From a virus: a stretch of 64,000 nt of DNA. Positions 1-64,000 of the stretch are shown piece by piece; the first letter of the stretch is position 1, and every line of letters begins with the position of its first letter. The stretch covers positions 1-64,000 of IMG/VR virus record IMGVR_UViG_3300031952_000013, one strand, 5' to 3'. The notes under the pieces were generated by a model. That model was not told the origin of the DNA. It made no database searches and saw nothing but the letters and a program-made list of their open reading frames with translations. Made by a program: the position numbers and the translations under genes.

Positions 1-149
1 TGTCTACTAATGCTGTATCAGAGGTAGTTAAAGAACTTGTTGGAACTTTGGCTGCGGTTTCTTCTGCTTCTGGAATTCTAAAGAGAAAGAGAGAGTTGGC
101 TGGTTCTGTCTCTGCTGTAGTAGAGATAGGAGATTACTGGGATTGGTAG
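1..149 (+). CDS. 3' end of upstream virion/tail protein (partial)
   Basis: Open frame from position 3 to TAG at 147-149 (...KELVGTLAAVSSASGILKRKRELAGSVSAVVEIGDYWDW*); the same Ser/Ala/Gly repeat occurs in the next ORF. Confidence 0.6.
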   Translation, partial: STNAVSEVVKELVGTLAAVSSASGILKRKRELAGSVSAVVEIGDYWDW

Positions 150-176
150 GAAGGAAGGTATTAACTGAAGGGATAA

Positions 177-3100
177 ATGGCTACCTATTACGTTAGTCAG
201 GTCGATGGTAACGATAGTTATAATGGGTTGTACCCTACTTTTTTGGGGGGGACTGATGGTCCCTGGCTGACTATTAGTAAGGCCGATGACCTAGCTGGGG
301 ACCAGTCTGATAATTATGTTCTTTTACGTTGTGGAGGTTTGTGGCGAGAATCATATATCATTGGTTGCTATGGAACTTCTGGTCATCCATTTACACTAGG
401 TTCGTATGGGACGGGTGATCTGCCTATCATCTGTGGGTCAAATCTATTCACTTCTTGGACGAATGAATCTGGATATCTTTGGTATACTGCCGCTAATGCC
501 TGGGACTCTTATTTTGTTGCATTTAATGGAACTCCCGGCTGGAGAGAGACTGCGAAGAATGACTTAGATGCTAATATGGACTTCTGGTATGACGCAACTA
601 ATGATAGGGTTTATGTTTACTCAACTGGGGGTAATCCTAATACGGTTTGGACAAATCCGGGTGTCGAAATTGCCGTTAGGCCGAGAGCGATTTGGACTGA
701 CGATGTGTATGATAAAGACTATATCAATATAGAAAACATCAATTTATATGGAACAGGATGCTATTATGGATGGGAAGGGGCTGCACTACACGCAAAAAGA
801 TGTGACAACTGGACGGTTATTGGAGTTGAGATTGGCGTAGTTGCGGGTCAAGGAATACAAACTAACGGTTGTAAAAACTGGACGATTTTATACTGTACAC
901 TATTGGGTTGGAGAGACTGTTATCCTCAGTGGGATGCAAGTGGTATTTCTATAAACGATGATGGCGCAGGTTATGAATCAAGTTATGTTTATATTCACCA
1001 TAACACCATAAATTATTGGCAGAACTGCGCTATTATGATTACTTCATGGGACCATGAATCCCCCTCTACTTATTGCGAGGTTTCCTACAACGATTGTAGT
1101 CATACGTCCAGTGGGGTTTATTTAATAAAAGCAGACCATTGTTCGGTTCACCATAACATCTGCAACGATAATCTTCAGGCGAGAATTTACGGGGAAGAAT
1201 ATGGCCTTGCCCTAGAGACTGGGAACTATAATGAGTTTCATCACAATAGTTGCACGAACGGGATGGTTGGGACGGAGTTTTGGGGTTACGTGACGGGTGA
1301 ACCGTGGCCCGCTTCGGGGACGATAAACAATAACCTATACCATCACAATATCGTTTCGGGGAACGTCATGTTCGGATTTTTAATATACGAAGGATGCTCC
1401 AGTAACAGTCAGATTTACGACAACATAATTTTCAATAATGGACAGGGCGGCATAACCATAAGCGAACACGATGCTACTGGGACAGGGAACCTGGTTTATA
1501 ATAATACTCTTTATCATAACGACACCGACGCGAATCAGTGGTATGCTGATATTTACTTTGGTAATACCTGTGCTGGATGGACCGTCCGAAACAACCTTTG
1601 CTTCAACACAAATAGGTTGTGCTTCCGTGGGGGCGTTACCTTTGGCGGAACACACGACCACAACTGTTATTATAGGGCATCTGGGAATGTTATTAAGGAT
1701 GGTGCTACTTACTATACACTCGCTCAGGTTACGAATTTTGAGGCTACGGCGATAGCGGCAGACCCTGAGCTTGCCAATGCCGGAGGAACAAGTGCTGAAG
1801 ATTACAAGATTCTTTCATCTTCACCTTGCAGAGATACTGGTACAGCTTCCGGGTTGACGTTGACCCTAGATTATTTCGAAAACACGATTCCCTATGGTGT
1901 GGGTCCCGACATCGGAGCGCATGAGTATACGGGTGGAGAGGAGAAGACGGTTCCTCTGAGAGTCACAAGGGAAATAGCTGGAACTTCAACTGCTATTTCT
2001 TCTGTATCAGGTATTGTTAAAAGGAAAAAGAGAATTTCAGGGACTTCGGCTGCTGTTTCTTCTGTGTTGGGGGTTGTTGGTAAAATAGGAGGGGCAGGAG
2101 TAAGCGGTGGAGAGACAAGGGGAATTGATACTTGGGCGCAATTGATAAGACTTCCTAATCCTAACATTAAGATTTTGTGTGAGGCTCTTCCTGCGGCCTA
2201 CTATGTTTGTGGAAGTGGTTGGACTTCTGAGGGTAGTGATACTTATTCTCATGCTTGTGTAGAAACCGGGGTTACAAGTGTGGCCTATAATGGGGTTTCA
2301 CTTACTATAAAAGTTAGCGTTGCTGAGGTTAAGGCTGCTGACGGTAGCTGGTATTTCGATTTCTATGGTCAGATGATTTACGTTCATGGACCTAGCGATG
2401 AAAACCTATCTAGTGGAAGTAATACAGATGTTGTTATGGCTTTTTGCCGTAAGGATTTTGCTACAGCGCCTTATTATTATGGGAATAGAGAGTATCGTCC
2501 TCTTATCCGACAGGATAGTTTTCCGGCTATGGATTTGGCTGTTGATGATATTGTCGAGGGGATGTATCGGTTTAACTTTAGTAGTTTTTCATTGAACAAT
2601 GACGGGTGGTTTGATACTGCGGTGGAAGAATATATTTGGACTAATCGGGTTGTGGTTATCAAGATTGGAGGAGAGGCTCTTCCGTATTCTGAGTATCAGA
2701 CATTCTTTGTGGGTAGAATTTCCGACTTCTCTGTTTCAGATGAATTGGTGGTGTTTACTTTGAAGGATATGCGTGTGGGTAGTTTAGCCCAGATTCCCAT
2801 AGACCATTATTGGATTACTGATTACCCTAACATGGACCCCGATGATGAGGATAAGGCAATCCCTCTTTTTTATGGGGTAAAATCTGACATAACTCCGATT
2901 TGTATTGATACTACGGCAGGAACAGGGGGAAAGTGGAAGATTTGCGATAGTCGGCCAATTAAAGAGATTACCGAGGTTAAGAAGAACAAGAAAGTTTTGA
3001 CTCCCACTACGCAATATACGGTAGATTTGACTAAAGGAGAGTTTACCCTTTTGGTTCCTTTTCATAAAGATAAGGGTCATGTTTTGAAGGTCAAGGCAAA

Positions 3101-4589
3101 AGGGTTTGTTGCTGGGTCTAATAATCTTATAGAAAAGGGCGGAGCGATAGCTAAAGATATTTTAAAAACTTATCTGGGTTGGACGGATGATGAACTTGAC
3201 TTAGATTCTTTTACTAACACAGATTCTTTACGGACATACTTATTAGACATCTATCTGGATACTGATGAGGACTCCAGGCAAGTTCTTCAAACGATAGGTA
3301 GGAGTGTTGTTGCTTTCTTCTCTCCCACAGAGAATGGGAAGTTGTCGTTTATGGCTTATGAACCTACAATTGAAGCTGGAACTCTTGAGTTATTTGATGA
3401 AGATTTCTATGCAGATTGGAAGGTTATAAAAGACGATTCATGGATTAGGCATAAGGTTCAAGTAAGTTATGGTCAGAATCCCACGACGGATGAATACTTG
3501 ATTGTTGAAGTAACTAATGATGAGGCTTTATTTAAGTATGGGCTTAGAGAAACTCTGTCTATTGTTACATATCTAAGAAGTGAATCGGATGCGACTAATG
3601 TGGCTGGTGGGGTTTTGGATATGGTGTCCAAACCTATTACTGTTTTTTCTTCTACCTTTGGGTTGAAAGGTTTTACTTTATTCCCGACGCGGAAGGTGGT
3701 GGTTACTCGGTCTAGAGCGGCGGATGCTACGGGGGAATTTGACGCTAAGGTTTTTAGAATTAAACAGGTTGTAAAGAATCCAACGACGGAGACAACTCAG
3801 GTTATTGGACAGGATGATCTTCAGACTCTTGGGGAAATTTTCTGTTACGTCTGCTATAGCTGTCAGACTTGTTATGCTCAGGAGGTATCCTGTTCGGTAT
3901 GCTATGCCTGTCAGATTTGTAATGCTACGCAGGAAGGTTGTTTGACTTGTGATACGTGTGAACTGTGCGTGACTACGGAGGGTGGTTGTCAGACTTGTGA
4001 TGTTTGTGAGGTTTGCAATACTTGTCAGTCATCGGTAGGGGAGTGTGCCACCTGTCAGATTTGTAATGTCTGTGCGGTTTGTAATATCTGTCAGTCAAAT
4101 GTCACAACTTGTGTGACCTGTCAGGTATGTAATGCCTGTGTATACTGTAACGTCTGTCAGATTAATGTGACTTCATGTACTTCGTGTGAACTGTGCAATA
4201 CGTGTGATTCCTGTAATACCTGTCAGGTTTCGGTTAAGACGTGCTTGACTTGTCAGGCGTGTTATGGTTGTCAAACGGTTTATTCACCCTGTCCTGGGGC
4301 TTGTGATATTTGTAATGTTTGTGATTCCTGCGATACCTGTCAGTTGGGGGTTAAGACTTGCACCACTTGTCAGGTATGCGATACTTGTGAGCATTGGTAT
4401 ACTTGTTATTCGTGTCAGACTTGTCAATTATGCTATTCGGCTCAACACCCTTCGGGATGCGCGGTATGCAATACTTGTCAATATTGTGTGGCAGCTCAGG
4501 ATTGTACTTCTTGTGATGTGTGCAACGTCTGTCAGGGGTCTTGTTATATTTGTGAAATATGTGTGAGTTACCAAGGTGGTCCACCGTGA
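177..4589 (+). CDS. Large tail/receptor-binding protein: N-terminal parallel beta-helix, central tail-hub-like region, C-terminal (Cxx)n Cys array
   Basis: Asn-rich beta-helix repeats (HHNTI, HHNIC, YDNIIFNNG, YNNTLYHN) ending in DP..L...DYKILSSSPCRDTG...PDIGAHEY; tail-like middle (FVGRISDF, IPLFYG); about 64 Cys from residue 1223 onward; tail-gene context. Confidence 0.75.
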   Translation: MATYYVSQVDGNDSYNGLYPTFLGGTDGPWLTISKADDLAGDQSDNYVLLRCGGLWRESYIIGCYGTSGHPFTLGSYGTGDLPIICGSNLFTSWTNESGYLWYTAANAWDSYFVAFNGTPGWRETAKNDLDANMDFWYDATNDRVYVYSTGGNPNTVWTNPGVEIAVRPRAIWTDDVYDKDYINIENINLYGTGCYYGWEGAALHAKRCDNWTVIGVEIGVVAGQGIQTNGCKNWTILYCTLLGWRDCYPQWDASGISINDDGAGYESSYVYIHHNTINYWQNCAIMITSWDHESPSTYCEVSYNDCSHTSSGVYLIKADHCSVHHNICNDNLQARIYGEEYGLALETGNYNEFHHNSCTNGMVGTEFWGYVTGEPWPASGTINNNLYHHNIVSGNVMFGFLIYEGCSSNSQIYDNIIFNNGQGGITISEHDATGTGNLVYNNTLYHNDTDANQWYADIYFGNTCAGWTVRNNLCFNTNRLCFRGGVTFGGTHDHNCYYRASGNVIKDGATYYTLAQVTNFEATAIAADPELANAGGTSAEDYKILSSSPCRDTGTASGLTLTLDYFENTIPYGVGPDIGAHEYTGGEEKTVPLRVTREIAGTSTAISSVSGIVKRKKRISGTSAAVSSVLGVVGKIGGAGVSGGETRGIDTWAQLIRLPNPNIKILCEALPAAYYVCGSGWTSEGSDTYSHACVETGVTSVAYNGVSLTIKVSVAEVKAADGSWYFDFYGQMIYVHGPSDENLSSGSNTDVVMAFCRKDFATAPYYYGNREYRPLIRQDSFPAMDLAVDDIVEGMYRFNFSSFSLNNDGWFDTAVEEYIWTNRVVVIKIGGEALPYSEYQTFFVGRISDFSVSDELVVFTLKDMRVGSLAQIPIDHYWITDYPNMDPDDEDKAIPLFYGVKSDITPICIDTTAGTGGKWKICDSRPIKEITEVKKNKKVLTPTTQYTVDLTKGEFTLLVPFHKDKGHVLKVKAKGFVAGSNNLIEKGGAIAKDILKTYLGWTDDELDLDSFTNTDSLRTYLLDIYLDTDEDSRQVLQTIGRSVVAFFSPTENGKLSFMAYEPTIEAGTLELFDEDFYADWKVIKDDSWIRHKVQVSYGQNPTTDEYLIVEVTNDEALFKYGLRETLSIVTYLRSESDATNVAGGVLDMVSKPITVFSSTFGLKGFTLFPTRKVVVTRSRAADATGEFDAKVFRIKQVVKNPTTETTQVIGQDDLQTLGEIFCYVCYSCQTCYAQEVSCSVCYACQICNATQEGCLTCDTCELCVTTEGGCQTCDVCEVCNTCQSSVGECATCQICNVCAVCNICQSNVTTCVTCQVCNACVYCNVCQINVTSCTSCELCNTCDSCNTCQVSVKTCLTCQACYGCQTVYSPCPGACDICNVCDSCDTCQLGVKTCTTCQVCDTCEHWYTCYSCQTCQLCYSAQHPSGCAVCNTCQYCVAAQDCTSCDVCNVCQGSCYICEICVSYQGGPP

Positions 4590-4603
4590 GTTAGGAGAAG
4601 GCT

Positions 4604-5347
4604 GTGGCTTGCGCGACTTGTGAATTTTGTGATACTTGTCAGGCTTGTAATACGTCGCAGTGTGCTGCTTGTCAGGTTTGCGATACCTGCCAGCAAGGTG
4701 TAGGGTCATGTCAGACTTGTCAGGCGTGTAATACTTGTGAGATGAGTGTGGCTAGTTGCCAAACCTGTCAGGTGTGTGTGGGTTGTCAGATATGTGTTTC
4801 AACAGAGTCTGGATGTTATTTGTGCTATGCTTGTGCGACATGTAACACTTGTCAAAGCTGTGACACGGCTCAGAGTGGTTGTGTGGTATGTGACACCTGT
4901 CAGATGTGCGTGGGGTGTCAAAGTTGTGTTACTGCTCAGTCTGGTTGTGTGATATGTAACACCTGTCAGGTATGTGATGTCTGTCAAAATTGCTATGCGT
5001 CGGAGGGAGGTTGTCAGGTTTGCAATACCTGTCAGGCTTGTGTTTCTTCTCAGGTGTGTGGTAGTTGTGAGACTTGTCAGGTATGCGATGTCTGTCAAAG
5101 TTGCTACACATGGCAGGGAGGCTGTCAGGTTTGTGCTACTTGCGACTCCTGCTATACGAAACAGGAGTGCAGTACCTGTAATGTTTGTAATACCTGTCAG
5201 ATTAGGGTTAGCTGTGTATCATGTGACACCTGCCAGAACTGTAACACCTGTCAGGTTGCGGTTACCTGTACGTCTTGTAATACTTGTCAGCATTGTTATG
5301 CTACTTGCTATTCTTGTGTAAATTGTCAGGTTCATTATGTCCCATAA
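4604..5347 (+). CDS. Stand-alone (Cxx)n cysteine-array protein, candidate radical SAM target or fibre partner
   Basis: GTG start after AGGAGA; about 66 Cys in 247 aa, in 14 blocks of Cys every third residue; directly upstream of the rSAM/SPASM gene. Confidence 0.85.
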   Translation: MACATCEFCDTCQACNTSQCAACQVCDTCQQGVGSCQTCQACNTCEMSVASCQTCQVCVGCQICVSTESGCYLCYACATCNTCQSCDTAQSGCVVCDTCQMCVGCQSCVTAQSGCVICNTCQVCDVCQNCYASEGGCQVCNTCQACVSSQVCGSCETCQVCDVCQSCYTWQGGCQVCATCDSCYTKQECSTCNVCNTCQIRVSCVSCDTCQNCNTCQVAVTCTSCNTCQHCYATCYSCVNCQVHYVP

Positions 5348-5375
5348 CTCGGTATACTTTATATAGGAGGTTTTT

Positions 5376-6908
5376 ATGGATAAAGAGGAGAGGGCTAAAC
5401 TTTGTAGAACGTGTTATTTCTGCCAGCAGGGGGTAGATAAAACACTCTCTGTGGATGATGAGATGTCCCGCTGTCAGAATTGCTACACCTGTGAGCAGGG
5501 GGTGGACAAGTCGGTTACGGCTAGGGATTTGCAGCAGGGGAAGAAGATTGATGGTGTTCTATCATCAGAGGAAGAAGCTAAACGTTGCTGCAATTGCTAT
5601 ACCTGTCAGCAGGATGTATCTGCATCATTTACGGTTAAGACTATTGGTCAGGTATTACAGGAATCAAATGTGGGGATTCCTGATAGGGCTAGTATTTGTC
5701 AGAATTGTTACTCGTGTCAGCAAGGGATAGATAAGTCGGTGAATGTTGATAATATGGGGAAGGGAGCAGCTACAGGTCAGAGCGGAGGATTTACTTGGTT
5801 TGTTTTTCCTACCAATATGTGCAACCTAAAATGCACGTATTGTTATGCGAATAACCAGCCAGGGAAGATGACCAAGGAAACAGCTGAGAAAGTGTTGAAT
5901 TGGTTGTTTGTAAAACAGCCCGATAAGACGATTCTGGTTCATTTCTTCGGTGGAGAACCGACCTATAATTGGGAGATTCTTGAGTTCATTGTGGAGGTGG
6001 GTAATCAAACAGCAAAGAGCAGGGGGGTAGAGGTTTCGTGGTCTATGACTACCAATGGTACGATGCTGGATACTGCTCGCCTTGATTGGATTGAGGCAAA
6101 GTTTAAGAAAGAGGGACCGTTTCTTTTGAGCATTGATGGTAGGCCTGAGACTCACGATAAGTATAGAATTCACGCTAATGGTCTGGGGTCGTATAGAGAT
6201 ATTCCTATTGATGAGATTATAAAGAGATGGCCTAAACTTGAATGTCGTCCGACGATTGAACCGGATACGGCAAAGAATTGGATTTATGATTACCGGTGGT
6301 TGAGGAATAAAGGATTTAAAAATATCGCAATTGAGCCGGATTACGAGACAGAATGGACGGATGTTCAGTTGTGGGATTATGAGAAGATGTTGGTAGCACT
6401 TGGTCATTACTACATCCTGGCTAAGGCTGCTAATCAGCCGATTTACATGAAGTGGATAGACGGGGTGAGGAGCAGCCTTTCTTCTGGGGTTGCTCCTGGG
6501 GGGACAATGTGTGGGACGGCTATCAACTGTGCGGCTATTGACCATCTTGGTTTTATCTATCCTTGTCAGAGGTATGCTAGTTATAGTGACCCTGCGACGT
6601 ATGCGATTGGAGATGTTGAGAAGGGATGGGATGAGTTGAAGTTGTTGGAGACTCAAAGGCTGATGAGGAGTGATGTTTGTGGGGATGTTTTAATGGGCAA
6701 TAATTGTGAGAAGTGCAGTGCGAGGTTGTTCTGCTTTAAGGGATGTAATGCAGCTAACCGAAAGATTATGGGGAGCAGGGAAATTGCTCTTCCTTTTTAT
6801 TGTGAACTGACTCGGATAGATGTTCGTGTGGCGTTGGCTGTTCTGGGTCAGTTAGGAGAATTAGGCTTGCGTCAAGGAGCGGGAAAGATAAGAGGATGCG
6901 AGCGTTAA
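5376..6908 (+). CDS. Radical SAM/SPASM-domain maturase with four N-terminal CxxCYxCQQ repeats
   Basis: CNLKCTYC cluster motif, FFGGEP, TTNGT, SIDG; SPASM motifs CGTA...GFIYPC and CEKC...CFKGC...YC; AGGAGG RBS. Confidence 0.92.
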   Translation: MDKEERAKLCRTCYFCQQGVDKTLSVDDEMSRCQNCYTCEQGVDKSVTARDLQQGKKIDGVLSSEEEAKRCCNCYTCQQDVSASFTVKTIGQVLQESNVGIPDRASICQNCYSCQQGIDKSVNVDNMGKGAATGQSGGFTWFVFPTNMCNLKCTYCYANNQPGKMTKETAEKVLNWLFVKQPDKTILVHFFGGEPTYNWEILEFIVEVGNQTAKSRGVEVSWSMTTNGTMLDTARLDWIEAKFKKEGPFLLSIDGRPETHDKYRIHANGLGSYRDIPIDEIIKRWPKLECRPTIEPDTAKNWIYDYRWLRNKGFKNIAIEPDYETEWTDVQLWDYEKMLVALGHYYILAKAANQPIYMKWIDGVRSSLSSGVAPGGTMCGTAINCAAIDHLGFIYPCQRYASYSDPATYAIGDVEKGWDELKLLETQRLMRSDVCGDVLMGNNCEKCSARLFCFKGCNAANRKIMGSREIALPFYCELTRIDVRVALAVLGQLGELGLRQGAGKIRGCER

Positions 6909-6911
6909 TGA

Positions 6912-7742
6912 ATGGGTAAAGCTAGACAGTTTGGTACGGAATCGGCTTTACAAAAGCACACGGCTCAAATTATCACAATCGCCCACCAGGGTGAGGTCTA
7001 TTTCTATATCAAAGATGAGTATATTGACGTTTCGGTTGGTGTAGCGGATGCAGGTAAGCCTATAGTTTTAGATGCTGCGGGGTTGATTGACCCTTCTATG
7101 TTACCGGCTGCTGACCACGGGGGATTGACTGGACGCGATGATGATGACCACACACAATACCTGAAAGAGGAAGCCTCAGGGGGAGCGGCATCTGAGGTTC
7201 CTGACCATACTCATCAAAGTACAGCTGAGTGTGGTAAACTTGACCACGGTTTATCTATTGATGGGTTAGCTGATGACGATCATCCGCAATACTTTCTTGC
7301 CTCAAAAATGGGGATAATGGGTGTTGTATCGGATGTTACTAACTCTACCCAAACACCAGCGAATGTTACGGGTTTATCTTTTGCTGTGGAAGCCAATAAG
7401 ATTTATCATTTTGAGTTTTCACTTAGAGGATGGAGCACAGCGGCGACTTGTGCGCCCTGGTTCCGGTTTACGGGTCCTGGTAGCCCGACATCATTCTGGT
7501 TTCACCTGGATATGCTAGAAGTTGGTACTGCGTATCCTATTGACCGTGAGGTGACGGCTTTCGATACTAATACTGCTTCGGAGTCATTCCAACGCGCTAC
7601 TCGGAGCTTCATACCGATAGTGGGATTCTTGGTGAATGGGGCGAATGCTGGAACTGTACAGTTGCAGTTTAGATGTGAAGACGCCTCAGAAACGGTGACT
7701 ATATATGCTGGCTCACACGGAATTTGGTATAAATTGAATTAG
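6912..7742 (+). CDS. Probable tail-fibre/virion accessory protein
   Basis: Repeats DHGGLTGRDDDDHTQY and DHGLSIDGLADDDHPQY; C-terminal beta-sandwich-like region (VTGLSFAVEANKIYHFEF...GTVQLQF). Confidence 0.6.
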   Translation: MGKARQFGTESALQKHTAQIITIAHQGEVYFYIKDEYIDVSVGVADAGKPIVLDAAGLIDPSMLPAADHGGLTGRDDDDHTQYLKEEASGGAASEVPDHTHQSTAECGKLDHGLSIDGLADDDHPQYFLASKMGIMGVVSDVTNSTQTPANVTGLSFAVEANKIYHFEFSLRGWSTAATCAPWFRFTGPGSPTSFWFHLDMLEVGTAYPIDREVTAFDTNTASESFQRATRSFIPIVGFLVNGANAGTVQLQFRCEDASETVTIYAGSHGIWYKLN

Positions 7743-7757
7743 GAGGATACAGAGATA

Positions 7758-8954
7758 ATGGTTAAATGTGTTGATTGGAGGCTTTCCTATTCGGCAACAG
7801 AGACAAGGGAAGAGGCTCTTATTAGAATATATGAGTCTTCTGAGGTGTGGCTTAAACGTCCAGATGGTCGTCGGGGGTATGTTGACGGGTTTCTTAGTAT
7901 TTTGGCTAAGAAGTTTGGTGTTACACCAATGGCAATTAATAAGAAATTGGGGAGGCTGAGAAAGCAGGGGAGAATAGGGTGGTGTAGGGAAAAAACATGG
8001 GGTGAATTACCGGCTCCAGGTTTTACTCCTCTTGTAACAGATGATAAAAAGATTCCTGATGATGGCTGTACGGAAGAGTTCCTTGATTTGGTGATTTCTG
8101 GGGCTAAGGCGATGCATAAACGGGATGTTCGTCAAGAAGAAGTGTTCCCGAAGTACGAGAACTATGGATGGACTGGTCTTGTGATAGGTGGAGACTGGCA
8201 TTTTGAACACTATAAGACAGATACAAAGACTTTGGTTAGCGACCTAAAGCTGATAGGTCAGGAACCGAATTTGCTGTTTGGATTTAATGGTGATTCGGTG
8301 GATGTTATTGACTTGAGATTTCTTGAATTGGAGAACGAGACTGTTTCTATTCCTACACGAAGGCTTTATGAGATAGTGGAGTATCTGTTTAGTCTAGTTC
8401 CGAACACTCTATTTATGGTTATGGGTTGTCACGACAACTGGGTTCGTACTAGAGCTAGATGGGATATCATGGAAGCGCTACAGAGCAAGATTCCTGGCTA
8501 CTATCTGGGGTTTGGTGGGACTGTTAACTTGAAATTGGGCGATGTGCCATATAGGATTGTGGCGTATCACAAATATGGTAATGAAGCAAAGCATAATATC
8601 TTTCACCCCTGTTCTAATTATTTAAACCAGATGGATTCTACTGCGGATGTGGTAGCTATTGCTCATCGGCATGACCTTGTGGGTGTGGCTCATGTTTATG
8701 TTCAAGGGCAGCCCAGAGTGTTCTTACGTAGTGGGTCTCATCAATATAAGACTGAGTATGCTTGGAAAGAAGGATTCCGTGGAGCTATAGCGAGATGGCC
8801 AATGCTTTTACTCTCAGGTAAGTATAAGCGTATGATTCCGGTCACGAATTTTCGTGAAGGGCTGCCTATTTTGAGGATGCTGAATAAGTATCCTGAGTTT
8901 GAGAAGGAACTTTTGAAAGCTGGAGACGGTGGTAGTGTGAGGATTGAAAGATGA
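7758..8954 (+). CDS. Calcineurin-like metallophosphoesterase with N-terminal HTH-like region
   Basis: GDWH, NGD, GCHD (GNHD-like), H and AHRH motifs. Confidence 0.75.
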   Translation: MVKCVDWRLSYSATETREEALIRIYESSEVWLKRPDGRRGYVDGFLSILAKKFGVTPMAINKKLGRLRKQGRIGWCREKTWGELPAPGFTPLVTDDKKIPDDGCTEEFLDLVISGAKAMHKRDVRQEEVFPKYENYGWTGLVIGGDWHFEHYKTDTKTLVSDLKLIGQEPNLLFGFNGDSVDVIDLRFLELENETVSIPTRRLYEIVEYLFSLVPNTLFMVMGCHDNWVRTRARWDIMEALQSKIPGYYLGFGGTVNLKLGDVPYRIVAYHKYGNEAKHNIFHPCSNYLNQMDSTADVVAIAHRHDLVGVAHVYVQGQPRVFLRSGSHQYKTEYAWKEGFRGAIARWPMLLLSGKYKRMIPVTNFREGLPILRMLNKYPEFEKELLKAGDGGSVRIER

Positions 8955-9412
8955 ACAGTCTGATAAAAACGTATCTTGCTGGAGGATTTTATGGGGACTG
9001 GCATAAATATGTGATTAATCGTTGTGACGACGAAGTTCCTGGGATATTTACTTTTTTGAATCCTATAGTTCCGTGGATAAAAGATGGAAATGATGAGTTA
9101 ATATCAGAGGAAGAGAAAGAAGAAACAGATAAGAAACTCACACAGTCTCTTTGGTGGCCTCCAGATAAGTTTTGTGTTCGGATGGCTGATATTGTTTTTG
9201 TTTACTTTAGAGATTACCGTCCAAAGTTGTTGGGAGTAGGAGAAGTTTTTGAAATCGGTATGTGTTTTGCTTGGGATAAATTTACGATTGTGGTAAATGA
9301 AGTTGACCATAGATATTACCGTGGTGTCGCTCGGATGTTTCCAAACTTTAAAACGCTTAAAGAGGGAGTAGATTATCTGATTCATTGTGCATGGGTTGGA
9401 GGAGACATGTGA
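8951..9412 (+). CDS. Nucleoside 2-deoxyribosyltransferase-like protein
   Basis: YLAGG, FLNP, D...V..ADIV and G..FEIG..FA pattern. Confidence 0.65.
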   Translation: MNSLIKTYLAGGFYGDWHKYVINRCDDEVPGIFTFLNPIVPWIKDGNDELISEEEKEETDKKLTQSLWWPPDKFCVRMADIVFVYFRDYRPKLLGVGEVFEIGMCFAWDKFTIVVNEVDHRYYRGVARMFPNFKTLKEGVDYLIHCAWVGGDM

Positions 9413-9693
9413 TGGTAGAAGAAGACATGAAGTTTAAAGGTTTTATAGGGAGGTTGTTGTTTAAACTCTCAGGGATGAAGGTTATTAGTTTCCTTGTTTC
9501 GGGAACTGGTGTTCTTGCACTGGTGGTTATGTCAAAGATGTTTTTCGGAAAGGTTTCTGACCAGATTATTCTAAAGGCTATGGAGGTAATAAAGGACTTG
9601 GCTCTCGGGTTGTTTATTGTACGTGGTACACAGAACGTAGTTACTTCGATTATGACTGGGAAAAAGACTAACAACAATAACGGAGAAGGATGA
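9412..9693 (+). CDS. Putative holin/membrane protein
   Basis: Two hydrophobic segments; two genes upstream of the amidase; ATG at 9412 after GGAGG. Confidence 0.5.
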   Translation: MVEEDMKFKGFIGRLLFKLSGMKVISFLVSGTGVLALVVMSKMFFGKVSDQIILKAMEVIKDLALGLFIVRGTQNVVTSIMTGKKTNNNNGEG

Positions 9694-9983
9694 TGGCGAG
9701 GAGAAAGATTGGTATGAACAACGGTGGTATTTCTGGTAACATCTTAGTGAAGATTTTTGAAAACACAATTGAAACGCAGACTCAGGTTATGAATGAACTA
9801 GGTACTACTTGTAAGGCTGTGGTTGATAATACTAAGGCTACTAGGGAGTTGGTAGAGGCACTAAAGGCAGTTCCTTTAAGGTTGTGTAATATTGAGAAGT
9901 CGCTAAGAATTCTCCGTTGGTCTTTAATTCCGATAGTTTTAATTCTGGCTACGACGCTAATGTCGCTGGCTTTGAAACATTAG
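9690..9983 (+). CDS. Small membrane protein of the lysis cassette
   Basis: Coiled-coil followed by a C-terminal TM helix; adjacent to the amidase. Confidence 0.45.
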   Translation: MMARRKIGMNNGGISGNILVKIFENTIETQTQVMNELGTTCKAVVDNTKATRELVEALKAVPLRLCNIEKSLRILRWSLIPIVLILATTLMSLALKH

Positions 9984-9991
9984 GAGGCAGT

Positions 9992-10456
9992 GTGTTTACA
10001 ATTAATAAGGTGATATTACATCACAGCTTGACGCGAGATAGTGGGACGGTATCTTGGGGGGATATTCGTAGGTATCATGTGACTCCACCTCCAGATGGAA
10101 TGGGACTTGTTGATATTGGATACCATGCAGGTATTGAATTAATTGAAAGTGGTGGTCATAGTTTGAACTACGAGATTCTTACGGGTAGAATGTGGAATGT
10201 TCAAGGTGCTCACACTAGGGGACAGAACAAAGACTCTCTTGGTATATGTTTTGTAGGGAACTTTGATATTGTTGTGCCGCCGGATGATTTATTGAAGGCA
10301 GGAGCCAAGGTTGTGGCTTTGTGGTTGCATCTTTTTGATATTCCTGTGACGAATATTTTTGGGCATAAAGATTTTGCAGATAAGTCCTGCCCAGGGGTTT
10401 TGTTTGACATAAATAAGTTTAGAACCCTGGTAGAAACGGTATATGATATGGCGTGA
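9992..10456 (+). CDS. N-acetylmuramoyl-L-alanine amidase (Amidase_2 endolysin)
   Basis: ILHHS, DIGYH, GAHTRGQN, GICFVGNF, GHKD..KSCPG; likely GTG start at 9992 after AGGAGG. Confidence 0.9.
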   Translation: MFTINKVILHHSLTRDSGTVSWGDIRRYHVTPPPDGMGLVDIGYHAGIELIESGGHSLNYEILTGRMWNVQGAHTRGQNKDSLGICFVGNFDIVVPPDDLLKAGAKVVALWLHLFDIPVTNIFGHKDFADKSCPGVLFDINKFRTLVETVYDMA

Positions 10457-11961
10457 ATCTTTCACTAAAAATAAAACAAGCTGCTAGGTCACACCCTAAT
10501 TTTCAGTCCAGCAGTCTGCCGGATATCGGTTTAATCCAACCATTACGTCCCTTCCAGCAACAGGGAATGCTTTATGCTTATGCGGCTAAAAAATGCATTA
10601 TTGCTGACGCGACAGGTCTAGGCAAATCGGCTCAATGTATCGGATTGATTAGTCTGATAACGCATAAGCACAACGAAGATGACCGGTTTCTACTTGTGGC
10701 TCCTCCCCCAACTATTATTCAGTGGTCGGATGAGTTTTCTAAATTTAGTTCTATCGCCCATCCTGTGTTAGGTATCTTTGGTCCTGAGGAGAGGGTATCT
10801 AACTATGTCTCAGGTTTCCACGTTATGATTATCTCCTATCAGGTTCTCATCAGGGATTGGGAGATGATTAACGACTTGGGTATTCGTAACTGGATATTTG
10901 ATGACGCCCATTTCTTTAGGCATCATTGGACAAAAACGGCAGGGGTGGTGAAGCAGTTAACTAGAAACGCCAACCGGATAGTGTTGACTACAGCTACTCC
11001 AATGCAGAAGTCTCCGATGGATTTACATTCTCTGCTTGAGGCTCTGGGTCTGAATCGAGTGTTCGGTACGGCTGTGGGTTTTGAGAATCATTATTGTGTA
11101 ATCCGAAAGACAAGGAGAACACTCAGGGATGGTCGAACATTCTGGAAAAAAGAGTTCGTAAGAGCCAGAAATTTGCCGGAGTTGAAAGATAAAGTTTACC
11201 CCTATGTGATTCAGCGGACCTTTGCAGATGTGGGGGAGGAACTGCCTGGATTAATCGTTAAGCCGATATGGTTGTACCTTTCGGAGCGTCAAAGGCAGCT
11301 TCAGGAGCAAGCCCATAAGAAATTAGTTAAACTCTGGGATGCTGGTGAGTTGGCTACTATACGCAACAAAGGGTTTCATTTTATGCGGCAGTTATGCGCT
11401 GGTACAAGGACGGCAGGTTTCAAAGATGATTCTAGTACGAAACTCGACGCAATTTGTCAGTTTGTAGATGATAAATTAGGTAGTGAGAAGGTTCTGATTT
11501 ATAGCTTTTATAAGGGGACAGTGCGTACACTCGTAGAAAGGTTTAAAAAGAGCGGTAGGACAGACTTTGAAGTGATTACGGGTGACATAACGAGCAAAGT
11601 AGAACGGGAAAGAATACGGAATAGATTTCTTAAAGACCCTGCGCTCAAGATACTAATTGGTACGGATGCGATAAAAGTAGGGTTAAATCTACAGTCAGCT
11701 AGGTATCTATTATGTGTAGACCTTATTCTGAATGCTCAAGAATTGGTGCAACTAATAGGTAGGCTGCGTAGGATGGGGGCTACCTGTAAGAATGTGGTTG
11801 TTTATTTTCTTTTGACCAAAGGTACGATTGAAGAGAGGCTGTGGAATAGATTGAAGTATGAGTCAGCTTTATTTGATGTGATATTTGAACAGAAAAGTGA
11901 TGTTTTTCCTTCTCTGGATTCTATCGAGTTGGCTAGTCTAATGGGGTTGACGCATGAATGA
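10453..11961 (+). CDS. SNF2-family helicase/ATPase
   Basis: LRPFQ, ADATGLGKS, DDAH, LTTATP, KVLIYS, GLNLQ, QLIGRLRRMG, GTIEE. Confidence 0.9.
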   Translation: MNLSLKIKQAARSHPNFQSSSLPDIGLIQPLRPFQQQGMLYAYAAKKCIIADATGLGKSAQCIGLISLITHKHNEDDRFLLVAPPPTIIQWSDEFSKFSSIAHPVLGIFGPEERVSNYVSGFHVMIISYQVLIRDWEMINDLGIRNWIFDDAHFFRHHWTKTAGVVKQLTRNANRIVLTTATPMQKSPMDLHSLLEALGLNRVFGTAVGFENHYCVIRKTRRTLRDGRTFWKKEFVRARNLPELKDKVYPYVIQRTFADVGEELPGLIVKPIWLYLSERQRQLQEQAHKKLVKLWDAGELATIRNKGFHFMRQLCAGTRTAGFKDDSSTKLDAICQFVDDKLGSEKVLIYSFYKGTVRTLVERFKKSGRTDFEVITGDITSKVERERIRNRFLKDPALKILIGTDAIKVGLNLQSARYLLCVDLILNAQELVQLIGRLRRMGATCKNVVVYFLLTKGTIEERLWNRLKYESALFDVIFEQKSDVFPSLDSIELASLMGLTHE

Positions 11962-13354
11962 AGAGTGGCAGGGTTTGCAGCAGTTCATTGTGTGTTATAT
12001 CTTTTTCAAGGGGAAAGAGAAAGCTCTGCATAAAGCTCAAAGTAGGCTGAAGAAGGAGCATTTTAAGGACCACCAAAGAGCTATATGGCTCTCGATGGTT
12101 CGTTACAACACGCAGACTATGGGGATGGTAGACATGGATGGTTTCCGTGGGGTTATGAGAGCGGCCAAAGTCCCTGAGGATTACCTCTTAGTTTGTGAGC
12201 AGATTTTGTTGGAAGGTAAAGAGAAGGCGGAGACTAAAGATGAGTCGTTTTTCACATGGACTCTGGGTAGATTAGAAGAAGTCTATCGAGTGATAAGGTT
12301 TGAAGAAGTTATAGATGAAGGAGGGGCTAAGGTCAAGGCTGAAGGTTACTTCCCTGCTAGGGATTATGTGCTGACTGCGATGAGTGATTTGGAGAGTAGT
12401 TATGTGGACTTAGCTCCAGATGGTCTGTTGCGGTCGGAAATTGACGATTTTATTGAAGAAGTTGCTTCAGCAAAAGACAAAAAGATTTCATCATCTGTTG
12501 ATTTTGGTTTTGAGGTGCTTGATTCTAGTGTATTGGGAATGCGTGGCGGGGATTTAGGTCTTATTGTAGGGTGGACAGGTGTAGGCAAAACTACGTTCTG
12601 TATCAATACTGCTGTTCATGTGGCTTGTGTTCAGAAAAGAAACGTCGTGATGGTGACTACAGAAACCATAAGGCAGCAACTTCGGAGGCGGATTTATTCT
12701 AGGATGACTAAACTGCCTGTATTTGATGGGTATGTTCCTCTATCATCGCAGAAGTTGAAGAGTGGTCAGTTGAATCCGGCAGAGCAGGAGACCTTGATTG
12801 CTCTCAGCAATTTTATGAAGAAGGGTGAGCATGGAGAACTGATGGTAACACAGGCCCCATCTAGGGCAACGATGGATTGGCTCAGAGGCAAATTGCTTCA
12901 GTATGAGTCAATGTTCAAGGTAGATTTGCTCATTCTTGATGACATACGGAATATGGTTCCTTCTATCAGGAGGAAGCAGGAGTACGAGGAGATGGGCCAG
13001 TTGCTTCGTGATCTGAAGCGTATGGCTAGGACGCACGCTAATCGAGGCATACCAATTCTTACTCCTTATCATATCAACAGGGAAACATACAAAAAATTTA
13101 TTGATAAGGAAGGAACGGCGGGTAGTTCGGTCACTCTATCAGGTCTGAGTTCGTCGTCTGAAGCAGAACGTCAGGTTGATATAGGTTTGTTCCTGTGGAA
13201 AGATGACAATACGCCTGGGGTAATTCAAGTGACGGTATTGAAGATGCGGGATGGGGCATCGGGTCAATCTTTTAGACTTCAGGCCGATTTGGATTACCAG
13301 TTCCTCTCACAGAGCATAATTTTTACCAATATTTCTACGGGGGATTTAATTTAG
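11954..13354 (+). CDS. dnaB: DnaB-like replicative helicase
   Basis: Walker A GWTGVGKT, VDLLILDD, LKRMA, INRE, KMRDG. Confidence 0.85.
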   Translation: MNEEWQGLQQFIVCYIFFKGKEKALHKAQSRLKKEHFKDHQRAIWLSMVRYNTQTMGMVDMDGFRGVMRAAKVPEDYLLVCEQILLEGKEKAETKDESFFTWTLGRLEEVYRVIRFEEVIDEGGAKVKAEGYFPARDYVLTAMSDLESSYVDLAPDGLLRSEIDDFIEEVASAKDKKISSSVDFGFEVLDSSVLGMRGGDLGLIVGWTGVGKTTFCINTAVHVACVQKRNVVMVTTETIRQQLRRRIYSRMTKLPVFDGYVPLSSQKLKSGQLNPAEQETLIALSNFMKKGEHGELMVTQAPSRATMDWLRGKLLQYESMFKVDLLILDDIRNMVPSIRRKQEYEEMGQLLRDLKRMARTHANRGIPILTPYHINRETYKKFIDKEGTAGSSVTLSGLSSSSEAERQVDIGLFLWKDDNTPGVIQVTVLKMRDGASGQSFRLQADLDYQFLSQSIIFTNISTGDLI

Positions 13355-13357
13355 GCC

Positions 13358-14020
13358 ATGACATCTAGAGGCAAACTCAAAAAATTACTGGGAAGCGATT
13401 TCCGGCTGGTTTACCAATATTATTTTCACGGAAATAGAATTGGGGGAAAAAATAAGGAGATGGTTATTTGCCCGTTTCATCGGGATATAATGCCGTCTCT
13501 TTCAATAGATTTTGAGAAGGGTTTTGCCTACTGTTTTTCTTGCGCTAAATCCTGGGATTCATTGGAGTTTGTTAAGGATGCAGAAAAGGTAGGTATTCGG
13601 GGGGCATTAAGGAAGCTCGCAAAGATTATTAAGTTGGAAATTACAGAGCCGGAAATTGTGGAATGTTGCAAGCTCTTAAAGGTAGGTCATATCGAACCGA
13701 CTGACCAGGAACAGCAAGTCGTAGATCAGGAGCGGCTACACAAACTGGCTTTGAAATTCATTTCTTGGGAGTTTATGTGTAAAGTTGAGGTACTCTCAGG
13801 CTATAAGCGGTTCCATCATTACTATGAGGCTTGCTTGGATGAGTTTGATGACATAATAAAAACAGGAATAACAGTTAGGAAGTTTGATGAGATTAAAGAC
13901 AAGGCACGTCATTACCTTGTGTGGCTTAGCGACTTGTTGCCCGTGCTAGAGGAGGACTATGGTAAATTGCAGCGAGAAGGTTGGCAGGATAGAACCGGTG
14001 AGTTTTTAGGTGTATTGTAG
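13358..14020 (+). CDS. CHC2 zinc-finger (primase Zn-binding domain) protein with no evident TOPRIM domain
   Basis: CPFHRD..PS....YCFSC; the rest is helical and lacks TOPRIM acidic motifs. Confidence 0.75.
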   Translation: MTSRGKLKKLLGSDFRLVYQYYFHGNRIGGKNKEMVICPFHRDIMPSLSIDFEKGFAYCFSCAKSWDSLEFVKDAEKVGIRGALRKLAKIIKLEITEPEIVECCKLLKVGHIEPTDQEQQVVDQERLHKLALKFISWEFMCKVEVLSGYKRFHHYYEACLDEFDDIIKTGITVRKFDEIKDKARHYLVWLSDLLPVLEEDYGKLQREGWQDRTGEFLGVL

Positions 14021-14146
14021 GCTGAGAATTCTTGGGCTGTTCGGATTTGAGTGGCTCACAAAAATTTCAAACTCGAATTTTCGTGTTTTTGGCTGGACGG
14101 ATGTGGGAAATTTTTTAATTTTTGGGATTTTTTGGACCAGGAATGG

Positions 14147-14330
14147 TAGAAGCTCGGAAATTGGACCGGAGAGGATGGAAATTGGGTTCGGCTGGTTGGG
14201 TTCGGCTGGTTGGCAGGGCTTAGGGCTTCTAGAAGCTCGGAAATTGGACCGGAGAGGATGAGGTTGGGTTGGGATTGGGATAGGAAGGTTAGGTTGGGAT
14301 TGGGATAGGAAGGTTAGGTTGGGGATGGTT
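14147..14330. repeat. G/T-rich repeat tract I
   Basis: 31-bp direct repeat TAGAAGCTCGGAAATTGGACCGGAGAGGATG at 14147-14177 and 14230-14260; tandem TTGGGTTCGGCTGG x2; tandem GGTTGGGATTGGGATAGGAAGGTTA x2. Confidence 0.85.
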
Positions 14331-14585
14331 TTCTGGACTGTTTGGTTGTCAGGATGTTCCGGTTCTTGGGGGTTTTACAAGGCTATAGATTATATCCTTT
14401 TTAATACCTGTCCTCCAGACCGAGGGTTCTGAGGATGCCCAGGTTCTTCGGGCTATTAGATGAAAATTGCTTAAAAATCCAAAAAGGCCAAGAAGTGTCC
14501 GTGGACCGACCCCATTGTAAATCGGTGGGCGTAGGTTCCATCCACAACTTGTTTATTTTCAACAACTTTGGTGTGAAAATTTCTC

Positions 14586-14614
14586 TTGCTTTGAAGGTTA
14601 TTTTGACTTATATT
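14586..14614 (+). promoter_or_regulatory. Sigma70-like promoter
   Basis: TTGCTT-N17-TATATT upstream of the small-gene cluster. Confidence 0.5.
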
Positions 14615-14648
14615 AGTATTAGGAGTGAAATATGCGAGTTAAAAACAA

Positions 14649-14978
14649 TTGTCGAAGCGTGAACTAGGTAGGCGTGAGTTAGAGAGAGTTCAGCGAGATA
14701 TGCTTGATTCAGTTAAGCATGGCGAAGGTGAGGTCAGAAAAGAGTATGTTTGCTTCTTGTCGAATCTTGTCGAGTTAGTTTATGAAAGGGAATCTATAGG
14801 TAAGAGTGACGTGCCTAAGACGACTGTAGAGAAATGGGTTAACATTTGGAATCGTTATCTTAAAGCTGATGAGTCTTTGATGCCTGAAGATTGCCAGGTA
14901 GACGTTGAGTTGGCGTTAGGGAGCCGGAATACAAAGGCACTGATTAGTGTAATTAGGCGTGTGATCGAATCCATTTAA
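14649..14978 (+). CDS. Hypothetical protein
   Basis: ORF downstream of the promoter; start uncertain. Confidence 0.5.
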   Translation: MSKRELGRRELERVQRDMLDSVKHGEGEVRKEYVCFLSNLVELVYERESIGKSDVPKTTVEKWVNIWNRYLKADESLMPEDCQVDVELALGSRNTKALISVIRRVIESI

Positions 14979-14994
14979 TATAGGAGGTTACGCT

Positions 14995-15300
14995 ATGTTG
15001 TCGATGGAAAAGAAAGGTAGAGAGAGGAAAGTTTCGCTTGACAGCGAGATGCCTGTGTTGGCCTGGGCTGACAGAGTTGAGAAAGAAGCTGACAGGCTAG
15101 AAAAGCGTGAGTGTCGTGTGGAGTTTCTGAGGGCGAAGAAAAAGCTGGATGATACCAGGATGTACCTGGGTCTGATGTCAACGGATGAAATGATTCTCAT
15201 TCTGAAGATTGAGGATTTCTTGACTCGGCATACTTACATTGGTCGTCACTGGATGCATATGATGAAGAATCTAGTGGCTAAGTATGCCAGGAGAGCGTAG
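14995..15300 (+). CDS. Hypothetical protein
   Basis: AGGAGG RBS followed by ATG. Confidence 0.6.
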   Translation: MLSMEKKGRERKVSLDSEMPVLAWADRVEKEADRLEKRECRVEFLRAKKKLDDTRMYLGLMSTDEMILILKIEDFLTRHTYIGRHWMHMMKNLVAKYARRA

Positions 15301-15461
15301 AGGAGGCTATCGTGAAATATGAAACAATCCGTAAGATTAGTTATGTTGGTTTGTATATCCCTGTTGTTGGGATTCTCTTGGGGATTATTTTGTTGTGGAT
15401 TCTTCGGGATTGTGGGGGATGGTGAGGTTAGGTTAGCGTAACCTCCCGATATAGGGCTTCT

Positions 15462-15513
15462 TGAGGCTGAGCCTTGGCAGCTGCGGTTGTCTAAATCAGC
15501 CTCATTTTGTTTT
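15462..15513 (+). terminator. Hairpin with T tract
   Basis: TGAGGCTGA...TCAGCCTCA stem followed by TTTTGTTTT. Confidence 0.5.
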
Positions 15514-15543
15514 GGTTACAATCTTTAAGAAAGGAGATAAAAT

Positions 15544-15810
15544 ATGGAGAACGAAAAAGTTCTGGGTCGTGTGCCGTCGGGAGCAATGATGGAGGTCAGA
15601 ACAACGTCGGTTGAAGACAAAGGGCAGAGGTTCGTTGACATTCGTTTGTTCTACATGGATGTGAAGACGGTGGATGGCAATGCGGATGTCTTCATCGAGC
15701 GTCCTGCGGAAGTTTTCAAGCCGACTAAGAAGGGTTGCTTCTTGAAAGAAGAGGTTTTCAAGGAGTTGATGGAGTCGGTTCTGATTCCTAAGTTCAATTC
15801 GATGAAGTAA
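15544..15810 (+). CDS. PC4/YdbC-like ssDNA-binding protein
   Basis: KGQRFVDIRLFY...FKPTKKG.FL pattern typical of the PC4 fold. Confidence 0.75.
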   Translation: MENEKVLGRVPSGAMMEVRTTSVEDKGQRFVDIRLFYMDVKTVDGNADVFIERPAEVFKPTKKGCFLKEEVFKELMESVLIPKFNSMK

Positions 15811-15822
15811 AGGAGGTTCGCT

Positions 15823-16086
15823 ATGATGTACACAGTTTACCGCAAGCATGATGTGGTTAAAGGGTTGGTGGAACCTGTGCCGCCTCAGGAGTATGAGAAG
15901 GTCTTGACTGAGGATGGGGTGAAATCCCTGAGGATGTTTGTGTTGGGTCATGGTAAGGAGGCTTATAGCGGGGTTGCGTTTAGCGTTTGTGAGTTGACAG
16001 GAGCGCATGGGTTCTGCGAGAAGAAAGAGTGTGAAGGTTGTGAGGGGATGACGACGCTGTGGGTTAAGCGTCATTGGGGGTTCTAG
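15823..16086 (+). CDS. Hypothetical Cys-containing protein
   Basis: AGGAGG RBS. Confidence 0.55.
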   Translation: MMYTVYRKHDVVKGLVEPVPPQEYEKVLTEDGVKSLRMFVLGHGKEAYSGVAFSVCELTGAHGFCEKKECEGCEGMTTLWVKRHWGF

Positions 16087-16097
16087 GAGGTTACAAA

Positions 16098-16538
16098 ATG
16101 ATTATGCCATGGAAAGAGTTGGAGGAGAGTTGGAAGAAGCAACTTGCAGACTGGTCTGCTTCGTTGCTTCATGTTATGGAGATGGAGTGGTATCAATGTG
16201 AGGCGGTTGGGAAAGTTTATACAGGAGGAAACATGATAAATCAACAGGAATTGTTAGAGTATTTTCGTTTGGGTCAGAAGTTAAAAGCTGCCGAGGACAA
16301 AATCAGGTTAGCAAAGGCTAAGATGGAAGACCACGAGAAGCAGTTTATTGCTCGGTTGTATACTGATGAGAAAGTTGAGGTCGGTAGCTTGACTGCTTAT
16401 CTCAGGGCAGAGAAAGGGCGAGCTGTGGTGAAGTGGAAAGACATTGTTGAAGAAATAAAAGGGGCTGTTTATGTTGAACAGGTTTTGCAGAACGCACCGA
16501 GGCCGGTAACGGAGAAACTCGTCGTGGAGGTTACATGA
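16098..16538 (+). CDS. Hypothetical protein (second in-frame RBS and ATG at 16233)
   Basis: AGGAGG before both 16098 and 16233. Confidence 0.55.
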   Translation: MIMPWKELEESWKKQLADWSASLLHVMEMEWYQCEAVGKVYTGGNMINQQELLEYFRLGQKLKAAEDKIRLAKAKMEDHEKQFIARLYTDEKVEVGSLTAYLRAEKGRAVVKWKDIVEEIKGAVYVEQVLQNAPRPVTEKLVVEVT

Positions 16539-16605
16539 AGGCAGACTAATATGATTGGGTAACAAGAGCGTTTTAGTCGTGGTGTTTTAATCATTAGGAG
16601 GTAAA

Positions 16606-16908
16606 ATGAAGACGGTTAAGAAAACGAAGGCTAGCCTGAAGAAGACTGCTAAGAAGGCCGCAAAGAAAGTTATTAAGAAGATTGCGGCTAAGCCGATGGA
16701 ATTCGGTAAGGTCTCGTCGTATGCGGGAACGGGTGCGAGGTACTGGGAATCTGTAAAGTTTCCTGGGTTCCGTATTCGTAAAGCTGAGGATGGGACTCTT
16801 CGCATCCATATTGCGAGGAAGTTGGAACCGAATCTTCGGTATCGTAAGGACTACATTGCTCTGGATGTGCCGAGGTCGGTTATGAAGGGGATTCTCAGTC
16901 GAGTTTGA
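16606..16908 (+). CDS. Basic protein with histone-H1-like Lys/Ala N-terminus
   Basis: KKTKASLKKTAKKAAKKVIKKIAAK; AGGAGG RBS. Confidence 0.6.
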   Translation: MKTVKKTKASLKKTAKKAAKKVIKKIAAKPMEFGKVSSYAGTGARYWESVKFPGFRIRKAEDGTLRIHIARKLEPNLRYRKDYIALDVPRSVMKGILSRV

Positions 16909-16918
16909 GGAGGCTGCT

Positions 16919-17749
16919 GTGGTTTCCGTTGGCCTTGGGCGTGAATGGTTGAAAGAAGAGGGGAAGGTCTGTACTTCCCCTCTTACTTTGTCTAAGAAAG
17001 AGAAAGTTTACTCTAGGTATTTATCGGTTCCGTATTGTTGGCTTTGGAAAGCAGTGGCTGAGTTTTACCAGACGGAAGAGTTACAGGCATGTAGGAAGTT
17101 TCAATATTTTGGGTCAAGTCCGTTTGATGATTGGTATTATGATAAAGTAATAGCGGATTGTGCTGAGATAGTTTTGATGTTTGGGTTGTCTGCCGTTGTA
17201 GCAGAGGCTAGGCATTTTAGTCATCGGTCGAGAAGGGAATCGCAGATGAATTGTCGTTCTCCTGAAAACAAGGAGAGGCAAAAAGAGGCTGTAAAAGCGT
17301 ATTCTAGGTTGAAGAAGTTGGTTCAGTTGCCCGAATTTTGGAGTAGTAGGAACGCTGTGTATAGTCTGGCTATACCTTATACTTATTGGCCGTCTATGGT
17401 TGTTCTGTGTAAGAAAATTTTTGGGGGGTTGTGGAGAGGAAGTGGTTATGGTGGACAAAGCTGGCTGAACGTTGTTGTGGCTTTACAGCGTTTGATGTAT
17501 GCGTGGGCAAAGGGTCATTATAAAGAAACTGTGATTGCGATGGACCAATTGATTAACTTATGCCATAATAACGGGTTGATGCTGAATAAGTTTAACTGCG
17601 CTGGGTATGTTGTGGAGAAGGTTCTTGCGGCAAAGCAAATAGGGGATTCTATCTATTTGAGTGCGATTCGTTGGGCTAGAAACGAGTTTTGTACCGTGCC
17701 TATAAATGGATGTAATAGTAAAGTTTGGAAGGTAAAGGAGATGTTATGA
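16919..17749 (+). CDS. Hypothetical protein
   Basis: 276-aa ORF with GAGGAGG RBS. Confidence 0.65.
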   Translation: MVSVGLGREWLKEEGKVCTSPLTLSKKEKVYSRYLSVPYCWLWKAVAEFYQTEELQACRKFQYFGSSPFDDWYYDKVIADCAEIVLMFGLSAVVAEARHFSHRSRRESQMNCRSPENKERQKEAVKAYSRLKKLVQLPEFWSSRNAVYSLAIPYTYWPSMVVLCKKIFGGLWRGSGYGGQSWLNVVVALQRLMYAWAKGHYKETVIAMDQLINLCHNNGLMLNKFNCAGYVVEKVLAAKQIGDSIYLSAIRWARNEFCTVPINGCNSKVWKVKEML

Positions 17750-18564
17750 GCAGGAAGAGAAAAAAAGGTAAGGACAAGAGGAGAAAGGCTGTGAAACTGT
17801 TTCATCGGAAGAAGAAAGAAGATAAGGTTGGGACAAAATCTATCTATAAAGCGTGTACGCATCCTTTATGGGTGACGATTGGGAAGCATCGAGTTTTGTT
17901 GTGTAGCAGTTGTGACTATGATGGTGATGTTGCTGAGGTTGTAAAGGGGCTTGATGTTTTTATTGGGTTAGACCAGTATCGGTGGGATGTTGAAGAAGTG
18001 AAGGATACTAGGTTTAAGAATCCTTTGCTTCAGAGGATTTGGGAACGTTACCGGTCGGATAAAGGAAGGCCGGAGAACATTATCGCACTCCATGTGCCGG
18101 ATAGAGGGGTTAATGAGCGTGTGTATGAAATAGTGCTTTGGCTGATGAAATCTGGGTATAGAGCAGGGTTCGGGTGTGTTGGAGGCCACGGGCGCACCGG
18201 CTGGCTTGCTGCGAAGTTGATTAAGCATTTTGAGAATTGTTCCGGTGATGAGGCGGTGCGGAGAATTCGTGATAGGTTCTGTAAAGATTGTGTGGAGAGC
18301 GAGAGGCAGGTGGAAGATTTGGGCTGCAAAAAAACTAAAAGCTCTGATAAGGTTGTTACATCAAGTTCTTGGCTTGCTGGGTATAAGCCTGGAGAGATTA
18401 AGCAGTATCAACCTGGAACAGACAACTTTAATGATTGGTGGGATAAGCATTATGGCGTGGGTGACAAACAATCAATGTTGCTGCCGTCTTATCTGAAAGA
18501 AACCGGATTGGATAAAGTCGATAAGGATGACAAAGACTCACCGTTTATCATTCATGGAGATTGA
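17746..18564 (+). CDS. Protein-tyrosine/dual-specificity phosphatase (CX5R)
   Basis: GCVGGHGRTG P-loop, HVPD acid loop, VESERQ Q-loop. Confidence 0.85.
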   Translation: MSRKRKKGKDKRRKAVKLFHRKKKEDKVGTKSIYKACTHPLWVTIGKHRVLLCSSCDYDGDVAEVVKGLDVFIGLDQYRWDVEEVKDTRFKNPLLQRIWERYRSDKGRPENIIALHVPDRGVNERVYEIVLWLMKSGYRAGFGCVGGHGRTGWLAAKLIKHFENCSGDEAVRRIRDRFCKDCVESERQVEDLGCKKTKSSDKVVTSSSWLAGYKPGEIKQYQPGTDNFNDWWDKHYGVGDKQSMLLPSYLKETGLDKVDKDDKDSPFIIHGD

Positions 18565-18566
18565 GG

Positions 18567-18947
18567 ATGGCTAAGATGTTTGTTGGTTATGGTCCTATGC
18601 TTTTCCATATGGGGAAGTTTGATTTTAGGACAGAAGAATTTTTTGCGGTTACTGCGGAAAGTAAGGATGAAGCAGATAGTTGGTATAATGGAGGTTATGA
18701 AGAGTTGGACAATTATCGGGAAGGTTTTTATCTTTATGTTGATAATCGTAATTTCTCTGTGGTTGGTGTGAAGCCGTTTGTTTGTGTAAGGGAGGTACGT
18801 AAGCGGAAGGGTTGGTTGCAATCTCGTTTTGCGAGTCCACATTCTGCGAATGTAATGTCTGAATTTAGTCAGGTTCAGTTTTTTAGGATTATTTTTCATA
18901 GGAAGTTCGGAGATGGGTGGGAGATAGAATATGGGATTGTCACCTAG
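18567..18947 (+). CDS. Hypothetical protein
   Basis: ORF in the co-oriented gene run. Confidence 0.5.
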   Translation: MAKMFVGYGPMLFHMGKFDFRTEEFFAVTAESKDEADSWYNGGYEELDNYREGFYLYVDNRNFSVVGVKPFVCVREVRKRKGWLQSRFASPHSANVMSEFSQVQFFRIIFHRKFGDGWEIEYGIVT

Positions 18948-19087
18948 AGGTTTGTTTTTTGTGCGTTCCCGTATCAGGAGACGTAGGTTGAATCTCTTGA
19001 ATCGGGATAATGTAGTGGATATCAATGTTCCGCGTCAGGCTAAAAGGTACCGGCGTGGAATGTTTGGTAAATTTAATAAACGGAGGT

Positions 19088-19468
19088 ATGTTTAAAATGA
19101 GTTTGGCTGCTTCAAAAAAACAGACGTTTGAAGAGCTTACTGTAGGTCACACATTTAAGTATGGTCAGAAGGATGCTAGATTGTCTGGCATTGACGAGGA
19201 CCACTTTCATTGTGCGCTTTGCGGTGGGAAGGGTCGGCAGGCACATACTGTTGTACGGGATGACGGTGTTGTGTTGAAGGTTGGAACTACTTGCCTTCAG
19301 AGAATCGGATTATTTCCGCCCGATGAGCCTAAGGTGGTTAAGCCTAAGGCTGCTCCAAAGAAGACTGAGCTGAAGCCGGTTGACCCAGAGCCGGTGGTAG
19401 AGGTTAAGCCAGCATCGGAAGAGCCGTCTATTGATGATTTGTTTGATGATGTTGAAGGTAAGAAGTAG
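19088..19468 (+). CDS. Zn-ribbon-like protein (CALC...VGTTC) with Pro/Lys/acidic tail
   Basis: GGAGG RBS before ATG; CxxC...VGxxC motif. Confidence 0.6.
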   Translation: MFKMSLAASKKQTFEELTVGHTFKYGQKDARLSGIDEDHFHCALCGGKGRQAHTVVRDDGVVLKVGTTCLQRIGLFPPDEPKVVKPKAAPKKTELKPVDPEPVVEVKPASEEPSIDDLFDDVEGKK

Positions 19469-19652
19469 AGCGATGGATGCGCACCATGTTGGGCTGGGTG
19501 TTATTTTGGACGGGGTTATTTCTAGTTGCTCTGGGTAGATTTACCTTTATCACAGGTGACTCGGTTGTGAAGGTGGGTGGAAGAATCTGGGAGATGGGGT
19601 GCGAAAGGTTAGATATGCGCGGTTAAGGTTAATCTCCTTTCTTATTTGCGGT

Positions 19653-19698
19653 AGGGCCGAAAGCTGAGTCAAGACGGTGAGTAGGCCCTTTTTATTTT
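19653..19698 (+). terminator. Hairpin with T tract containing a GAA/AGUA internal loop
   Basis: AGGGCC...GGCCCT followed by TTTTATTTT. Confidence 0.55.
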
Positions 19699-19984
19699 AG
19701 AAGGAGGACACATGTGGGTTTTGATTGGATTGCTTTGTTTCACCTGCTTTGTGGCGGGTTGTGTGGCTGGCGCGTGGCTCTGGGATGAGTTCGATAAGGA
19801 GTAGGATTCCTTTCGCTGTAATTTTACCGGATGGCGAATGGAGGCAGAAGGGAGAGATGGGTTGGTGGGGATTTTACCAAGAGGAAAAACACGGAATTGA
19901 ATGGGAAGGAATTGTAAGAGGATATTTGGAGGCACACCAAAAGGCTCTTGTAGTTTCGTGCGATGTTCATATCTAGGAGGGGCT

Positions 19985-20395
19985 ATGAAAACGCTTTTAG
20001 AGAAGGTCAAGGCTACGTCTGATATGACCGAGAAAGACCTAATGGAGTGGATGCAAGCTGTTCAGATTCTTTTAGCGTGGTATAACGAAGGAGTGGGTTC
20101 TGTTAATCCCTGTCCGTTGTGTGTGGTTGCCTGGGAGCGGGGAGGCGATCAAGCGATGTGTGGGACGTGTTTGTGGTGGATGTTTGAGGGAATGACTTGC
20201 GTGACCTACTACTCTAAGTTGTTTTCGGTTGAGTTGGTTAATATTGGTGCGTTTATTCTACGGGCCAAAGATACAAGGTATGAGCCGTTTGTGGAGGCTA
20301 GGCTGCCCATGCTCAAGGAATGGTACAAAGTGCTTCACACGGCTATGAAAAGGAGAGTTAAAAATGTGGGTTCTGCTACTTTGGAAAAGGTATGA
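19985..20395 (+). CDS. Hypothetical protein (CPLC, CGTC)
   Basis: AGGAGG RBS before ATG. Confidence 0.55.
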   Translation: MKTLLEKVKATSDMTEKDLMEWMQAVQILLAWYNEGVGSVNPCPLCVVAWERGGDQAMCGTCLWWMFEGMTCVTYYSKLFSVELVNIGAFILRAKDTRYEPFVEARLPMLKEWYKVLHTAMKRRVKNVGSATLEKV

Positions 20396-20527
20396 TTTAC
20401 GTGATTTGTTCATCTTGAATGGGGATGACCATAAACCCTTGGTTCTCCCCTCTGTGGAGGATGCAGAGAGTTTTTGTAATCTTTGGCTTGATGCGGGTTA
20501 CAAGTCGAGGGTTGTGAGAGTGTACTG

Positions 20528-20782
20528 ATGGGTAAGAACAAGTTGTATGATGTTCATTGGCATAAAACGGCTCAGAGTCAGGTTTACGCAGAAAATGAGG
20601 AAGAGGCAAGGAAGTTAGCGTTAGCAGGGAAAGACGATGGATTTGCGAGTTCGGAAGACTACGATGATCCATTTGACCCCAATGGAGGCTGGTATATTGC
20701 CCAAATTGAGGAGGTTGAGCAGGGTGACGACGACGAGGATGAAGATGATGAAGAGGAGGATGACGAAGATGACGATGTTTAA
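20528..20782 (+). CDS. Small protein with highly acidic C-terminus
   Basis: DDDEDEDDEEEDDEDDDV tail. Confidence 0.6.
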   Translation: MGKNKLYDVHWHKTAQSQVYAENEEEARKLALAGKDDGFASSEDYDDPFDPNGGWYIAQIEEVEQGDDDEDEDDEEEDDEDDDV

Positions 20783-21156
20783 TAGATGGATTGACGGGGT
20801 TGCTATCTCCAAAAAGGTTGAGCAGAGCAAGTTGACGGCTGATTGTTGGTCTGTGCAGGTTTGGGGGTTGCTGGCATGTGTGGGTTGTGAGTTGGAGAAC
20901 AAGCCGGATTGCGGGGGTAAAGTCATACTGATGAGGATTCGCAAAGGTAGATTTCCTGTAACTGGCATCAAGGGGCGAGTTACGGTTGAAGGGAGGTTGA
21001 TGGAATGAGTTGGGTAGAGAAACATTCAGTAAACTGTATTTATTGTGGCCGGTTGTTTGATGAGAGAGAGGGCATTCCAGGGCCAGAGTACGAAGGGACA
21101 GTTTGCCCAAAGTGTATTAAGGAAGGAAGAAAAACAATTCAGGAGGAGGAATAAAT

Positions 21157-21228
21157 GGGTAGGTAGCTTAATTAGTAAAGCACTCGGCTGTGAACCGACA
21201 GAACAAGGTGCAAATCCTTGCCTACCCT
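21157..21228 (+). tRNA. tRNA-His(GUG), atypical
   Basis: Acceptor stem GGGTAGG/CCTACCC; D arm GCTT/AAGC; anticodon arm TCGG-CTGTGAA-CCGA; T arm CAAGG-TGCAAAT-CCTTG; no encoded CCA. Confidence 0.8.
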
Positions 21229-21262
21229 GGATAGTTATATTTTGATTGAGAAGGAGGAATAA

Positions 21263-21793
21263 ATGGGTAATCGTGCGTTTGTAATTTTTGCTAACAAGGA
21301 TTGGACGAAGTTCTCTCCGGCTGTTTATCTTCACTGGAATGGTGGGCCAGAGAGCGTGTATGCTTTCCTTGAGGAATTGAATCATCGAGAGGTTAGAGCA
21401 GACCAAGAGTATGAGTGTGCTAGATTCGTTCAGATTGCAGGGGAATTCTTTGATTCTAATGGCCACTACACAGGTTTGTCTCTCGGTGTTCAGAGTGTGC
21501 CTGAGGGGGTTGATTTGGAACACCTGACGCAAAAGTTCGACCCCGGCGACAACGGATTGTATGTTGTCTGCCGAGAAGGAAGTCCTAAAGAGGGTATAGT
21601 AGTTAGAAGATTTGGTTATGGTGGTGCAGAAGTCTCAGAAAAGGTAGTTAAAGGGGAGCGGGAGGCTGTTTTGCTGAACGATACATATTATGAGGGGATT
21701 AGAGGGCAATTCAGGGCGGCTGATAGAGGAAGAATCACTGAGTCTGAATGGATGAAGAAACTACATTTTTCTAAGAAAGGAGAGGTAAAATGA
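21263..21793 (+). CDS. Phage hypothetical protein (VYLHWNGGPES motif)
   Basis: AGGAGG RBS; protein-like sequence. Confidence 0.7.
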   Translation: MGNRAFVIFANKDWTKFSPAVYLHWNGGPESVYAFLEELNHREVRADQEYECARFVQIAGEFFDSNGHYTGLSLGVQSVPEGVDLEHLTQKFDPGDNGLYVVCREGSPKEGIVVRRFGYGGAEVSEKVVKGEREAVLLNDTYYEGIRGQFRAADRGRITESEWMKKLHFSKKGEVK

Positions 21794-21921
21794 TTCACTG
21801 GTTATGGCTGATTCCTGCAGCTGTTTTGGGAATGTTTGTTATGGCTCTCTGTTGTTCTTCAGGTAAGAGGAGCGACGCGGAAGATTGGATGAGGAGACAC
21901 GGAAAGTTTTAGGAGGATTAA

Positions 21922-22158
21922 ATGGGAAACGATGTGATTATTATTGAGAAAACAGTTCCTCTGGATGAGTTGGTTCAGATGTCTCCTGATATGGGTGAGC
22001 AGATTCTTGATGCGATTAAGTACCACGTAAACTCGGAGATACTGCCGGAGTATGAATTAACAGAGGATGATGTTGATACAATCTCATCTAGTGTGGTTGT
22101 GATGATTAGTTTGAGAACTACAGTTCCTTGGCCTGGACCTATTGAGAAAAAAGGCTAG
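21922..22158 (+). CDS. Hypothetical protein
   Basis: AGGAGG RBS. Confidence 0.55.
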   Translation: MGNDVIIIEKTVPLDELVQMSPDMGEQILDAIKYHVNSEILPEYELTEDDVDTISSSVVVMISLRTTVPWPGPIEKKG

Positions 22159-22275
22159 AATCCCTTGCCACATATCTGTGTGGTTAAACCTGTGAATATA
22201 TTGAACAGCAGGGCTAGTTTAGGGCGGTGAATAGAAGGGGTTTAAAGACCGCCCCCTTAATAAAGGAGAGAGAAG

Positions 22276-22566
22276 ATGGGTATGTATGACATTTATGGTG
22301 AAGAGGGGGCTCAGCTTAAAGTTGGGCCTTGTGATCTAAAGCATTATCTGATAGGTGAGGTTGTTTCTATTGAGGATGGAGTGTATGTTGCTCCCTATGA
22401 AGGTATTGTTGTGGTGTACAAGGGTATACTGGTAGCTGTGGTTAAAAAGATGTGGTCTAAGTGGGGACATGTTATTGACTGGACTGCGATTGTAGAGGAG
22501 ATGAACCCTTTGATGGAGTATATAAAACAGTTTAAGGTTAAGGAGTCTGAGGATGAAGATGTCTGA
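22276..22566 (+). CDS. Hypothetical protein
   Basis: AAGGAG RBS. Confidence 0.55.
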   Translation: MGMYDIYGEEGAQLKVGPCDLKHYLIGEVVSIEDGVYVAPYEGIVVVYKGILVAVVKKMWSKWGHVIDWTAIVEEMNPLMEYIKQFKVKESEDEDV

Positions 22567-22771
22567 GAAGGTTGAATTAAGCCGAGAACAGTTTATTAAG
22601 AATCAGGAGGCTTACTGTAAGGAGAAAGGTTATCCATTCTTCATGCCTTATAATGGGATGTGCTGGGCGTGTGGGCGTGATGTGGTTAAGTCATTGATTG
22701 AGCGTGGATTGAGAGGCAAAGAAGACTTAGTGACTGGTTGCCCTCTTTGTCATCGGTCGTATTGTGATTAA
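22553..22771 (+). CDS. Small Zn-finger protein, paralog of 36385..36582
   Basis: YPFFMP.NG.C..CGRD...LVTGCPLC..SYC shared with 36385..36582. Confidence 0.75.
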   Translation: MKMSEKVELSREQFIKNQEAYCKEKGYPFFMPYNGMCWACGRDVVKSLIERGLRGKEDLVTGCPLCHRSYCD

Positions 22772-23059
22772 GATGATTTTATTGTTTCGTCCTGGTTGGT
22801 TGGTTTGGTTAGATTTCGTGTTTCCTTGGATTCATGTTCGCAGAGGAAAGCGAGTTAAGGAGGTTTAATGTGATTACTTTTTACAGGGATGATTTTAGGC
22901 TCATGTCTGACGGCTCGTCTGGGTTTGATATGCTCTTGACAGCGTTAGGTTATGATTATAAGAAGACGAAGAAAGTGGATTGTGTTCAGTTGCATAATCC
23001 TAAGGAGGGAGGCTGGTGTCTTTGGGATGTAAATGATCGTCCAATAGAGAGAGGCTGAG

Positions 23060-23936
23060 ATGAAATTACCAGGTAAGTGTCCTAGGTGCGGTGAGAAAAC
23101 ACTAAACTACGGCAGTTTCGATGTTGAAGGTGACGCTTGTTATTTTAAATGTGATTGTAATGACTGTGGGTTTGTAGGTAAAGAGTGGTATCATTTACAG
23201 TTCATAGAGTTTACAGACAGTTCGACAGGTGACACTATGGAAGATGAAGAAAGGAGGTTAATTAAAGATGAAAGCACTAATGATAAATCTTCAGGATGAA
23301 ATCTTACGTCCTACAGGTAGGGTAATGTTCTGTAGGATTTGTGGAGCAAAGTATTCGGCTCATGCTGGAGATTACTTTATGGCAGGTTCGGAGCATAAGT
23401 TTACTTGTTGTGGGCAGACTATGGACATTGGAATTCCTTTTTCAGGGATTCATTCTATTAAGTAAGGAGGCTAAACATGGATAGCTTAGGTAGTTGTAGG
23501 CACAATAAGTTTACGGTACTCAATTGTAGGGATGCGTATGGTCCCTATATGTTGGCTGTCTGTTCTGCCTGTAATAGGCCATTGTCTATGACATGGAATC
23601 TACTGCATCCTGTGGTAGGTAGAGTAAAACTAAGTCTAGGAGGTAACTATGGAAAACGTAATCAAGTTTGATTCTATGGTTGCTCATAAGCCCCACAAGA
23701 AAGTGAAGGTTGAGCAGTCTATAGGTTATTTTGAGTGTAGAATTCGGATGTCGTTAAGCCCTAAGGATATCTTCTTGTTGGCTGTTTATGTTAGAGATGG
23801 AGAGGGCGGGTCTCAAGAGTATAGGGATGCCCTTCTAAACAGACTGGTAGATATGTGGGTTAGGCGTGGACTGTCTAGGTACTACGCACCTTCTACTGCT
23901 ATCGAGGCTGTATTAAAGCAGCGTAACTTAGGCTAG
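23060..23936 (+). CDS. Run of four small hypothetical/Zn-ribbon ORFs (23060-23299, 23268-23465, 23477-23671, 23649-23936)
   Basis: Overlapping ORFs with RBSs; CxxC motifs in the first three. Confidence 0.55.
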
Positions 23937-24399
23937 CTTATTCTGTCACTTAAAAGGCTAAATGAGGTTAGTTACCCGTTTATTTTTTAGGGAATGGCAC
24001 GTATATGGTTTTGAAGGACCACTGGCACCAATTCTATTTTGGTGGAGATAGGTGTCTTATTGCAGGTAAGTTTATTCTATAGGATGTGTGGTGAGGTATT
24101 CTACGAAGGTTAAGAGGTAGTGGGTTCACGCAATAAAAGGAATGAGAATCATTCTCAATTAGGTTGATTTTCCAGGGGTAGATTGAGGCTACGAGAGAGG
24201 AGAAATAGGTGACAAAGCCCAGGGTAGTGTGGGATGGTTTCACTATATTTTGGGTAGGTGTATTCATGGCATTTATTATATCCTTAGTGGTTGTACTGTG
24301 GGTATTAGCGACTGCCTGGACAGGTATATGGCGCGAAAGTAAGGCTATGTGGCGTGGAGCGAACTCAGGGAGGAGGGGCCGTCGGGGGTGAGGTTGTGG

Positions 24400-24870
24400 G
24401 GTTGTGTGGATAGGTTGACATAGGTTAGGTTGGTGGGTTGAACTGTCCTCAAAATAGGCCATTGAATTCTACGGACATTTGAGTGTGGTAGGTTAGGTTA
24501 TAAGTTCCGGTCTGTAGGGGGGTTGGATAGGTAGGGTTGGTCAGGTAGGTTAGGTTATAAGTGTGGGTCTGTGGGTGGGTTGGTAGGATGGGTAGGGGTA
24601 GGTTGGTTTGGTTGGGTTGGTAGGTTAGGTTATAGGTTCCGGTCTGGGAGGGGGATGGTAGGACGGGCAGGGCAGGTTGGTTAAGGTTAGGATGGAATAG
24701 GATGGGCTGGTTGGTTAGGTTGGCGGGCTTGAGGTGTGATAGTTTTATTTTTAGTTGGAATTCTATTTTGGTTGGGTCGGTTTGTTCGTGGGCCTAGGAC
24801 GGGATTGGTCTAGGGGAAATTGGCTAGGTTGGAACCGGAAAGACGCTTGCGATAGGGTAGGGGAGGGGGC
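24400..24870. repeat. G/T-rich repeat tract II
   Basis: GGTAGGTTAGGTTATA(A/G)GT(TCC/GTG)GGTCTG at 24487, 24544 and 24619, embedded in GGTTR/GGTAG pentamers. Confidence 0.85.
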
Positions 24871-25126
24871 GGCTATGTAAAGTTAGTTTACTTAGTTGAC
24901 ATAATATAGAATAAGATGTTTTGGTATAGTTTTGTGCCAAAGTAGAATATAGGTAGAATATATTAAAATATAGGCATAGAATATTTTGTTTGGCATAAAA
25001 ATAGCCCCTTGTGTGGAATAAGGGGCAGTATATACTGAGGGTACAATACAATATAGTATTACAGTATGATTCGCTGAAAGTCCGAGAGTAAGCTCAAAGA
25101 GGAATTGATGATTGATTAACTTTGTT

Positions 25127-25621
25127 GAGTGAGGATATATGCGCAAATAAGATAGGAGCGTATATCTAACATGTTGAATCCCATGAAAAAGGCCGGTTCC
25201 TTTGCGGAGTTTTTATACGATGTAAAAGCTCTCGGCAAGATTGTGCTCGTCGAAGCGTTCAAACATACCTTTATCGCCGATGTAACGGGGCAAGAAGGGG
25301 AGCGAGGATATATTGTCAAGGGAAAAGAGAAAACATGGACGGTAGGCGCGGATTGCTTGACTAAAGCTAGTGTCCTCGACGGTCTCCCTATTGAAGGGGT
25401 GAACGGAAAGGTTAAAGTCAGTGTCAAGGGAAAGGATACTGTCACCATGAGTGAGGAGGCCTTTGAACGTCACCCGCTCTTTGGGGCGATAGTCTCAGCC
25501 CATGCGAGACAGCGAGAGTATAAAAAGACAAAAGAGAGTGAGTAGTTCTACTCTCTGGAGTGATACGGCTATATAGTGTGCTCGCCGTAGAGTAGCACAC
25601 AAACAGCATATATCCTCACTC
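25127..25621. repeat. 16-bp perfect inverted repeat pair enclosing one ORF
   Basis: GAGTGAGGATATATGC at 25127-25142 and GCATATATCCTCACTC at 25606-25621. Confidence 0.9.
25171..25545 (+). CDS. Hypothetical protein inside the inverted repeats
   Basis: AGGAG RBS; VGADC motif. Confidence 0.7.
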   Translation: MLNPMKKAGSFAEFLYDVKALGKIVLVEAFKHTFIADVTGQEGERGYIVKGKEKTWTVGADCLTKASVLDGLPIEGVNGKVKVSVKGKDTVTMSEEAFERHPLFGAIVSAHARQREYKKTKESE

Positions 25622-25630
25622 TCTTTTTAT

Positions 25631-25685
25631 AACATGCTGATATAGAATAGAGTGTGGTTCTATCCTATATTAGCATGTTTTCTTT
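25631..25685 (+). terminator. Long imperfect hairpin followed by T tract
   Basis: AACATGCTGATATAG-AATAG...CTATC-CTATATTAGCATGTT then TTCTTTT. Confidence 0.55.
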
Positions 25686-25707
25686 TATCTCTATATACTA
25701 CTATTTA

Positions 25708-25833
25708 TATAGGATATATAGAATAGATATACTCTATAGAATACATATACACTATAGAATTGATAGAGTATATAGGATTTATAAAATATATAGACTATAT
25801 ACGATGTATAGAGTGAATAAAACCGATAGGCAA
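25708..25833. repeat. Tandem array of about 14 degenerate AT-rich 9-mers
   Basis: TATAGGATA TATAGAATA GATATACTC TATAGAATA CATATACAC TATAGAATT GATAGAGTA ...; ATA at positions 2-4 of every unit. Confidence 0.8.
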
Positions 25834-26139
25834 ATCAAGATTTTTATTGGTTGTTCGGATATATTATTTATAGATACCCTATATGAGTGGACACACAAAA
25901 TTGTGGTTTTTAGCACTTCTCGGAAATAAATTTGGGTCCCATCTGGGGTAGCTGTGTATGTTCAGGTCTACAGGTATAAAAACGGGTAACTATCCTCTTT
26001 ATCTCGGTATATGTAGTGAATTAAATGTTAAAAACTATTCTACAGGGGATAACATAAATGGAATTCATCCTCATGTTTATTGTTCTGGGTATTCTAGGAG
26101 GGTGGTCTGGGTTCTTCAGAGGGTTAAGAGGAAGGAAAG

Positions 26140-26576
26140 ATGAAATTTAAGGTTTATGGTTGGATTGGAATTAACCGTGATATTCACCCCGCTAAAGGGG
26201 AACGATTTGAGGATTATCGCCTTTCATTGATTCCAGGCGTTGATTTTTCTTTAGAAAAGGACCAATGGTCACCAAACAAAGACGATCCGAATGGATTTAA
26301 AGGTGCTTGGTTTACGATTTGTTTTTCCTGGTTGATTTTTGGTTTCACCCTTGATTTTCGATTTGGGGATCACGCCAAGGAAAACGCATGATCGAGGAGA
26401 GAGGTGGTTACAAAATCGAAGCTCTTAAAGATGCTATAAGAGAGTTGGTCGGTGCTCTTCATCAAAAAACTATGGGGGCTTATGGAGTTGACTACTACGA
26501 AGGTCAGTATGAAGAAGAGATTGATGGTCTAGCAAGAGTTATTTTAAGTATAATGGAGAGAGGTAGAGGAGAATAA
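26140..26576 (+). CDS. Two small hypothetical ORFs (26140-26391, 26388-26576)
   Basis: Coupled by an ATGA overlap. Confidence 0.5.
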
Positions 26577-27119
26577 ATGACTTTCCGTGATGAGGTGGGG
26601 TTTATTGAATCTGGTTCCTCAGTATAGGTGGTTGAAGAATGTGGTAGAATCCTGGCGGGACGTTGAAACTGGGGATTATATGTTTAAGGTAATGGAAGAC
26701 AATCTTAGGAGGAACGAATGAATACTTTAGGTATTGTTCTTGGTATTTTAGTCATCGGATGCTTTATTTACTTTTTCGGTCGGTTGCTCTATCAGAAGTA
26801 TTCCAAAAAGTAGCCTAAGGCGTTATGAGGGTCTGGGGTGAGAGGGGTTTACAGCCCTTCTAAGGCCTGCCTGATTAACATAACGATAAGAAGCGTGGAA
26901 TGGGGCCGATGACGTTCCAGAGAGTGACGCAAGGGTATGGAATCGAGGCCCCCCTTAGGATTAGAGGAAGGAAAGTGAAAAAGTGGACGTCTAAACAGAG
27001 GGCGAGATTGGCGAAGCGAAGGTCTGCTTACGAAGACGCATTGGGTAACCGGATGCTTTCTGAGAAAATTCAGAAGTCGCTGCATAAGCCAGGAAGTCAA
27101 AAGAGGTAGGGGGAGCGGG

Positions 27120-27443
27120 ATGAAAAAGGAACAGCGGTTTTATTTTCCTAAGGACGCTTGGGGTCTTACAGTAGTTAAGGCGGAGAATGGTTTTGTTGTT
27201 TGGGCTTTTCCTGGTTCCGAGGTTTTAGCTCTTGAGAATGACAAGGAGAGTGAGAGGGAATGTGACGACGTGGATGCTGCTAAAAAACTCTTGTGGTATA
27301 TTCTGGAGTATTTCAATATAAATCCCTCTAGGTATGTTAGGCGGAGGTTAGGAGTTATAGAAAAAGTAGGGGAGAAATACACGCTCGCAAAAGATGAGAA
27401 GTTTGAAACGGAAAAGATTTTGCGGGCTGTAAAAGAAAGGTGA
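27120..27443 (+). CDS. Hypothetical protein
   Basis: G-rich RBS; protein-like sequence. Confidence 0.55.
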   Translation: MKKEQRFYFPKDAWGLTVVKAENGFVVWAFPGSEVLALENDKESERECDDVDAAKKLLWYILEYFNINPSRYVRRRLGVIEKVGEKYTLAKDEKFETEKILRAVKER

Positions 27444-27473
27444 GAGGAAGAAACTTGATGGATAAAAAACAGA

Positions 27474-27716
27474 GTGAAGAAACTTCTCCAAGCAATCCTG
27501 TATCTGGTCACAGGGGCAGTCTTAGACCTCGCGGTAACAAGATGGTACATTTTGATTTCTGCCCGACAAAGTTTATTGGCGGCGTTGCTCGGAGGGGTAT
27601 ATACATTGGTGACGATATTCGTGTATAGTAGGATAGTGGTCAAATGGGACTGGGTATTGGCAGGGGCGTTCTCAGTAGGTACAGGAGTGGGAGTATATTT
27701 GGCGTTTCTATTTTAG
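27474..27716 (+). CDS. Small three-TM membrane protein
   Basis: Three hydrophobic helices. Confidence 0.55.
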   Translation: MKKLLQAILYLVTGAVLDLAVTRWYILISARQSLLAALLGGVYTLVTIFVYSRIVVKWDWVLAGAFSVGTGVGVYLAFLF

Positions 27717-27725
27717 GAGGTTTTT

Positions 27726-28046
27726 ATGCCTATTACCAAAACTAAACAGATTACGTTGACGGTGCTTGTGGAGGAAGGAGATTTCAATATTGTTTGTACG
27801 GACACCTTACAGGTGAAGGCAGGGAGTAATGTTGGATTCAGCCTTGACGTTACGCCGCTTTTGGGGTTCAATAAGCCGGTTACGTTTTCTCTTAGTGGTC
27901 TTCCTGCGGGAGCGGTTATGACGTGGAACGCTAAGGGGAACGTGTGGCAGCCTGGATTGGGCAGTCTTCAGTGTGATATAGCGATTCCTCTGAATAATGG
28001 TCTGGTTGGGACTTACACACTGGTTCTTACTGGTGTTTCTGCTTAA
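27726..28046 (+). CDS. Ig-like beta-sandwich protein
   Basis: GDF...VTP..GF..PVTFSLSGLPAG...GTYTLVLTG pattern. Confidence 0.6.
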   Translation: MPITKTKQITLTVLVEEGDFNIVCTDTLQVKAGSNVGFSLDVTPLLGFNKPVTFSLSGLPAGAVMTWNAKGNVWQPGLGSLQCDIAIPLNNGLVGTYTLVLTGVSA

Positions 28047-28134
28047 TGATTCAGAAGAGGCATCTGGTTAGGTTGACGGTGAAAAAGAAAGGTAGAAACA
28101 TCTTTGTGGTTATCTGGAACTTTTTGAGGGGTGT

Positions 28135-28404
28135 ATGGGAAAAGATATTTTGAGTGGGTTGGAGGAGAAGAGCAGAGTCTCATTGGGTCTGACTAAGGCT
28201 GAGGCAGGCGTGTTTAGGTTGGTTGGTGCAGGTATGTCGAATGACGCGATTGCCGCAAAGTTATTTGTCAGCCTTGGCACTGTGCGTACTCATCTGAAAA
28301 GTATCTACAAACTGATTGGTTCTTCGGATAGGTATTCGATTGTATCTATCTGGTTCACTTTCCTGGCTGACCAGGGTAAAATAGATGGAGGAGAGAATGG
28401 ATAA
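28135..28404 (+). CDS. LuxR-type HTH regulator
   Basis: LTKAE..VF.LV..GMSN.AIA.KLFVS.GTV.THL..IY. Confidence 0.85.
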   Translation: MGKDILSGLEEKSRVSLGLTKAEAGVFRLVGAGMSNDAIAAKLFVSLGTVRTHLKSIYKLIGSSDRYSIVSIWFTFLADQGKIDGGENG

Positions 28405-28632
28405 CTTAAAAAGAATTTGCCGCAAGTGTAACAGCAACTTTCTACTCTGGCTGTTTGGGTGTAAGCAATACACAAAAGAGAGAAAAGTTTGTCTGGAGAG
28501 TGGCCGGTTTGCAAGAAGCACCTGTCCTAATGTGATGTTGGTTAGTCTTCGTATATCGCAACTTCCTTCTGGTTATTGTAACATGAAACACGGGATGGTG
28601 CGGAATGAAGAACCGGCTGGAGAGACGAAAAA

Positions 28633-29781
28633 ATGAAAGATCAATTTCTTATTTTTCAATCAGGGCTATGCGACTTCTCTACTGCTGAGTGGGGGGTCCT
28701 CAAGTTTAAGGATGGTATCTTTGACCTTGATGAACCGAAGGCCTTTAACAGACAGCGTAGGATGCTCAATGCGGGGGGCAATATGTCCCGAATCCTACGA
28801 AGCTCCCCTTGGGGGGTCCCCGCTGGACAGATGTTTGACTATACTCATCCTCAATACTTCTCTATCTTGAGGAGATACCTGAAGATTCTCAACAACCCCT
28901 GCCAGGCTGCACCAACAGGACAGGGAGCAAGGGTTGTCATCGAACCCTTTGATGGCTCATCAGAGAAGTGGTTTTATACCGATCACAAGAAGGCAGGAGA
29001 TTTGCTGAGGACTTTCCTGGCCAATACAGCCGACTTGGACTTCGTTGATATTGGGTCTGGGAATGAGTGCGAAGATGACCGCTATCCTTTTCTTTTCCGT
29101 GATACCATCATCCCCGCCTTCGATGATTTCAAAAAGATACCGTTCTCCTATGGCTCGACCTACAATTATAAGAACAGCGTAGAAAGTGAGAAGAGAATTC
29201 ACGACTGCAAGGCAGTAGCTTCAAAGAAATGGGGCGATCTGACCTCATTCGCAATTTTCAAGCAGGTGCATGGATGCTGTGACAAGACCAGCGAGAACCT
29301 TATCCAAGCCGCTGAGTGGTGGGCCAAGCATAATATGGGCACTTTCTACTCTGTGGACGGATGCAAGAGAAGCAAGAGTCCATGCGATTTCTACCAGGAT
29401 CAGGTCCGTTCCTCTCCCGAGGAATTTGCGGGGACGGCAAAATACGTTCTTGACTACATCGAGACCATGCTTCATCCCAAGTTCAAGATGACAACCGGTC
29501 AGGTCAAGTGTGCTTTTGAGTTCATTAGTAAGGTCTGGAACAACGACGTTTGTGGTGCGTTGCCTATCATCGCAGTAAGCGAACTCCATAAAGCCGTCTT
29601 TGGTGAGTACCCATTCAACTGGGGCAAGTACCCGGATGATTGGGTCGAGCCTATTCCCCCGATACCGCCTGAACCCCCGACCCCACCGACACCCCCCGTC
29701 CAGATCAAACCCTGCTGCTACTTCTGGAACCGGCACAACTACCTTCATTGGATTAGGTGTATCCTGTTCGGTAAGCATTAG
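28633..29781 (+). CDS. Hypothetical 382-aa protein with Pro-rich C-terminal linker
   Basis: Long ORF with C-richer codon usage; PIPPIPPEPPTPPTPP linker. Confidence 0.7.
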   Translation: MKDQFLIFQSGLCDFSTAEWGVLKFKDGIFDLDEPKAFNRQRRMLNAGGNMSRILRSSPWGVPAGQMFDYTHPQYFSILRRYLKILNNPCQAAPTGQGARVVIEPFDGSSEKWFYTDHKKAGDLLRTFLANTADLDFVDIGSGNECEDDRYPFLFRDTIIPAFDDFKKIPFSYGSTYNYKNSVESEKRIHDCKAVASKKWGDLTSFAIFKQVHGCCDKTSENLIQAAEWWAKHNMGTFYSVDGCKRSKSPCDFYQDQVRSSPEEFAGTAKYVLDYIETMLHPKFKMTTGQVKCAFEFISKVWNNDVCGALPIIAVSELHKAVFGEYPFNWGKYPDDWVEPIPPIPPEPPTPPTPPVQIKPCCYFWNRHNYLHWIRCILFGKH

Positions 29782-29794
29782 TTAGGAGAGTTTA

Positions 29795-30232
29795 ATGGCA
29801 ATTCAGAGATTCATCCCCCCGATGATGGGGAGGGGGAAAGGGAGGATTCCCCAGGCCATACCTGCTGTGAATATTACGGTTGGAAAGACGGCTAGGTTTC
29901 ACTTCAATACGGCGGCTATCCTGAGGTATCTTGGTGATAAGACCTGTGTGGAGTATTTCTTTGATTCAGAAAAGGGGTTTATTGGATTTAAGTTCTACAA
30001 AGACAAGATGCCGAATACTTTTACTCTGACCTTGACAAAGGTTGGTACAAGTGCTACTGCTAGAGTAGTTGCTTCAGCGTCTACGTTTATAGACTACTAT
30101 GGTTTGAGAGAGCGGTTGAAAATAGCACACAACAGGACATTTGTGTTGTATGTCTCTGATGAGGATGCTGATTTGATACTGGGTGATATTAGCGAGGTTA
30201 TGCATGAAAAAAGCGACAGTGAAGGTACTTGA
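29795..30232 (+). CDS. Hypothetical protein
   Basis: AGGAG RBS. Confidence 0.6.
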   Translation: MAIQRFIPPMMGRGKGRIPQAIPAVNITVGKTARFHFNTAAILRYLGDKTCVEYFFDSEKGFIGFKFYKDKMPNTFTLTLTKVGTSATARVVASASTFIDYYGLRERLKIAHNRTFVLYVSDEDADLILGDISEVMHEKSDSEGT

Positions 30233-30413
30233 TTTCATTATTATGTTTGTGATTTTGGTTCTTATTGCGGTTGGTGTGGTTGGTTTGTTTCCTTTTTATG
30301 TGATTCGTAAGGGATTGACTGGAGAAGACACACCAAAGTTAAAAGTAACTATGAAAGGTGAGGAAGGAGAGGAATCCTTTTCCCCATCGACAGATAAGCC
30401 GATGTAGGTCAAT

Positions 30414-30983
30414 GTGAGTGATGGAATTCTTCAGAGAGTTTCTTATGTGGCTGGTAACGACGAACTGACTAAGGTATTTGTTGATTACTACCCCAAGGTA
30501 ACAGCAACTGTAAAGAAACGTCTTGGTGATGATTGTGATTGGGAGGACGTTGTTGGCATCATTTTTCTCGATTTGTGTGAGGAGGTTTTATCAGAGAGAT
30601 TCAAAGGTGATTGCTCCCTGTCCACCTTGCTTTTTGTAATCACTCAAAGGCGAATAGCTGACAGATTTCGTCAGAAGTACAAACAGGACAAGGTGATGTC
30701 AAGGTGTTCATTGGAGACAGCGGAGCGTTATAGGAGCGAGGATATGGATACAGGAAGATTTCAGGCATCTGGGATTGGCGTTTCGGAGTTTTATAAGGCG
30801 TTGATGAGACAACCTATGCGGAATCAAAATCTATTGGAGGATTATTTTGAGCAGGGTTTAACTCGTTATGATTTATCCGAGAGGTATGGTTTGTCCCTGT
30901 CGAGAGTTAATTCGATTATCAGTAGGTTTCTACGTGTCATTTCTTATGGAAGAGAGAGGGTACATGCTAAAGATAATGCTTAA
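30414..30983 (+). CDS. Sigma70/ECF-like RNA polymerase sigma factor
   Basis: Region 2-like YYPKV...EDVV..IFL....F.G...LST.LF.IT.RR.AD..R; region 4 HTH-like GLT..DLSERYGLSLSRV. Confidence 0.75.
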   Translation: MSDGILQRVSYVAGNDELTKVFVDYYPKVTATVKKRLGDDCDWEDVVGIIFLDLCEEVLSERFKGDCSLSTLLFVITQRRIADRFRQKYKQDKVMSRCSLETAERYRSEDMDTGRFQASGIGVSEFYKALMRQPMRNQNLLEDYFEQGLTRYDLSERYGLSLSRVNSIISRFLRVISYGRERVHAKDNA

Positions 30984-31179
30984 AGAGCCGGTCGGAGGGA
31001 TGATTTCTCAGGGGCAGGCAGCTAGGTCTGCTAATTATCTGGAATCGGAGGGAACAGTGGAGGAGTTTATAAAGAATGTTGGAGCGGCTGGGACTCCGTG
31101 GGTTAAAGGAGTTTCACCTGCGGGTGAGCGTCTTCTGGTTCCTTTAAACAACATAGCTTTTATCATAGAGGTCAAATAG
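30964..31179 (+). CDS. Hypothetical protein
   Basis: ORF overlapping the end of the sigma gene. Confidence 0.45.
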   Translation: MLKIMLKEPVGGMISQGQAARSANYLESEGTVEEFIKNVGAAGTPWVKGVSPAGERLLVPLNNIAFIIEVK

Positions 31180-31728
31180 GTGGAAATTAAACACATACTG
31201 GAACTTCGGGACGGTGATTTCAATGTTCCCGTCCATGTCTTGAATCCTCACCAGAAGTATAGAGGTGAGATTTGTTCCACCCTCAGGGAATATGTTTTTA
31301 ATCCACTCACAAAGGTTATTTTACTGGTTGGGATGAAGAAGGGCCCTAAACAGTTTCGCTCGTTGCATATTTCAGAGGCCTCCCTAATTGCGATGGCTAT
31401 GGAGAAGAGGGGTTATGAGACAATGATTATGGAGCAACCTGAATATGAATTCTTCGGTAGGGCGACCTGGGAGCCAGGGAGGGTTGTAGGTTTACCAGGA
31501 AGTCTGACGGTTGACAAAGGTTGTGGGGCTGTGACTCAGACGTTTGCGTTTGTCGAATCTATCCCAGAAGTTCGGTTGCGCAGTATCGCTAGGCTTGTTA
31601 TGGCTGTCCAAGGTTATTTGGACGCACCTGGTATCGAAATAGAATATGTTTGGTCTACGAATTTTGTCGGGGTAAAACAATTAAAATTAATAATTTACGA
31701 CTATAAGTTTTTGTCACATTCTTCTTGA
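31180..31728 (+). CDS. Hypothetical protein
   Basis: 182-aa ORF. Confidence 0.55.
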   Translation: MEIKHILELRDGDFNVPVHVLNPHQKYRGEICSTLREYVFNPLTKVILLVGMKKGPKQFRSLHISEASLIAMAMEKRGYETMIMEQPEYEFFGRATWEPGRVVGLPGSLTVDKGCGAVTQTFAFVESIPEVRLRSIARLVMAVQGYLDAPGIEIEYVWSTNFVGVKQLKLIIYDYKFLSHSS

Positions 31729-31758
31729 CAAGAGGAACTCAAAATCCTATATTATAAT
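31725..31758 (+). promoter_or_regulatory. Sigma70-like promoter
   Basis: TTGACA(31725)-N17-TATATT, with overlapping TATAAT. Confidence 0.7.
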
Positions 31759-31777
31759 TGTACGAAAGGAGTCAAAC

Positions 31778-32422
31778 GTGGCAGAAAATCTAACTCAGGA
31801 GTCTCTTTATTTTTTCCTGTTTAACAAAGCTGTAGATATTACGGCTAGGTCAATGGATTATCTCCCGCCCACAAGGATAAAGGAGACGGCTCACGACATC
31901 ACGGTGGATTTTTTGTTCTTCAGTCAGAGCTATAGGCTGACTTACGATGTATCTAGGGATATAATGCCGTTTTTCTCTTCCTATGTGAGGAAAAAGTTGC
32001 GGAGAGCCTGGGAGGTCTTTAATGCAGAGTTGGTTGGGAGCGGCTCCAACTGGAATGGGTCGGTGGAGAGGGTCCGGGGTTGTTCTAGGGTTGAAACTTG
32101 GATTGAATTTAAGGATTGTGTTGAACGGATTAGGAGTTTGGTGAGGGGGAAGGTCTATGATGGGGTTTCTGTGGAATCAGTTTTGAAGGCTGGTTTGTAT
32201 CTCCATGCTGACGAAGGGGTGTTGTCGATTGAGACAGTGTGTAATTACCTGGGTACTTCTAAGGTAGAGGGGGTTAGAAGCGGTCTCAAATTGATTCAAA
32301 GGCTTCTGATTTATTGTCTAGGAGCGTGTGATGAACCGTATTTTTATACAGAAAGGCCCAAAAGGGTTGGTAGAAAAGGTAACTCAGCAAGCAAAGGAAA
32401 CGGCAAAGAGTCGGGGGTCTAG
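31778..32422 (+). CDS. Hypothetical protein, weakly sigma-factor-like
   Basis: AAGGAG RBS; YD...F.SYV pattern resembling sigma region 2; C-terminal HTH-like segment. Confidence 0.4.
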   Translation: MAENLTQESLYFFLFNKAVDITARSMDYLPPTRIKETAHDITVDFLFFSQSYRLTYDVSRDIMPFFSSYVRKKLRRAWEVFNAELVGSGSNWNGSVERVRGCSRVETWIEFKDCVERIRSLVRGKVYDGVSVESVLKAGLYLHADEGVLSIETVCNYLGTSKVEGVRSGLKLIQRLLIYCLGACDEPYFYTERPKRVGRKGNSASKGNGKESGV

Positions 32423-33122
32423 GTTTTGCTTTGACGCGTCTGATTTTTCGTGTTGGTTAGGTGAATGGCGAGATAAACTCAAAAGTTACGTTGAGTTCTC
32501 CCATCCAGGGGATATCTTTGTGGTGAATGTTGCTGGATTTGGTGAGGAACACTTTGCTTTGTTGTTAAAGAGTCTTGAAAGCCTTACAGTGGGGGAGTTT
32601 TGGTTGTATGGGCGGCTTCTTGCATCATATCCGTTAACTGTTCGCAGTCGTTGTCAAGTGACTTTAGACCAAGAAGAAGGGGAAGTGGATATGGTGGGAC
32701 TCCAGTTGGTTCTTGATGAAGTGAAAGCCATGAAGAAGTTGGATTCGGCATCCAAAGATGTTCCTAGGGCCGAATTTTTTGTCCCCTACTTATATAATCT
32801 TGGTCATTATGACACGTCGATGGCTGTTGCGATGGTGCTTCTGAAGGCGTCCTTTGTAGATTTTTTGTATATGTTGGATGTGTCGAATTTGTCTTCATTT
32901 TCGGCACTGATGAGTTTTGCTGAAAGACTTAAAGATGAGAACGCGGTACTCAATCTATATGAGGAATGGCTCGCTGAAAATCCTATTTTTAGTGAGAAGG
33001 AATTGCGAATTTGTCCTGCGATTCACGACCCTAAAATCAAGGCGGATTTGGACAATAAATTGGTGCTTGGTAAATTTTTTGTTCCGTATTTAATCTGCGC
33101 CAAAATGGTCAAGTCGAAATGA
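32328..33122 (+). CDS. Clamp-loader delta'-like subunit (divergent HolB-like)
   Basis: ALLLKSLES and PLTVRSRCQ, matching the clamp-loader LLK.LEE and PTI.SRC motifs; no Walker A. Confidence 0.6.
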   Translation: MMNRIFIQKGPKGLVEKVTQQAKETAKSRGSRFCFDASDFSCWLGEWRDKLKSYVEFSHPGDIFVVNVAGFGEEHFALLLKSLESLTVGEFWLYGRLLASYPLTVRSRCQVTLDQEEGEVDMVGLQLVLDEVKAMKKLDSASKDVPRAEFFVPYLYNLGHYDTSMAVAMVLLKASFVDFLYMLDVSNLSSFSALMSFAERLKDENAVLNLYEEWLAENPIFSEKELRICPAIHDPKIKADLDNKLVLGKFFVPYLICAKMVKSK

Positions 33123-34078
33123 CGTATAGAAGATTCCTCACCGATTTCGATGTACAGTTACGCACTAAGTCTGTGTGGCTAATTGAAGGGGGGGAAGAAA
33201 TAGTGCGAAGTGACGCTCTTTATATTCTGAAAAAGAAGTTTCAGCACCCACTGGCTAGAATAAAGACGAAGTTGCCTTTGCAGTATCGGGAAGTGACCTA
33301 TCACCTGTCGGATATAGTGAATTTGCCGACTGCTGTATCGACTGAATCGGCTTTTACCCTGACTGTAATACGATGGGAGAAGGGGTTATTGAACGAGAAG
33401 GAGACTAAACTGTTCCTTCGTGGGTGCAGGGATTCAAAATACTGGTTTGCAATTGTTGATGCGACGGGAGAGGTTGGTAAAGTTTTTAAAGAAGTGTTTC
33501 CAAAACTCTCAAAGGGGGTTTCTGTTGACTGTAGGAAGATTTCAGAGGATGAGGAGTCAAAAAAGTCTCTGGTGTCTAGGAGGCTGGGGATTGTTGGCGC
33601 GAGTCCGAATGAGGATGTGATTAAATACCTTGCATCGGGTGATGAGATTTACGGAGGGTGGTTGTTTAACATTTTTTATATCCTAGAGGCTCTTAAAGAA
33701 CCGAAGGTAGATGTTGATATGCTTAGGAAGCACAGTCTGATGGTTCCTAACATCGAATATTATTTGATGAAAACACTTCTTGACAAAGGTAAGTTGGCTT
33801 TTTTGTCACTCCCGACGATTGATTATGACGATGGAAAGCTATTACGGTGTATTATAAGAGAGTTAATTTTAATACTGAATTGCAAGACGGTTCGTGGGAA
33901 TAGCGACCAGAAGAAGTGCGGTATGGTTGGACTTCCCTATATGACGTTTTTGGCGTATAAAGACAAGTTAAAGAAAGTTGACTTGTTGCTTCTTTACCGT
34001 AGGTTGTATCTGACTTTCAAGACGCTTCGTTATGGAGGCCTCAAGGGGTCGGTGCTTTTATTGTTGTCTATGTGGTAG
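33119..34078 (+). CDS. Clamp-loader delta-like subunit (divergent HolA-like)
   Basis: N-terminal VWLIEGGEE resembling HolA YLLYGEE; typical length; coupled to the delta'-like gene. Confidence 0.5.
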   Translation: MTYRRFLTDFDVQLRTKSVWLIEGGEEIVRSDALYILKKKFQHPLARIKTKLPLQYREVTYHLSDIVNLPTAVSTESAFTLTVIRWEKGLLNEKETKLFLRGCRDSKYWFAIVDATGEVGKVFKEVFPKLSKGVSVDCRKISEDEESKKSLVSRRLGIVGASPNEDVIKYLASGDEIYGGWLFNIFYILEALKEPKVDVDMLRKHSLMVPNIEYYLMKTLLDKGKLAFLSLPTIDYDDGKLLRCIIRELILILNCKTVRGNSDQKKCGMVGLPYMTFLAYKDKLKKVDLLLLYRRLYLTFKTLRYGGLKGSVLLLLSMW

Positions 34079-34087
34079 GAGGTAAAT

Positions 34088-34348
34088 ATGATGGGTATGC
34101 ATCCGGTAACTAAGAAATTACTGTGTGATTTGAACTGTCATGTCTGTGGAGGGTGGAAAAAACAGGGTTGTATTATGGTTGGAGGTATGGTCACTATGGC
34201 TTTTGCTTATTTCAGATGTGTCGCCGAAGGGATTACAGTGGATAAGGTTGGGCATCCTATTGAGTTTTGGGCTGACAATCTTGAGTTGAGTAAGGATACC
34301 TGTCCTACTACTGACTATATTTTATACGACAGGGAGGTAATAAATTGA
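34088..34348 (+). CDS. Small Cys-rich hypothetical protein
   Basis: AGGAGG RBS. Confidence 0.5.
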   Translation: MMGMHPVTKKLLCDLNCHVCGGWKKQGCIMVGGMVTMAFAYFRCVAEGITVDKVGHPIEFWADNLELSKDTCPTTDYILYDREVIN

Positions 34349-34421
34349 GTTTTGGGGGTTGTAGGGGGTATATGAATTGTTGTGTCACAAAAGAGTTTAT
34401 AATAGAAGAAGGGGCGTCGGT

Positions 34422-34637
34422 ATGGAAATAAAAGCGTGTCCTTTTTGCGGAGAGAAGATAAAATTCTCAGTTAGGCACTTTGATGCGAGTCTTGTTAGTC
34501 AGGCTGAATTAGTAGAGTGGCCTGATTGGATGGTGGTGATTACGTGCGGAAATTGTGGGGCACAGGGTCCTTTAAAAGTGTGTACTGAGGAGGAGGCAGT
34601 AAAGGTTTGGAATGAAAGAGAAATGTCGGTTTTGTGA
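34422..34637 (+). CDS. Lar-like (restriction alleviation) Zn-finger protein
   Basis: CPFCG...CGNCGAQGP...EEAVKVWNER. Confidence 0.7.
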   Translation: MEIKACPFCGEKIKFSVRHFDASLVSQAELVEWPDWMVVITCGNCGAQGPLKVCTEEEAVKVWNEREMSVL

Positions 34638-34794
34638 CGGAACAGGTACATTTAGTATGACTATGACAGACACCAACGGAGAAAACAAGGACATACACTT
34701 GGCTTGTCCTGCCTGTGGGGGGTCAGGCCAAGTTCCCAAGAGAAGTCAAGATAATCCGTTTCAGTCCAGGGTTGGAAAGTTGACATTGGATTAG
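34612..34794 (+). CDS. DnaJ-type CxxCxGxG Zn-finger protein
   Basis: CRFCDGTG and CPACGGSG. Confidence 0.6.
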   Translation: MKEKCRFCDGTGTFSMTMTDTNGENKDIHLACPACGGSGQVPKRSQDNPFQSRVGKLTLD

Positions 34795-35154
34795 AATAGG
34801 TGAGAGGATAGAAACTCATCTTGGAGAGCGCGATGTCATCAACCAAAACGTATACTGATTCTTTGATAAAGACGGATTTTCATCATCTTCCTCTTTGCCT
34901 CCTTCCCAAATGGAGGGTGACAGGGGATGAGTTAAAACATTTTCTGGAGGAATTCCCTAAAACCGAGTATTCTGTGGAATTCCTGGTTAAGTTTTTAGAG
35001 GCTCATGGTTGTGAGGTAGACAGGTGAGCCGGAAAAAGTTAAATAGGAAGAAAAAAATATTGAATAAAAAGAAACTGACAAGCCGTAGGGTAGGTAAGCA
35101 AATGGTATGGTGGAAACTAGATTCACTGCCTGAATCTTCACCTTATTTTTGGGT

Positions 35155-35946
35155 ATGAAGATGAGTCCTGATATTACTATGTGTCTAGAGAAGAAGTGTC
35201 CGATAAAGAGAAAATGCTATCGTCATATAGCAAAACCGGATAAGTGGCAGTCGTATTTTGTGGAAGTTCACTTTGAAAAGGGTCTTGGGAAGTCGGGAAA
35301 ATGTGAATATTTTTGGGATGTTACGAAAGAAGGGGACCCGGTGCCGTACTGTACCGACTGCGGAGCGATAGAGCCGGAGGAAATTGAGGAGGAGGAAGAT
35401 GAGTAAAATAATTGGAAGGTTACTTTGGTTTTTAAGTAAACATCATCTTTGGAAACGACCCACCGGTAGCATGGGGATAGGAGGAGAACCCACCTACGGA
35501 TATGGGAAATTGTCTGATAATGGATATTGGCAATTTCCTGTGTATCCCCAAAAACGGGAGTCCCCCGATGACTGTCCCCGCAAACAAGGGGTGAAGGAGG
35601 AGAAAGATGAGCAAGCCTGAATTTTGGTGGTGTGTGAAATCATTTGACAGATTGGTTCTCGAAAGTGTCCGTCGAACAAGAAAAATAGCCCTTGCAGACC
35701 GTATCGGAGAATGGAAAAAACAGGGGTACGCATGGACCACAAAAATCAAATTACCCGGCAATGAGTCTATCGTCCGCATCCGCGTTGAGGAAGTGGGGAG
35801 GAAGAAAATTCCTAATGAGTAAACCATACAGTAATTCTAACTGGCATTGGTTTCTTTGGTTAATGGGTCAGTCCTTTAAATTCGCAAAGGTAGCATTTCA
35901 AATGCTTTTTAATGGTGGAGCGCGCGTGAAAGGAACCCGCCGATGA
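35155..35946 (+). CDS. Run of small overlapping hypothetical ORFs
   Basis: ORFs ending at 35406, 35620, 35822 and 35946, with overlapping start/stop junctions. Confidence 0.45.
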
Positions 35947-36121
35947 CTGACCCGAGCAAGAGGGAGGAGGAGAATGATGATTGAATTATCCTGCAATTGT
36001 GATGAATGTAAAAAGCGGTTGGGTGATGGAGATGCGGTTTATTGTGAAACCTGCGTAGCCGAACTTCGGCGGGAAATCGATGAACTGCAAAATGAGATTA
36101 TCAAACTGAAAGAGGCCACTG

Positions 36122-36382
36122 ATGAGCAGGCCGACTGACCCGAGCGAGAAGGATTTGCTGGAATTCCTTGATGGGCATAAACCCATAGGGAAACAAAATC
36201 CCGACCATGTTTGCTTCGACGCCATCCGCCGCCTGATCGAGGAGCAGAGGGAGTTGGAAGAGAAAGTGAAAGAGTGGCAAAAAAGGGCGACAAGTATTAT
36301 GGACGACCTGGACACGTCCGATTCGAGCGGCGTTCTTCTTAATGACATCCGCGACTTCGACTTCGGGAAGGGGGGGAAATAA
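36122..36382 (+). CDS. Small protein of the IRRL...IRDFD family
   Basis: DAIRRLI...EWQKRA...IRDFDFGK, shared with 37512..37799. Confidence 0.65.
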   Translation: MSRPTDPSEKDLLEFLDGHKPIGKQNPDHVCFDAIRRLIEEQRELEEKVKEWQKRATSIMDDLDTSDSSGVLLNDIRDFDFGKGGK

Positions 36383-36384
36383 AC

Positions 36385-36582
36385 ATGCCGATCTCAAGAG
36401 TAGAGTTTCTGGAAAATCAGAAGAATCTATGCAAGGAGAAGATCTATCCGTTTTTCATGCCCGGAAATGGGATTTGTTTCCGGTGCGGACGGGACATCAT
36501 TCCAAGACTGATTGAAAAAGGCGAGAACGGGAAGTCGCTCGTGACCGGATGCCCGTTATGTATGTATTCATATTGCGAATAA
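36385..36582 (+). CDS. Small Zn-finger protein, paralog of 22553..22771
   Basis: Near-collinear similarity to 22553..22771. Confidence 0.75.
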   Translation: MPISRVEFLENQKNLCKEKIYPFFMPGNGICFRCGRDIIPRLIEKGENGKSLVTGCPLCMYSYCE

Positions 36583-36632
36583 AAGAGGCCGCCGATGACC
36601 AAGCCTGATTGCATCGGCAATGGGAGGGAAAG

Positions 36633-37165
36633 ATGAAGGCCGTTTTATGTCCGGTTTGTTGTGGACGAGGAACGATTCCATCCCAACCCGTTGGGGTAAG
36701 TTTAACCGAAAATAAATGTCCTGGGTGTGGGGGTTTGGGATGGGTGACCGTTCCCGATGATCTTTGGACTATGCCTTATCCAAAACAAAAGGAAAAAGAT
36801 GATGATCCCAAAATATAACCGCCTTTCCACCCTCGCCTGGGCCATCATCTTCCTCGCCGCGCTGTGGCTCTGCCTGGTTGCGATTCCGCAATTTACTGAC
36901 AGGATTAGCCGCCATGAGGACACCTGGGCGAGGCAGACGGGGGATATTCCATCGGTGAAATTAAGTGAGGAGGATTGAGATGTGGTGCTGCAAATGTCAG
37001 AAGCAATTATCTGAGTGTACGTGTTCCGACCTACAAGAAAGACTCAGATCGGTTGCGGCAATGGGTTCATTCGTATATCGCTACTGCCGGAAGTGCGGCA
37101 AGCATTATGTCAAGTGCAAATGTTCCGAGCCGATTTGGGCGATCAAGAAAAACGCCGATGGGTAA
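36633..37165 (+). CDS. Three small ORFs: DnaJ-type Zn finger, TM protein, Cys-rich protein
   Basis: CPVCCGRG/CPGCGGLG; a hydrophobic helix; CCKC..CTC..CRKC..CKC. Confidence 0.5.
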
Positions 37166-37192
37166 TAAGGTGAGCCATGAATGAGGCCGCCG

Positions 37193-37519
37193 ATGAGCAA
37201 GCCTGAAGTGACGAGGAAGGAAATGCTGGATGTACTTGAACGCATAGAAGATGAGACAAGGGACGAAATTCGGGTTATCAAAAAAGGGGAATGGGCAGAA
37301 ACCCGGCTTCCGCTTATGGAAGAGAGAATAAGAGCCGTCGCAAGCCTCCGCCGCCTCATCAAGAATGGGCCGGAGGTGACGACCGAAGAAAGATTTGTCA
37401 GACATATCGAGAGTCACTTGTCAGGCAACCAAATTCCTGTCTGCAAAATATGTGGCAAAACTATCTTGGAAATAGACGGTGAGGCCGGGGTGACGGTGAA
37501 GGAGACCGCCGATGAGTGA
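37193..37519 (+). CDS. Small protein of the LRRL/GPEV family
   Basis: LRRLIKNGPEV...EAGVTVKE; start follows the GAGGCCGCCGATG motif. Confidence 0.6.
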   Translation: MSKPEVTRKEMLDVLERIEDETRDEIRVIKKGEWAETRLPLMEERIRAVASLRRLIKNGPEVTTEERFVRHIESHLSGNQIPVCKICGKTILEIDGEAGVTVKETADE

Positions 37520-37799
37520 GCTGGGGGAGAAGAAAATGCTGAAGCCCATTGAGAAAGCGATCCTATATCTCAACCATGTAAAAAATTGGTCAACACATGG
37601 ACCAGCGGATATGAATGTAGGAGTTCTGGCAGTAGAATTAGGACGTTCATATGATACCATCCGCCGCCTCGTTGAGAAGTAGGGGGAATGGCAAAAGAAA
37701 GCAGGCATGATTCTCTCTGTTCATAGAACCATGACTGAAGAAGAAACCGACGATTTACTTGAGAAAATCCGCGACTTCGACTTAGGCAAGGAAGGATAG
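37512..37799 (+). pseudogene. IRRL...IRDFD family gene interrupted by an in-frame TAG
   Basis: ...DTIRRLVEK*GEWQKKA...KIRDFDLGKEG*; internal TAG at 37680-37682, with similarity to 36122..36382 continuing past it. Confidence 0.65.
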
Positions 37800-38015
37800 A
37801 TGAGCGCCAAGAACCGGCGGCGGGGGAAGGGACCGGAGGTGGATGAGGATTGGATAGAGAAGTGGCTGGACAAGAACGTTTCTTGTGACTGTCACGAAGC
37901 GTATAAATTGAGAAAGATGACTGACCCGAATTGCTTCCGGCACGGTCGAGTCGATGATGTCGATTGGAGGATAATGCTCCGCGAGGCCGGGATAAGGGTA
38001 AAGGAGAAGAAATGA
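37800..38015 (+). CDS. Small protein of the GPEV...EAG family
   Basis: GPEVDE...LREAGIRVKE, shared with 37193..37519. Confidence 0.55.
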   Translation: MSAKNRRRGKGPEVDEDWIEKWLDKNVSCDCHEAYKLRKMTDPNCFRHGRVDDVDWRIMLREAGIRVKEKK

Positions 38016-38262
38016 AAATGAACCCTCCTGCTCAGGCTATGATTAAGGTGATTGATGAGCAGATTGAGGCTTGTTCTCCTTACCAACTCAAGGAGAGGAT
38101 TATGTGGGGCAGCATCAAACAGACCGTGAAAGCTGTAGAGGGTTGGAAGATAATTCTAGAAAGGGTGGATTTTAGCATCCTTCCGTGGAAAGAGACGGAT
38201 GCGTTTTTAGCGAGGATACGTAATTTTTTAGAGGGTACGTGTGTGGCTATGGAGGGCAAGAA

Positions 38263-38646
38263 ATGAACAGAAGAGGATTTCTTGGTGTCGTGGGAGGCTC
38301 TGTTTCAGCGGCTTTTATAAGGTTAAAGCCGGAGAAACCAGTTTCTGCACCAAAACCGGTTGTCGAGAGTTTTGAATCTCTGGTGAAGATGCAATTGTTC
38401 AACGATAAGGGTAAGATGGTTGCTGAAAGTGTTAACCCTGTGGGTTGTGAGTTCCTCGAAAGGGGCGTAAGATTTTCGGATGCTCATTTTGCTACGGCGA
38501 AATCAAATTGGGGTACTCTGACAAGTTTTGTTATTTTGAATAGAAAGGGGAACAAAATCGTGGCTTGGGGGAATGTTACTGAAAAGAAAAGGGTTCGTAG
38601 AGGGGAGAGTGCTATTATGTCTGGGGTGTTTATTACCTTTAGTTAG
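38263..38646 (+). CDS. Protein with twin-arginine-like N-terminus and tail-protein-like domain
   Basis: MNRRGFLGVVGG; FATAKSNWGTLTSF.I....GN.IVAWG. Confidence 0.6.
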   Translation: MNRRGFLGVVGGSVSAAFIRLKPEKPVSAPKPVVESFESLVKMQLFNDKGKMVAESVNPVGCEFLERGVRFSDAHFATAKSNWGTLTSFVILNRKGNKIVAWGNVTEKKRVRRGESAIMSGVFITFS

Positions 38647-38654
38647 GAGGCAGT

Positions 38655-39344
38655 ATGAAAACACAAACTAAAATTATGGTTGGTCTAGGTCTAATCACTA
38701 TTCTGATTCTGGTTGCCTGGGGTTACGAGTATGGTCGTAGCAATCAGATGAAGAAGACGATTAATCTTATGGCGCAGGAAAGACAAGTAAAGATTGGGGA
38801 GTGGGAGGAGTGCCTGAGGTTGATGCAAGGGGAGATGAACACTCTTCTGGATAAAGCCGTGACAGCGCAGAAGGCTGCTGAGGATTTGCATGTTACTCTG
38901 GTGAAGGAGAGAGAAGCAAATCGTAGGGAGCGTGAAGCACGTTTGGCCGCTATGCCCCCGCAGGGTGTGGTTGAAGAAACACGGCGTATCTTGAATACTC
39001 AGGAAGTGTGGATTGTCACAACTAAAATAGAAATGACAGAGACGGCAGCCAGGATAAATTTGAGCAAGTTGTTGGATGGGGAGAATTTTGTTGAGGTGGA
39101 GAGACCGGCTTACGAGGCCACTATCACTCAACTGAAGATTTCCAATATCGAGTATTCCGAGGCTGTCAAAAAAGCACAGGCGCTGCTGAATATTCAGGAG
39201 TCGATTAAGAAGGTAAAGGATGATATTATCGGTGATGTCAAACTCTATGTCAAAGAGGTTGAATCATCAGCCAGGAAGAAGTTTGTCCTGTACTTCCTTG
39301 GTGGTATTGTTGCGGGTGGGGGTTTAGTTCTGTTAGCGAAGTAA
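38655..39344 (+). CDS. Membrane-anchored coiled-coil protein (spanin-like?)
   Basis: N- and C-terminal TM helices flanking a long coiled coil. Confidence 0.55.
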   Translation: MKTQTKIMVGLGLITILILVAWGYEYGRSNQMKKTINLMAQERQVKIGEWEECLRLMQGEMNTLLDKAVTAQKAAEDLHVTLVKEREANRREREARLAAMPPQGVVEETRRILNTQEVWIVTTKIEMTETAARINLSKLLDGENFVEVERPAYEATITQLKISNIEYSEAVKKAQALLNIQESIKKVKDDIIGDVKLYVKEVESSARKKFVLYFLGGIVAGGGLVLLAK

Positions 39345-39387
39345 GGTCTATTGCGGTATATGTTTTGACGCTTCACGATGTAATAAC

Positions 39388-41577
39388 ATGAAGTTTGTAT
39401 CCGTAACTACCAAAGAGCAGTTAAGTAGGTTGTGTCAACGTCTGTCTGATTTTAAAGGGATTGTCGCTCTGGATATTGAAACCGAGTCAACTAATCCGTG
39501 GAGAGACGATATTGTGGGCATTGGACTCTGTTGGGGGGAGGCAGGAAGTGCATACATACCTATAAAACATAGGTATGACCAACCTTTTGAGTCACAATAC
39601 GCTCTGAATATGCTCAAGAAGCCGCTTGAGGCGGTTGATTTGTGTTGTTTTAACGCCCCTTTTGACCTTGAGTTTCTTGATTTGAGAGGCGGAATAAGAC
39701 CAAAATTGCCTGTAGATGTGGCTATTTTGGCTTATATAAACGCAAAATATGAGGCTTTAAACCTTAAACATGTCTGTTCTATCGAACTTCCTGGGGTTAA
39801 AACAAGCTCTTTTAAGGATTTAATGCTTGAATATGACCTGAAACCATCTAAAAACTCGATTTCGGAACTTCCTATCGGGGTTGTAACCGATTATTGCGGT
39901 CGGGATGCCCTAGCTACGTTCCTTTTATACCGAAAATTGTTCGATTCGGTCAAAAATCACCCTATTTACCCTCTGGAAAGCCGACTTTTGCCTGTAACTA
40001 TGTGGTTGAGGCGAAACGGGGTGCTTATTGACCGGAGTTTCTTTGAAGATGAGGAAAAGACGCTTTTGGAGGAGTTGGGAGAGGTAAAAAGCATTATAGG
40101 AGCACAAATTTCAGATGCTTCGGGTCAAAAAGTCGATTTTAACATTGGTTCGTCAAAACAACTGGGTCAAGTCCTTTATAAGACCTTAAAATTGAGGTGT
40201 GACGAGTATACGCCGACTGGACAACCCAGGACTGACAAGGAACAGCTTGCAAAGTACAAATGGAAGCACCCCGTGGTCAAAAATATTGTTACTTTCAAGG
40301 AAATTCAGAAACTCCTCTCGACTTATTACTCAAACTACATGAAATACGTCGAGAAGGATGGTCGAATCCATGCAAGTTATAATCAAACAGGCGTACCCAC
40401 AGGTCGGTATAGTTGTTCTGACCCTAATTTGCAGAACATTCCTGATAAGAATGCGTGGGAAATTGAGACCCCGGCAGGTAAAAAAGCGGTTTGTGCCGGT
40501 ATGCGAAATGGTTTCATAGTGCCTGAAGACTGTTGGTTTGTCGAATTTGATTATAGTCAGATAGAAGCGAGACTAGCAGCAGGGGTGACACAGGAGCCGA
40601 TTCTGCTAAATGCTTTTTCTGAGGGGATTGATTACCACACAAAGACCGCATCTTTGGTGTTCAGCATCCCTGTGGATAGCGTGACGAAAGAACAGAGGAG
40701 GATGGCCAAGAGATTGAACTTTGCTTTGTCCTATGGGATGGGAACAAACAAGTTGTGGCGGGTGCTTAATGAGGATATTCCTATTTCGTACAAGGATTCG
40801 GCGGGGTTCAGAGACACTTATGTGAAGTCTTATCCTACAATGTTTCACATGGCTGAGGTTATCGGAAAGAACGCCGAGAGAACGAGGTATGTTGATACAA
40901 TCTTCGGTAGGCGTATTCCTGTGTTTGAATTCCTTAAAGGGGATGAAAAGTCGTTGCAAGACGGGAGGCGCATGGCTTATAATGGGGTAATCCAAGGTAG
41001 TGCCGCAGATATTTTAAAAAGAGGTCTGATTAAGACTTGGAATTTGATAAACCGCAAATATGGGATGGATAACGTCAAATTGACCATGACGATACACGAT
41101 TCGATGGAATTTGAGGTCAAAAAAGACATTCCGATGGTTGAGTTCGTTAAAGATGTGATTGCAGAGACGAGATTGTGCTTGAAAGGATTTCCTGTGATGT
41201 TTGTAGAACCCTCTGTTGGAAATGTCTGGGGCGGGTTGCAATCTCCTCAAAAAGAGGAGGATTTTAACATGTTTTTCGCCCGATTGTCAGGAAAAACGAC
41301 AGTTGACCTGTCGGTTAAGCCTGTGGTTGTGAATGGCTCAAATGGACGAATTTTTGTGGTTGAATTGCCGGAATTTACCAAAGATGGTAGTTTCCGTACT
41401 ATGACCCAGGTTGTAACTCTGAGGAATTACCTTGTGGGGCATCCTGGGAAGAATAAAGTGGTCTTGAAGATAGGTTCCCGTGAAGAGACACTTCCCTTTG
41501 ACACGGCGATTAATCTAGAAGACAAAGACAGGATTGCTTTGATGATAGGAGCGCGTTTCTATGAGAGGGTAGGATGA
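39388..41577 (+). CDS. polA: Family A DNA polymerase with 3'-5' exonuclease and C-terminal extension
   Basis: Exo I DIET, Exo II FNAPFD, Exo III YCGRDA; TGRYSCSDPNLQNIP; motif A DYSQIEAR; motif B RRMAKRLNFALSYG; motif C IHD. Confidence 0.95.
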   Translation: MKFVSVTTKEQLSRLCQRLSDFKGIVALDIETESTNPWRDDIVGIGLCWGEAGSAYIPIKHRYDQPFESQYALNMLKKPLEAVDLCCFNAPFDLEFLDLRGGIRPKLPVDVAILAYINAKYEALNLKHVCSIELPGVKTSSFKDLMLEYDLKPSKNSISELPIGVVTDYCGRDALATFLLYRKLFDSVKNHPIYPLESRLLPVTMWLRRNGVLIDRSFFEDEEKTLLEELGEVKSIIGAQISDASGQKVDFNIGSSKQLGQVLYKTLKLRCDEYTPTGQPRTDKEQLAKYKWKHPVVKNIVTFKEIQKLLSTYYSNYMKYVEKDGRIHASYNQTGVPTGRYSCSDPNLQNIPDKNAWEIETPAGKKAVCAGMRNGFIVPEDCWFVEFDYSQIEARLAAGVTQEPILLNAFSEGIDYHTKTASLVFSIPVDSVTKEQRRMAKRLNFALSYGMGTNKLWRVLNEDIPISYKDSAGFRDTYVKSYPTMFHMAEVIGKNAERTRYVDTIFGRRIPVFEFLKGDEKSLQDGRRMAYNGVIQGSAADILKRGLIKTWNLINRKYGMDNVKLTMTIHDSMEFEVKKDIPMVEFVKDVIAETRLCLKGFPVMFVEPSVGNVWGGLQSPQKEEDFNMFFARLSGKTTVDLSVKPVVVNGSNGRIFVVELPEFTKDGSFRTMTQVVTLRNYLVGHPGKNKVVLKIGSREETLPFDTAINLEDKDRIALMIGARFYERVG

Positions 41578-42581
41578 AAGTACAATTCTTGACTGCTAAA
41601 GAGTTGGTAGATAAGATGGGGTACAGCTTGAAGTCTGGAGGGAATGTTTATGGATATGAAGTGGCTTCTGGTATTGCCTTGAATAGTTTAAAGGGAGCCG
41701 GAGTAGAAATTGCCGAGGATGCGAGGTTGTGTTTGCAGTACACCCCCCCACATTGGTTTACTCCTATAGAGGGTAAAATTAATGTGATTTTCTCAATGTG
41801 GGAGGCTGAGAATATTCCACCTGATTTACTTGAATCGTTTGTTAAGGCTGACGCTATTATTGTGCCATCTAAGAATTCAAAGGAGGCTTTGAAGAGAGGC
41901 GGGATATTGAAGCCTATCTATATTTGCCATCAGGCCTGTGATACAGATTTTTACTACTTCAAAGAACACGAAACGGCTGGTTTGGGAGGGACTGTTAGGT
42001 TTTTATGGGTTGGTGCGCCGAATGTTCGTAAGGGGTACGACTTGGCAATTCAGGCCTTCTACGAGGCGTTCCATAACACAGGGGCTAACGTAGAATTGTA
42101 TGTTAAGTCTACTCTGGAGGGGAAAGAAGGGGAAATCACTCCCATGACTAGATTTAATGCTGTTGTTGATACAAGGAATTTGCCGAAAGAGCAGTTGAGG
42201 GAGCTTTACTGGTCGTCTCAGGCGTTTCTATATCCATCTAGAGGAGAAGGGGCAGGGCTGCCCCCTATGGAGGCGATGTCAACGGGGCTGCCGGTTATTG
42301 GGCCTAGATATGGTGGGATGAGAGACTACATGTTTTCTGACTATTCTTATCCTGTGAAGTGGAAAATGGTGGAGTGCGAATATGGTATTAAAACTAGATT
42401 ATGCGAAGTGGATATAGATGATTTGATTACTGTTCTGTGGAAGGTGTATAATAATATTCCTCAGGCTCTTGCTAAGGGAGAGGGCGCATCAAAGTTTGTC
42501 AATTGGGTATTCTCCCCTCAGATGATGGGGAAATCACTGACTGGTGTTTTAGAGACAATTGAGGAGAAATATAATGAGTGA
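41574..42581 (+). CDS. GT-B (GT4-like) glycosyltransferase
   Basis: MWE, IIVPS, RKGYD, FLYPSRGEGAGLPPMEAMSTGLPVI. Confidence 0.9.
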   Translation: MKVQFLTAKELVDKMGYSLKSGGNVYGYEVASGIALNSLKGAGVEIAEDARLCLQYTPPHWFTPIEGKINVIFSMWEAENIPPDLLESFVKADAIIVPSKNSKEALKRGGILKPIYICHQACDTDFYYFKEHETAGLGGTVRFLWVGAPNVRKGYDLAIQAFYEAFHNTGANVELYVKSTLEGKEGEITPMTRFNAVVDTRNLPKEQLRELYWSSQAFLYPSRGEGAGLPPMEAMSTGLPVIGPRYGGMRDYMFSDYSYPVKWKMVECEYGIKTRLCEVDIDDLITVLWKVYNNIPQALAKGEGASKFVNWVFSPQMMGKSLTGVLETIEEKYNE

Positions 42582-42966
42582 TAAGTCAGGGGTTCCACCC
42601 TCTGAGGTTGGTCCGAAAGGACCGAGGATGGGGAAGTTAAATCTTGGGGAGATGGTTGAAGCGGTAGTTCTAGCTACGTACATTAAGGTGCTTTGTCAAA
42701 AGCGTAATCTGCAAATGCAAGGGCAGTTCTTTGAGGGGCTGTTGGCTGGTTATGACCATTGGTTTAGAACTCTTAAAATTCCTCAGGATTTGTTTGATGA
42801 GCTTCAGGAGAAAATAGATAAAGATTTGGTTATGAAGAGGGCAGAAGAGTATATGGATAAGGCGATGGGTCAACAGGGTAGAATAATTGTTCCTGGTGTT
42901 CAGGATGTTGCGGCGGCAAAAGCGGCTAAATCCATTTTTGATCGTCAGTTTAAGGTGGCTAAATGA
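42574..42966 (+). CDS. Hypothetical protein
   Basis: GAGGAG RBS. Confidence 0.55.
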   Translation: MSDKSGVPPSEVGPKGPRMGKLNLGEMVEAVVLATYIKVLCQKRNLQMQGQFFEGLLAGYDHWFRTLKIPQDLFDELQEKIDKDLVMKRAEEYMDKAMGQQGRIIVPGVQDVAAAKAAKSIFDRQFKVAK

Positions 42967-43307
42967 GTATGATTGTTTATGTTTTACTGCTTACATTTGT
43001 TATGACGGGAAGTGTTCTGACAGGTGTGGCATCTTGGTATGGACCTGGGTTTCATGGTAGGTTAACAGCTAGTGGAGAAGTTTTTGATATGCACGCTATG
43101 ACTGCTGCACACAGGAAACTCCCATTGGGGACGATGGTTAGTATCAGAAATATGTTGAATGGGAAGACTGTGGTAGTGACAATCAACGACAGAGGACCCT
43201 ATATTGATGGCAGGATGCTTGATGTTTCGTATGGGGTGGCTGTAAAGTTAGATATGGTGGATAGGGGGTTTTGTCCTGTGCAGGTTAAGGTTATGAGGTT
43301 ACAATGA
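42963..43307 (+). CDS. rlpA: RlpA-like DPBB lytic transglycosylase
   Basis: GVASWYG..FHG..TASGE.FD...MTAAH..LPLGT...V.INDRGP...R.LD.S; N-terminal hydrophobic anchor. Confidence 0.9.
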   Translation: MSMIVYVLLLTFVMTGSVLTGVASWYGPGFHGRLTASGEVFDMHAMTAAHRKLPLGTMVSIRNMLNGKTVVVTINDRGPYIDGRMLDVSYGVAVKLDMVDRGFCPVQVKVMRLQ

Positions 43308-44032
43308 AGGTTAGTGCTGGATGGTTTGTTTCAACACCGTGTGATGTGGAGTTTATAAAGCATTTACATGGTCTGGAGAGGAATATTCAGGTGTCGTTCT
43401 ATGAGAGACAGGATTTGTCGTGGACTTTGGCTCTGTCGCAGTATTCAGATAGAGTCACTTCTGTCCATCTTCCTAAAGGGCTGTCTGTGAGTGATTATCG
43501 AGAAGGGGGAGTGGTTGACAGTCTCATGGATGCTTTTAGTACAGACCTTTTTGTTGTGCATCCTTGGGCTGAGGATTTAGAGATCATAGTTGATGTGGTA
43601 CTGGAAAGAGAGAAGTTTTGTCTTTGTCTGGAGGGGTTTTCATTAGGGAAGGGTAAGGGAGGGGTGATTAATTTAATAGAGCGATTTGGTAAAGTTATGC
43701 GTACCTATCCTCACATTGGTTTGTGTGTGGATTTCTCCCATATCGAGACTGAGGTGATGAGTTGGCAGTTGGTTAAGGCGTTGTTGCCTTACACAAAGAT
43801 GTTACATGTGTCTACGGTGGTTGATGGTAAACCGCATCGGCCTATGTATAGTACATTGTCAACAGTTTTAGTAAGGCCACTTTTGAATCAATTTTTACAG
43901 ACACCGATAACTTCGGTGAAGGAGGTCGTGGTAGAGTACGATAAAGAATTTCAGAAAGACCTGTTAAAAGATACGGCTCGTTTGAGTGAGTGGGTAGAGG
44001 AAAAAAGGAGGAAATTTAAAAATGACAAGTGA
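43304..44032 (+). CDS. Xylose isomerase/AP-endonuclease-like TIM-barrel protein
   Basis: SVHLP, VVHP, LCLE, CVDFSH, LHVS, H.P and VVEY metal-ligand pattern. Confidence 0.65.
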   Translation: MKVSAGWFVSTPCDVEFIKHLHGLERNIQVSFYERQDLSWTLALSQYSDRVTSVHLPKGLSVSDYREGGVVDSLMDAFSTDLFVVHPWAEDLEIIVDVVLEREKFCLCLEGFSLGKGKGGVINLIERFGKVMRTYPHIGLCVDFSHIETEVMSWQLVKALLPYTKMLHVSTVVDGKPHRPMYSTLSTVLVRPLLNQFLQTPITSVKEVVVEYDKEFQKDLLKDTARLSEWVEEKRRKFKNDK

Positions 44033-44975
44033 CAAGTATGAGTATCGCGTGTTTAGTCCCAATGCTTTTGTTACTCCTGAAGCTATGGAGGAAAGCATGA
44101 ACGCTTTGGGTGAAGAGGGCTTCAGATTTATTTCGGCGTTTAAGTTTGGTACTTCTGACTTTTTGCTGTTCAGCAAGCCGAAATTTATGAAAATGCCTTA
44201 TCGAGTGCAAGGAGATTCTACAGGAAAATTTACTATCAAAGGTGGAAGTTCGAGGGTATAGTAATAGGAGCGAAAATAATGCGCCTAATGCAAAAGGTCA
44301 GTTTCCCAGGTGGTCGACAGTATGAACAATATACGGCAGAGTTCACGATTGAGGACCAGGATGTTCCAAAAGAACTGCTTGGTGAGTGCAACTTATTGGA
44401 AAGGATGTTTTTGTTCAACACCTTGGTTTCAATTGAGGGACTTTTGTTTCAATACGCCAAGGGTTATATTTCCCTAGAAGAATACAAAGCACAAAAAGAC
44501 AGGCTAATCAGTATTCTCTCGGACAAGTTGAAGAAGGTTCTTGGTGGGCTTTTGAGGGTGGAGAATGGCAAGCGTTGACCTGAGTAATCTTTCCTTGACT
44601 TTTAAATTGCTGACGGACGCAATCTGTGTCAAACAGTTTGAGGATGACCGTGACATTTTAGAAATTAGCAGGTTGCTTCTGAAGGCACTAGTTTTGGCGT
44701 ATGAGGCTAGAGTTTTTTTGCTGCGGGGTAGGAAAGAGGATTCGGCAGAGCAGTATTTAAAGTCTACAGTTAATCTTGTGTTGAAGGGATTAGCGCAGGA
44801 CGAGAGACGGGCCTACCGAAAACTAAGTGTATCTACAGAGGTAAGAGTCTATGAAGATGCTGTGGAGTATGTGGACGTAGTTTTAGAGGCCTGTAAGAGG
44901 TATGAATCAATGTTAAGGCTTGTTGCAGACTCAATGAAGTTAGGAGTAAAATTGGCCTTTGAAGGCCATAATTAG
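44022..44975 (+). CDS. Three hypothetical ORFs (44022-44261 DUF4177-like, 44279-44578, 44565-44975)
   Basis: YEYRV...MNALGEEGFRFI in the first; coupled starts. Confidence 0.5.
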
Positions 44976-44988
44976 GAGGAATAAAAAT

Positions 44989-45834
44989 ATGAAACTGGAT
45001 TTAGCGAACGCGAAACCAGAGGGCAGGGCTGAATTTCCACGGCTCTCTTTGAAAAAAGATGAGACGGCTAGAATTTGCATCCTCTCGACAAAGGATTGGG
45101 AAGTCTCCCTAAGGCATTTTGTCAACGGTGCTGGTTATGTCCATTGTCATGCTATGAAGGACGCTAAGGATGAGATTGACCTTCTTCGGATTGAGGAGGA
45201 GGGTGGTAATCCTGACAAGTGCATGATGTGTAAAATGGCTCTTCAGCAGGATAATGGACCTGTGGGTCGTCCTTACAGACGGTTTGCTTTGAGGGTACTT
45301 CGCTACGGGACTGACCTTTATGGGAAAGTCACTCTTCCTTTAAAGTTTTGGATGGAAATTTGGATTATCAGTAACGAGAAGTACCGGCAGCTTAGACGGA
45401 TTGTAGATGAATGGGGAAAGTTGGCTGAGCATGACCTTACTCTGACCTGCTCGGATGCTTCTTATCAAAAGATTTCTATTGATGTGAAAAAGGAAGCGGC
45501 CTGGATGAAAGATAAGCAGGGTGTGGTTGGTTATTGGAAAGCTGAACTTGGGAAGTACAAGTTGGATGAGTGTCTGGGTAACTCCTATGACGAAAAGACT
45601 CTGGAGAAGAGGCTTTCTCTAGTTGCTCGCAGGGGTCAAAAAACGACTGCCGTCGAGTTAGAGGAAGACTCAGTTTTCTCCTCTGATGAGGCTAAACCCA
45701 AGCCGATTGGTGATGTATTTGGGGCGGGTGGTTCGGGAACAGCCTCACCGGTAGATAACGGAGAGGGTACTAAGACAGGGTTTAAAGAAGAAGCTGAAAC
45801 CGTTGATTTCCTAAAGGAATTGGATATTTCCTGA
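44989..45834 (+). CDS. Phage single-stranded DNA-binding protein (gp32-like)
   Basis: RLSLK...ARICIL, H...HC...C..C Zn ligands, acidic tail; directly upstream of RecA. Confidence 0.6.
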   Translation: MKLDLANAKPEGRAEFPRLSLKKDETARICILSTKDWEVSLRHFVNGAGYVHCHAMKDAKDEIDLLRIEEEGGNPDKCMMCKMALQQDNGPVGRPYRRFALRVLRYGTDLYGKVTLPLKFWMEIWIISNEKYRQLRRIVDEWGKLAEHDLTLTCSDASYQKISIDVKKEAAWMKDKQGVVGYWKAELGKYKLDECLGNSYDEKTLEKRLSLVARRGQKTTAVELEEDSVFSSDEAKPKPIGDVFGAGGSGTASPVDNGEGTKTGFKEEAETVDFLKELDIS

Positions 45835-46889
45835 TGGAAGATTGGCATAAGAGTATCGAACAGGAGTTTGGTAGTGATGTTTTTTTGTCTGGTTTTAGTG
45901 GCGATGTGGTTCCTACTGGAAGTTGTATTGTGGATGCTCTTACTGGTATTGGGGGTTTCCCTATTGGCGGAATTGTGGAAGTCTGTGGTACAGAGGGTAG
46001 CGGAAAGACAACGTTAGCCCTCACATCTATGGTATCGGCGTTGAGGTCAGGTAAGTCGGTGATGTGGTTAGATTTTGAGCGGAAACTCAGCAGTACCTAT
46101 GCTAAGAAACTTGGAGTTAATTTCGATTTGGTTAGGGATTATGTGTTATCTCCTGAATCTATGGAAGATGGTTGGATGATGATTAATCGGTTTTGTGAGG
46201 CTCCTCAGCACAGAGGGGGTATGATTTTTGTGGATAGTGTGGCTGCTATGCCCCCTATCTCTGACCTAGAGAAAGTGAAACTGATTATCGGTCAGGTGCG
46301 TGTCGCAAGTATGGCACAAGTTATGTCGGTAGCGTTTCGTCAGATGATTAATGTCCTCAAAAAATCCCAGGTAGGGATAGTGTTTTTGAACCAAGAACGC
46401 AGTCTGATAGACACTACGGGAAGAAGCATAGGACAGAAAACAACCCCAGGAGGAGCGGCTCTTAAATTTTACAGTTCGTTGCGGTTGAAAATGGAGATTA
46501 AAGGGGCCATAAAAGAGCCTCAAATTGACCCTATATCGGGGGTTGTAGCCGAAATTGTGACGGGATTAAACATTCAGGTGACTGTGTTGAAGAATACGTT
46601 GGCTCCAAGTTATCGAAAAGCGTGGGTTGTTCTCCGTATGGATGAGGGTATCGACAACCTTACATCGGCGGTGAAAATCGCGGAGAATCTGGGTTGGATA
46701 AAGAAAAAGGGTTCTTATTATGTTCTGGCAGACCGATTTAGTGGCAGTGACACACTAGGTGGTCACAAAGAACATGGTTTTGAGCGTTTGAGGAAGTTTT
46801 TTCTGAACAACTCTGATGTGATGGGTATTCTTATGAAGGACGTGAACGATTATCTAACGTCCAAACCAATAAAATCAATGGAGGAGTAA
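45834..46889 (+). CDS. recA: RecA/UvsX recombinase
   Basis: PTGS..VD..TGIGG.P.G.IVE..GTEGSGKTT, DFE, VDSVAA, FLNQ.R, TTPGG.ALKFYSS.R. Confidence 0.95.
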   Translation: MEDWHKSIEQEFGSDVFLSGFSGDVVPTGSCIVDALTGIGGFPIGGIVEVCGTEGSGKTTLALTSMVSALRSGKSVMWLDFERKLSSTYAKKLGVNFDLVRDYVLSPESMEDGWMMINRFCEAPQHRGGMIFVDSVAAMPPISDLEKVKLIIGQVRVASMAQVMSVAFRQMINVLKKSQVGIVFLNQERSLIDTTGRSIGQKTTPGGAALKFYSSLRLKMEIKGAIKEPQIDPISGVVAEIVTGLNIQVTVLKNTLAPSYRKAWVVLRMDEGIDNLTSAVKIAENLGWIKKKGSYYVLADRFSGSDTLGGHKEHGFERLRKFFLNNSDVMGILMKDVNDYLTSKPIKSMEE

Positions 46890-47939
46890 ATGTCAACGGC
46901 TATTGAACGTGTAGAAAAACTCAGGGATGCTTTCCTGACTAAGGACCAGGCTCTAGAGAAGGCTGAGGTCTTTGAAAATTGTCAGGAGCTTCTTGTGAAG
47001 GGGAAAACTAAGTTTGAGTTTCATCCTTCAACGGCTAACACTTTTTTGATGCACTACAACAACGGTGAGTATGTGGTGAGCCAGGAAAGTTTTGTGAAGT
47101 TAGGTCGTCTGGTGGGGATTCCCTCTACCTATGCTGAGAAGATTCCGGCTCAGTATTTGTTCCCCCATCTTAGTTACTGGTTTGCGGATGGTGACGTTGG
47201 CGTTAAGGCATTCATCCGTCCGACGAATGGCGGTGGGGATGTTCGGCCTAAGATTGCTGGTTTTGCCAAGGAAGACGCTTTCTACTATCCTCTGTCTCGC
47301 ATTTTTGAGCAGATTGATAAGGTGCGTCCTGACTATCTTGTAGAGGGTTTGACAGATGTTACATGGAGAGACACCACCTTTGGACTTGTTTTTCCTGAAA
47401 CTGAATTTATAGTTGACGTAGGGAAAGGTGAATTGAAGAGAGGTGACCATCTATTCGGAGGGGTTAAGGTTAGGACTTCTCTACTGGGTGAGTTCCCCTC
47501 TAAGGTTGCGGCTTTCTTTATGACTCTGATTTGTCTGAATGGGATGATTAGCCGAGATGAGATTTATACATTCAATCGTCGTCTGGGGTTTGAGGGACTT
47601 GATGAGTGGTTGATAGACGGAATCACGAGTGCTATTGGTGCGCTTGAGTCTGAAATCGGTAAGGTTCGTAGGCTTACTGATATTGAGATTTCAGATGAGG
47701 CTATTCCCCCTTATGTATCCCATATGTTTGACCAGATGGGTATTAATCAGAAGACGAGGGAAGCAGTTTTAGGTAAGTTAGTTGAACGGCACCCCAGGAA
47801 CCTGTATGACCTGATGAATGCTGTAACTGAGGTTGCTCATAGTATTGAGAACCGCAGGGAAGTGTATACTTTACAGGCTTTGGGTGGGTTTGTGGCGAGT
47901 CACGCTGAGTCCTGTGACCGTTGCCACAGACCATTTTGA
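46890..47939 (+). CDS. DUF932-like protein
   Basis: G..VRTS..G...V..F..TLICLNGM and NLYDLMNAVT pattern. Confidence 0.6.
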   Translation: MSTAIERVEKLRDAFLTKDQALEKAEVFENCQELLVKGKTKFEFHPSTANTFLMHYNNGEYVVSQESFVKLGRLVGIPSTYAEKIPAQYLFPHLSYWFADGDVGVKAFIRPTNGGGDVRPKIAGFAKEDAFYYPLSRIFEQIDKVRPDYLVEGLTDVTWRDTTFGLVFPETEFIVDVGKGELKRGDHLFGGVKVRTSLLGEFPSKVAAFFMTLICLNGMISRDEIYTFNRRLGFEGLDEWLIDGITSAIGALESEIGKVRRLTDIEISDEAIPPYVSHMFDQMGINQKTREAVLGKLVERHPRNLYDLMNAVTEVAHSIENRREVYTLQALGGFVASHAESCDRCHRPF

Positions 47940-47964
47940 TTCGTTCAGTTTTACCTCCTTGGGT

Positions 47965-48010
47965 GGGGGGAGAGGGCTTTATACTCCTTTCTTCCCTCTC
48001 CCCCCTTTTT
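47965..48010 (+). terminator. Intrinsic terminator
   Basis: GGGGGGAGAGGG / CCCTCTCCCCCC 12-bp stem followed by TTTTT. Confidence 0.7.
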
Positions 48011-48045
48011 ATTAGAGGCTATATTATGAGAATAGGAAGAAGTAG

Positions 48046-48777
48046 ATGCATGATAAAAAAGAATGGAATCCTGAGCATTTTGATGTCAATTATTATGAGA
48101 GGAGTGAGAAAACTCCTTATGGTGGTTTCCAGGTTCCGTATACATGGGAAAACTTTAAGAATCATGCTTACGCCAAAATCGCCTTTATTAGGAAGTATTT
48201 TGGTGGATTTGACATAAAGACAATCTTGTTCGGAGGTTGTGCTAAGGGATTTGAAGTGAGGGCAGCTAAAGAACTAGGTTACGACGCTTATGGGATTGAT
48301 ATATCAGAGTATGCTCTGGTTCATGCAGACCCGTCGGTGCTGTCTCAATGCACTCTTGGGTCTATTACTGATTTATCTAAGTTTTATAAGGATGATTCGT
48401 TTGATTTATTTGCTTCATTTGATGCGTGGCATACGATTCATCCTGATGAAAGGGAACAGGCAGCTAAAGAGATAAGTCGAATCACCAAGAAAGGTATTCT
48501 AATACGGACGGGGTTTTGTTCTGGTAAACAAGTTGGATTTATTTCATACGATGGTGACGTTGAATATATAGACCCTGAATTTAACGGTACGTATGACGGT
48601 AATCCGTCTTATCAGGATTCGATTGGTCTGTTCTTCAGACGGTTTGAAGAATTGGGTAAGTTTGCAGGTTTCTTTTCCCCTGTAGTCTGGGATAGGGATT
48701 ACTTCATTTGGTACAGTCTGTGTCGTTCTGGTAATGACATGTTACGCAAGAATTATGGGGCAGGTGGTGGAGTTTGA
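48046..48777 (+). CDS. Class I SAM-dependent methyltransferase
   Basis: ILFGGCAKG, YGIDISEYA, SFDL. Confidence 0.8.
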   Translation: MHDKKEWNPEHFDVNYYERSEKTPYGGFQVPYTWENFKNHAYAKIAFIRKYFGGFDIKTILFGGCAKGFEVRAAKELGYDAYGIDISEYALVHADPSVLSQCTLGSITDLSKFYKDDSFDLFASFDAWHTIHPDEREQAAKEISRITKKGILIRTGFCSGKQVGFISYDGDVEYIDPEFNGTYDGNPSYQDSIGLFFRRFEELGKFAGFFSPVVWDRDYFIWYSLCRSGNDMLRKNYGAGGGV

Positions 48778-49718
48778 TTAAGACCATTGTAGTTAAGGGT
48801 TATCAGAGCCTCTATGACATCTCTCTGGAGATGGGGAAGTTCACAGTAATTTATGGTGAGTCAGATGTCGGCAAAAGTAGTTTATACCGGGCGATCAGGG
48901 GTCTGCTGACGACTGAAAGCGGGGATGCATTCATTTCTAGGGGGGAGAAAGGTGCTTTTGTCTCTCTGACGCTAGATTCAGGGGAGAAGGTTACTTGGGT
49001 TAAGAGGCGGGGTCAGAGCAGTGAATATACTCTGGGTAATCAAATTTACAGGCGGTCCAAGCAAATTCCAGACGAGATTGCGAAGGTGTTGAGGATTGCA
49101 CCGATTGTTGTGGATGGTGACAAATTTTATCCCAATCTCAGGGGTCAGTTTGATAGTCTATTTCTGTTGTTTGATTCATCGTTGAAGAGGGCAAGGGTTC
49201 TGGGTTCTTTGATTTCCAATATTCTGTTAACTGGTATCCGTCAAGTTAACTTAGAGAGGAATCGGAACGAAGCCGATATTAGGGCAGCAGGAGATTTGAA
49301 GCAATCTTTAGAGGATAGAGTGAGTCAGAACTGGGATGGTCTACTTAGAGAGACGGATACTTTAAAACAGACTTTGGTTGTGGCTAGAAAGATTCTTGAC
49401 CGGATTGAAGAGATTAGAGTTGTAGTAGAGGAAATGGAGACGCTCAAACCCTATGAGTCTTTGATTTATGCTCTTTTGAACGAGAAAGATTTAGTGAACT
49501 TGGTTGAATTACTTGACAGGTATAGCGAGATTGCTGAGGTAGTTGCGGAAGTTTCTGGTGAAAAGAGTTCACTTGAGAGGAATGAATTTTTGATGGGAAA
49601 GGTAGAAAAGGACAGGGATGGGGCTAAGATTCTGTTGGATGATATGAAAGAAAAACTGACAATTACCTGTCCGAATTGTAAGCGCCCGATTTCGTTGGTG
49701 GAGATGGGAATTGACTGA
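48774..49718 (+). CDS. SbcC/Rad50-like ATPase, N-terminal half with zinc hook
   Basis: GYQS, Walker A GESDVGKSS..RAI, Q-loop GQFD, coiled coil, terminal CPNC. Confidence 0.8.
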   Translation: MIKTIVVKGYQSLYDISLEMGKFTVIYGESDVGKSSLYRAIRGLLTTESGDAFISRGEKGAFVSLTLDSGEKVTWVKRRGQSSEYTLGNQIYRRSKQIPDEIAKVLRIAPIVVDGDKFYPNLRGQFDSLFLLFDSSLKRARVLGSLISNILLTGIRQVNLERNRNEADIRAAGDLKQSLEDRVSQNWDGLLRETDTLKQTLVVARKILDRIEEIRVVVEEMETLKPYESLIYALLNEKDLVNLVELLDRYSEIAEVVAEVSGEKSSLERNEFLMGKVEKDRDGAKILLDDMKEKLTITCPNCKRPISLVEMGID

Positions 49719-50652
49719 GATATTGTTCTGGTCGGACCCCCATAATTCTGATACTCCCCCCCGTATGCGTAAGGATTCTTATTGTGAGGATATTCTTGCG
49801 AAGCAGGAGAAGATTGCCGAGTTGTCTAAGGGATATGATTTAGTTATTTGTGGTGGGGACGTTTTTCACCAGAAAAGGGCTGACAGGATATCGTATCGTT
49901 TGGTGAACAGGTTGTGTGAGATTTATCGAGAGATGGGTAATCTGATTATCGTTCCTGGTAATCATGATGTTGAGACAAGGTGGGATTTCAAAGTGCGCCC
50001 TTTGGGAATTCTGTCTCATCTTCCAAATGTAAGGTTGAGCCACGCGGAGTCTATTGAATTTGATGATTTTGTTATGCTGACGTATGGGGGGGCAGAATTC
50101 TTCCCTGAGGTAGAGTTTTTGAGTTGGTTAGAGGGTGAGTCTAGGTTGATTACTGTTAGAGATAAGAGACACAGGGTAGGGGTGTTTCATCAGGGTATTG
50201 GAAATACGGCATGGAATTTGCCTTTTCCTATGATTGATGCAAGGAAAGTTGAAAACTGGGTGGATTTTGGACTTATCGGTCATATTCACAGCCATGTAGG
50301 GTATGTTAGCGCAGGAAAGTTGTACTGTGCGGGGGCAATCAGCCGTGGTTCACTGACCGGTGATGAGGTGGATAGGCCGGTTTGTTATATGCATGTGGAG
50401 ATTGGGAAAGACCAAATTTCCTGTGGTTTGCAGGAATTACCTATTAAAATGGGGGAGGAAGTTTTCAAGATTTCCGAGCGGATGGCTGAAAAAAAGACAG
50501 AGGCGGGGGTCAATCAATTTCTGTCTTACATAGAATCGTTTGACCTGCCCAAATCTATGAGTGCAGAGGAGATTATTTCCTATATCGAGTCCAATACAGA
50601 GATTGACAAGAAGGTTGCTCATAAGGCTGTGAGTGTCCTGAGGGGTTTGTGA
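49711..50652 (+). CDS. SbcD/Mre11-like nuclease
   Basis: SDPH, GGDVFH, PGNHD, FHQ, GHIH. Confidence 0.85.
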   Translation: MTEILFWSDPHNSDTPPRMRKDSYCEDILAKQEKIAELSKGYDLVICGGDVFHQKRADRISYRLVNRLCEIYREMGNLIIVPGNHDVETRWDFKVRPLGILSHLPNVRLSHAESIEFDDFVMLTYGGAEFFPEVEFLSWLEGESRLITVRDKRHRVGVFHQGIGNTAWNLPFPMIDARKVENWVDFGLIGHIHSHVGYVSAGKLYCAGAISRGSLTGDEVDRPVCYMHVEIGKDQISCGLQELPIKMGEEVFKISERMAEKKTEAGVNQFLSYIESFDLPKSMSAEEIISYIESNTEIDKKVAHKAVSVLRGL

Positions 50653-51464
50653 TGAAGTTATTTGAAACGACGCTTTCTTATACGTTTCTCTCAACCTACC
50701 AGAAGTGCCATCGTCGGGCTTGGTTGCAGTACGTTAAGAAGGTTGTTCCGCCTGAGAAGGTCAATCAGAGGCCGTTTATCGTGGGAATTTGCGCAGACTG
50801 GTTGTTTAAGAAGTGGGTTGCTGGTGGCTACCACTCCGATTGGATGGAGCAAGAAGCCAGGGGAATCTTTGAATGGTTTTCTACAAAAAGAGTGATTCGT
50901 TACCTAGATGGTTCAGATAAAGAGAAACTCATCCTCAAGTTGACTATGGCGGTGAAAGACCTACAACAGGCTGCTTTAGACGAGAAGTTTCCTGATAGGG
51001 TGCTTAATCTTCAGAAAGAACTTAGGGTAGACTATAATCAATTTGTTATGTCAGGTAAGTTAGACATCTGGTTTCCTGAGGAGAAAGCTATCTGCGATTT
51101 GAAGATAACATCGTCTATGAAGTACCTGGATAGTTTTCAACTGAGGTATTTTGCGTGGCTGATGGAGCGTAAACACACTATTTTTGTTGAGAAACTCACG
51201 TTTCTCTCTCCTATGATGAGGCCGTATCTCAAGGAGGTTTCTTGGTTGCCTAATGATAAGACAGAGTTTGACCTTCTGTTGTTTGACGTTCTGGGGCGGA
51301 TTGCGTCGAATGATTGGTCTATAACAACTAAGGATTGCTGGAGTTGCCCTGTGGCATCCTTCTGCGAAGAGTTTACTGTGGAGGCTGAGAGAACGAAATC
51401 AGCTTCTGGTGGATTTAAGATAAAAATAGGAGTAGAAGATGGAGGTATCGAAGAAGAGTTATAA
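50649..51464 (+). CDS. PD-(D/E)XK nuclease (RecB/Cas4-like)
   Basis: LSY...YQKC, GKLD, DLK, QLRYF, C..CPV..FC. Confidence 0.8.
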   Translation: MMKLFETTLSYTFLSTYQKCHRRAWLQYVKKVVPPEKVNQRPFIVGICADWLFKKWVAGGYHSDWMEQEARGIFEWFSTKRVIRYLDGSDKEKLILKLTMAVKDLQQAALDEKFPDRVLNLQKELRVDYNQFVMSGKLDIWFPEEKAICDLKITSSMKYLDSFQLRYFAWLMERKHTIFVEKLTFLSPMMRPYLKEVSWLPNDKTEFDLLLFDVLGRIASNDWSITTKDCWSCPVASFCEEFTVEAERTKSASGGFKIKIGVEDGGIEEEL

Positions 51465-51732
51465 CGCGCTCTTGGCTCACTATCGGGAATTAGAGACGAC
51501 GTTAGCCACTCTGTCGGGGAGAAAAGAGGAAGCCACGAAGAGGCTTAACACTTTAGAGGGGCAGTTAGAGAAGTTGACGAAAGGAATGGATGTTGATGAG
51601 GTGTTGGCGAGGTTGGAAAAAGAAGCGGAAGTGAGGATTGACACGCTAAGGGCCAAGGTGGTAGAATTGGAGCGGCTAGTGGCTGATTTTAAGGTTTCTA
51701 AAATTAACAATGATTTTGATGTGGAGGTTTAG
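51439..51732 (+). CDS. Small coiled-coil protein
   Basis: Heptad-rich sequence; lies between the SbcC halves. Confidence 0.6.
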   Translation: MEVSKKSYNALLAHYRELETTLATLSGRKEEATKRLNTLEGQLEKLTKGMDVDEVLARLEKEAEVRIDTLRAKVVELERLVADFKVSKINNDFDVEV

Positions 51733-52824
51733 ATGAAGTTTATTATTCGCAGACCGTTTTTGTTGGCGTTATTGGAGAAAGCCTGGACTGTGACTATCGG
51801 GGGTACTCTTTCTACAACTAAGGGTTTTTACTTTGTCCAGAAAGACGATACCCTGACGGTTGCTCGTACTGACAGTATCTTGAGTGCGGTGGCTTCTACT
51901 AATGTGGTTAATTGGGTGAATAAAGAAGCTCCCAACGAATTCCTTGTGGATGCCGAAAAGTTCCTCCGGCTGATTAGAGGTCTTGCTTGCGATGAGGTTT
52001 CTCTTTCAGTTGAGGATAATGAAATTGCGATTTCTGGAGACAACTTCAATGCAGAGTGGCTCCTGTTCGATTTAAAAGACTTTCCGAAATTGCCTGTGTA
52101 TCACAGGGAGATGAGCCTAGAAGTGCCTACAATCGAGTTTGTGGGGGCAGTAGACAGGATTCGCTACGCTGCGTCGATTGAATCCCTGACTTCTGCTTAT
52201 AAACAGATTTACTTTGAGAACGGGGCATGTTGGGCGACTGATGGTTATAACTACCAGGCTGTTGAAACTAAAATTACACTCCCAAATCAAGTTGCTCTGC
52301 CTCTTATCGGATTGGATGTTGTAAAGTTTTTGCGTCTCTCAGGTGTCAGTTCGTTCTTTTTGTCGTGGGATGATGACCACTACTATTTTATGATAGGGAA
52401 TGACGCTTTTGTATGTCGGCGATCTCCGGTTCAACCTCCTAATCCTTTATTGGATTTCTACGGTAAGTTGAGTATGGAGTATCATAAACTTCCCTATTTC
52501 ACTTTTGAAGTCAGATTGCTTCGCCGGATTGTTGAGAGAGTGGCTATTACCGGTAGTTTTTCTAACAAACGAATCTGGTTTCATGTGACTCCTACAACTT
52601 TGACTATCAATGGGGTCGATGAGGACGGGAATTCCAGTTCAGAGGTGCTTATTATCACTTTAAATGGAGATAAGACAGATAGAACGCTTGGGATTCACTA
52701 CGAAATGCTACTGTCTGCGTTAGCTTCTGTGAGGAAGGAATCAGCCAATTTTAGATTCAACAAGAATCATTTTCTTATTACGTCGGAGGATAGTACAGCT
52801 ATTCTCCCCTTGTTGAAAAAATGA
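51733..52824 (+). CDS. dnaN: DNA sliding clamp (Pol III beta-like)
   Basis: 363 aa; MKF.I.R..LL, TD, DFP.LP, ATDG, C-terminal ILPL. Confidence 0.75.
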   Translation: MKFIIRRPFLLALLEKAWTVTIGGTLSTTKGFYFVQKDDTLTVARTDSILSAVASTNVVNWVNKEAPNEFLVDAEKFLRLIRGLACDEVSLSVEDNEIAISGDNFNAEWLLFDLKDFPKLPVYHREMSLEVPTIEFVGAVDRIRYAASIESLTSAYKQIYFENGACWATDGYNYQAVETKITLPNQVALPLIGLDVVKFLRLSGVSSFFLSWDDDHYYFMIGNDAFVCRRSPVQPPNPLLDFYGKLSMEYHKLPYFTFEVRLLRRIVERVAITGSFSNKRIWFHVTPTTLTINGVDEDGNSSSEVLIITLNGDKTDRTLGIHYEMLLSALASVRKESANFRFNKNHFLITSEDSTAILPLLKK

Positions 52825-53465
52825 GTGAATTAGGCGACTTGGAAAAGAGGCTGGAGTTTATTTCTAGCCTTATTACTAGAAATAAAATTGAGAAGGACGT
52901 TAATGAGAAAACGATGGTTCGTCTTGATCTGACTATGGAGGATAAGAGAGAGTCTAACGAGACTCTTCTCAAGGTAGCTGAGTTGTTTAAGTCTTTGGGT
53001 GGGTCACATGAGAAAGACCTGTTGGATAAACTTAGCAAATTTGTTAACTATGGGTTGGTGGTGGTGTTTGGTGGTCATGGGATTTTCGTTCCTGCCATGT
53101 CTCTTGACGGTAAGGATATCAGAGTAGATTTCTTTATCGAAGTGGAAGGCAGCCTTTGTGGTATTGCAGACGCTAAGGGAGGGGGAGTCGCAGAGGTTGT
53201 GAGCATTCTTCTTCAGCTTTTCTTCATGGTGGTAATGAGAGGTCAGGGGGTTGGTGATGTGCTGATAATGGATACGGCTCTTGTGCATCTTTCTGACCAG
53301 TATCACGAGAGGATGTCGGCTCTGTTGAAGGAGCTTTGCGATAAGTTAAACATTCAAATTATCCTGATGATTCACTCGATGGCTTTCGGTAAATACGCTG
53401 ACAAATTGTATCTGTTTAGACAAGAGGAAGGAAAGACGATAGTGACGGAGGAAATGAGTGGATAA
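52821..53465 (+). CDS. SbcC/Rad50-like ATPase, C-terminal half
   Basis: Signature-like KGGG, Walker B-like LIMDT..HLS, H-loop QIILMIH, ADK.Y. Confidence 0.7.
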   Translation: MSELGDLEKRLEFISSLITRNKIEKDVNEKTMVRLDLTMEDKRESNETLLKVAELFKSLGGSHEKDLLDKLSKFVNYGLVVVFGGHGIFVPAMSLDGKDIRVDFFIEVEGSLCGIADAKGGGVAEVVSILLQLFFMVVMRGQGVGDVLIMDTALVHLSDQYHERMSALLKELCDKLNIQIILMIHSMAFGKYADKLYLFRQEEGKTIVTEEMSG

Positions 53466-53611
53466 TAAAAGGTTTGGTTTTACACCTTGTTTTGTGAAAA
53501 GTTTTAAAGGATTTGATACGGCTGGACAACCTGTATTTGAGATGTCCTGTATCTGTCCCGAGTGTTTGGGGAGAACAACTCCCATCCACCCTTGGGTTGA
53601 GGAGAAGAAAG

Positions 53612-54124
53612 ATGAGCGAAGTGAGCCTGACGGGAAACGCTAAACTTATTAGGCTTTCTACTAAACCGTTTAAAATTTTGGCTTTAGATTTAGGGACTCA
53701 TTGTGGATGGGCAGTATCAACTCCTTGTTCTGTGGTTGAAAGTGGGGTGCAGATGTTTGATTTGCGGAGGGGAGAAAGTCCTGGGATGCGGTTTATCAGA
53801 TTTAATAAATGGTTATCTGAGATGTTGATTAATGTGTTTCCAGATATGGTTGTTTATGAGACGATGTTTGCTTGTCGTGGTCCTGCTCTTGAAGTTTTAT
53901 TGGGTATGTATACTAGGATACAGGAACAATGTGCTATGAAGAGTATTCCTTACGCTGGTATGAACGCGATGACACTGAAGAAGCGGGCTGCGGGAAGTGG
54001 TAAAGCATCTAAAGACATGATGATGAAGGCGGCTTCCGAATTTATAGGCCATCTAATTTTAGATGATAATGAAGCAGACGCAATTATGCTTTTAAAAATT
54101 GCTATGGAAGACTATGCTACATGA
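53612..54124 (+). CDS. RuvC-like Holliday junction resolvase
   Basis: ILALDLGT..GWA, VVYE, LKK.A.G.G.A.K, DNEADA. Confidence 0.85.
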   Translation: MSEVSLTGNAKLIRLSTKPFKILALDLGTHCGWAVSTPCSVVESGVQMFDLRRGESPGMRFIRFNKWLSEMLINVFPDMVVYETMFACRGPALEVLLGMYTRIQEQCAMKSIPYAGMNAMTLKKRAAGSGKASKDMMMKAASEFIGHLILDDNEADAIMLLKIAMEDYAT

Positions 54125-54689
54125 AGAATGGTATTCAATTTATCAGAAGGCGGTGTGGGGCTGTGAAGCCTGTTCCGCTAGGCATGAGTGTACCCGACCG
54201 GTTCCTGGTGAGGGAGATTTAAATTCGTCTTTTTTGGTTGTTGGTAGGAACCCAGGTAAGAACGAAGATATTCTAGGGCAGCCCTTTGTTGGACCTGCTG
54301 GTGAGGTGCTGGATAAGTTTTTGGAATTGTGTGGCGTGTCACGGAGTAAAGGTTGTTTCATCACAAATATGTGCTTATGTCATACCAGAGAGGATAGGTT
54401 TTTATCTAAGGAAGAGGTGAAGACCTGTGTTAAGGGATTTTTAATACCGACTTTGGTTCAGTTGAAGCCGAAGGTCGTTATGGTATGTGGGACGCAGCCA
54501 AATTATTTTATAAACGGTATCAAGAAACCGTCTCATCATCATGGTGAACTGTTTGAGCATAGGTCAGGATTCCACACTATCTGTAGTCTTCATCCGGCAG
54601 CAGTTTGTTACAATCCCGACTTGTGGGTTAGATTTGAGGTTCTGGCTCCGGTTGTCAAGAGGTTACTAGATGATAATACGGTCTCCTGA
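54114..54689 (+). CDS. Uracil-DNA glycosylase family 4-like
   Basis: C..C, VPGEG, VGRNPG.NED..G.PFVG.AG, ITN...C, HPAA. Confidence 0.9.
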   Translation: MLHEEWYSIYQKAVWGCEACSARHECTRPVPGEGDLNSSFLVVGRNPGKNEDILGQPFVGPAGEVLDKFLELCGVSRSKGCFITNMCLCHTREDRFLSKEEVKTCVKGFLIPTLVQLKPKVVMVCGTQPNYFINGIKKPSHHHGELFEHRSGFHTICSLHPAAVCYNPDLWVRFEVLAPVVKRLLDDNTVS

Positions 54690-57207
54690 GGAAGTTGAAG
54701 ATTTTTTAACCCGACACAAGTTTGATTTTGGCGATTTGCCGCACGTATATTTAGGCCAAGAAGACGGGAGTTTTCATAAGGATTGGGGTTTAGCCAAATA
54801 TAAGATTCTTTTCTCGATGCTATGGCGGTATCAGGATAGTCGTGGGAATCAAACTGTTCCACTTCTCTATCAGATTATAAATGAGTGGCGACCAGGAGAA
54901 GTTCTGATGGAGAGGGCCAATGTACCTGAGACAGAGGAACACTATAAACTTTTCCGTAAATATCAGATTCCTCTGTTCGGTGTGGAATCAAAGCACAGTG
55001 CAGGGGGCTACGATATGATAATGACCTCCCTTAGTTATGTTCCGGTCTGGTGGAATTTCCCCCTAATGTTGAAACTTAGTGGGATTCCAGTTCTTCAGAA
55101 AGATCGTTCTGATGAAGGGCAGTATCCTTTAATCATGGTTGGTGGTTCGTCTGTCTATGGTAACTTTGGGTTGGTGTTTCCTGTAGTTGACATAATCTAT
55201 TTTGGTGACGCTGAAGATGAAGAAGATGGAGGGGTTTTGCATTTATTGGATTACATTATGGAGTTGAGGGGCCATGGGTTACAAAATTCGGAGGTTCTAG
55301 ATGCTATTCAACCTAACTTCCCTTATATCATGTGCCCCAGGTTCTACACTCCTCACTATGAGAAAGAAAAGTTTACAGGATGGACATCGGCTCCGTCCAA
55401 GTTTCCCAAGAAGTTTGTCGTTAGGAAATGCAAAAATCTGGATGCGGTTCCTAAGTACACGAAGCCAATTCTCTCCTATACTGATAATACGATGGGTCTG
55501 GGTGAAGTGGAGATTTCCAGGGGTTGTCGTGGGATGTGTGCCTTTTGTGGTATCGGATGGAAGTACCGTCCATATCGGGAACGGTCTGTGGAAGTTATGG
55601 TTGAAGCTCTGACTACGAATAAGCGAAACTCTGGGGCGGTTTCGTTATGTCCTATCGCAACGGAATTTGCGTACTACTCACACAAACGCAAGTTAATTAA
55701 CGAACTTGCCAAGCACAGCCGGTATGTTGACCCTCTTTCCATGAGGATAGATGCTTTTGCAAGCGACGAAGAATTTGATATTTTCCTGAGGAAATTGTGT
55801 ATGAATCAAGTGGCTCTGGGAGTGGAAGGAGTTTCTCAAAGACTTAGGAATAGAATGATGAAGGGAATTTCTGAGGAGGAGATTCTGAAGGCTTGTAAGA
55901 TTGCGATTGAGGCTGGTTTTGACAGGGCCAAGTTTTTTATGATTGCAAATACGGACGAGACTTGGGAAGATTTTGAGGAGTTCTTTTCTCTCTTAAAGAA
56001 GGTTGTGGATATGAAGAACAGAGCTAGGTCTCGATTAAAGATTAGGGCTTCGTGGACTCCGCTTTTTGTGGAGGCTTGCACCCCGCTACAATGGAAGAGT
56101 CCTACGATTCTACAAGACAATATTGATTGGAAACAGGTATACAACAGGTTGAAAGAACTCGGTATTGAGATGAAGTACGGGGTGAAACGCAATTATAAAT
56201 TTATGCGGGTTTCTCAGGCTATGCATATTGGAGATACTCGGTTTGCTGAAGCAGTTGCTCTGGCAGCAGAGGAATCTGATAGGCCATTCTATTCGGGGTT
56301 TGATGATAAGTGCATCCCTAGACTTGAAAAATATATGGAGCAGACTGGTTATTCTTGGGATTATATGCTCAGAGAGAAGACCGAAGATGAGGAGTTTATA
56401 TGGGATGTTGTTGACAGGGGGGTCAAGAAAGAGACTTTATTGAAGTTGTGGAAGAAGATTAAATCAGGGGAGATGGATATGAAGAAAGTCAAGATTGTTC
56501 CTACAATGGATAATTGTGAACTGACAAAGACTCTCTATAACGAACAGGAAGCATTCTTTTGGGCTGTAGTGAAGTACAGGGTTTCTAAAGGATTGGATAC
56601 GGTTCCCAATGCTTACTGGACGGCACACATAAGCAGGGCTGGTTTGAGGAGCGGGGTCCCCCTGGCAGTGAATAAGATTCACTTCTTTAGTAATCACGAT
56701 AATGGAAACTGGTATGGAGGATTTGATTATATCGGTATTGGTTTAAGAAGCACACCATCCCCTGATAGTTGGTCTAAATTTTGTTCTGAGTTACAGCCGT
56801 TGGAGTATCAGAATGTATTGTGGTTACTAAATATGAAACCTACGTGGAGCGATCTGGTTAGTTCCTACCGGGTTGAGACTGACATTTCTCCTGCGGAGTG
56901 GGCAAAGTACAGAATCAAATTTGATGAAGCTGATAAGGTTACTGTGCGGAATAAAGAAACAAGATATTTTTCTGGTGCGTGGAGGCAGTTGGTTGATTTG
57001 AAAGAAATCAAGTATATTGATGTTCAGGTTTCTGCCGATGTTGCTCCTACGATTATTCTGAATATCTATATGAGCCATGAGGTAGGGATTAGGTTTGCCC
57101 TAGTTGGTCTCCTTCCTGGGGTTTCATCTCGTCGGATAAAGAAGTTTCTGGTTGAGAAAACGGGTTTACACAGGGTAAAAGATTGGGCGGTGCAGGAGAG
57201 TTTCTGA
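54670..57207 (+). CDS. Large radical SAM protein (TIGR03960-like) with C-terminal extension
   Basis: EISRGCRGMCAFC, PYRERS, GVEG.SQRLR...KG, N-terminal ERA..P....P.FG.ES. Confidence 0.8.
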   Translation: MIIRSPEEVEDFLTRHKFDFGDLPHVYLGQEDGSFHKDWGLAKYKILFSMLWRYQDSRGNQTVPLLYQIINEWRPGEVLMERANVPETEEHYKLFRKYQIPLFGVESKHSAGGYDMIMTSLSYVPVWWNFPLMLKLSGIPVLQKDRSDEGQYPLIMVGGSSVYGNFGLVFPVVDIIYFGDAEDEEDGGVLHLLDYIMELRGHGLQNSEVLDAIQPNFPYIMCPRFYTPHYEKEKFTGWTSAPSKFPKKFVVRKCKNLDAVPKYTKPILSYTDNTMGLGEVEISRGCRGMCAFCGIGWKYRPYRERSVEVMVEALTTNKRNSGAVSLCPIATEFAYYSHKRKLINELAKHSRYVDPLSMRIDAFASDEEFDIFLRKLCMNQVALGVEGVSQRLRNRMMKGISEEEILKACKIAIEAGFDRAKFFMIANTDETWEDFEEFFSLLKKVVDMKNRARSRLKIRASWTPLFVEACTPLQWKSPTILQDNIDWKQVYNRLKELGIEMKYGVKRNYKFMRVSQAMHIGDTRFAEAVALAAEESDRPFYSGFDDKCIPRLEKYMEQTGYSWDYMLREKTEDEEFIWDVVDRGVKKETLLKLWKKIKSGEMDMKKVKIVPTMDNCELTKTLYNEQEAFFWAVVKYRVSKGLDTVPNAYWTAHISRAGLRSGVPLAVNKIHFFSNHDNGNWYGGFDYIGIGLRSTPSPDSWSKFCSELQPLEYQNVLWLLNMKPTWSDLVSSYRVETDISPAEWAKYRIKFDEADKVTVRNKETRYFSGAWRQLVDLKEIKYIDVQVSADVAPTIILNIYMSHEVGIRFALVGLLPGVSSRRIKKFLVEKTGLHRVKDWAVQESF

Positions 57208-57232
57208 TGACTAAAGTTGAAGGAAGGTTGGA

Positions 57233-58366
57233 TTGAGTCAGTGGAATATTTCTTGGCGGCCTCGTGGATTTGGCGGTGTAGTTGGGCAAGAGCATGTGGT
57301 TCTATTCTTTCAAAAAGTTCTGGCTAACTGGTTTGATAAAGGAGAAACTCTGCCTATTGGAGTTTTGTTTGGGGGGCCGAGTGGAGTCGGAAAAACGACA
57401 ATTGCTAGGATAATAGGGGCATCTTTAAACTGTGATTGTCGAGTGGGGGTGGAACCGTGTGGGATGTGTAAATCGTGTAAGGATATTATAACAGGTACGG
57501 GAGGGATTTTAGAAATAGACGCAGCCTTTTTTGGTTTAGTTGATAATATTCGACAATTAAGGCAGCGATTAAGTTCATATGCTTTTAGTTCTTACCAGGT
57601 TGTTTTAATTGATGAGTGCCATGTTATGTCCCGCGAGGCATTTAATGTCTTACTCAAGTTGCTTGAGGAGCCATTGGACAGGGTATTCTTTATTCTGGTG
57701 ACTACAGCGACAGATAAGGTTATAGAGACTGTAAGAAGTAGGTTGATTGAATTCCGCTTCAAGTCGCTAAAATGGGATGTGGTATTTCCTTACATTTCTA
57801 AACTCCTCCAGGCTGAAGGGATTTTGTGTGAGTCGGAGGACATTGTAAAAAAACTTTACATGATAGCTGACCACAATTTTAGGGAGTTGCTGATGATGTT
57901 GGAGCAAGCTGCGGTTGTGGGTAATGGTAATATCTCGTCGGATGTTCTTCGGGGGCTTTATGGGAATCTGATGGTCTTTGATTCTATCATTGATTCTCTG
58001 GTGGAAGGGGATTTTGTTGGAGCGATTTCGTATTACGATGAGTATAGGTCAATGCAGCCGGATTTTTCTATCTTCTTGTCGGGATTTTTAGATGTACTGA
58101 CGGATAGGTTGAAGGTTGGTTTGAGGTCTGGTGATTCACGTTCTCCAATATATTTAGCAATAATTAAGAGTGTGTATGAACTTTTAGGGATGCGTTTGAC
58201 GACTAAAGGGGGTGTACAGGCCAAGTTGCTTTTTGCGAATGTGGTCCAACTGGTTAAAGGAGCAGAGGCTGGTCGTACTGGAACAGGGAAGTCATTAAAT
58301 GAAGAAGATGTATTTAACTTACTGACTGGTAAAGGGAAGTCGGTAGGTGCTGAGTCGAAACACTAA
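57233..58366 (+). CDS. dnaX: Clamp-loader ATPase (Pol III gamma/tau-like)
   Basis: WRP..F..VVGQEH, GPSGVGKTT, C...PCGMCKSC, EIDAA, IDECH, AFN.LLKLLEEP, TVRSR. Confidence 0.92.
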   Translation: MSQWNISWRPRGFGGVVGQEHVVLFFQKVLANWFDKGETLPIGVLFGGPSGVGKTTIARIIGASLNCDCRVGVEPCGMCKSCKDIITGTGGILEIDAAFFGLVDNIRQLRQRLSSYAFSSYQVVLIDECHVMSREAFNVLLKLLEEPLDRVFFILVTTATDKVIETVRSRLIEFRFKSLKWDVVFPYISKLLQAEGILCESEDIVKKLYMIADHNFRELLMMLEQAAVVGNGNISSDVLRGLYGNLMVFDSIIDSLVEGDFVGAISYYDEYRSMQPDFSIFLSGFLDVLTDRLKVGLRSGDSRSPIYLAIIKSVYELLGMRLTTKGGVQAKLLFANVVQLVKGAEAGRTGTGKSLNEEDVFNLLTGKGKSVGAESKH

Positions 58367-58742
58367 AGAAGCCTATGGTCCCTATGAGTCTGCCTATAAA
58401 TCAATAACTCAAGACGCAGAAAAGGAGTTCCTGGCTAAGGTAGGAACCCTCACTGTGTTTCATAAAATCCTCATTGACCGAGTGGCTGATGCCTATGTTG
58501 CAGTCTTGAAGGCTGGTGAGATCACCCAAATTGGGGGGGATAATAAAGAGAAAGCGTCAGAACTCTTGACCAAGTGGTTAAGAGTTTCGTTAGCTGAACT
58601 GCATACGGCAGCCTTGGAAAAACAATCTAGGTTGCTATTTTTTGAGAAGGTTGTAGATATTGCTGAAAAGTCCGTCGCTGATGTATACTCTAGGAAGGAG
58701 TTGCTGACAAAGTTACGGGACTTGGTTGAGGAGAGAGGGTAA
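58347..58742 (+). CDS. Hypothetical helical protein (possible terminase small subunit)
   Basis: Position upstream of TerL only. Confidence 0.35.
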   Translation: MLSRNTKEAYGPYESAYKSITQDAEKEFLAKVGTLTVFHKILIDRVADAYVAVLKAGEITQIGGDNKEKASELLTKWLRVSLAELHTAALEKQSRLLFFEKVVDIAEKSVADVYSRKELLTKLRDLVEERG

Positions 58743-58763
58743 CTGGTATGTGGGAGGAGTCGG

Positions 58764-59792
58764 GTGAAAATTCGGGTAGATGTTTGTATCAATGGAGATA
58801 AGGTTGATATTGATTCGTCGTTTTTGGAGCGCAGGGAGTCGTGGCTGTCCGGTACAGGTGTGTATCTGGAATTTATACTGAAGGGTAGTTACTTGGAGCC
58901 GTTTGATTTTGATGTTGTGGTTGGTGGGGATGGGGCGACGGTGAGCCGCCATTCTTGGAATCGGTTTTTCTTGAATCTCAAGTCCTCTGCTGAGGTTGTG
59001 TTTGTGGTGAAGGAATCTGGTAAGGTAGTGGCTGAAAAGAAACTAAATTTTAATGTTGTTCCTTTGTCTGTGCCTTTGCTCTTTACTGTGCCTTATCTGA
59101 CCTATTATTCTGTCTCGGATATTCGATACTTTGCCAATCGGATTTCGGAGAATATGGTTGGTGGAACGAGATTTATTCTATTCTCGTCACGGACTCTTTC
59201 GTATCTTTCTAAGGTGGACATGAATCCAGAGGATGGTTTTTGGAAATTGCATGAGCTTGTTCTCTCAATTCTGACGGAAAGAGGATTGTCGGTTTATGTT
59301 TCTCCTTTTGACGATAAAACTCTCTATACGACTCATATTCTAAAACAACTGAGGCCGATGCTTTTGTCTTATGCAGAGCGGAATTTGAAGTTCAACTTGG
59401 TATGGGATTTGAGCAGTGGGATTTGGAAAAGCGGAGTTTCAGGGATAGTAGACAGTTTTTGTAATAAGTTTGGTAGGGAAATTAAGATCGCCACCTGTCC
59501 TGAGTTTGCGTCTAAATTGGGAGGGGAGGGGTTTGCTCAGATTGTGGTTCGTGGGCTAATGACTGATGAGGTTGAGCCGAATACTATGGGAACGAAGATT
59601 TTTAGAGTCCATATTGTGACATCGGATTTCTATAAACTGCGGTCCTTTGTGGCTAGCCTGGTAAAGAATGGTTGGGGAGTGGAATGTGTGATGGAGGATG
59701 TTCCATCTTATATACGGAAGGTGCAATTTTCTCTTGGCAACGCTTTGTATAAGGGGTTTTTAGATGCAGGTGGTGGAAAAGCAGCTGATTGA
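58764..59792 (+). CDS. Hypothetical protein
   Basis: 342-aa ORF with GGAGG RBS. Confidence 0.6.
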   Translation: MKIRVDVCINGDKVDIDSSFLERRESWLSGTGVYLEFILKGSYLEPFDFDVVVGGDGATVSRHSWNRFFLNLKSSAEVVFVVKESGKVVAEKKLNFNVVPLSVPLLFTVPYLTYYSVSDIRYFANRISENMVGGTRFILFSSRTLSYLSKVDMNPEDGFWKLHELVLSILTERGLSVYVSPFDDKTLYTTHILKQLRPMLLSYAERNLKFNLVWDLSSGIWKSGVSGIVDSFCNKFGREIKIATCPEFASKLGGEGFAQIVVRGLMTDEVEPNTMGTKIFRVHIVTSDFYKLRSFVASLVKNGWGVECVMEDVPSYIRKVQFSLGNALYKGFLDAGGGKAAD

Positions 59793-61434
59793 GTTAGCTC
59801 ATCCTTTTGATCGAGCCTTGTCTCGGATGAGGAATGAGGTTGATACAGCTAGTTCTGTCTTTGAATTTGAGCCGGTTCCTCTGCAAACATTCGTTACAGA
59901 TAAGGGATATTTGAGTCTTCCTCCTTTATCCTCTCGTCAGGCTGAGGCGGTGACTTACGCTACTCAGATTTATCGGGATGAGGAAATGAGGTTGTTGAAA
60001 TGGAGAAAGCACCGTCAGGTTGATGAGTGTGTTTTTCTCTGGGGTAAAGGGTCTGGGAAGGATTTTGTAGCTCGCATTATTCTTATGAGGATTGCTTATC
60101 TTCTTCTAGCGTTGAAAAATCCTCAGGCCTACTTCTACCATCCTGATATGCCGTGTGGGGTTGAGCGGATTGATATGCTAAATACGGCGACTACGAAAGA
60201 GCAAGCGGCTAATGTATTCTTTGGACCGTTGAAGAAGTACATCTCGACATCTCCATTCTTCAGGAATCGGGCGCAGGCATTCAGGTCGGAGATTAAGTTT
60301 GATAAGGCTATTCATCTTATTAGTGGGCATTCTGAAGCGGAGGCCCAAGAAGGTCTTAATTTGATTGCTGTTGTTCTGGATGAGATTGCGGCATTCAAGA
60401 CAGACGAAGAAGTGGCTGATATTAAGAGGATGAAACTCAGGAAGAATGTGCCGCAGTCAGCGGCTTCTTTGTATGATTTTGCGAAAAGTACAGTTATCAC
60501 TAGGTTTCCACAGGCAGGGAAAGTCATCTTGTTGTCCTTTCCTAGGTTCAATGGTGATTTCATTACGACTAAATATGAGGAAGGTAAAGACAAGCATCAT
60601 GTCTACGTAAGTAAAGGTGCGACGTTTGAAATTAATCCTATACGGAAGAAGTCGGATTTTGTTAGAGAGTTGGAAGAAAACCCAGAGAGGTATAAGGCTA
60701 GAATTCTTTGCGACCCAGGTATTGCTGAGGATGCATTCTTTAAGAATATGGCAGCAGTGAAGAGGAGCTTTAAGACGGAATTTGAATGCCCTGTGGATGA
60801 AACGACTGGTAGATTGAAGTCTTGGTTTGTGTGTAAAGATAATTTCTACCGTTTTGGTCATGTGGATTTAGCTAAGAACCGAGATAGGGCTGCTGTGGCT
60901 TTTTGTCACGCATTCCAGGTGGAGAAGAGACAGGTAGAAGTTAGGGAGGATAAAGAGGGCCAAGCAGAGACTAAAATTATTATTGTTGATTTGCCCCATG
61001 TTCGTCTTGATTGTCTGATGTACTTCAAAGCTCATCCTGGGGGAGAGGTTAATTTTGAGGTGGTTAGGGATAGTATCTTAGACTTTATTGATGCTCGTGG
61101 GTTCAAAGTTGAGTTAATTACTTTTGATGGTTATCAATCGGTCCAGATGAAACAGTCATTGGAGGCAAGGGGTATTGTGGTTGATGACCAATCAGTTGAT
61201 AGGACTAGGGAGGCTTATGAGACATGGCAGGATGCTATGTACGAGGGGAGATTTGTTTCCTATTATATCTCCGATTTGGTGGACGACGAAATTCCTTTTT
61301 TGATTGATTTTAAAGGACGTAAAATTGAGCACAGAAAGGGCGGAGGAAAGGATGGTAGTGATGCAGTTGCTGGTGCTGTCAATAACTGTGTGAAATCTGA
61401 GATGTGGGGATCGGTTGAATTTTGGACTGCATGA
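59764..61434 (+). CDS. terL: Terminase large subunit
   Basis: GKGSGKD, QA...F, VVLDE, LSFP; nuclease domain HVDLA..RD, TFDG.QS, KD.SDAVAG. Confidence 0.9.
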   Translation: MQVVEKQLIELAHPFDRALSRMRNEVDTASSVFEFEPVPLQTFVTDKGYLSLPPLSSRQAEAVTYATQIYRDEEMRLLKWRKHRQVDECVFLWGKGSGKDFVARIILMRIAYLLLALKNPQAYFYHPDMPCGVERIDMLNTATTKEQAANVFFGPLKKYISTSPFFRNRAQAFRSEIKFDKAIHLISGHSEAEAQEGLNLIAVVLDEIAAFKTDEEVADIKRMKLRKNVPQSAASLYDFAKSTVITRFPQAGKVILLSFPRFNGDFITTKYEEGKDKHHVYVSKGATFEINPIRKKSDFVRELEENPERYKARILCDPGIAEDAFFKNMAAVKRSFKTEFECPVDETTGRLKSWFVCKDNFYRFGHVDLAKNRDRAAVAFCHAFQVEKRQVEVREDKEGQAETKIIIVDLPHVRLDCLMYFKAHPGGEVNFEVVRDSILDFIDARGFKVELITFDGYQSVQMKQSLEARGIVVDDQSVDRTREAYETWQDAMYEGRFVSYYISDLVDDEIPFLIDFKGRKIEHRKGGGKDGSDAVAGAVNNCVKSEMWGSVEFWTA

Positions 61435-61448
61435 TTTAGGAGGATTTT

Positions 61449-62822
61449 ATGAACGCAGAAACGACTGTAAAAATGCCTGAGGATGTAAAACAAGAACCAC
61501 CTAAGAACACTCTGGCTGAGTTTGGTACTGTCGGTATGGTTACCGATATGATGACCTATCTCCAAGATGAGGTCTTGGACAGGAGAGACATTACTTTAGA
61601 CCAACTCATTCAGATGACCAAGTGTGACGGTCAGGCCAGGGGTATCTTGAATGCAATTAAATATCCTATTAAGATGGCCAGACCCACTGTTAAGGAAGCC
61701 GAAGGCGGGACTAAAGAGGCTGAATTTATTAAGAAAAATCTTTTAGGTCCACCCGCTTCTGGTGGTATGGATACAGCTATCCAGACGATTATTAGTAGAA
61801 TGGCTTTGGCTATTCGAGACGGATATAAGATTTTTGAGAAGGTATGGGAGCAGAGGGAGGGCATGATATGGTTGAAGAGACTGGCTTATCGAAGCACTCT
61901 CTGTACGGATTTTATCTATGATGAAAGAGGGGTTATTAAAGGGGCTAGACAACAGACCTCCTTCCAGGGGAAGAGGTATGATGTGGAATGGGATAAAGAG
62001 AAAATTGCCTACTTTATTTATAACCCAGAGGAGAACCCATATAAGGGAGAGAGTGACTTTTATCCGGTATTTTATCATTATGATAAAAAACACAAGTTGT
62101 ATGCGATTGCTCACTTGGCTTATCAGTTGAATGCCTGTCCCATAAGGATTGGTAAGCACCCACAGAACTTGGGGAAGGAAGAACTGGAAAAGTTTAGAGA
62201 CGCTTTAAAGTCTCTAGGGACTACGGTTGTTATGACATTTCCTAACACTTGCGAGATTGATTCTTTTGAAAGTGGTAGGAAATTGACCGAGTTTCTGGGG
62301 TTGATTCAGCATCACGATGGTATGATGTCTAGGGTTTTCTTGACTCAGTTTATGAATCTAGGTCAGGAGGGTAGAGGAGGCAGTTATGCTTTATCTTCAG
62401 ACCAGAGCGACTTATTCCTTATGTCCCTCATGTCGTTACTGTTTGATGTTGCTGATGTGTTCAATACTCAGGTCATTCCTCAGTTGATTGACTGGAATTT
62501 TGGTACGGATAAGTACCCGAAATTGACCTTTACTCCATTCTCTGATACAATTAGAACAGCTATCATGGACACCTTCAAGACCATTCTGGCTGCGAGATTC
62601 CCGCAGGTTAGTGCCGAGATGGTTCTGGAGTTGGAAAAGAAGGTTGCTGAGGAACTGGGGTTGGAGATTGACTATGTAGCAGTACAGGCTAGGATAGAGA
62701 AAGAACGCGCTGCGCTACAGAATATTGAGACAAAAGCCACACCAAACAGTAAAAAAGGAGGTCCGGGTACGACTAAAGGGGCGAATGAGGAAGAATCTGA
62801 CGGTGATTTGGCATCTCAATAG
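61449..62822 (+). CDS. Portal protein (DUF935-like)
   Basis: Follows TerL; G...FEKVW, NPYKGES, GGSYALS, Q.IP.L.DWNF. Confidence 0.85.
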   Translation: MNAETTVKMPEDVKQEPPKNTLAEFGTVGMVTDMMTYLQDEVLDRRDITLDQLIQMTKCDGQARGILNAIKYPIKMARPTVKEAEGGTKEAEFIKKNLLGPPASGGMDTAIQTIISRMALAIRDGYKIFEKVWEQREGMIWLKRLAYRSTLCTDFIYDERGVIKGARQQTSFQGKRYDVEWDKEKIAYFIYNPEENPYKGESDFYPVFYHYDKKHKLYAIAHLAYQLNACPIRIGKHPQNLGKEELEKFRDALKSLGTTVVMTFPNTCEIDSFESGRKLTEFLGLIQHHDGMMSRVFLTQFMNLGQEGRGGSYALSSDQSDLFLMSLMSLLFDVADVFNTQVIPQLIDWNFGTDKYPKLTFTPFSDTIRTAIMDTFKTILAARFPQVSAEMVLELEKKVAEELGLEIDYVAVQARIEKERAALQNIETKATPNSKKGGPGTTKGANEEESDGDLASQ

Positions 62823-62832
62823 GAGAGGGTGA

Positions 62833-63546
62833 ATGCCGTTCCGAAATCAGCACTCCTGTATGATTAACGAGAAGGTTACAGGTAATATCCAGTCGAAGAG
62901 AGCGAAGACACCGTTTGGAGAGGTTTGGGTGGTTACTGGTACAGGGCCAAACGGTAAGGAAGTAGTCAGGAGCATTAGATTTCCCGCTACGATGTCGGTT
63001 AGTTCGGCTTCAAGCATTTGCAAGCAACGTGGTGGGAGGTTTGAACCGGCTACACCTTCTGACCCAAAGGCTCAACTTCTTTCAGAGAATTATGGTTTTA
63101 ATGAATTGTCGGCTTATGCGAAGAAAACCATTTTACGGTCTCTGATTGAGAGTTTTGATATGCCTGAAGGTGATGATGTTCAGTTGGCTAAGTGGAAGTC
63201 AGCTTCAGTGAATGATTTGCCCGATTCTGCTTTTCTGATTATTCTTCCTGGGGGAAAGAAGGATAAGGAAGGTAAGACGGTTCCCAGGTCTAAACGGCTA
63301 CTTCCTTACAAGAACGCTAATGGTCAGATTGACAAAGCGCATGTGCGGAATGCGATGGCCCGTGTTAATCAGGTACATGCGCCAGCTTCAGCAAAAAGGG
63401 CTGCTCTTGCTAAACTTATCAGGATTGCAAAAGCTCTTGGGATGGATGTGCAGGAGAGAAAGAAATTCAAACTGAGTGATGTTGATTATTACCTGGGTAT
63501 CTTAGAAGGTCTGGAGAACTTAAATGCCACTTCCAACTCCAAATAA
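62833..63546 (+). CDS. Head-morphogenesis-region protein
   Basis: Between portal and protease-like gene; NDLPDSAF...LP......HVRNA.AR motif. Confidence 0.55.
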   Translation: MPFRNQHSCMINEKVTGNIQSKRAKTPFGEVWVVTGTGPNGKEVVRSIRFPATMSVSSASSICKQRGGRFEPATPSDPKAQLLSENYGFNELSAYAKKTILRSLIESFDMPEGDDVQLAKWKSASVNDLPDSAFLIILPGGKKDKEGKTVPRSKRLLPYKNANGQIDKAHVRNAMARVNQVHAPASAKRAALAKLIRIAKALGMDVQERKKFKLSDVDYYLGILEGLENLNATSNSK

Positions 63547-64000
63547 AGGCGAAAAGCAACAGGATTTTGTTTCTCGCTGTATTTCGTTTGAAACGAAGGC
63601 TTCTCCTGATAGGGAAGCCAACCAGATTCAAGCGATGTGTTACGCCCAGTGGAGAAGGGCCAAGGCGGGAAAACTGTCTGAGGAGGATTTTGGTACTATG
63701 GAGCATTATGCCCTCTTTGCAGACAATCAGGGTTACGCCTCACAATTTGCTAAGAAGAAGGGCGTTAGATTGTGGAGGAAGCAGATTCTCAAATTTGGAA
63801 CTTGGATTCATCCTGAAAATAAAGATATTACTTTTGATATTACTCCTAATGTGGTTAAGCAGATTATTGCTAATTTCAATTCTGGTGTTCCTGATGAAGC
63901 TCCGGTGACACTGACTCATTCGGATAATCCTAAGGATAAGACTGGTAAAATTAAGTCCTTTATTGAGACTTCTGGTGGGTTGGATGCTGTGTTTAGTTGT
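63524..64000 (+). CDS. Probable prohead protease/scaffold (partial, runs off the window)
   Basis: Open frame MPLPTPNKGEKQQDFVSRC...QILKFGTWIHP...PVTLTH...GKIK after a GGAG RBS; absent from the ORF track because it has no stop in the window. Confidence 0.6.
   Translation, partial: MPLPTPNKGEKQQDFVSRCISFETKASPDREANQIQAMCYAQWRRAKAGKLSEEDFGTMEHYALFADNQGYASQFAKKKGVRLWRKQILKFGTWIHPENKDITFDITPNVVKQIIANFNSGVPDEAPVTLTHSDNPKDKTGKIKSFIETSGGLDAVFSC

Follow-up and report, generated by a model that had tools for sequence, protein, structure and literature searches.

Register-matched cysteine arrays of a phage tail protein and its neighbour suggest a two-chain tail-tip rod, probably stapled by an adjacent radical SAM enzyme

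Analysis of a 64,000-nucleotide stretch of viral DNA (positions 1 to 64,000 of IMG/VR virus record IMGVR_UViG_3300031952_000013, hereafter the window) suggests that two cysteine arrays encoded side by side, one forming the C-terminus of a tail protein (T) and the other a stand-alone protein (S), zip into a two-chain rod, and that the adjacent radical SAM enzyme probably staples them. The two arrays match in length and in the register of their linkers, in the window and among related phages, and within one clade the matched linkers are of opposite types. On balance we lean towards a reading in which T and S are parallel, in-register chains of one tail-tip cysteine-ladder rod, specified by two linker types (A and B) and probably stapled by thioethers.

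In this rod, placed at the distal end of a siphovirus-type tail, T and S would lie side by side, each unit consisting of a cysteine block and a linker, and the linkers of the clade in which they are long would have two complementary shapes: A, starting with Q/E and having V/Y as its fourth residue, and B, starting with V/N/Y/D and having Q/E as its fourth residue. A junction would be permitted only where A opposes B, a requirement that, as proposed, would forbid homomeric in-register pairing and hold the heteromer in register. Changes in rod length would come about as units duplicate in tandem inside each gene, and only phages whose two genes both gained matching, complementary units would persist. 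A PapB-like radical SAM/SPASM enzyme would most likely convert many of the cysteines, in arrays readable as overlapping C-x3-(D/E/N/Q) motifs, to thioether (ranthionine-type) cross-links, and the type-A-like repeats at the N-terminus of the enzyme may dock on T and S through the same A/B code. A literature search found no paper describing the register match and linker complementarity of T and S; that they represent an undescribed architecture, in which two period-3 cysteine chains form a thioether-stapled tail-tip rod with a binary A/B code also read by the maturase, is a proposal that we put forward only tentatively.

The locus and the two arrays

The tail protein (Table 1) has a beta-helix-like N-terminal domain, with a NosD-like match at residues 183-452, and a core (residues 650-1218) that tblastn finds conserved in 18 related loci. 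The array-bearing tail protein takes the place of Tal in the siphophage order tape measure, Dit, Tal: in record G000 a Dit-like ORF comes after a PF10145 tape measure (78946-83706), and the record then runs on into the start of the window, and locus L001 has the same order, with a tape-measure-like ORF (1430-1458 aa), a 253-aa protein (phrog_8610) and an 849-aa array-bearing protein. Sequence searches gave no homologue among characterised Tal or hub proteins, the sole match being that of residues 750-1075 to phrog_8917, a family of unassigned function; residues 650-1218 gave no PDB hit up to E 1 and no significant Pfam hit.

Table 1. Features of the array locus, by position in the window
Feature	Position	Strand	Type
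Tail protein, 1470 aa, Tal (tail-tip) position	177..4589	+	ORF
T, tail-borne cysteine array, 64 Cys in 240 aa, 14 CxxC blocks	3843..4589	+	
S, stand-alone cysteine-array protein, 247 aa, 66 Cys in 239 aa, 14 blocks	4604..5347	+	
Radical SAM enzyme with SPASM-like Cys-rich C-terminal half, putative maturase of T and S	5376..6908	+	
N-terminal repeats of the enzyme, 4x CxxC[YF]xC + [QE]xG[VI]xK	5403..5738	+	
276-aa protein directly 3' of the enzyme	6912..7742	+	

S begins with a GTG codon preceded by a ribosome-binding site, GGAGAAGG; it matched no family in searches of Pfam and NCBIfam and has no PDB relative at E < 0.01. The genes for T, S and the enzyme are separated by 4-31 nt or overlap, an arrangement compatible with coupled translation. 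All 14 viral loci with a related enzyme (L001, L006-L018) arrange them identically, the T array first, then the S array and then the enzyme, and the arrangement recurs in metagenome loci. The T/S family has no known cultured phage or host. The protein encoded directly 3' of the enzyme, for which no family match was found, is a possible fourth member of the cassette; its first ~64 residues are kept in that position in L007, L008, L009, L010 and L077 (36-50% identity), and its layout, a conserved N-terminus followed by a variable remainder, is fibre-like.

An earlier note on this DNA had drawn attention to the span 3843-5347, which begins with the first cysteine codon of T and ends with the stop codon of S, and all 13 linker pairs that it listed are present in T and S. 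Its tally of cysteines per block is exact for S under a strict CxxC parse (5,4,4,5,6,6,6,4,6,4,4,5,4,3), but the same parse divides T into 15 blocks (4,4,4,5,6,6,6,4,(1+5),4,4,4,4,3), or 14 when merged, because the ninth block, counted as six, is really C-PGA-C followed by four further CxxC steps. Counted from the first cysteine, linkers start at residues 10, 26, 42, 61, 83, 105, 127, 143, 166, 182, 197, 215 and 230 of T and at 13, 27, 43, 62, 84, 106, 128, 144, 165, 181, 196, 214 and 229 of S, and after the first linker the offset is at most one residue across ~240 residues. This register includes compensation between linker and block, the T linker YSAQHPSG with a 4-Cys block and the S linker QIRVS with a 5-Cys block each occupying 18 residues. 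The 13 linkers of T are of types B B B A A A A A A A B B, with the last untyped, and T ends in a B-like C-terminal tail, VSYQGGPP.

Coupling of length, register and linker type

Array lengths covary closely among related phages. In 20 complete, non-identical T/S pairs, T spans 56-296 residues and S 52-301 (Pearson r=0.996), with a mean difference of 5.05 residues (maximum 20), a coupling reached in 0 of 100000 permutations; T and S have the same number of linkers in 12 pairs and differ by at most 2 in any of the 20, which bears out the coupled gain and loss of blocks that had been suggested as a check on homologous pairs. Lengths are also alike in more distant systems (T/S 248/246 in L262, 85/91 in L266 and 43/46 in L267). 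The coupling is inexact in L012 (246/266), L081 (135/119), L088 (180/192) and L103 (162/151), and S is without linkers in L017 and L123 although T has some. As to register, the cognate partner provides the best fit in 9 of 13 architecture classes, with a mean nearest-linker distance of 2.9 residues versus 15.5 for non-cognate partners (0 of 100000 permutations reached this), a parallel fit is better than an antiparallel one in 12 of the 13, and the offset matching most linkers is 0 (within 2) in the window, L006, L007 and L009. The exception is L103, in which the antiparallel fit is better (2.4 versus 6.3 residues) and the offset is ambiguous, +8 to +11 making 6 of 7 linker pairs opposite and +25 making 1 of 7 opposite.

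Linkers were typed by a two-component PSSM mixture, from which pairing information was withheld, applied to the 148 of 167 linkers from 7 phages that are 5-10 residues long. Two types were recovered unsupervised, A = [Q/E]-x-x-[V/Y]-[T/S] and B = [V/N/Y/D]-T-x-[Q/E]-x, in agreement with a simple rule (hydrophobic position 4 for A, Q/E for B) for all 143 rule-typable linkers. The claim that T and S of the window carry opposite linkers holds for all 11 typed, matched pairs; outside the rule are the first pair, YAQEVS/NTSQ, which is B-like on both sides as foreseen, and QGS/YAT, to which no type is assignable. Across the 7 phages, all of the long-linker clade, 58 of the 61 matched pairs combine opposite types (11/11 in the window, 14/14 in L006, 13/13 in L007, 10/10 in L009, 8/10 in L010, 1/2 in L103 and 1/1 in L018), versus 29 of 54 when one chain is slid by one linker. 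Within this clade the anticorrelation withstood objective clustering and permutation. Shuffling types within phages reached 58 of 61 in 0 of 200000 trials, a result that is too optimistic owing to the relatedness of the lineages (the window, L006 and L009 share one inherited pattern) and that overstates independence because alternating arrays hold only about one bit each; a rough conservative estimate, judged rather than computed, would put p at the order of 1e-3 to 1e-4.

The order of types varies by lineage (BBAAAAAAABB in the window, ABAB... in L007, BBBAABAAAB in L010), and the partner is inverted every time. Seven A linkers in a row face seven B linkers in a row, with coincident run ends, in the window, L006 and L009, the type flips at the same position of T and S in L010, and in the L245/L246 lineage, where S is cut by the contig end, both typable pairs are opposite. 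The anticorrelation is restricted to linkers; within blocks, the class of the residue following each cysteine tends weakly to agree in T and S (odds ratio 2.0, p=0.035, 178 positions). It is also confined to one clade: among the 11 phages of the short-linker clade, complementarity at position 1 is weak (47 of 70, a level reached by 5871 of 100000 shuffles and not significant), and the linkers are chain-specific (xxG[QE] in T, QxxCYTGQ in S).

Length covariation, opposite linkers and the better parallel fit together agree with the earlier proposal that the two chains co-evolved in parallel register. The accompanying idea that the code also sets length is not borne out as such: length is set by matched unit number and the A/B code could at most set register. 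What we infer is the physical pairing of T and S, its stoichiometry and their presence in the virion.

Phage fibres commonly require dedicated chaperones encoded just downstream, and the coupling data suit any in-register pairing, transient or permanent. S might therefore act as a template or chaperone outside the virion, pairing with T in register in the cytoplasm during assembly or maturation, for instance holding its ~64 thiols in order and offering them up to the radical SAM enzyme before its own release; CrpB, in a system discussed below, raised the extent of modification in CrpABC, and a chaperone role is suggested for it in PMC13692751. However, the cysteine counts of the two chains track each other (T/S 64/66, 80/83 and 83/81), an equality for which a chaperone has no obvious need, and S shares the C-x3-(D/E/N/Q) content of T (D, E, N or Q at +4 of 47 of 66 cysteines in S and 45 of 64 in T). 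In both respects S resembles a substrate itself, and we regard a transient role as unlikely.

The radical SAM enzyme and the chemistry of the cysteines

The enzyme matches PF04055 (E 2.8e-13, 50.8 bits; cut-off 29.5), and both its CxxxCxxC cluster motif (C149/C153/C156) and its C-terminal cysteines C379, C397, C444, C447, C453, C457 and C476 are shared without exception by 33 relatives. The SPASM domain PF13186 was not reported at E 0.01, yet full-length alignments with SPASM enzymes extend to the C-terminus. The best NCBIfam match is the PapB ranthipeptide maturase NF047865 (216.8 bits, under the 340-bit cut-off), with residues 146-467 aligned to profile positions 10-326 of 330, and the best family matches (PapB, nif11-type, SCIFF and QhpD) are all thioether-forming maturases; the enzyme falls below every curated NCBIfam family cut-off, among them those of TIGR04115 (CXXX-repeat target maturase; 104.7 bits, cut-off 350) and TIGR04463 (CrpC-type; 63.9 bits, cut-off 525). 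Among PDB structures, CteB scores best (5wgg, E 1.2e-25, chain 105-448). No close relative was found in cellular genomes, where the best match has 29% identity at E 1e-18 and none exceeds 36%. An RRE was not detected, and cysteine repeats occupy the N-terminus instead, each unit joining a 3-Cys block to a type-A-like linker behind it; one to six such repeats occur in 46 of 47 relatives, and 133 of 137 of them are type A by the position-4 rule.

These family affinities are the ground on which we infer thioether chemistry for T and S. PapB joins cysteine to aspartate or glutamate within C-X3-D/E motifs (PMC9413430), and the PapB/PapA (freyrasin) system resembles the window in being the closest NCBIfam family of the enzyme and, should amides also act as acceptors, may resemble it in the logic of a substrate with repeated motifs of this kind. 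PapA is a short leader-core peptide, whereas in the window the candidate substrates are proteins of 1470 aa (the tail protein) and 247 aa (S), with overlapping motifs (period 3), ~65 cysteines per chain and two register-matched chains, and at their +4 positions Q and N outnumber D and E. Precedent for protein-sized cysteine-repeat substrates of such enzymes comes from Methanococcus voltae, in which, according to PMC13692751, a SPASM radical SAM enzyme of the TIGR04463 family (CrpC) modifies an adjacent, repeat-built Cys-rich protein (CrpA) with protein ranthionine cross-links, and the cluster includes a second related protein (CrpB). That system differs in the 17-residue repeat, C-X-X-Q/D motif and leader-like N-terminus of CrpA, in the lack of any length-matched or complementary second chain from the portion available, and in being archaeal and cellular rather than a virion module, the word "phage" occurring 0 times in PMC13692751. 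In the CXXX-repeat systems (TIGR04115), too, long repeat proteins with periodic cysteines are partnered with a SPASM radical SAM enzyme, but the arrays of the window have period 3 (CxxC) rather than period 4.

CxxC and CxxCxxC, the motifs of which both arrays are built, are also classic metal and Fe-S ligands, and the lambda gpL family provides precedent for an Fe-S cluster in siphophage tail tips, although gpL is described as a globular hub with a single cluster and has no repeat array, partner chain or radical SAM enzyme. The CxxC knuckles of the two chains might accordingly hold Zn, Fe or Fe-S jointly, in which case pairing would still apply and the enzyme would have another role or modify few sites. 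Consistent with metal binding, the PDB profile matches of S, though weak and not significant (E 0.02-0.5), are to zinc-finger proteins without exception, and the +4 acceptor (D/E/N/Q) is missing for ~30% of the cysteines of T and S. We nevertheless consider metal binding improbable, as the enzyme is kept with the arrays at every related locus, its nearest families make cysteine thioethers, and the odd cysteine numbers of some facing blocks (5+5, 3+3) are not divisible into 4-Cys sites.

Duplication, exchange and implications

The earlier argument that simple duplication would produce matching rather than opposite linkers needs qualification, because an ABAB array duplicated one unit out of step produces opposite linkers. 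This is the case in L006, where a 249-nt module is present in both genes with 81% identity (near residue 205 of T and residue 191 of S), offset by one 15-aa unit. Cognate T-S identity at non-Cys positions is 0.43 in L006 and 0.40 in L007, attributable to exchange between the genes, and part of the coupling could therefore stem from DNA exchange rather than selection. In five phages the mean non-Cys identities (T-T 0.32, S-S 0.34, cognate T-S 0.31, non-cognate 0.30) do not separate orthologues from paralogues. In the window, the 66-nt tandem units (T 4043/4109/4175, S 4880/4946/5057) are 63-78% identical within a gene and 62-69% across the two genes, recent T-S gene conversion is absent, and the non-Cys identity of T is 0.44 to T of L006, 0.32 to T of L009 and 0.22 to its own S.

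Exchange of this kind, together with the similar overall identities and the fact that ABAB arrays have only two states, wholly in phase or wholly out, would accommodate T and S as independent, unpaired substrates of one enzyme, with equal length and register arising by descent and exchange and opposite linkers by duplication staggered by one unit. We judge this explanation unlikely, given that a stagger cannot yield runs of A facing runs of B or the coincident flip of L010, that exchange without selection would homogenise linker types rather than invert them, that register and compensation are maintained in the window despite the low cross-gene identity of its repeats, and that lengths match over the whole range although the enzymes of the coupled loci are only 27-55% identical.

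The principle of the proposed rod is familiar from collagen heterotrimers and heterodimeric coiled coils, in which complementary residues at set repeat positions fix partner and register. T and S, as periodic chains, would pair in an analogous manner, with a different fold and chemistry: a period of 3 with cysteine in place of glycine, and discriminating positions located in linkers of two classes.

If T and S pair in this way, these phages would owe part of the host-contacting tail tip to a cysteine-ladder heteromer that a RiPP-type radical SAM enzyme matures, and thioether chemistry would extend beyond small peptides into the structure of the virion. The A/B junctions would constitute a simple, readable code for heteromeric register in a new type of fibre, the tuning of its length (52 to 301 residues) could be traced directly in metagenomes, and the two genes would offer a clean case of co-evolution through matched tandem duplication. 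For protein engineering, the rods could be of use as rigid, reduction-resistant spacers of programmable length. Should the stapled rod prove true, virus particles would gain their first example of a thioether network installed by an enzyme, and fibre design a programmable principle comparable to the coiled-coil or collagen codes.

Gene order and the tail-tip locus

Every ORF of the window that was examined lies on the + strand, and GC skew is strongly positive across the whole window (0.11-0.42 per 2 kb), the cumulative skew rising monotonically. The virus record totals 84.9 kb, and the window takes up its leading 64 kb; at the opposite end of the record, a tape-measure gene (PF10145, E 1.9e-28) is followed by a Dit-like ORF, and a related viral locus, L001, has a like order of tape measure, 253-aa protein and array-bearing protein. 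The order tape measure, Dit-like ORF, array gene in the record and in L001 puts the cysteine array at the C-terminus of a Tal-position protein; judged from gene order, therefore, the array-bearing protein is the one at the tip (Tal position) of a tail of siphovirus type. The protein's core (aa 650-1218) is kept in 18 related loci and found no match in PDB and Pfam searches; its beta-helix-like N-terminal part is shared, among related loci, only with L016. The tail array (T) is followed by a gene for a stand-alone cysteine-array protein (S), which has a GTG start preceded by the ribosome-binding site GGAGAAGG and is read in a frame other than that of the tail gene, and by a radical SAM enzyme gene.

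Several neighbouring features were observed. Outside the window, a second ORF of 651 aa opens with about 45 residues nearly the same as those of the tail protein (MAT(P)YYVSQVDGNDSYNGLYPTF...; window 177-300), which suggests a paralogous beta-helix (depolymerase-like) protein with a common N-terminal module. The ORF that runs off the start of the window terminates in AVSS-SGILKRKRELAGS, similar to a repeated ISSVSGIVKRKKRISGTSAAVSS motif of the tail protein (aa ~600-640, between beta-helix and core). The 276-aa protein 3' of the enzyme is conserved over its first ~64 aa (36-50% identity) and divergent over the rest, and a conserved start of this kind lies directly 3' of the enzyme in five related loci; the predicted protein is laid out like a receptor-binding fibre whose anchor is conserved. 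In the related phage L006, the S gene has no ATG, GTG or TTG ahead of the first Cys; an ATC stands at the usual spacing after GGAGG and may be the start codon.

Features of the window, of the full record (G000) and of related loci
Feature	Location	Strand	Description
ORF at window start	window 1-146	+	runs off the window start
Tail protein gene	window 177-4589	+	1470 aa; final ~250 residues, starting at nt 3843, are the Cys array
S gene	window 4604-5347	+	247 aa; array spans second residue to end
Radical SAM enzyme gene	window 5376-6908	+	PF04055
N-terminal enzyme repeats	window 5403-5738		four CxxCYxC-[QE]xGV repeats
276-aa protein	window 6912-7742	+	3' of enzyme
Conserved ~64-aa start	L007 10602-10796		directly 3' of enzyme
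Conserved ~64-aa start	L008 8972-9157		directly 3' of enzyme
Conserved ~64-aa start	L009 10650-10841		directly 3' of enzyme
Conserved ~64-aa start	L010 9283-9489		directly 3' of enzyme
Conserved ~64-aa start	L077 2715-2906		directly 3' of enzyme
651-aa ORF	G000 73396-75348		outside window
Start of S gene	L006 8006-8024		ATC after GGAGG
Distant cassette	L262 3477-5077		array pair 248/246 aa
Distant cassette	L266 2475-3881		array pair 85/91 aa
Distant cassette	L267 1894-2308		array pair 43/46 aa
Distant cassette	L103 155-1221		array pair 162/151 aa

Length and register of the two arrays

The enzyme's family counts about 47 relatives from metagenomes (35-74% identity). Their alignment, used as a query, picked out 14 viral loci (L001, L006-L018) as well as additional metagenome loci, and in each of them T array, S array and enzyme follow one another in this order. 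Twenty complete pairs were counted after removal of truncated and duplicate rows: five loci in which the tail array is cut at the contig end (L077, L085, L087, L093, L094), near-duplicates of L007 and L013 (L008 and L014, respectively), metagenome copies of viral contigs already counted (L076, L078, L082, L084, L086) and loci with fewer than two arrays (L079, L089) were left out, and L104-L106, equal to L103 in ORF sizes, were not separate entries. Block gain and loss is coupled in these homologous pairs, as the earlier note's proposal of two co-evolved chains had it: array lengths span 56-296 aa for T and 52-301 aa for S, with a Pearson r of 0.996, a mean absolute difference of 5.05 aa (maximum 20) and none of 100000 permutations as good, and the two linker counts are identical in 12 pairs and never differ by more than 2 in the 20.

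The parallel register that was proposed with it is also supported, being better than antiparallel in 12 of 13 architecture classes. Antiparallel pairing is ruled out for those 12; the exception, L103, is ambiguous for orientation and offset. Among the same 13 classes, the cognate S is the best fit for 9 tails, and the mean nearest-linker distance is 2.9 aa for cognate versus 15.5 aa for non-cognate pairs. With type ignored, the positional offset giving most linker matches is 0 for four phages.

In more distant cassettes, two small stand-alone Cys-array proteins adjoin in place of the tail fusion, and the enzyme is ~27% identical or off the locus (L262, L266, L267, L103); here too the two arrays match in length (248/246, 85/91, 43/46 and 162/151 aa). 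When the T and S alignments were used as further queries, they returned mainly known contigs, several distant pairs and one further long-linker lineage (L245/L246, with S cut off). Sequence search for S homologues gave a single match because HMMER penalises composition. Genome contigs of cellular organisms yielded only distant radical SAM enzymes (best 29% identity, E 1e-18; none above 36%), and an ORF with at least 10 CxxC steps is absent from all 72 cellular loci that carry them. Phass-1 (OQ749652.1) has a distant enzyme (27.5% identity), and its annotation table consists of hypothetical proteins throughout.

Linker types and their complementarity

In the window, a strict CxxC parse reproduces the Cys counts per block of the earlier note, the sole nuance being that the ninth tail block is C-PGA-C followed by four further CxxC steps, and all 13 of its linker pairs are present. 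Numbered from the first Cys, the linkers of T and S start 1 residue apart at 12 of the 13 junctions. At one stretch both chains span 18 residues, the tail by an 8-aa linker and 4-Cys block and its partner by a 5-aa linker and 5-Cys block, which points to length rather than Cys number as the conserved feature. In the window, L006 and L009, the tail chains keep the C-PGA-C irregularity after the eighth linker together with a 6-aa versus 5-aa linker; the irregularity is missing from their partner chains, and the two differences shift the chains by 2 residues at that junction.

A two-component position-specific mixture, fitted with pairing information withheld to 148 of 167 linkers (5-10 aa) of seven phages, recovered the two linker types described previously, [V/N/Y/D]-T-x-[Q/E]-x (type B) and [Q/E]-x-x-[V/Y]-[T/S] (type A), so that these survive objective clustering; its typing is matched by a rule based on a single position for every one of the 143 linkers that this rule can type. 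The predicted anticorrelation of types was likewise upheld: of 61 typed pairs at junctions matched by position, 58 are opposite (window 11/11, L006 14/14, L007 13/13, L009 10/10, L010 8/10, L103 1/2, L018 1/1), compared with 29 of 54 when one chain is slid by one linker. Within-phage shuffling of types reached 58 opposite pairs in 0 of 200000 trials, a permutation value that ignores kinship, one pattern being inherited by the window, L006 and L009 and an alternating array amounting to about one bit; we estimate, rather than compute, a conservative significance of 1e-3 to 1e-4. Type order varies by lineage and is inverted in the partner every time: BB-AAAAAAA-B is common to the window, L006 and L009, L007 alternates ABAB, and L010 has an additional B within the A run that is mirrored by an A in the partner chain. 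No anticorrelation was found inside Cys blocks, where the two chains show a weak positive association (odds ratio 2.0, p=0.035); thus, the inversion belongs to the linkers. The short-linker clade (11 phages) has chain-specific linkers, xxG[QE] in the tail and QxxCYTGQ in the partner; a unified rule, by which just one chain of a pair would have Q/E at linker position 1, did not reach significance there (47 of 70).

The radical SAM enzyme and the proposed pairing

The top NCBIfam match of the enzyme is the PapB ranthipeptide maturase (216.8 bits, below the cut-off of 340), followed by nif11-type, SCIFF, QhpD and CXXX-repeat maturases, and its top PDB match is CteB. CxxxCxxC is invariant among 33 enzyme relatives, as are seven C-terminal Cys. 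PapB forms Cys to Asp/Glu cross-links in C-X3-D/E motifs (PMC9413430), and in the CrpA/CrpC system (2026) a SPASM enzyme puts ranthionines on a protein-sized Cys-repeat substrate (PMC13692751). Overlapping C-x3-(D/E/N/Q) motifs run along both arrays, involving 45 of 64 Cys in T and 47 of 66 in S.

On balance, the sequences favour a reading in which T and S would form a parallel in-register heteromer, a cysteine-ladder rod at the tail tip, with A/B junctions enforcing partner choice and register in the long-linker clade and the enzyme stapling the Cys of the rod. A type B linker places a Q/E at +4 from the final Cys of the block, and the Q/E at +1 of a type A linker would be the +4 acceptor of the penultimate Cys; a junction ring lying one turn apart in T and S is a possible physical meaning of the code. 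No RRE-type domain was found in the enzyme by Pfam. CxxC[YF]xC repeats followed by [QE]xG[VI]xK, 1-6 each, occur in 46 of 47 enzyme relatives (P0001-P0047), are type A by the position-4 rule in 133 of 137 cases, and may constitute a docking module that mimics the substrate; their type fits docking onto substrates through the same A/B complementarity.

S might instead act as a transient template or chaperone, which we consider unlikely. Slightly less probable is metal in place of thioether as the glue, a reading with which pairing would still be compatible; a PDB profile search with the S alignment gave zinc-finger matches only, none significant. Least probable is that pairing is absent and the coupling comes from DNA exchange. 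L006 carries a 249-nt module in both genes (81% identity, offset by one 15-aa unit), and this module, displaced by one unit, shows a way in which anti-phase linkers can arise; a stagger cannot, however, account for seven consecutive A opposite seven consecutive B. In the window, T's A run and S's B run each consist of units tandemly duplicated within one gene, and repeats at 66-nt spacing are 63-78% identical within a gene versus 62-69% across genes, so that the two genes seem to have expanded separately and to equal extent. Concerted evolution as the only cause is insufficient for the window and contributes in L006 and L007.

Searches of the literature, without the supplementary dataset of RS-associated Cys-rich proteins of PMC13692751, turned up no paper that describes CxxC arrays of a phage tail together with a radical SAM enzyme. 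T and S would belong to a kind already known, radical-SAM-modified Cys-repeat proteins; their pairing code, if real, would be without a described counterpart.
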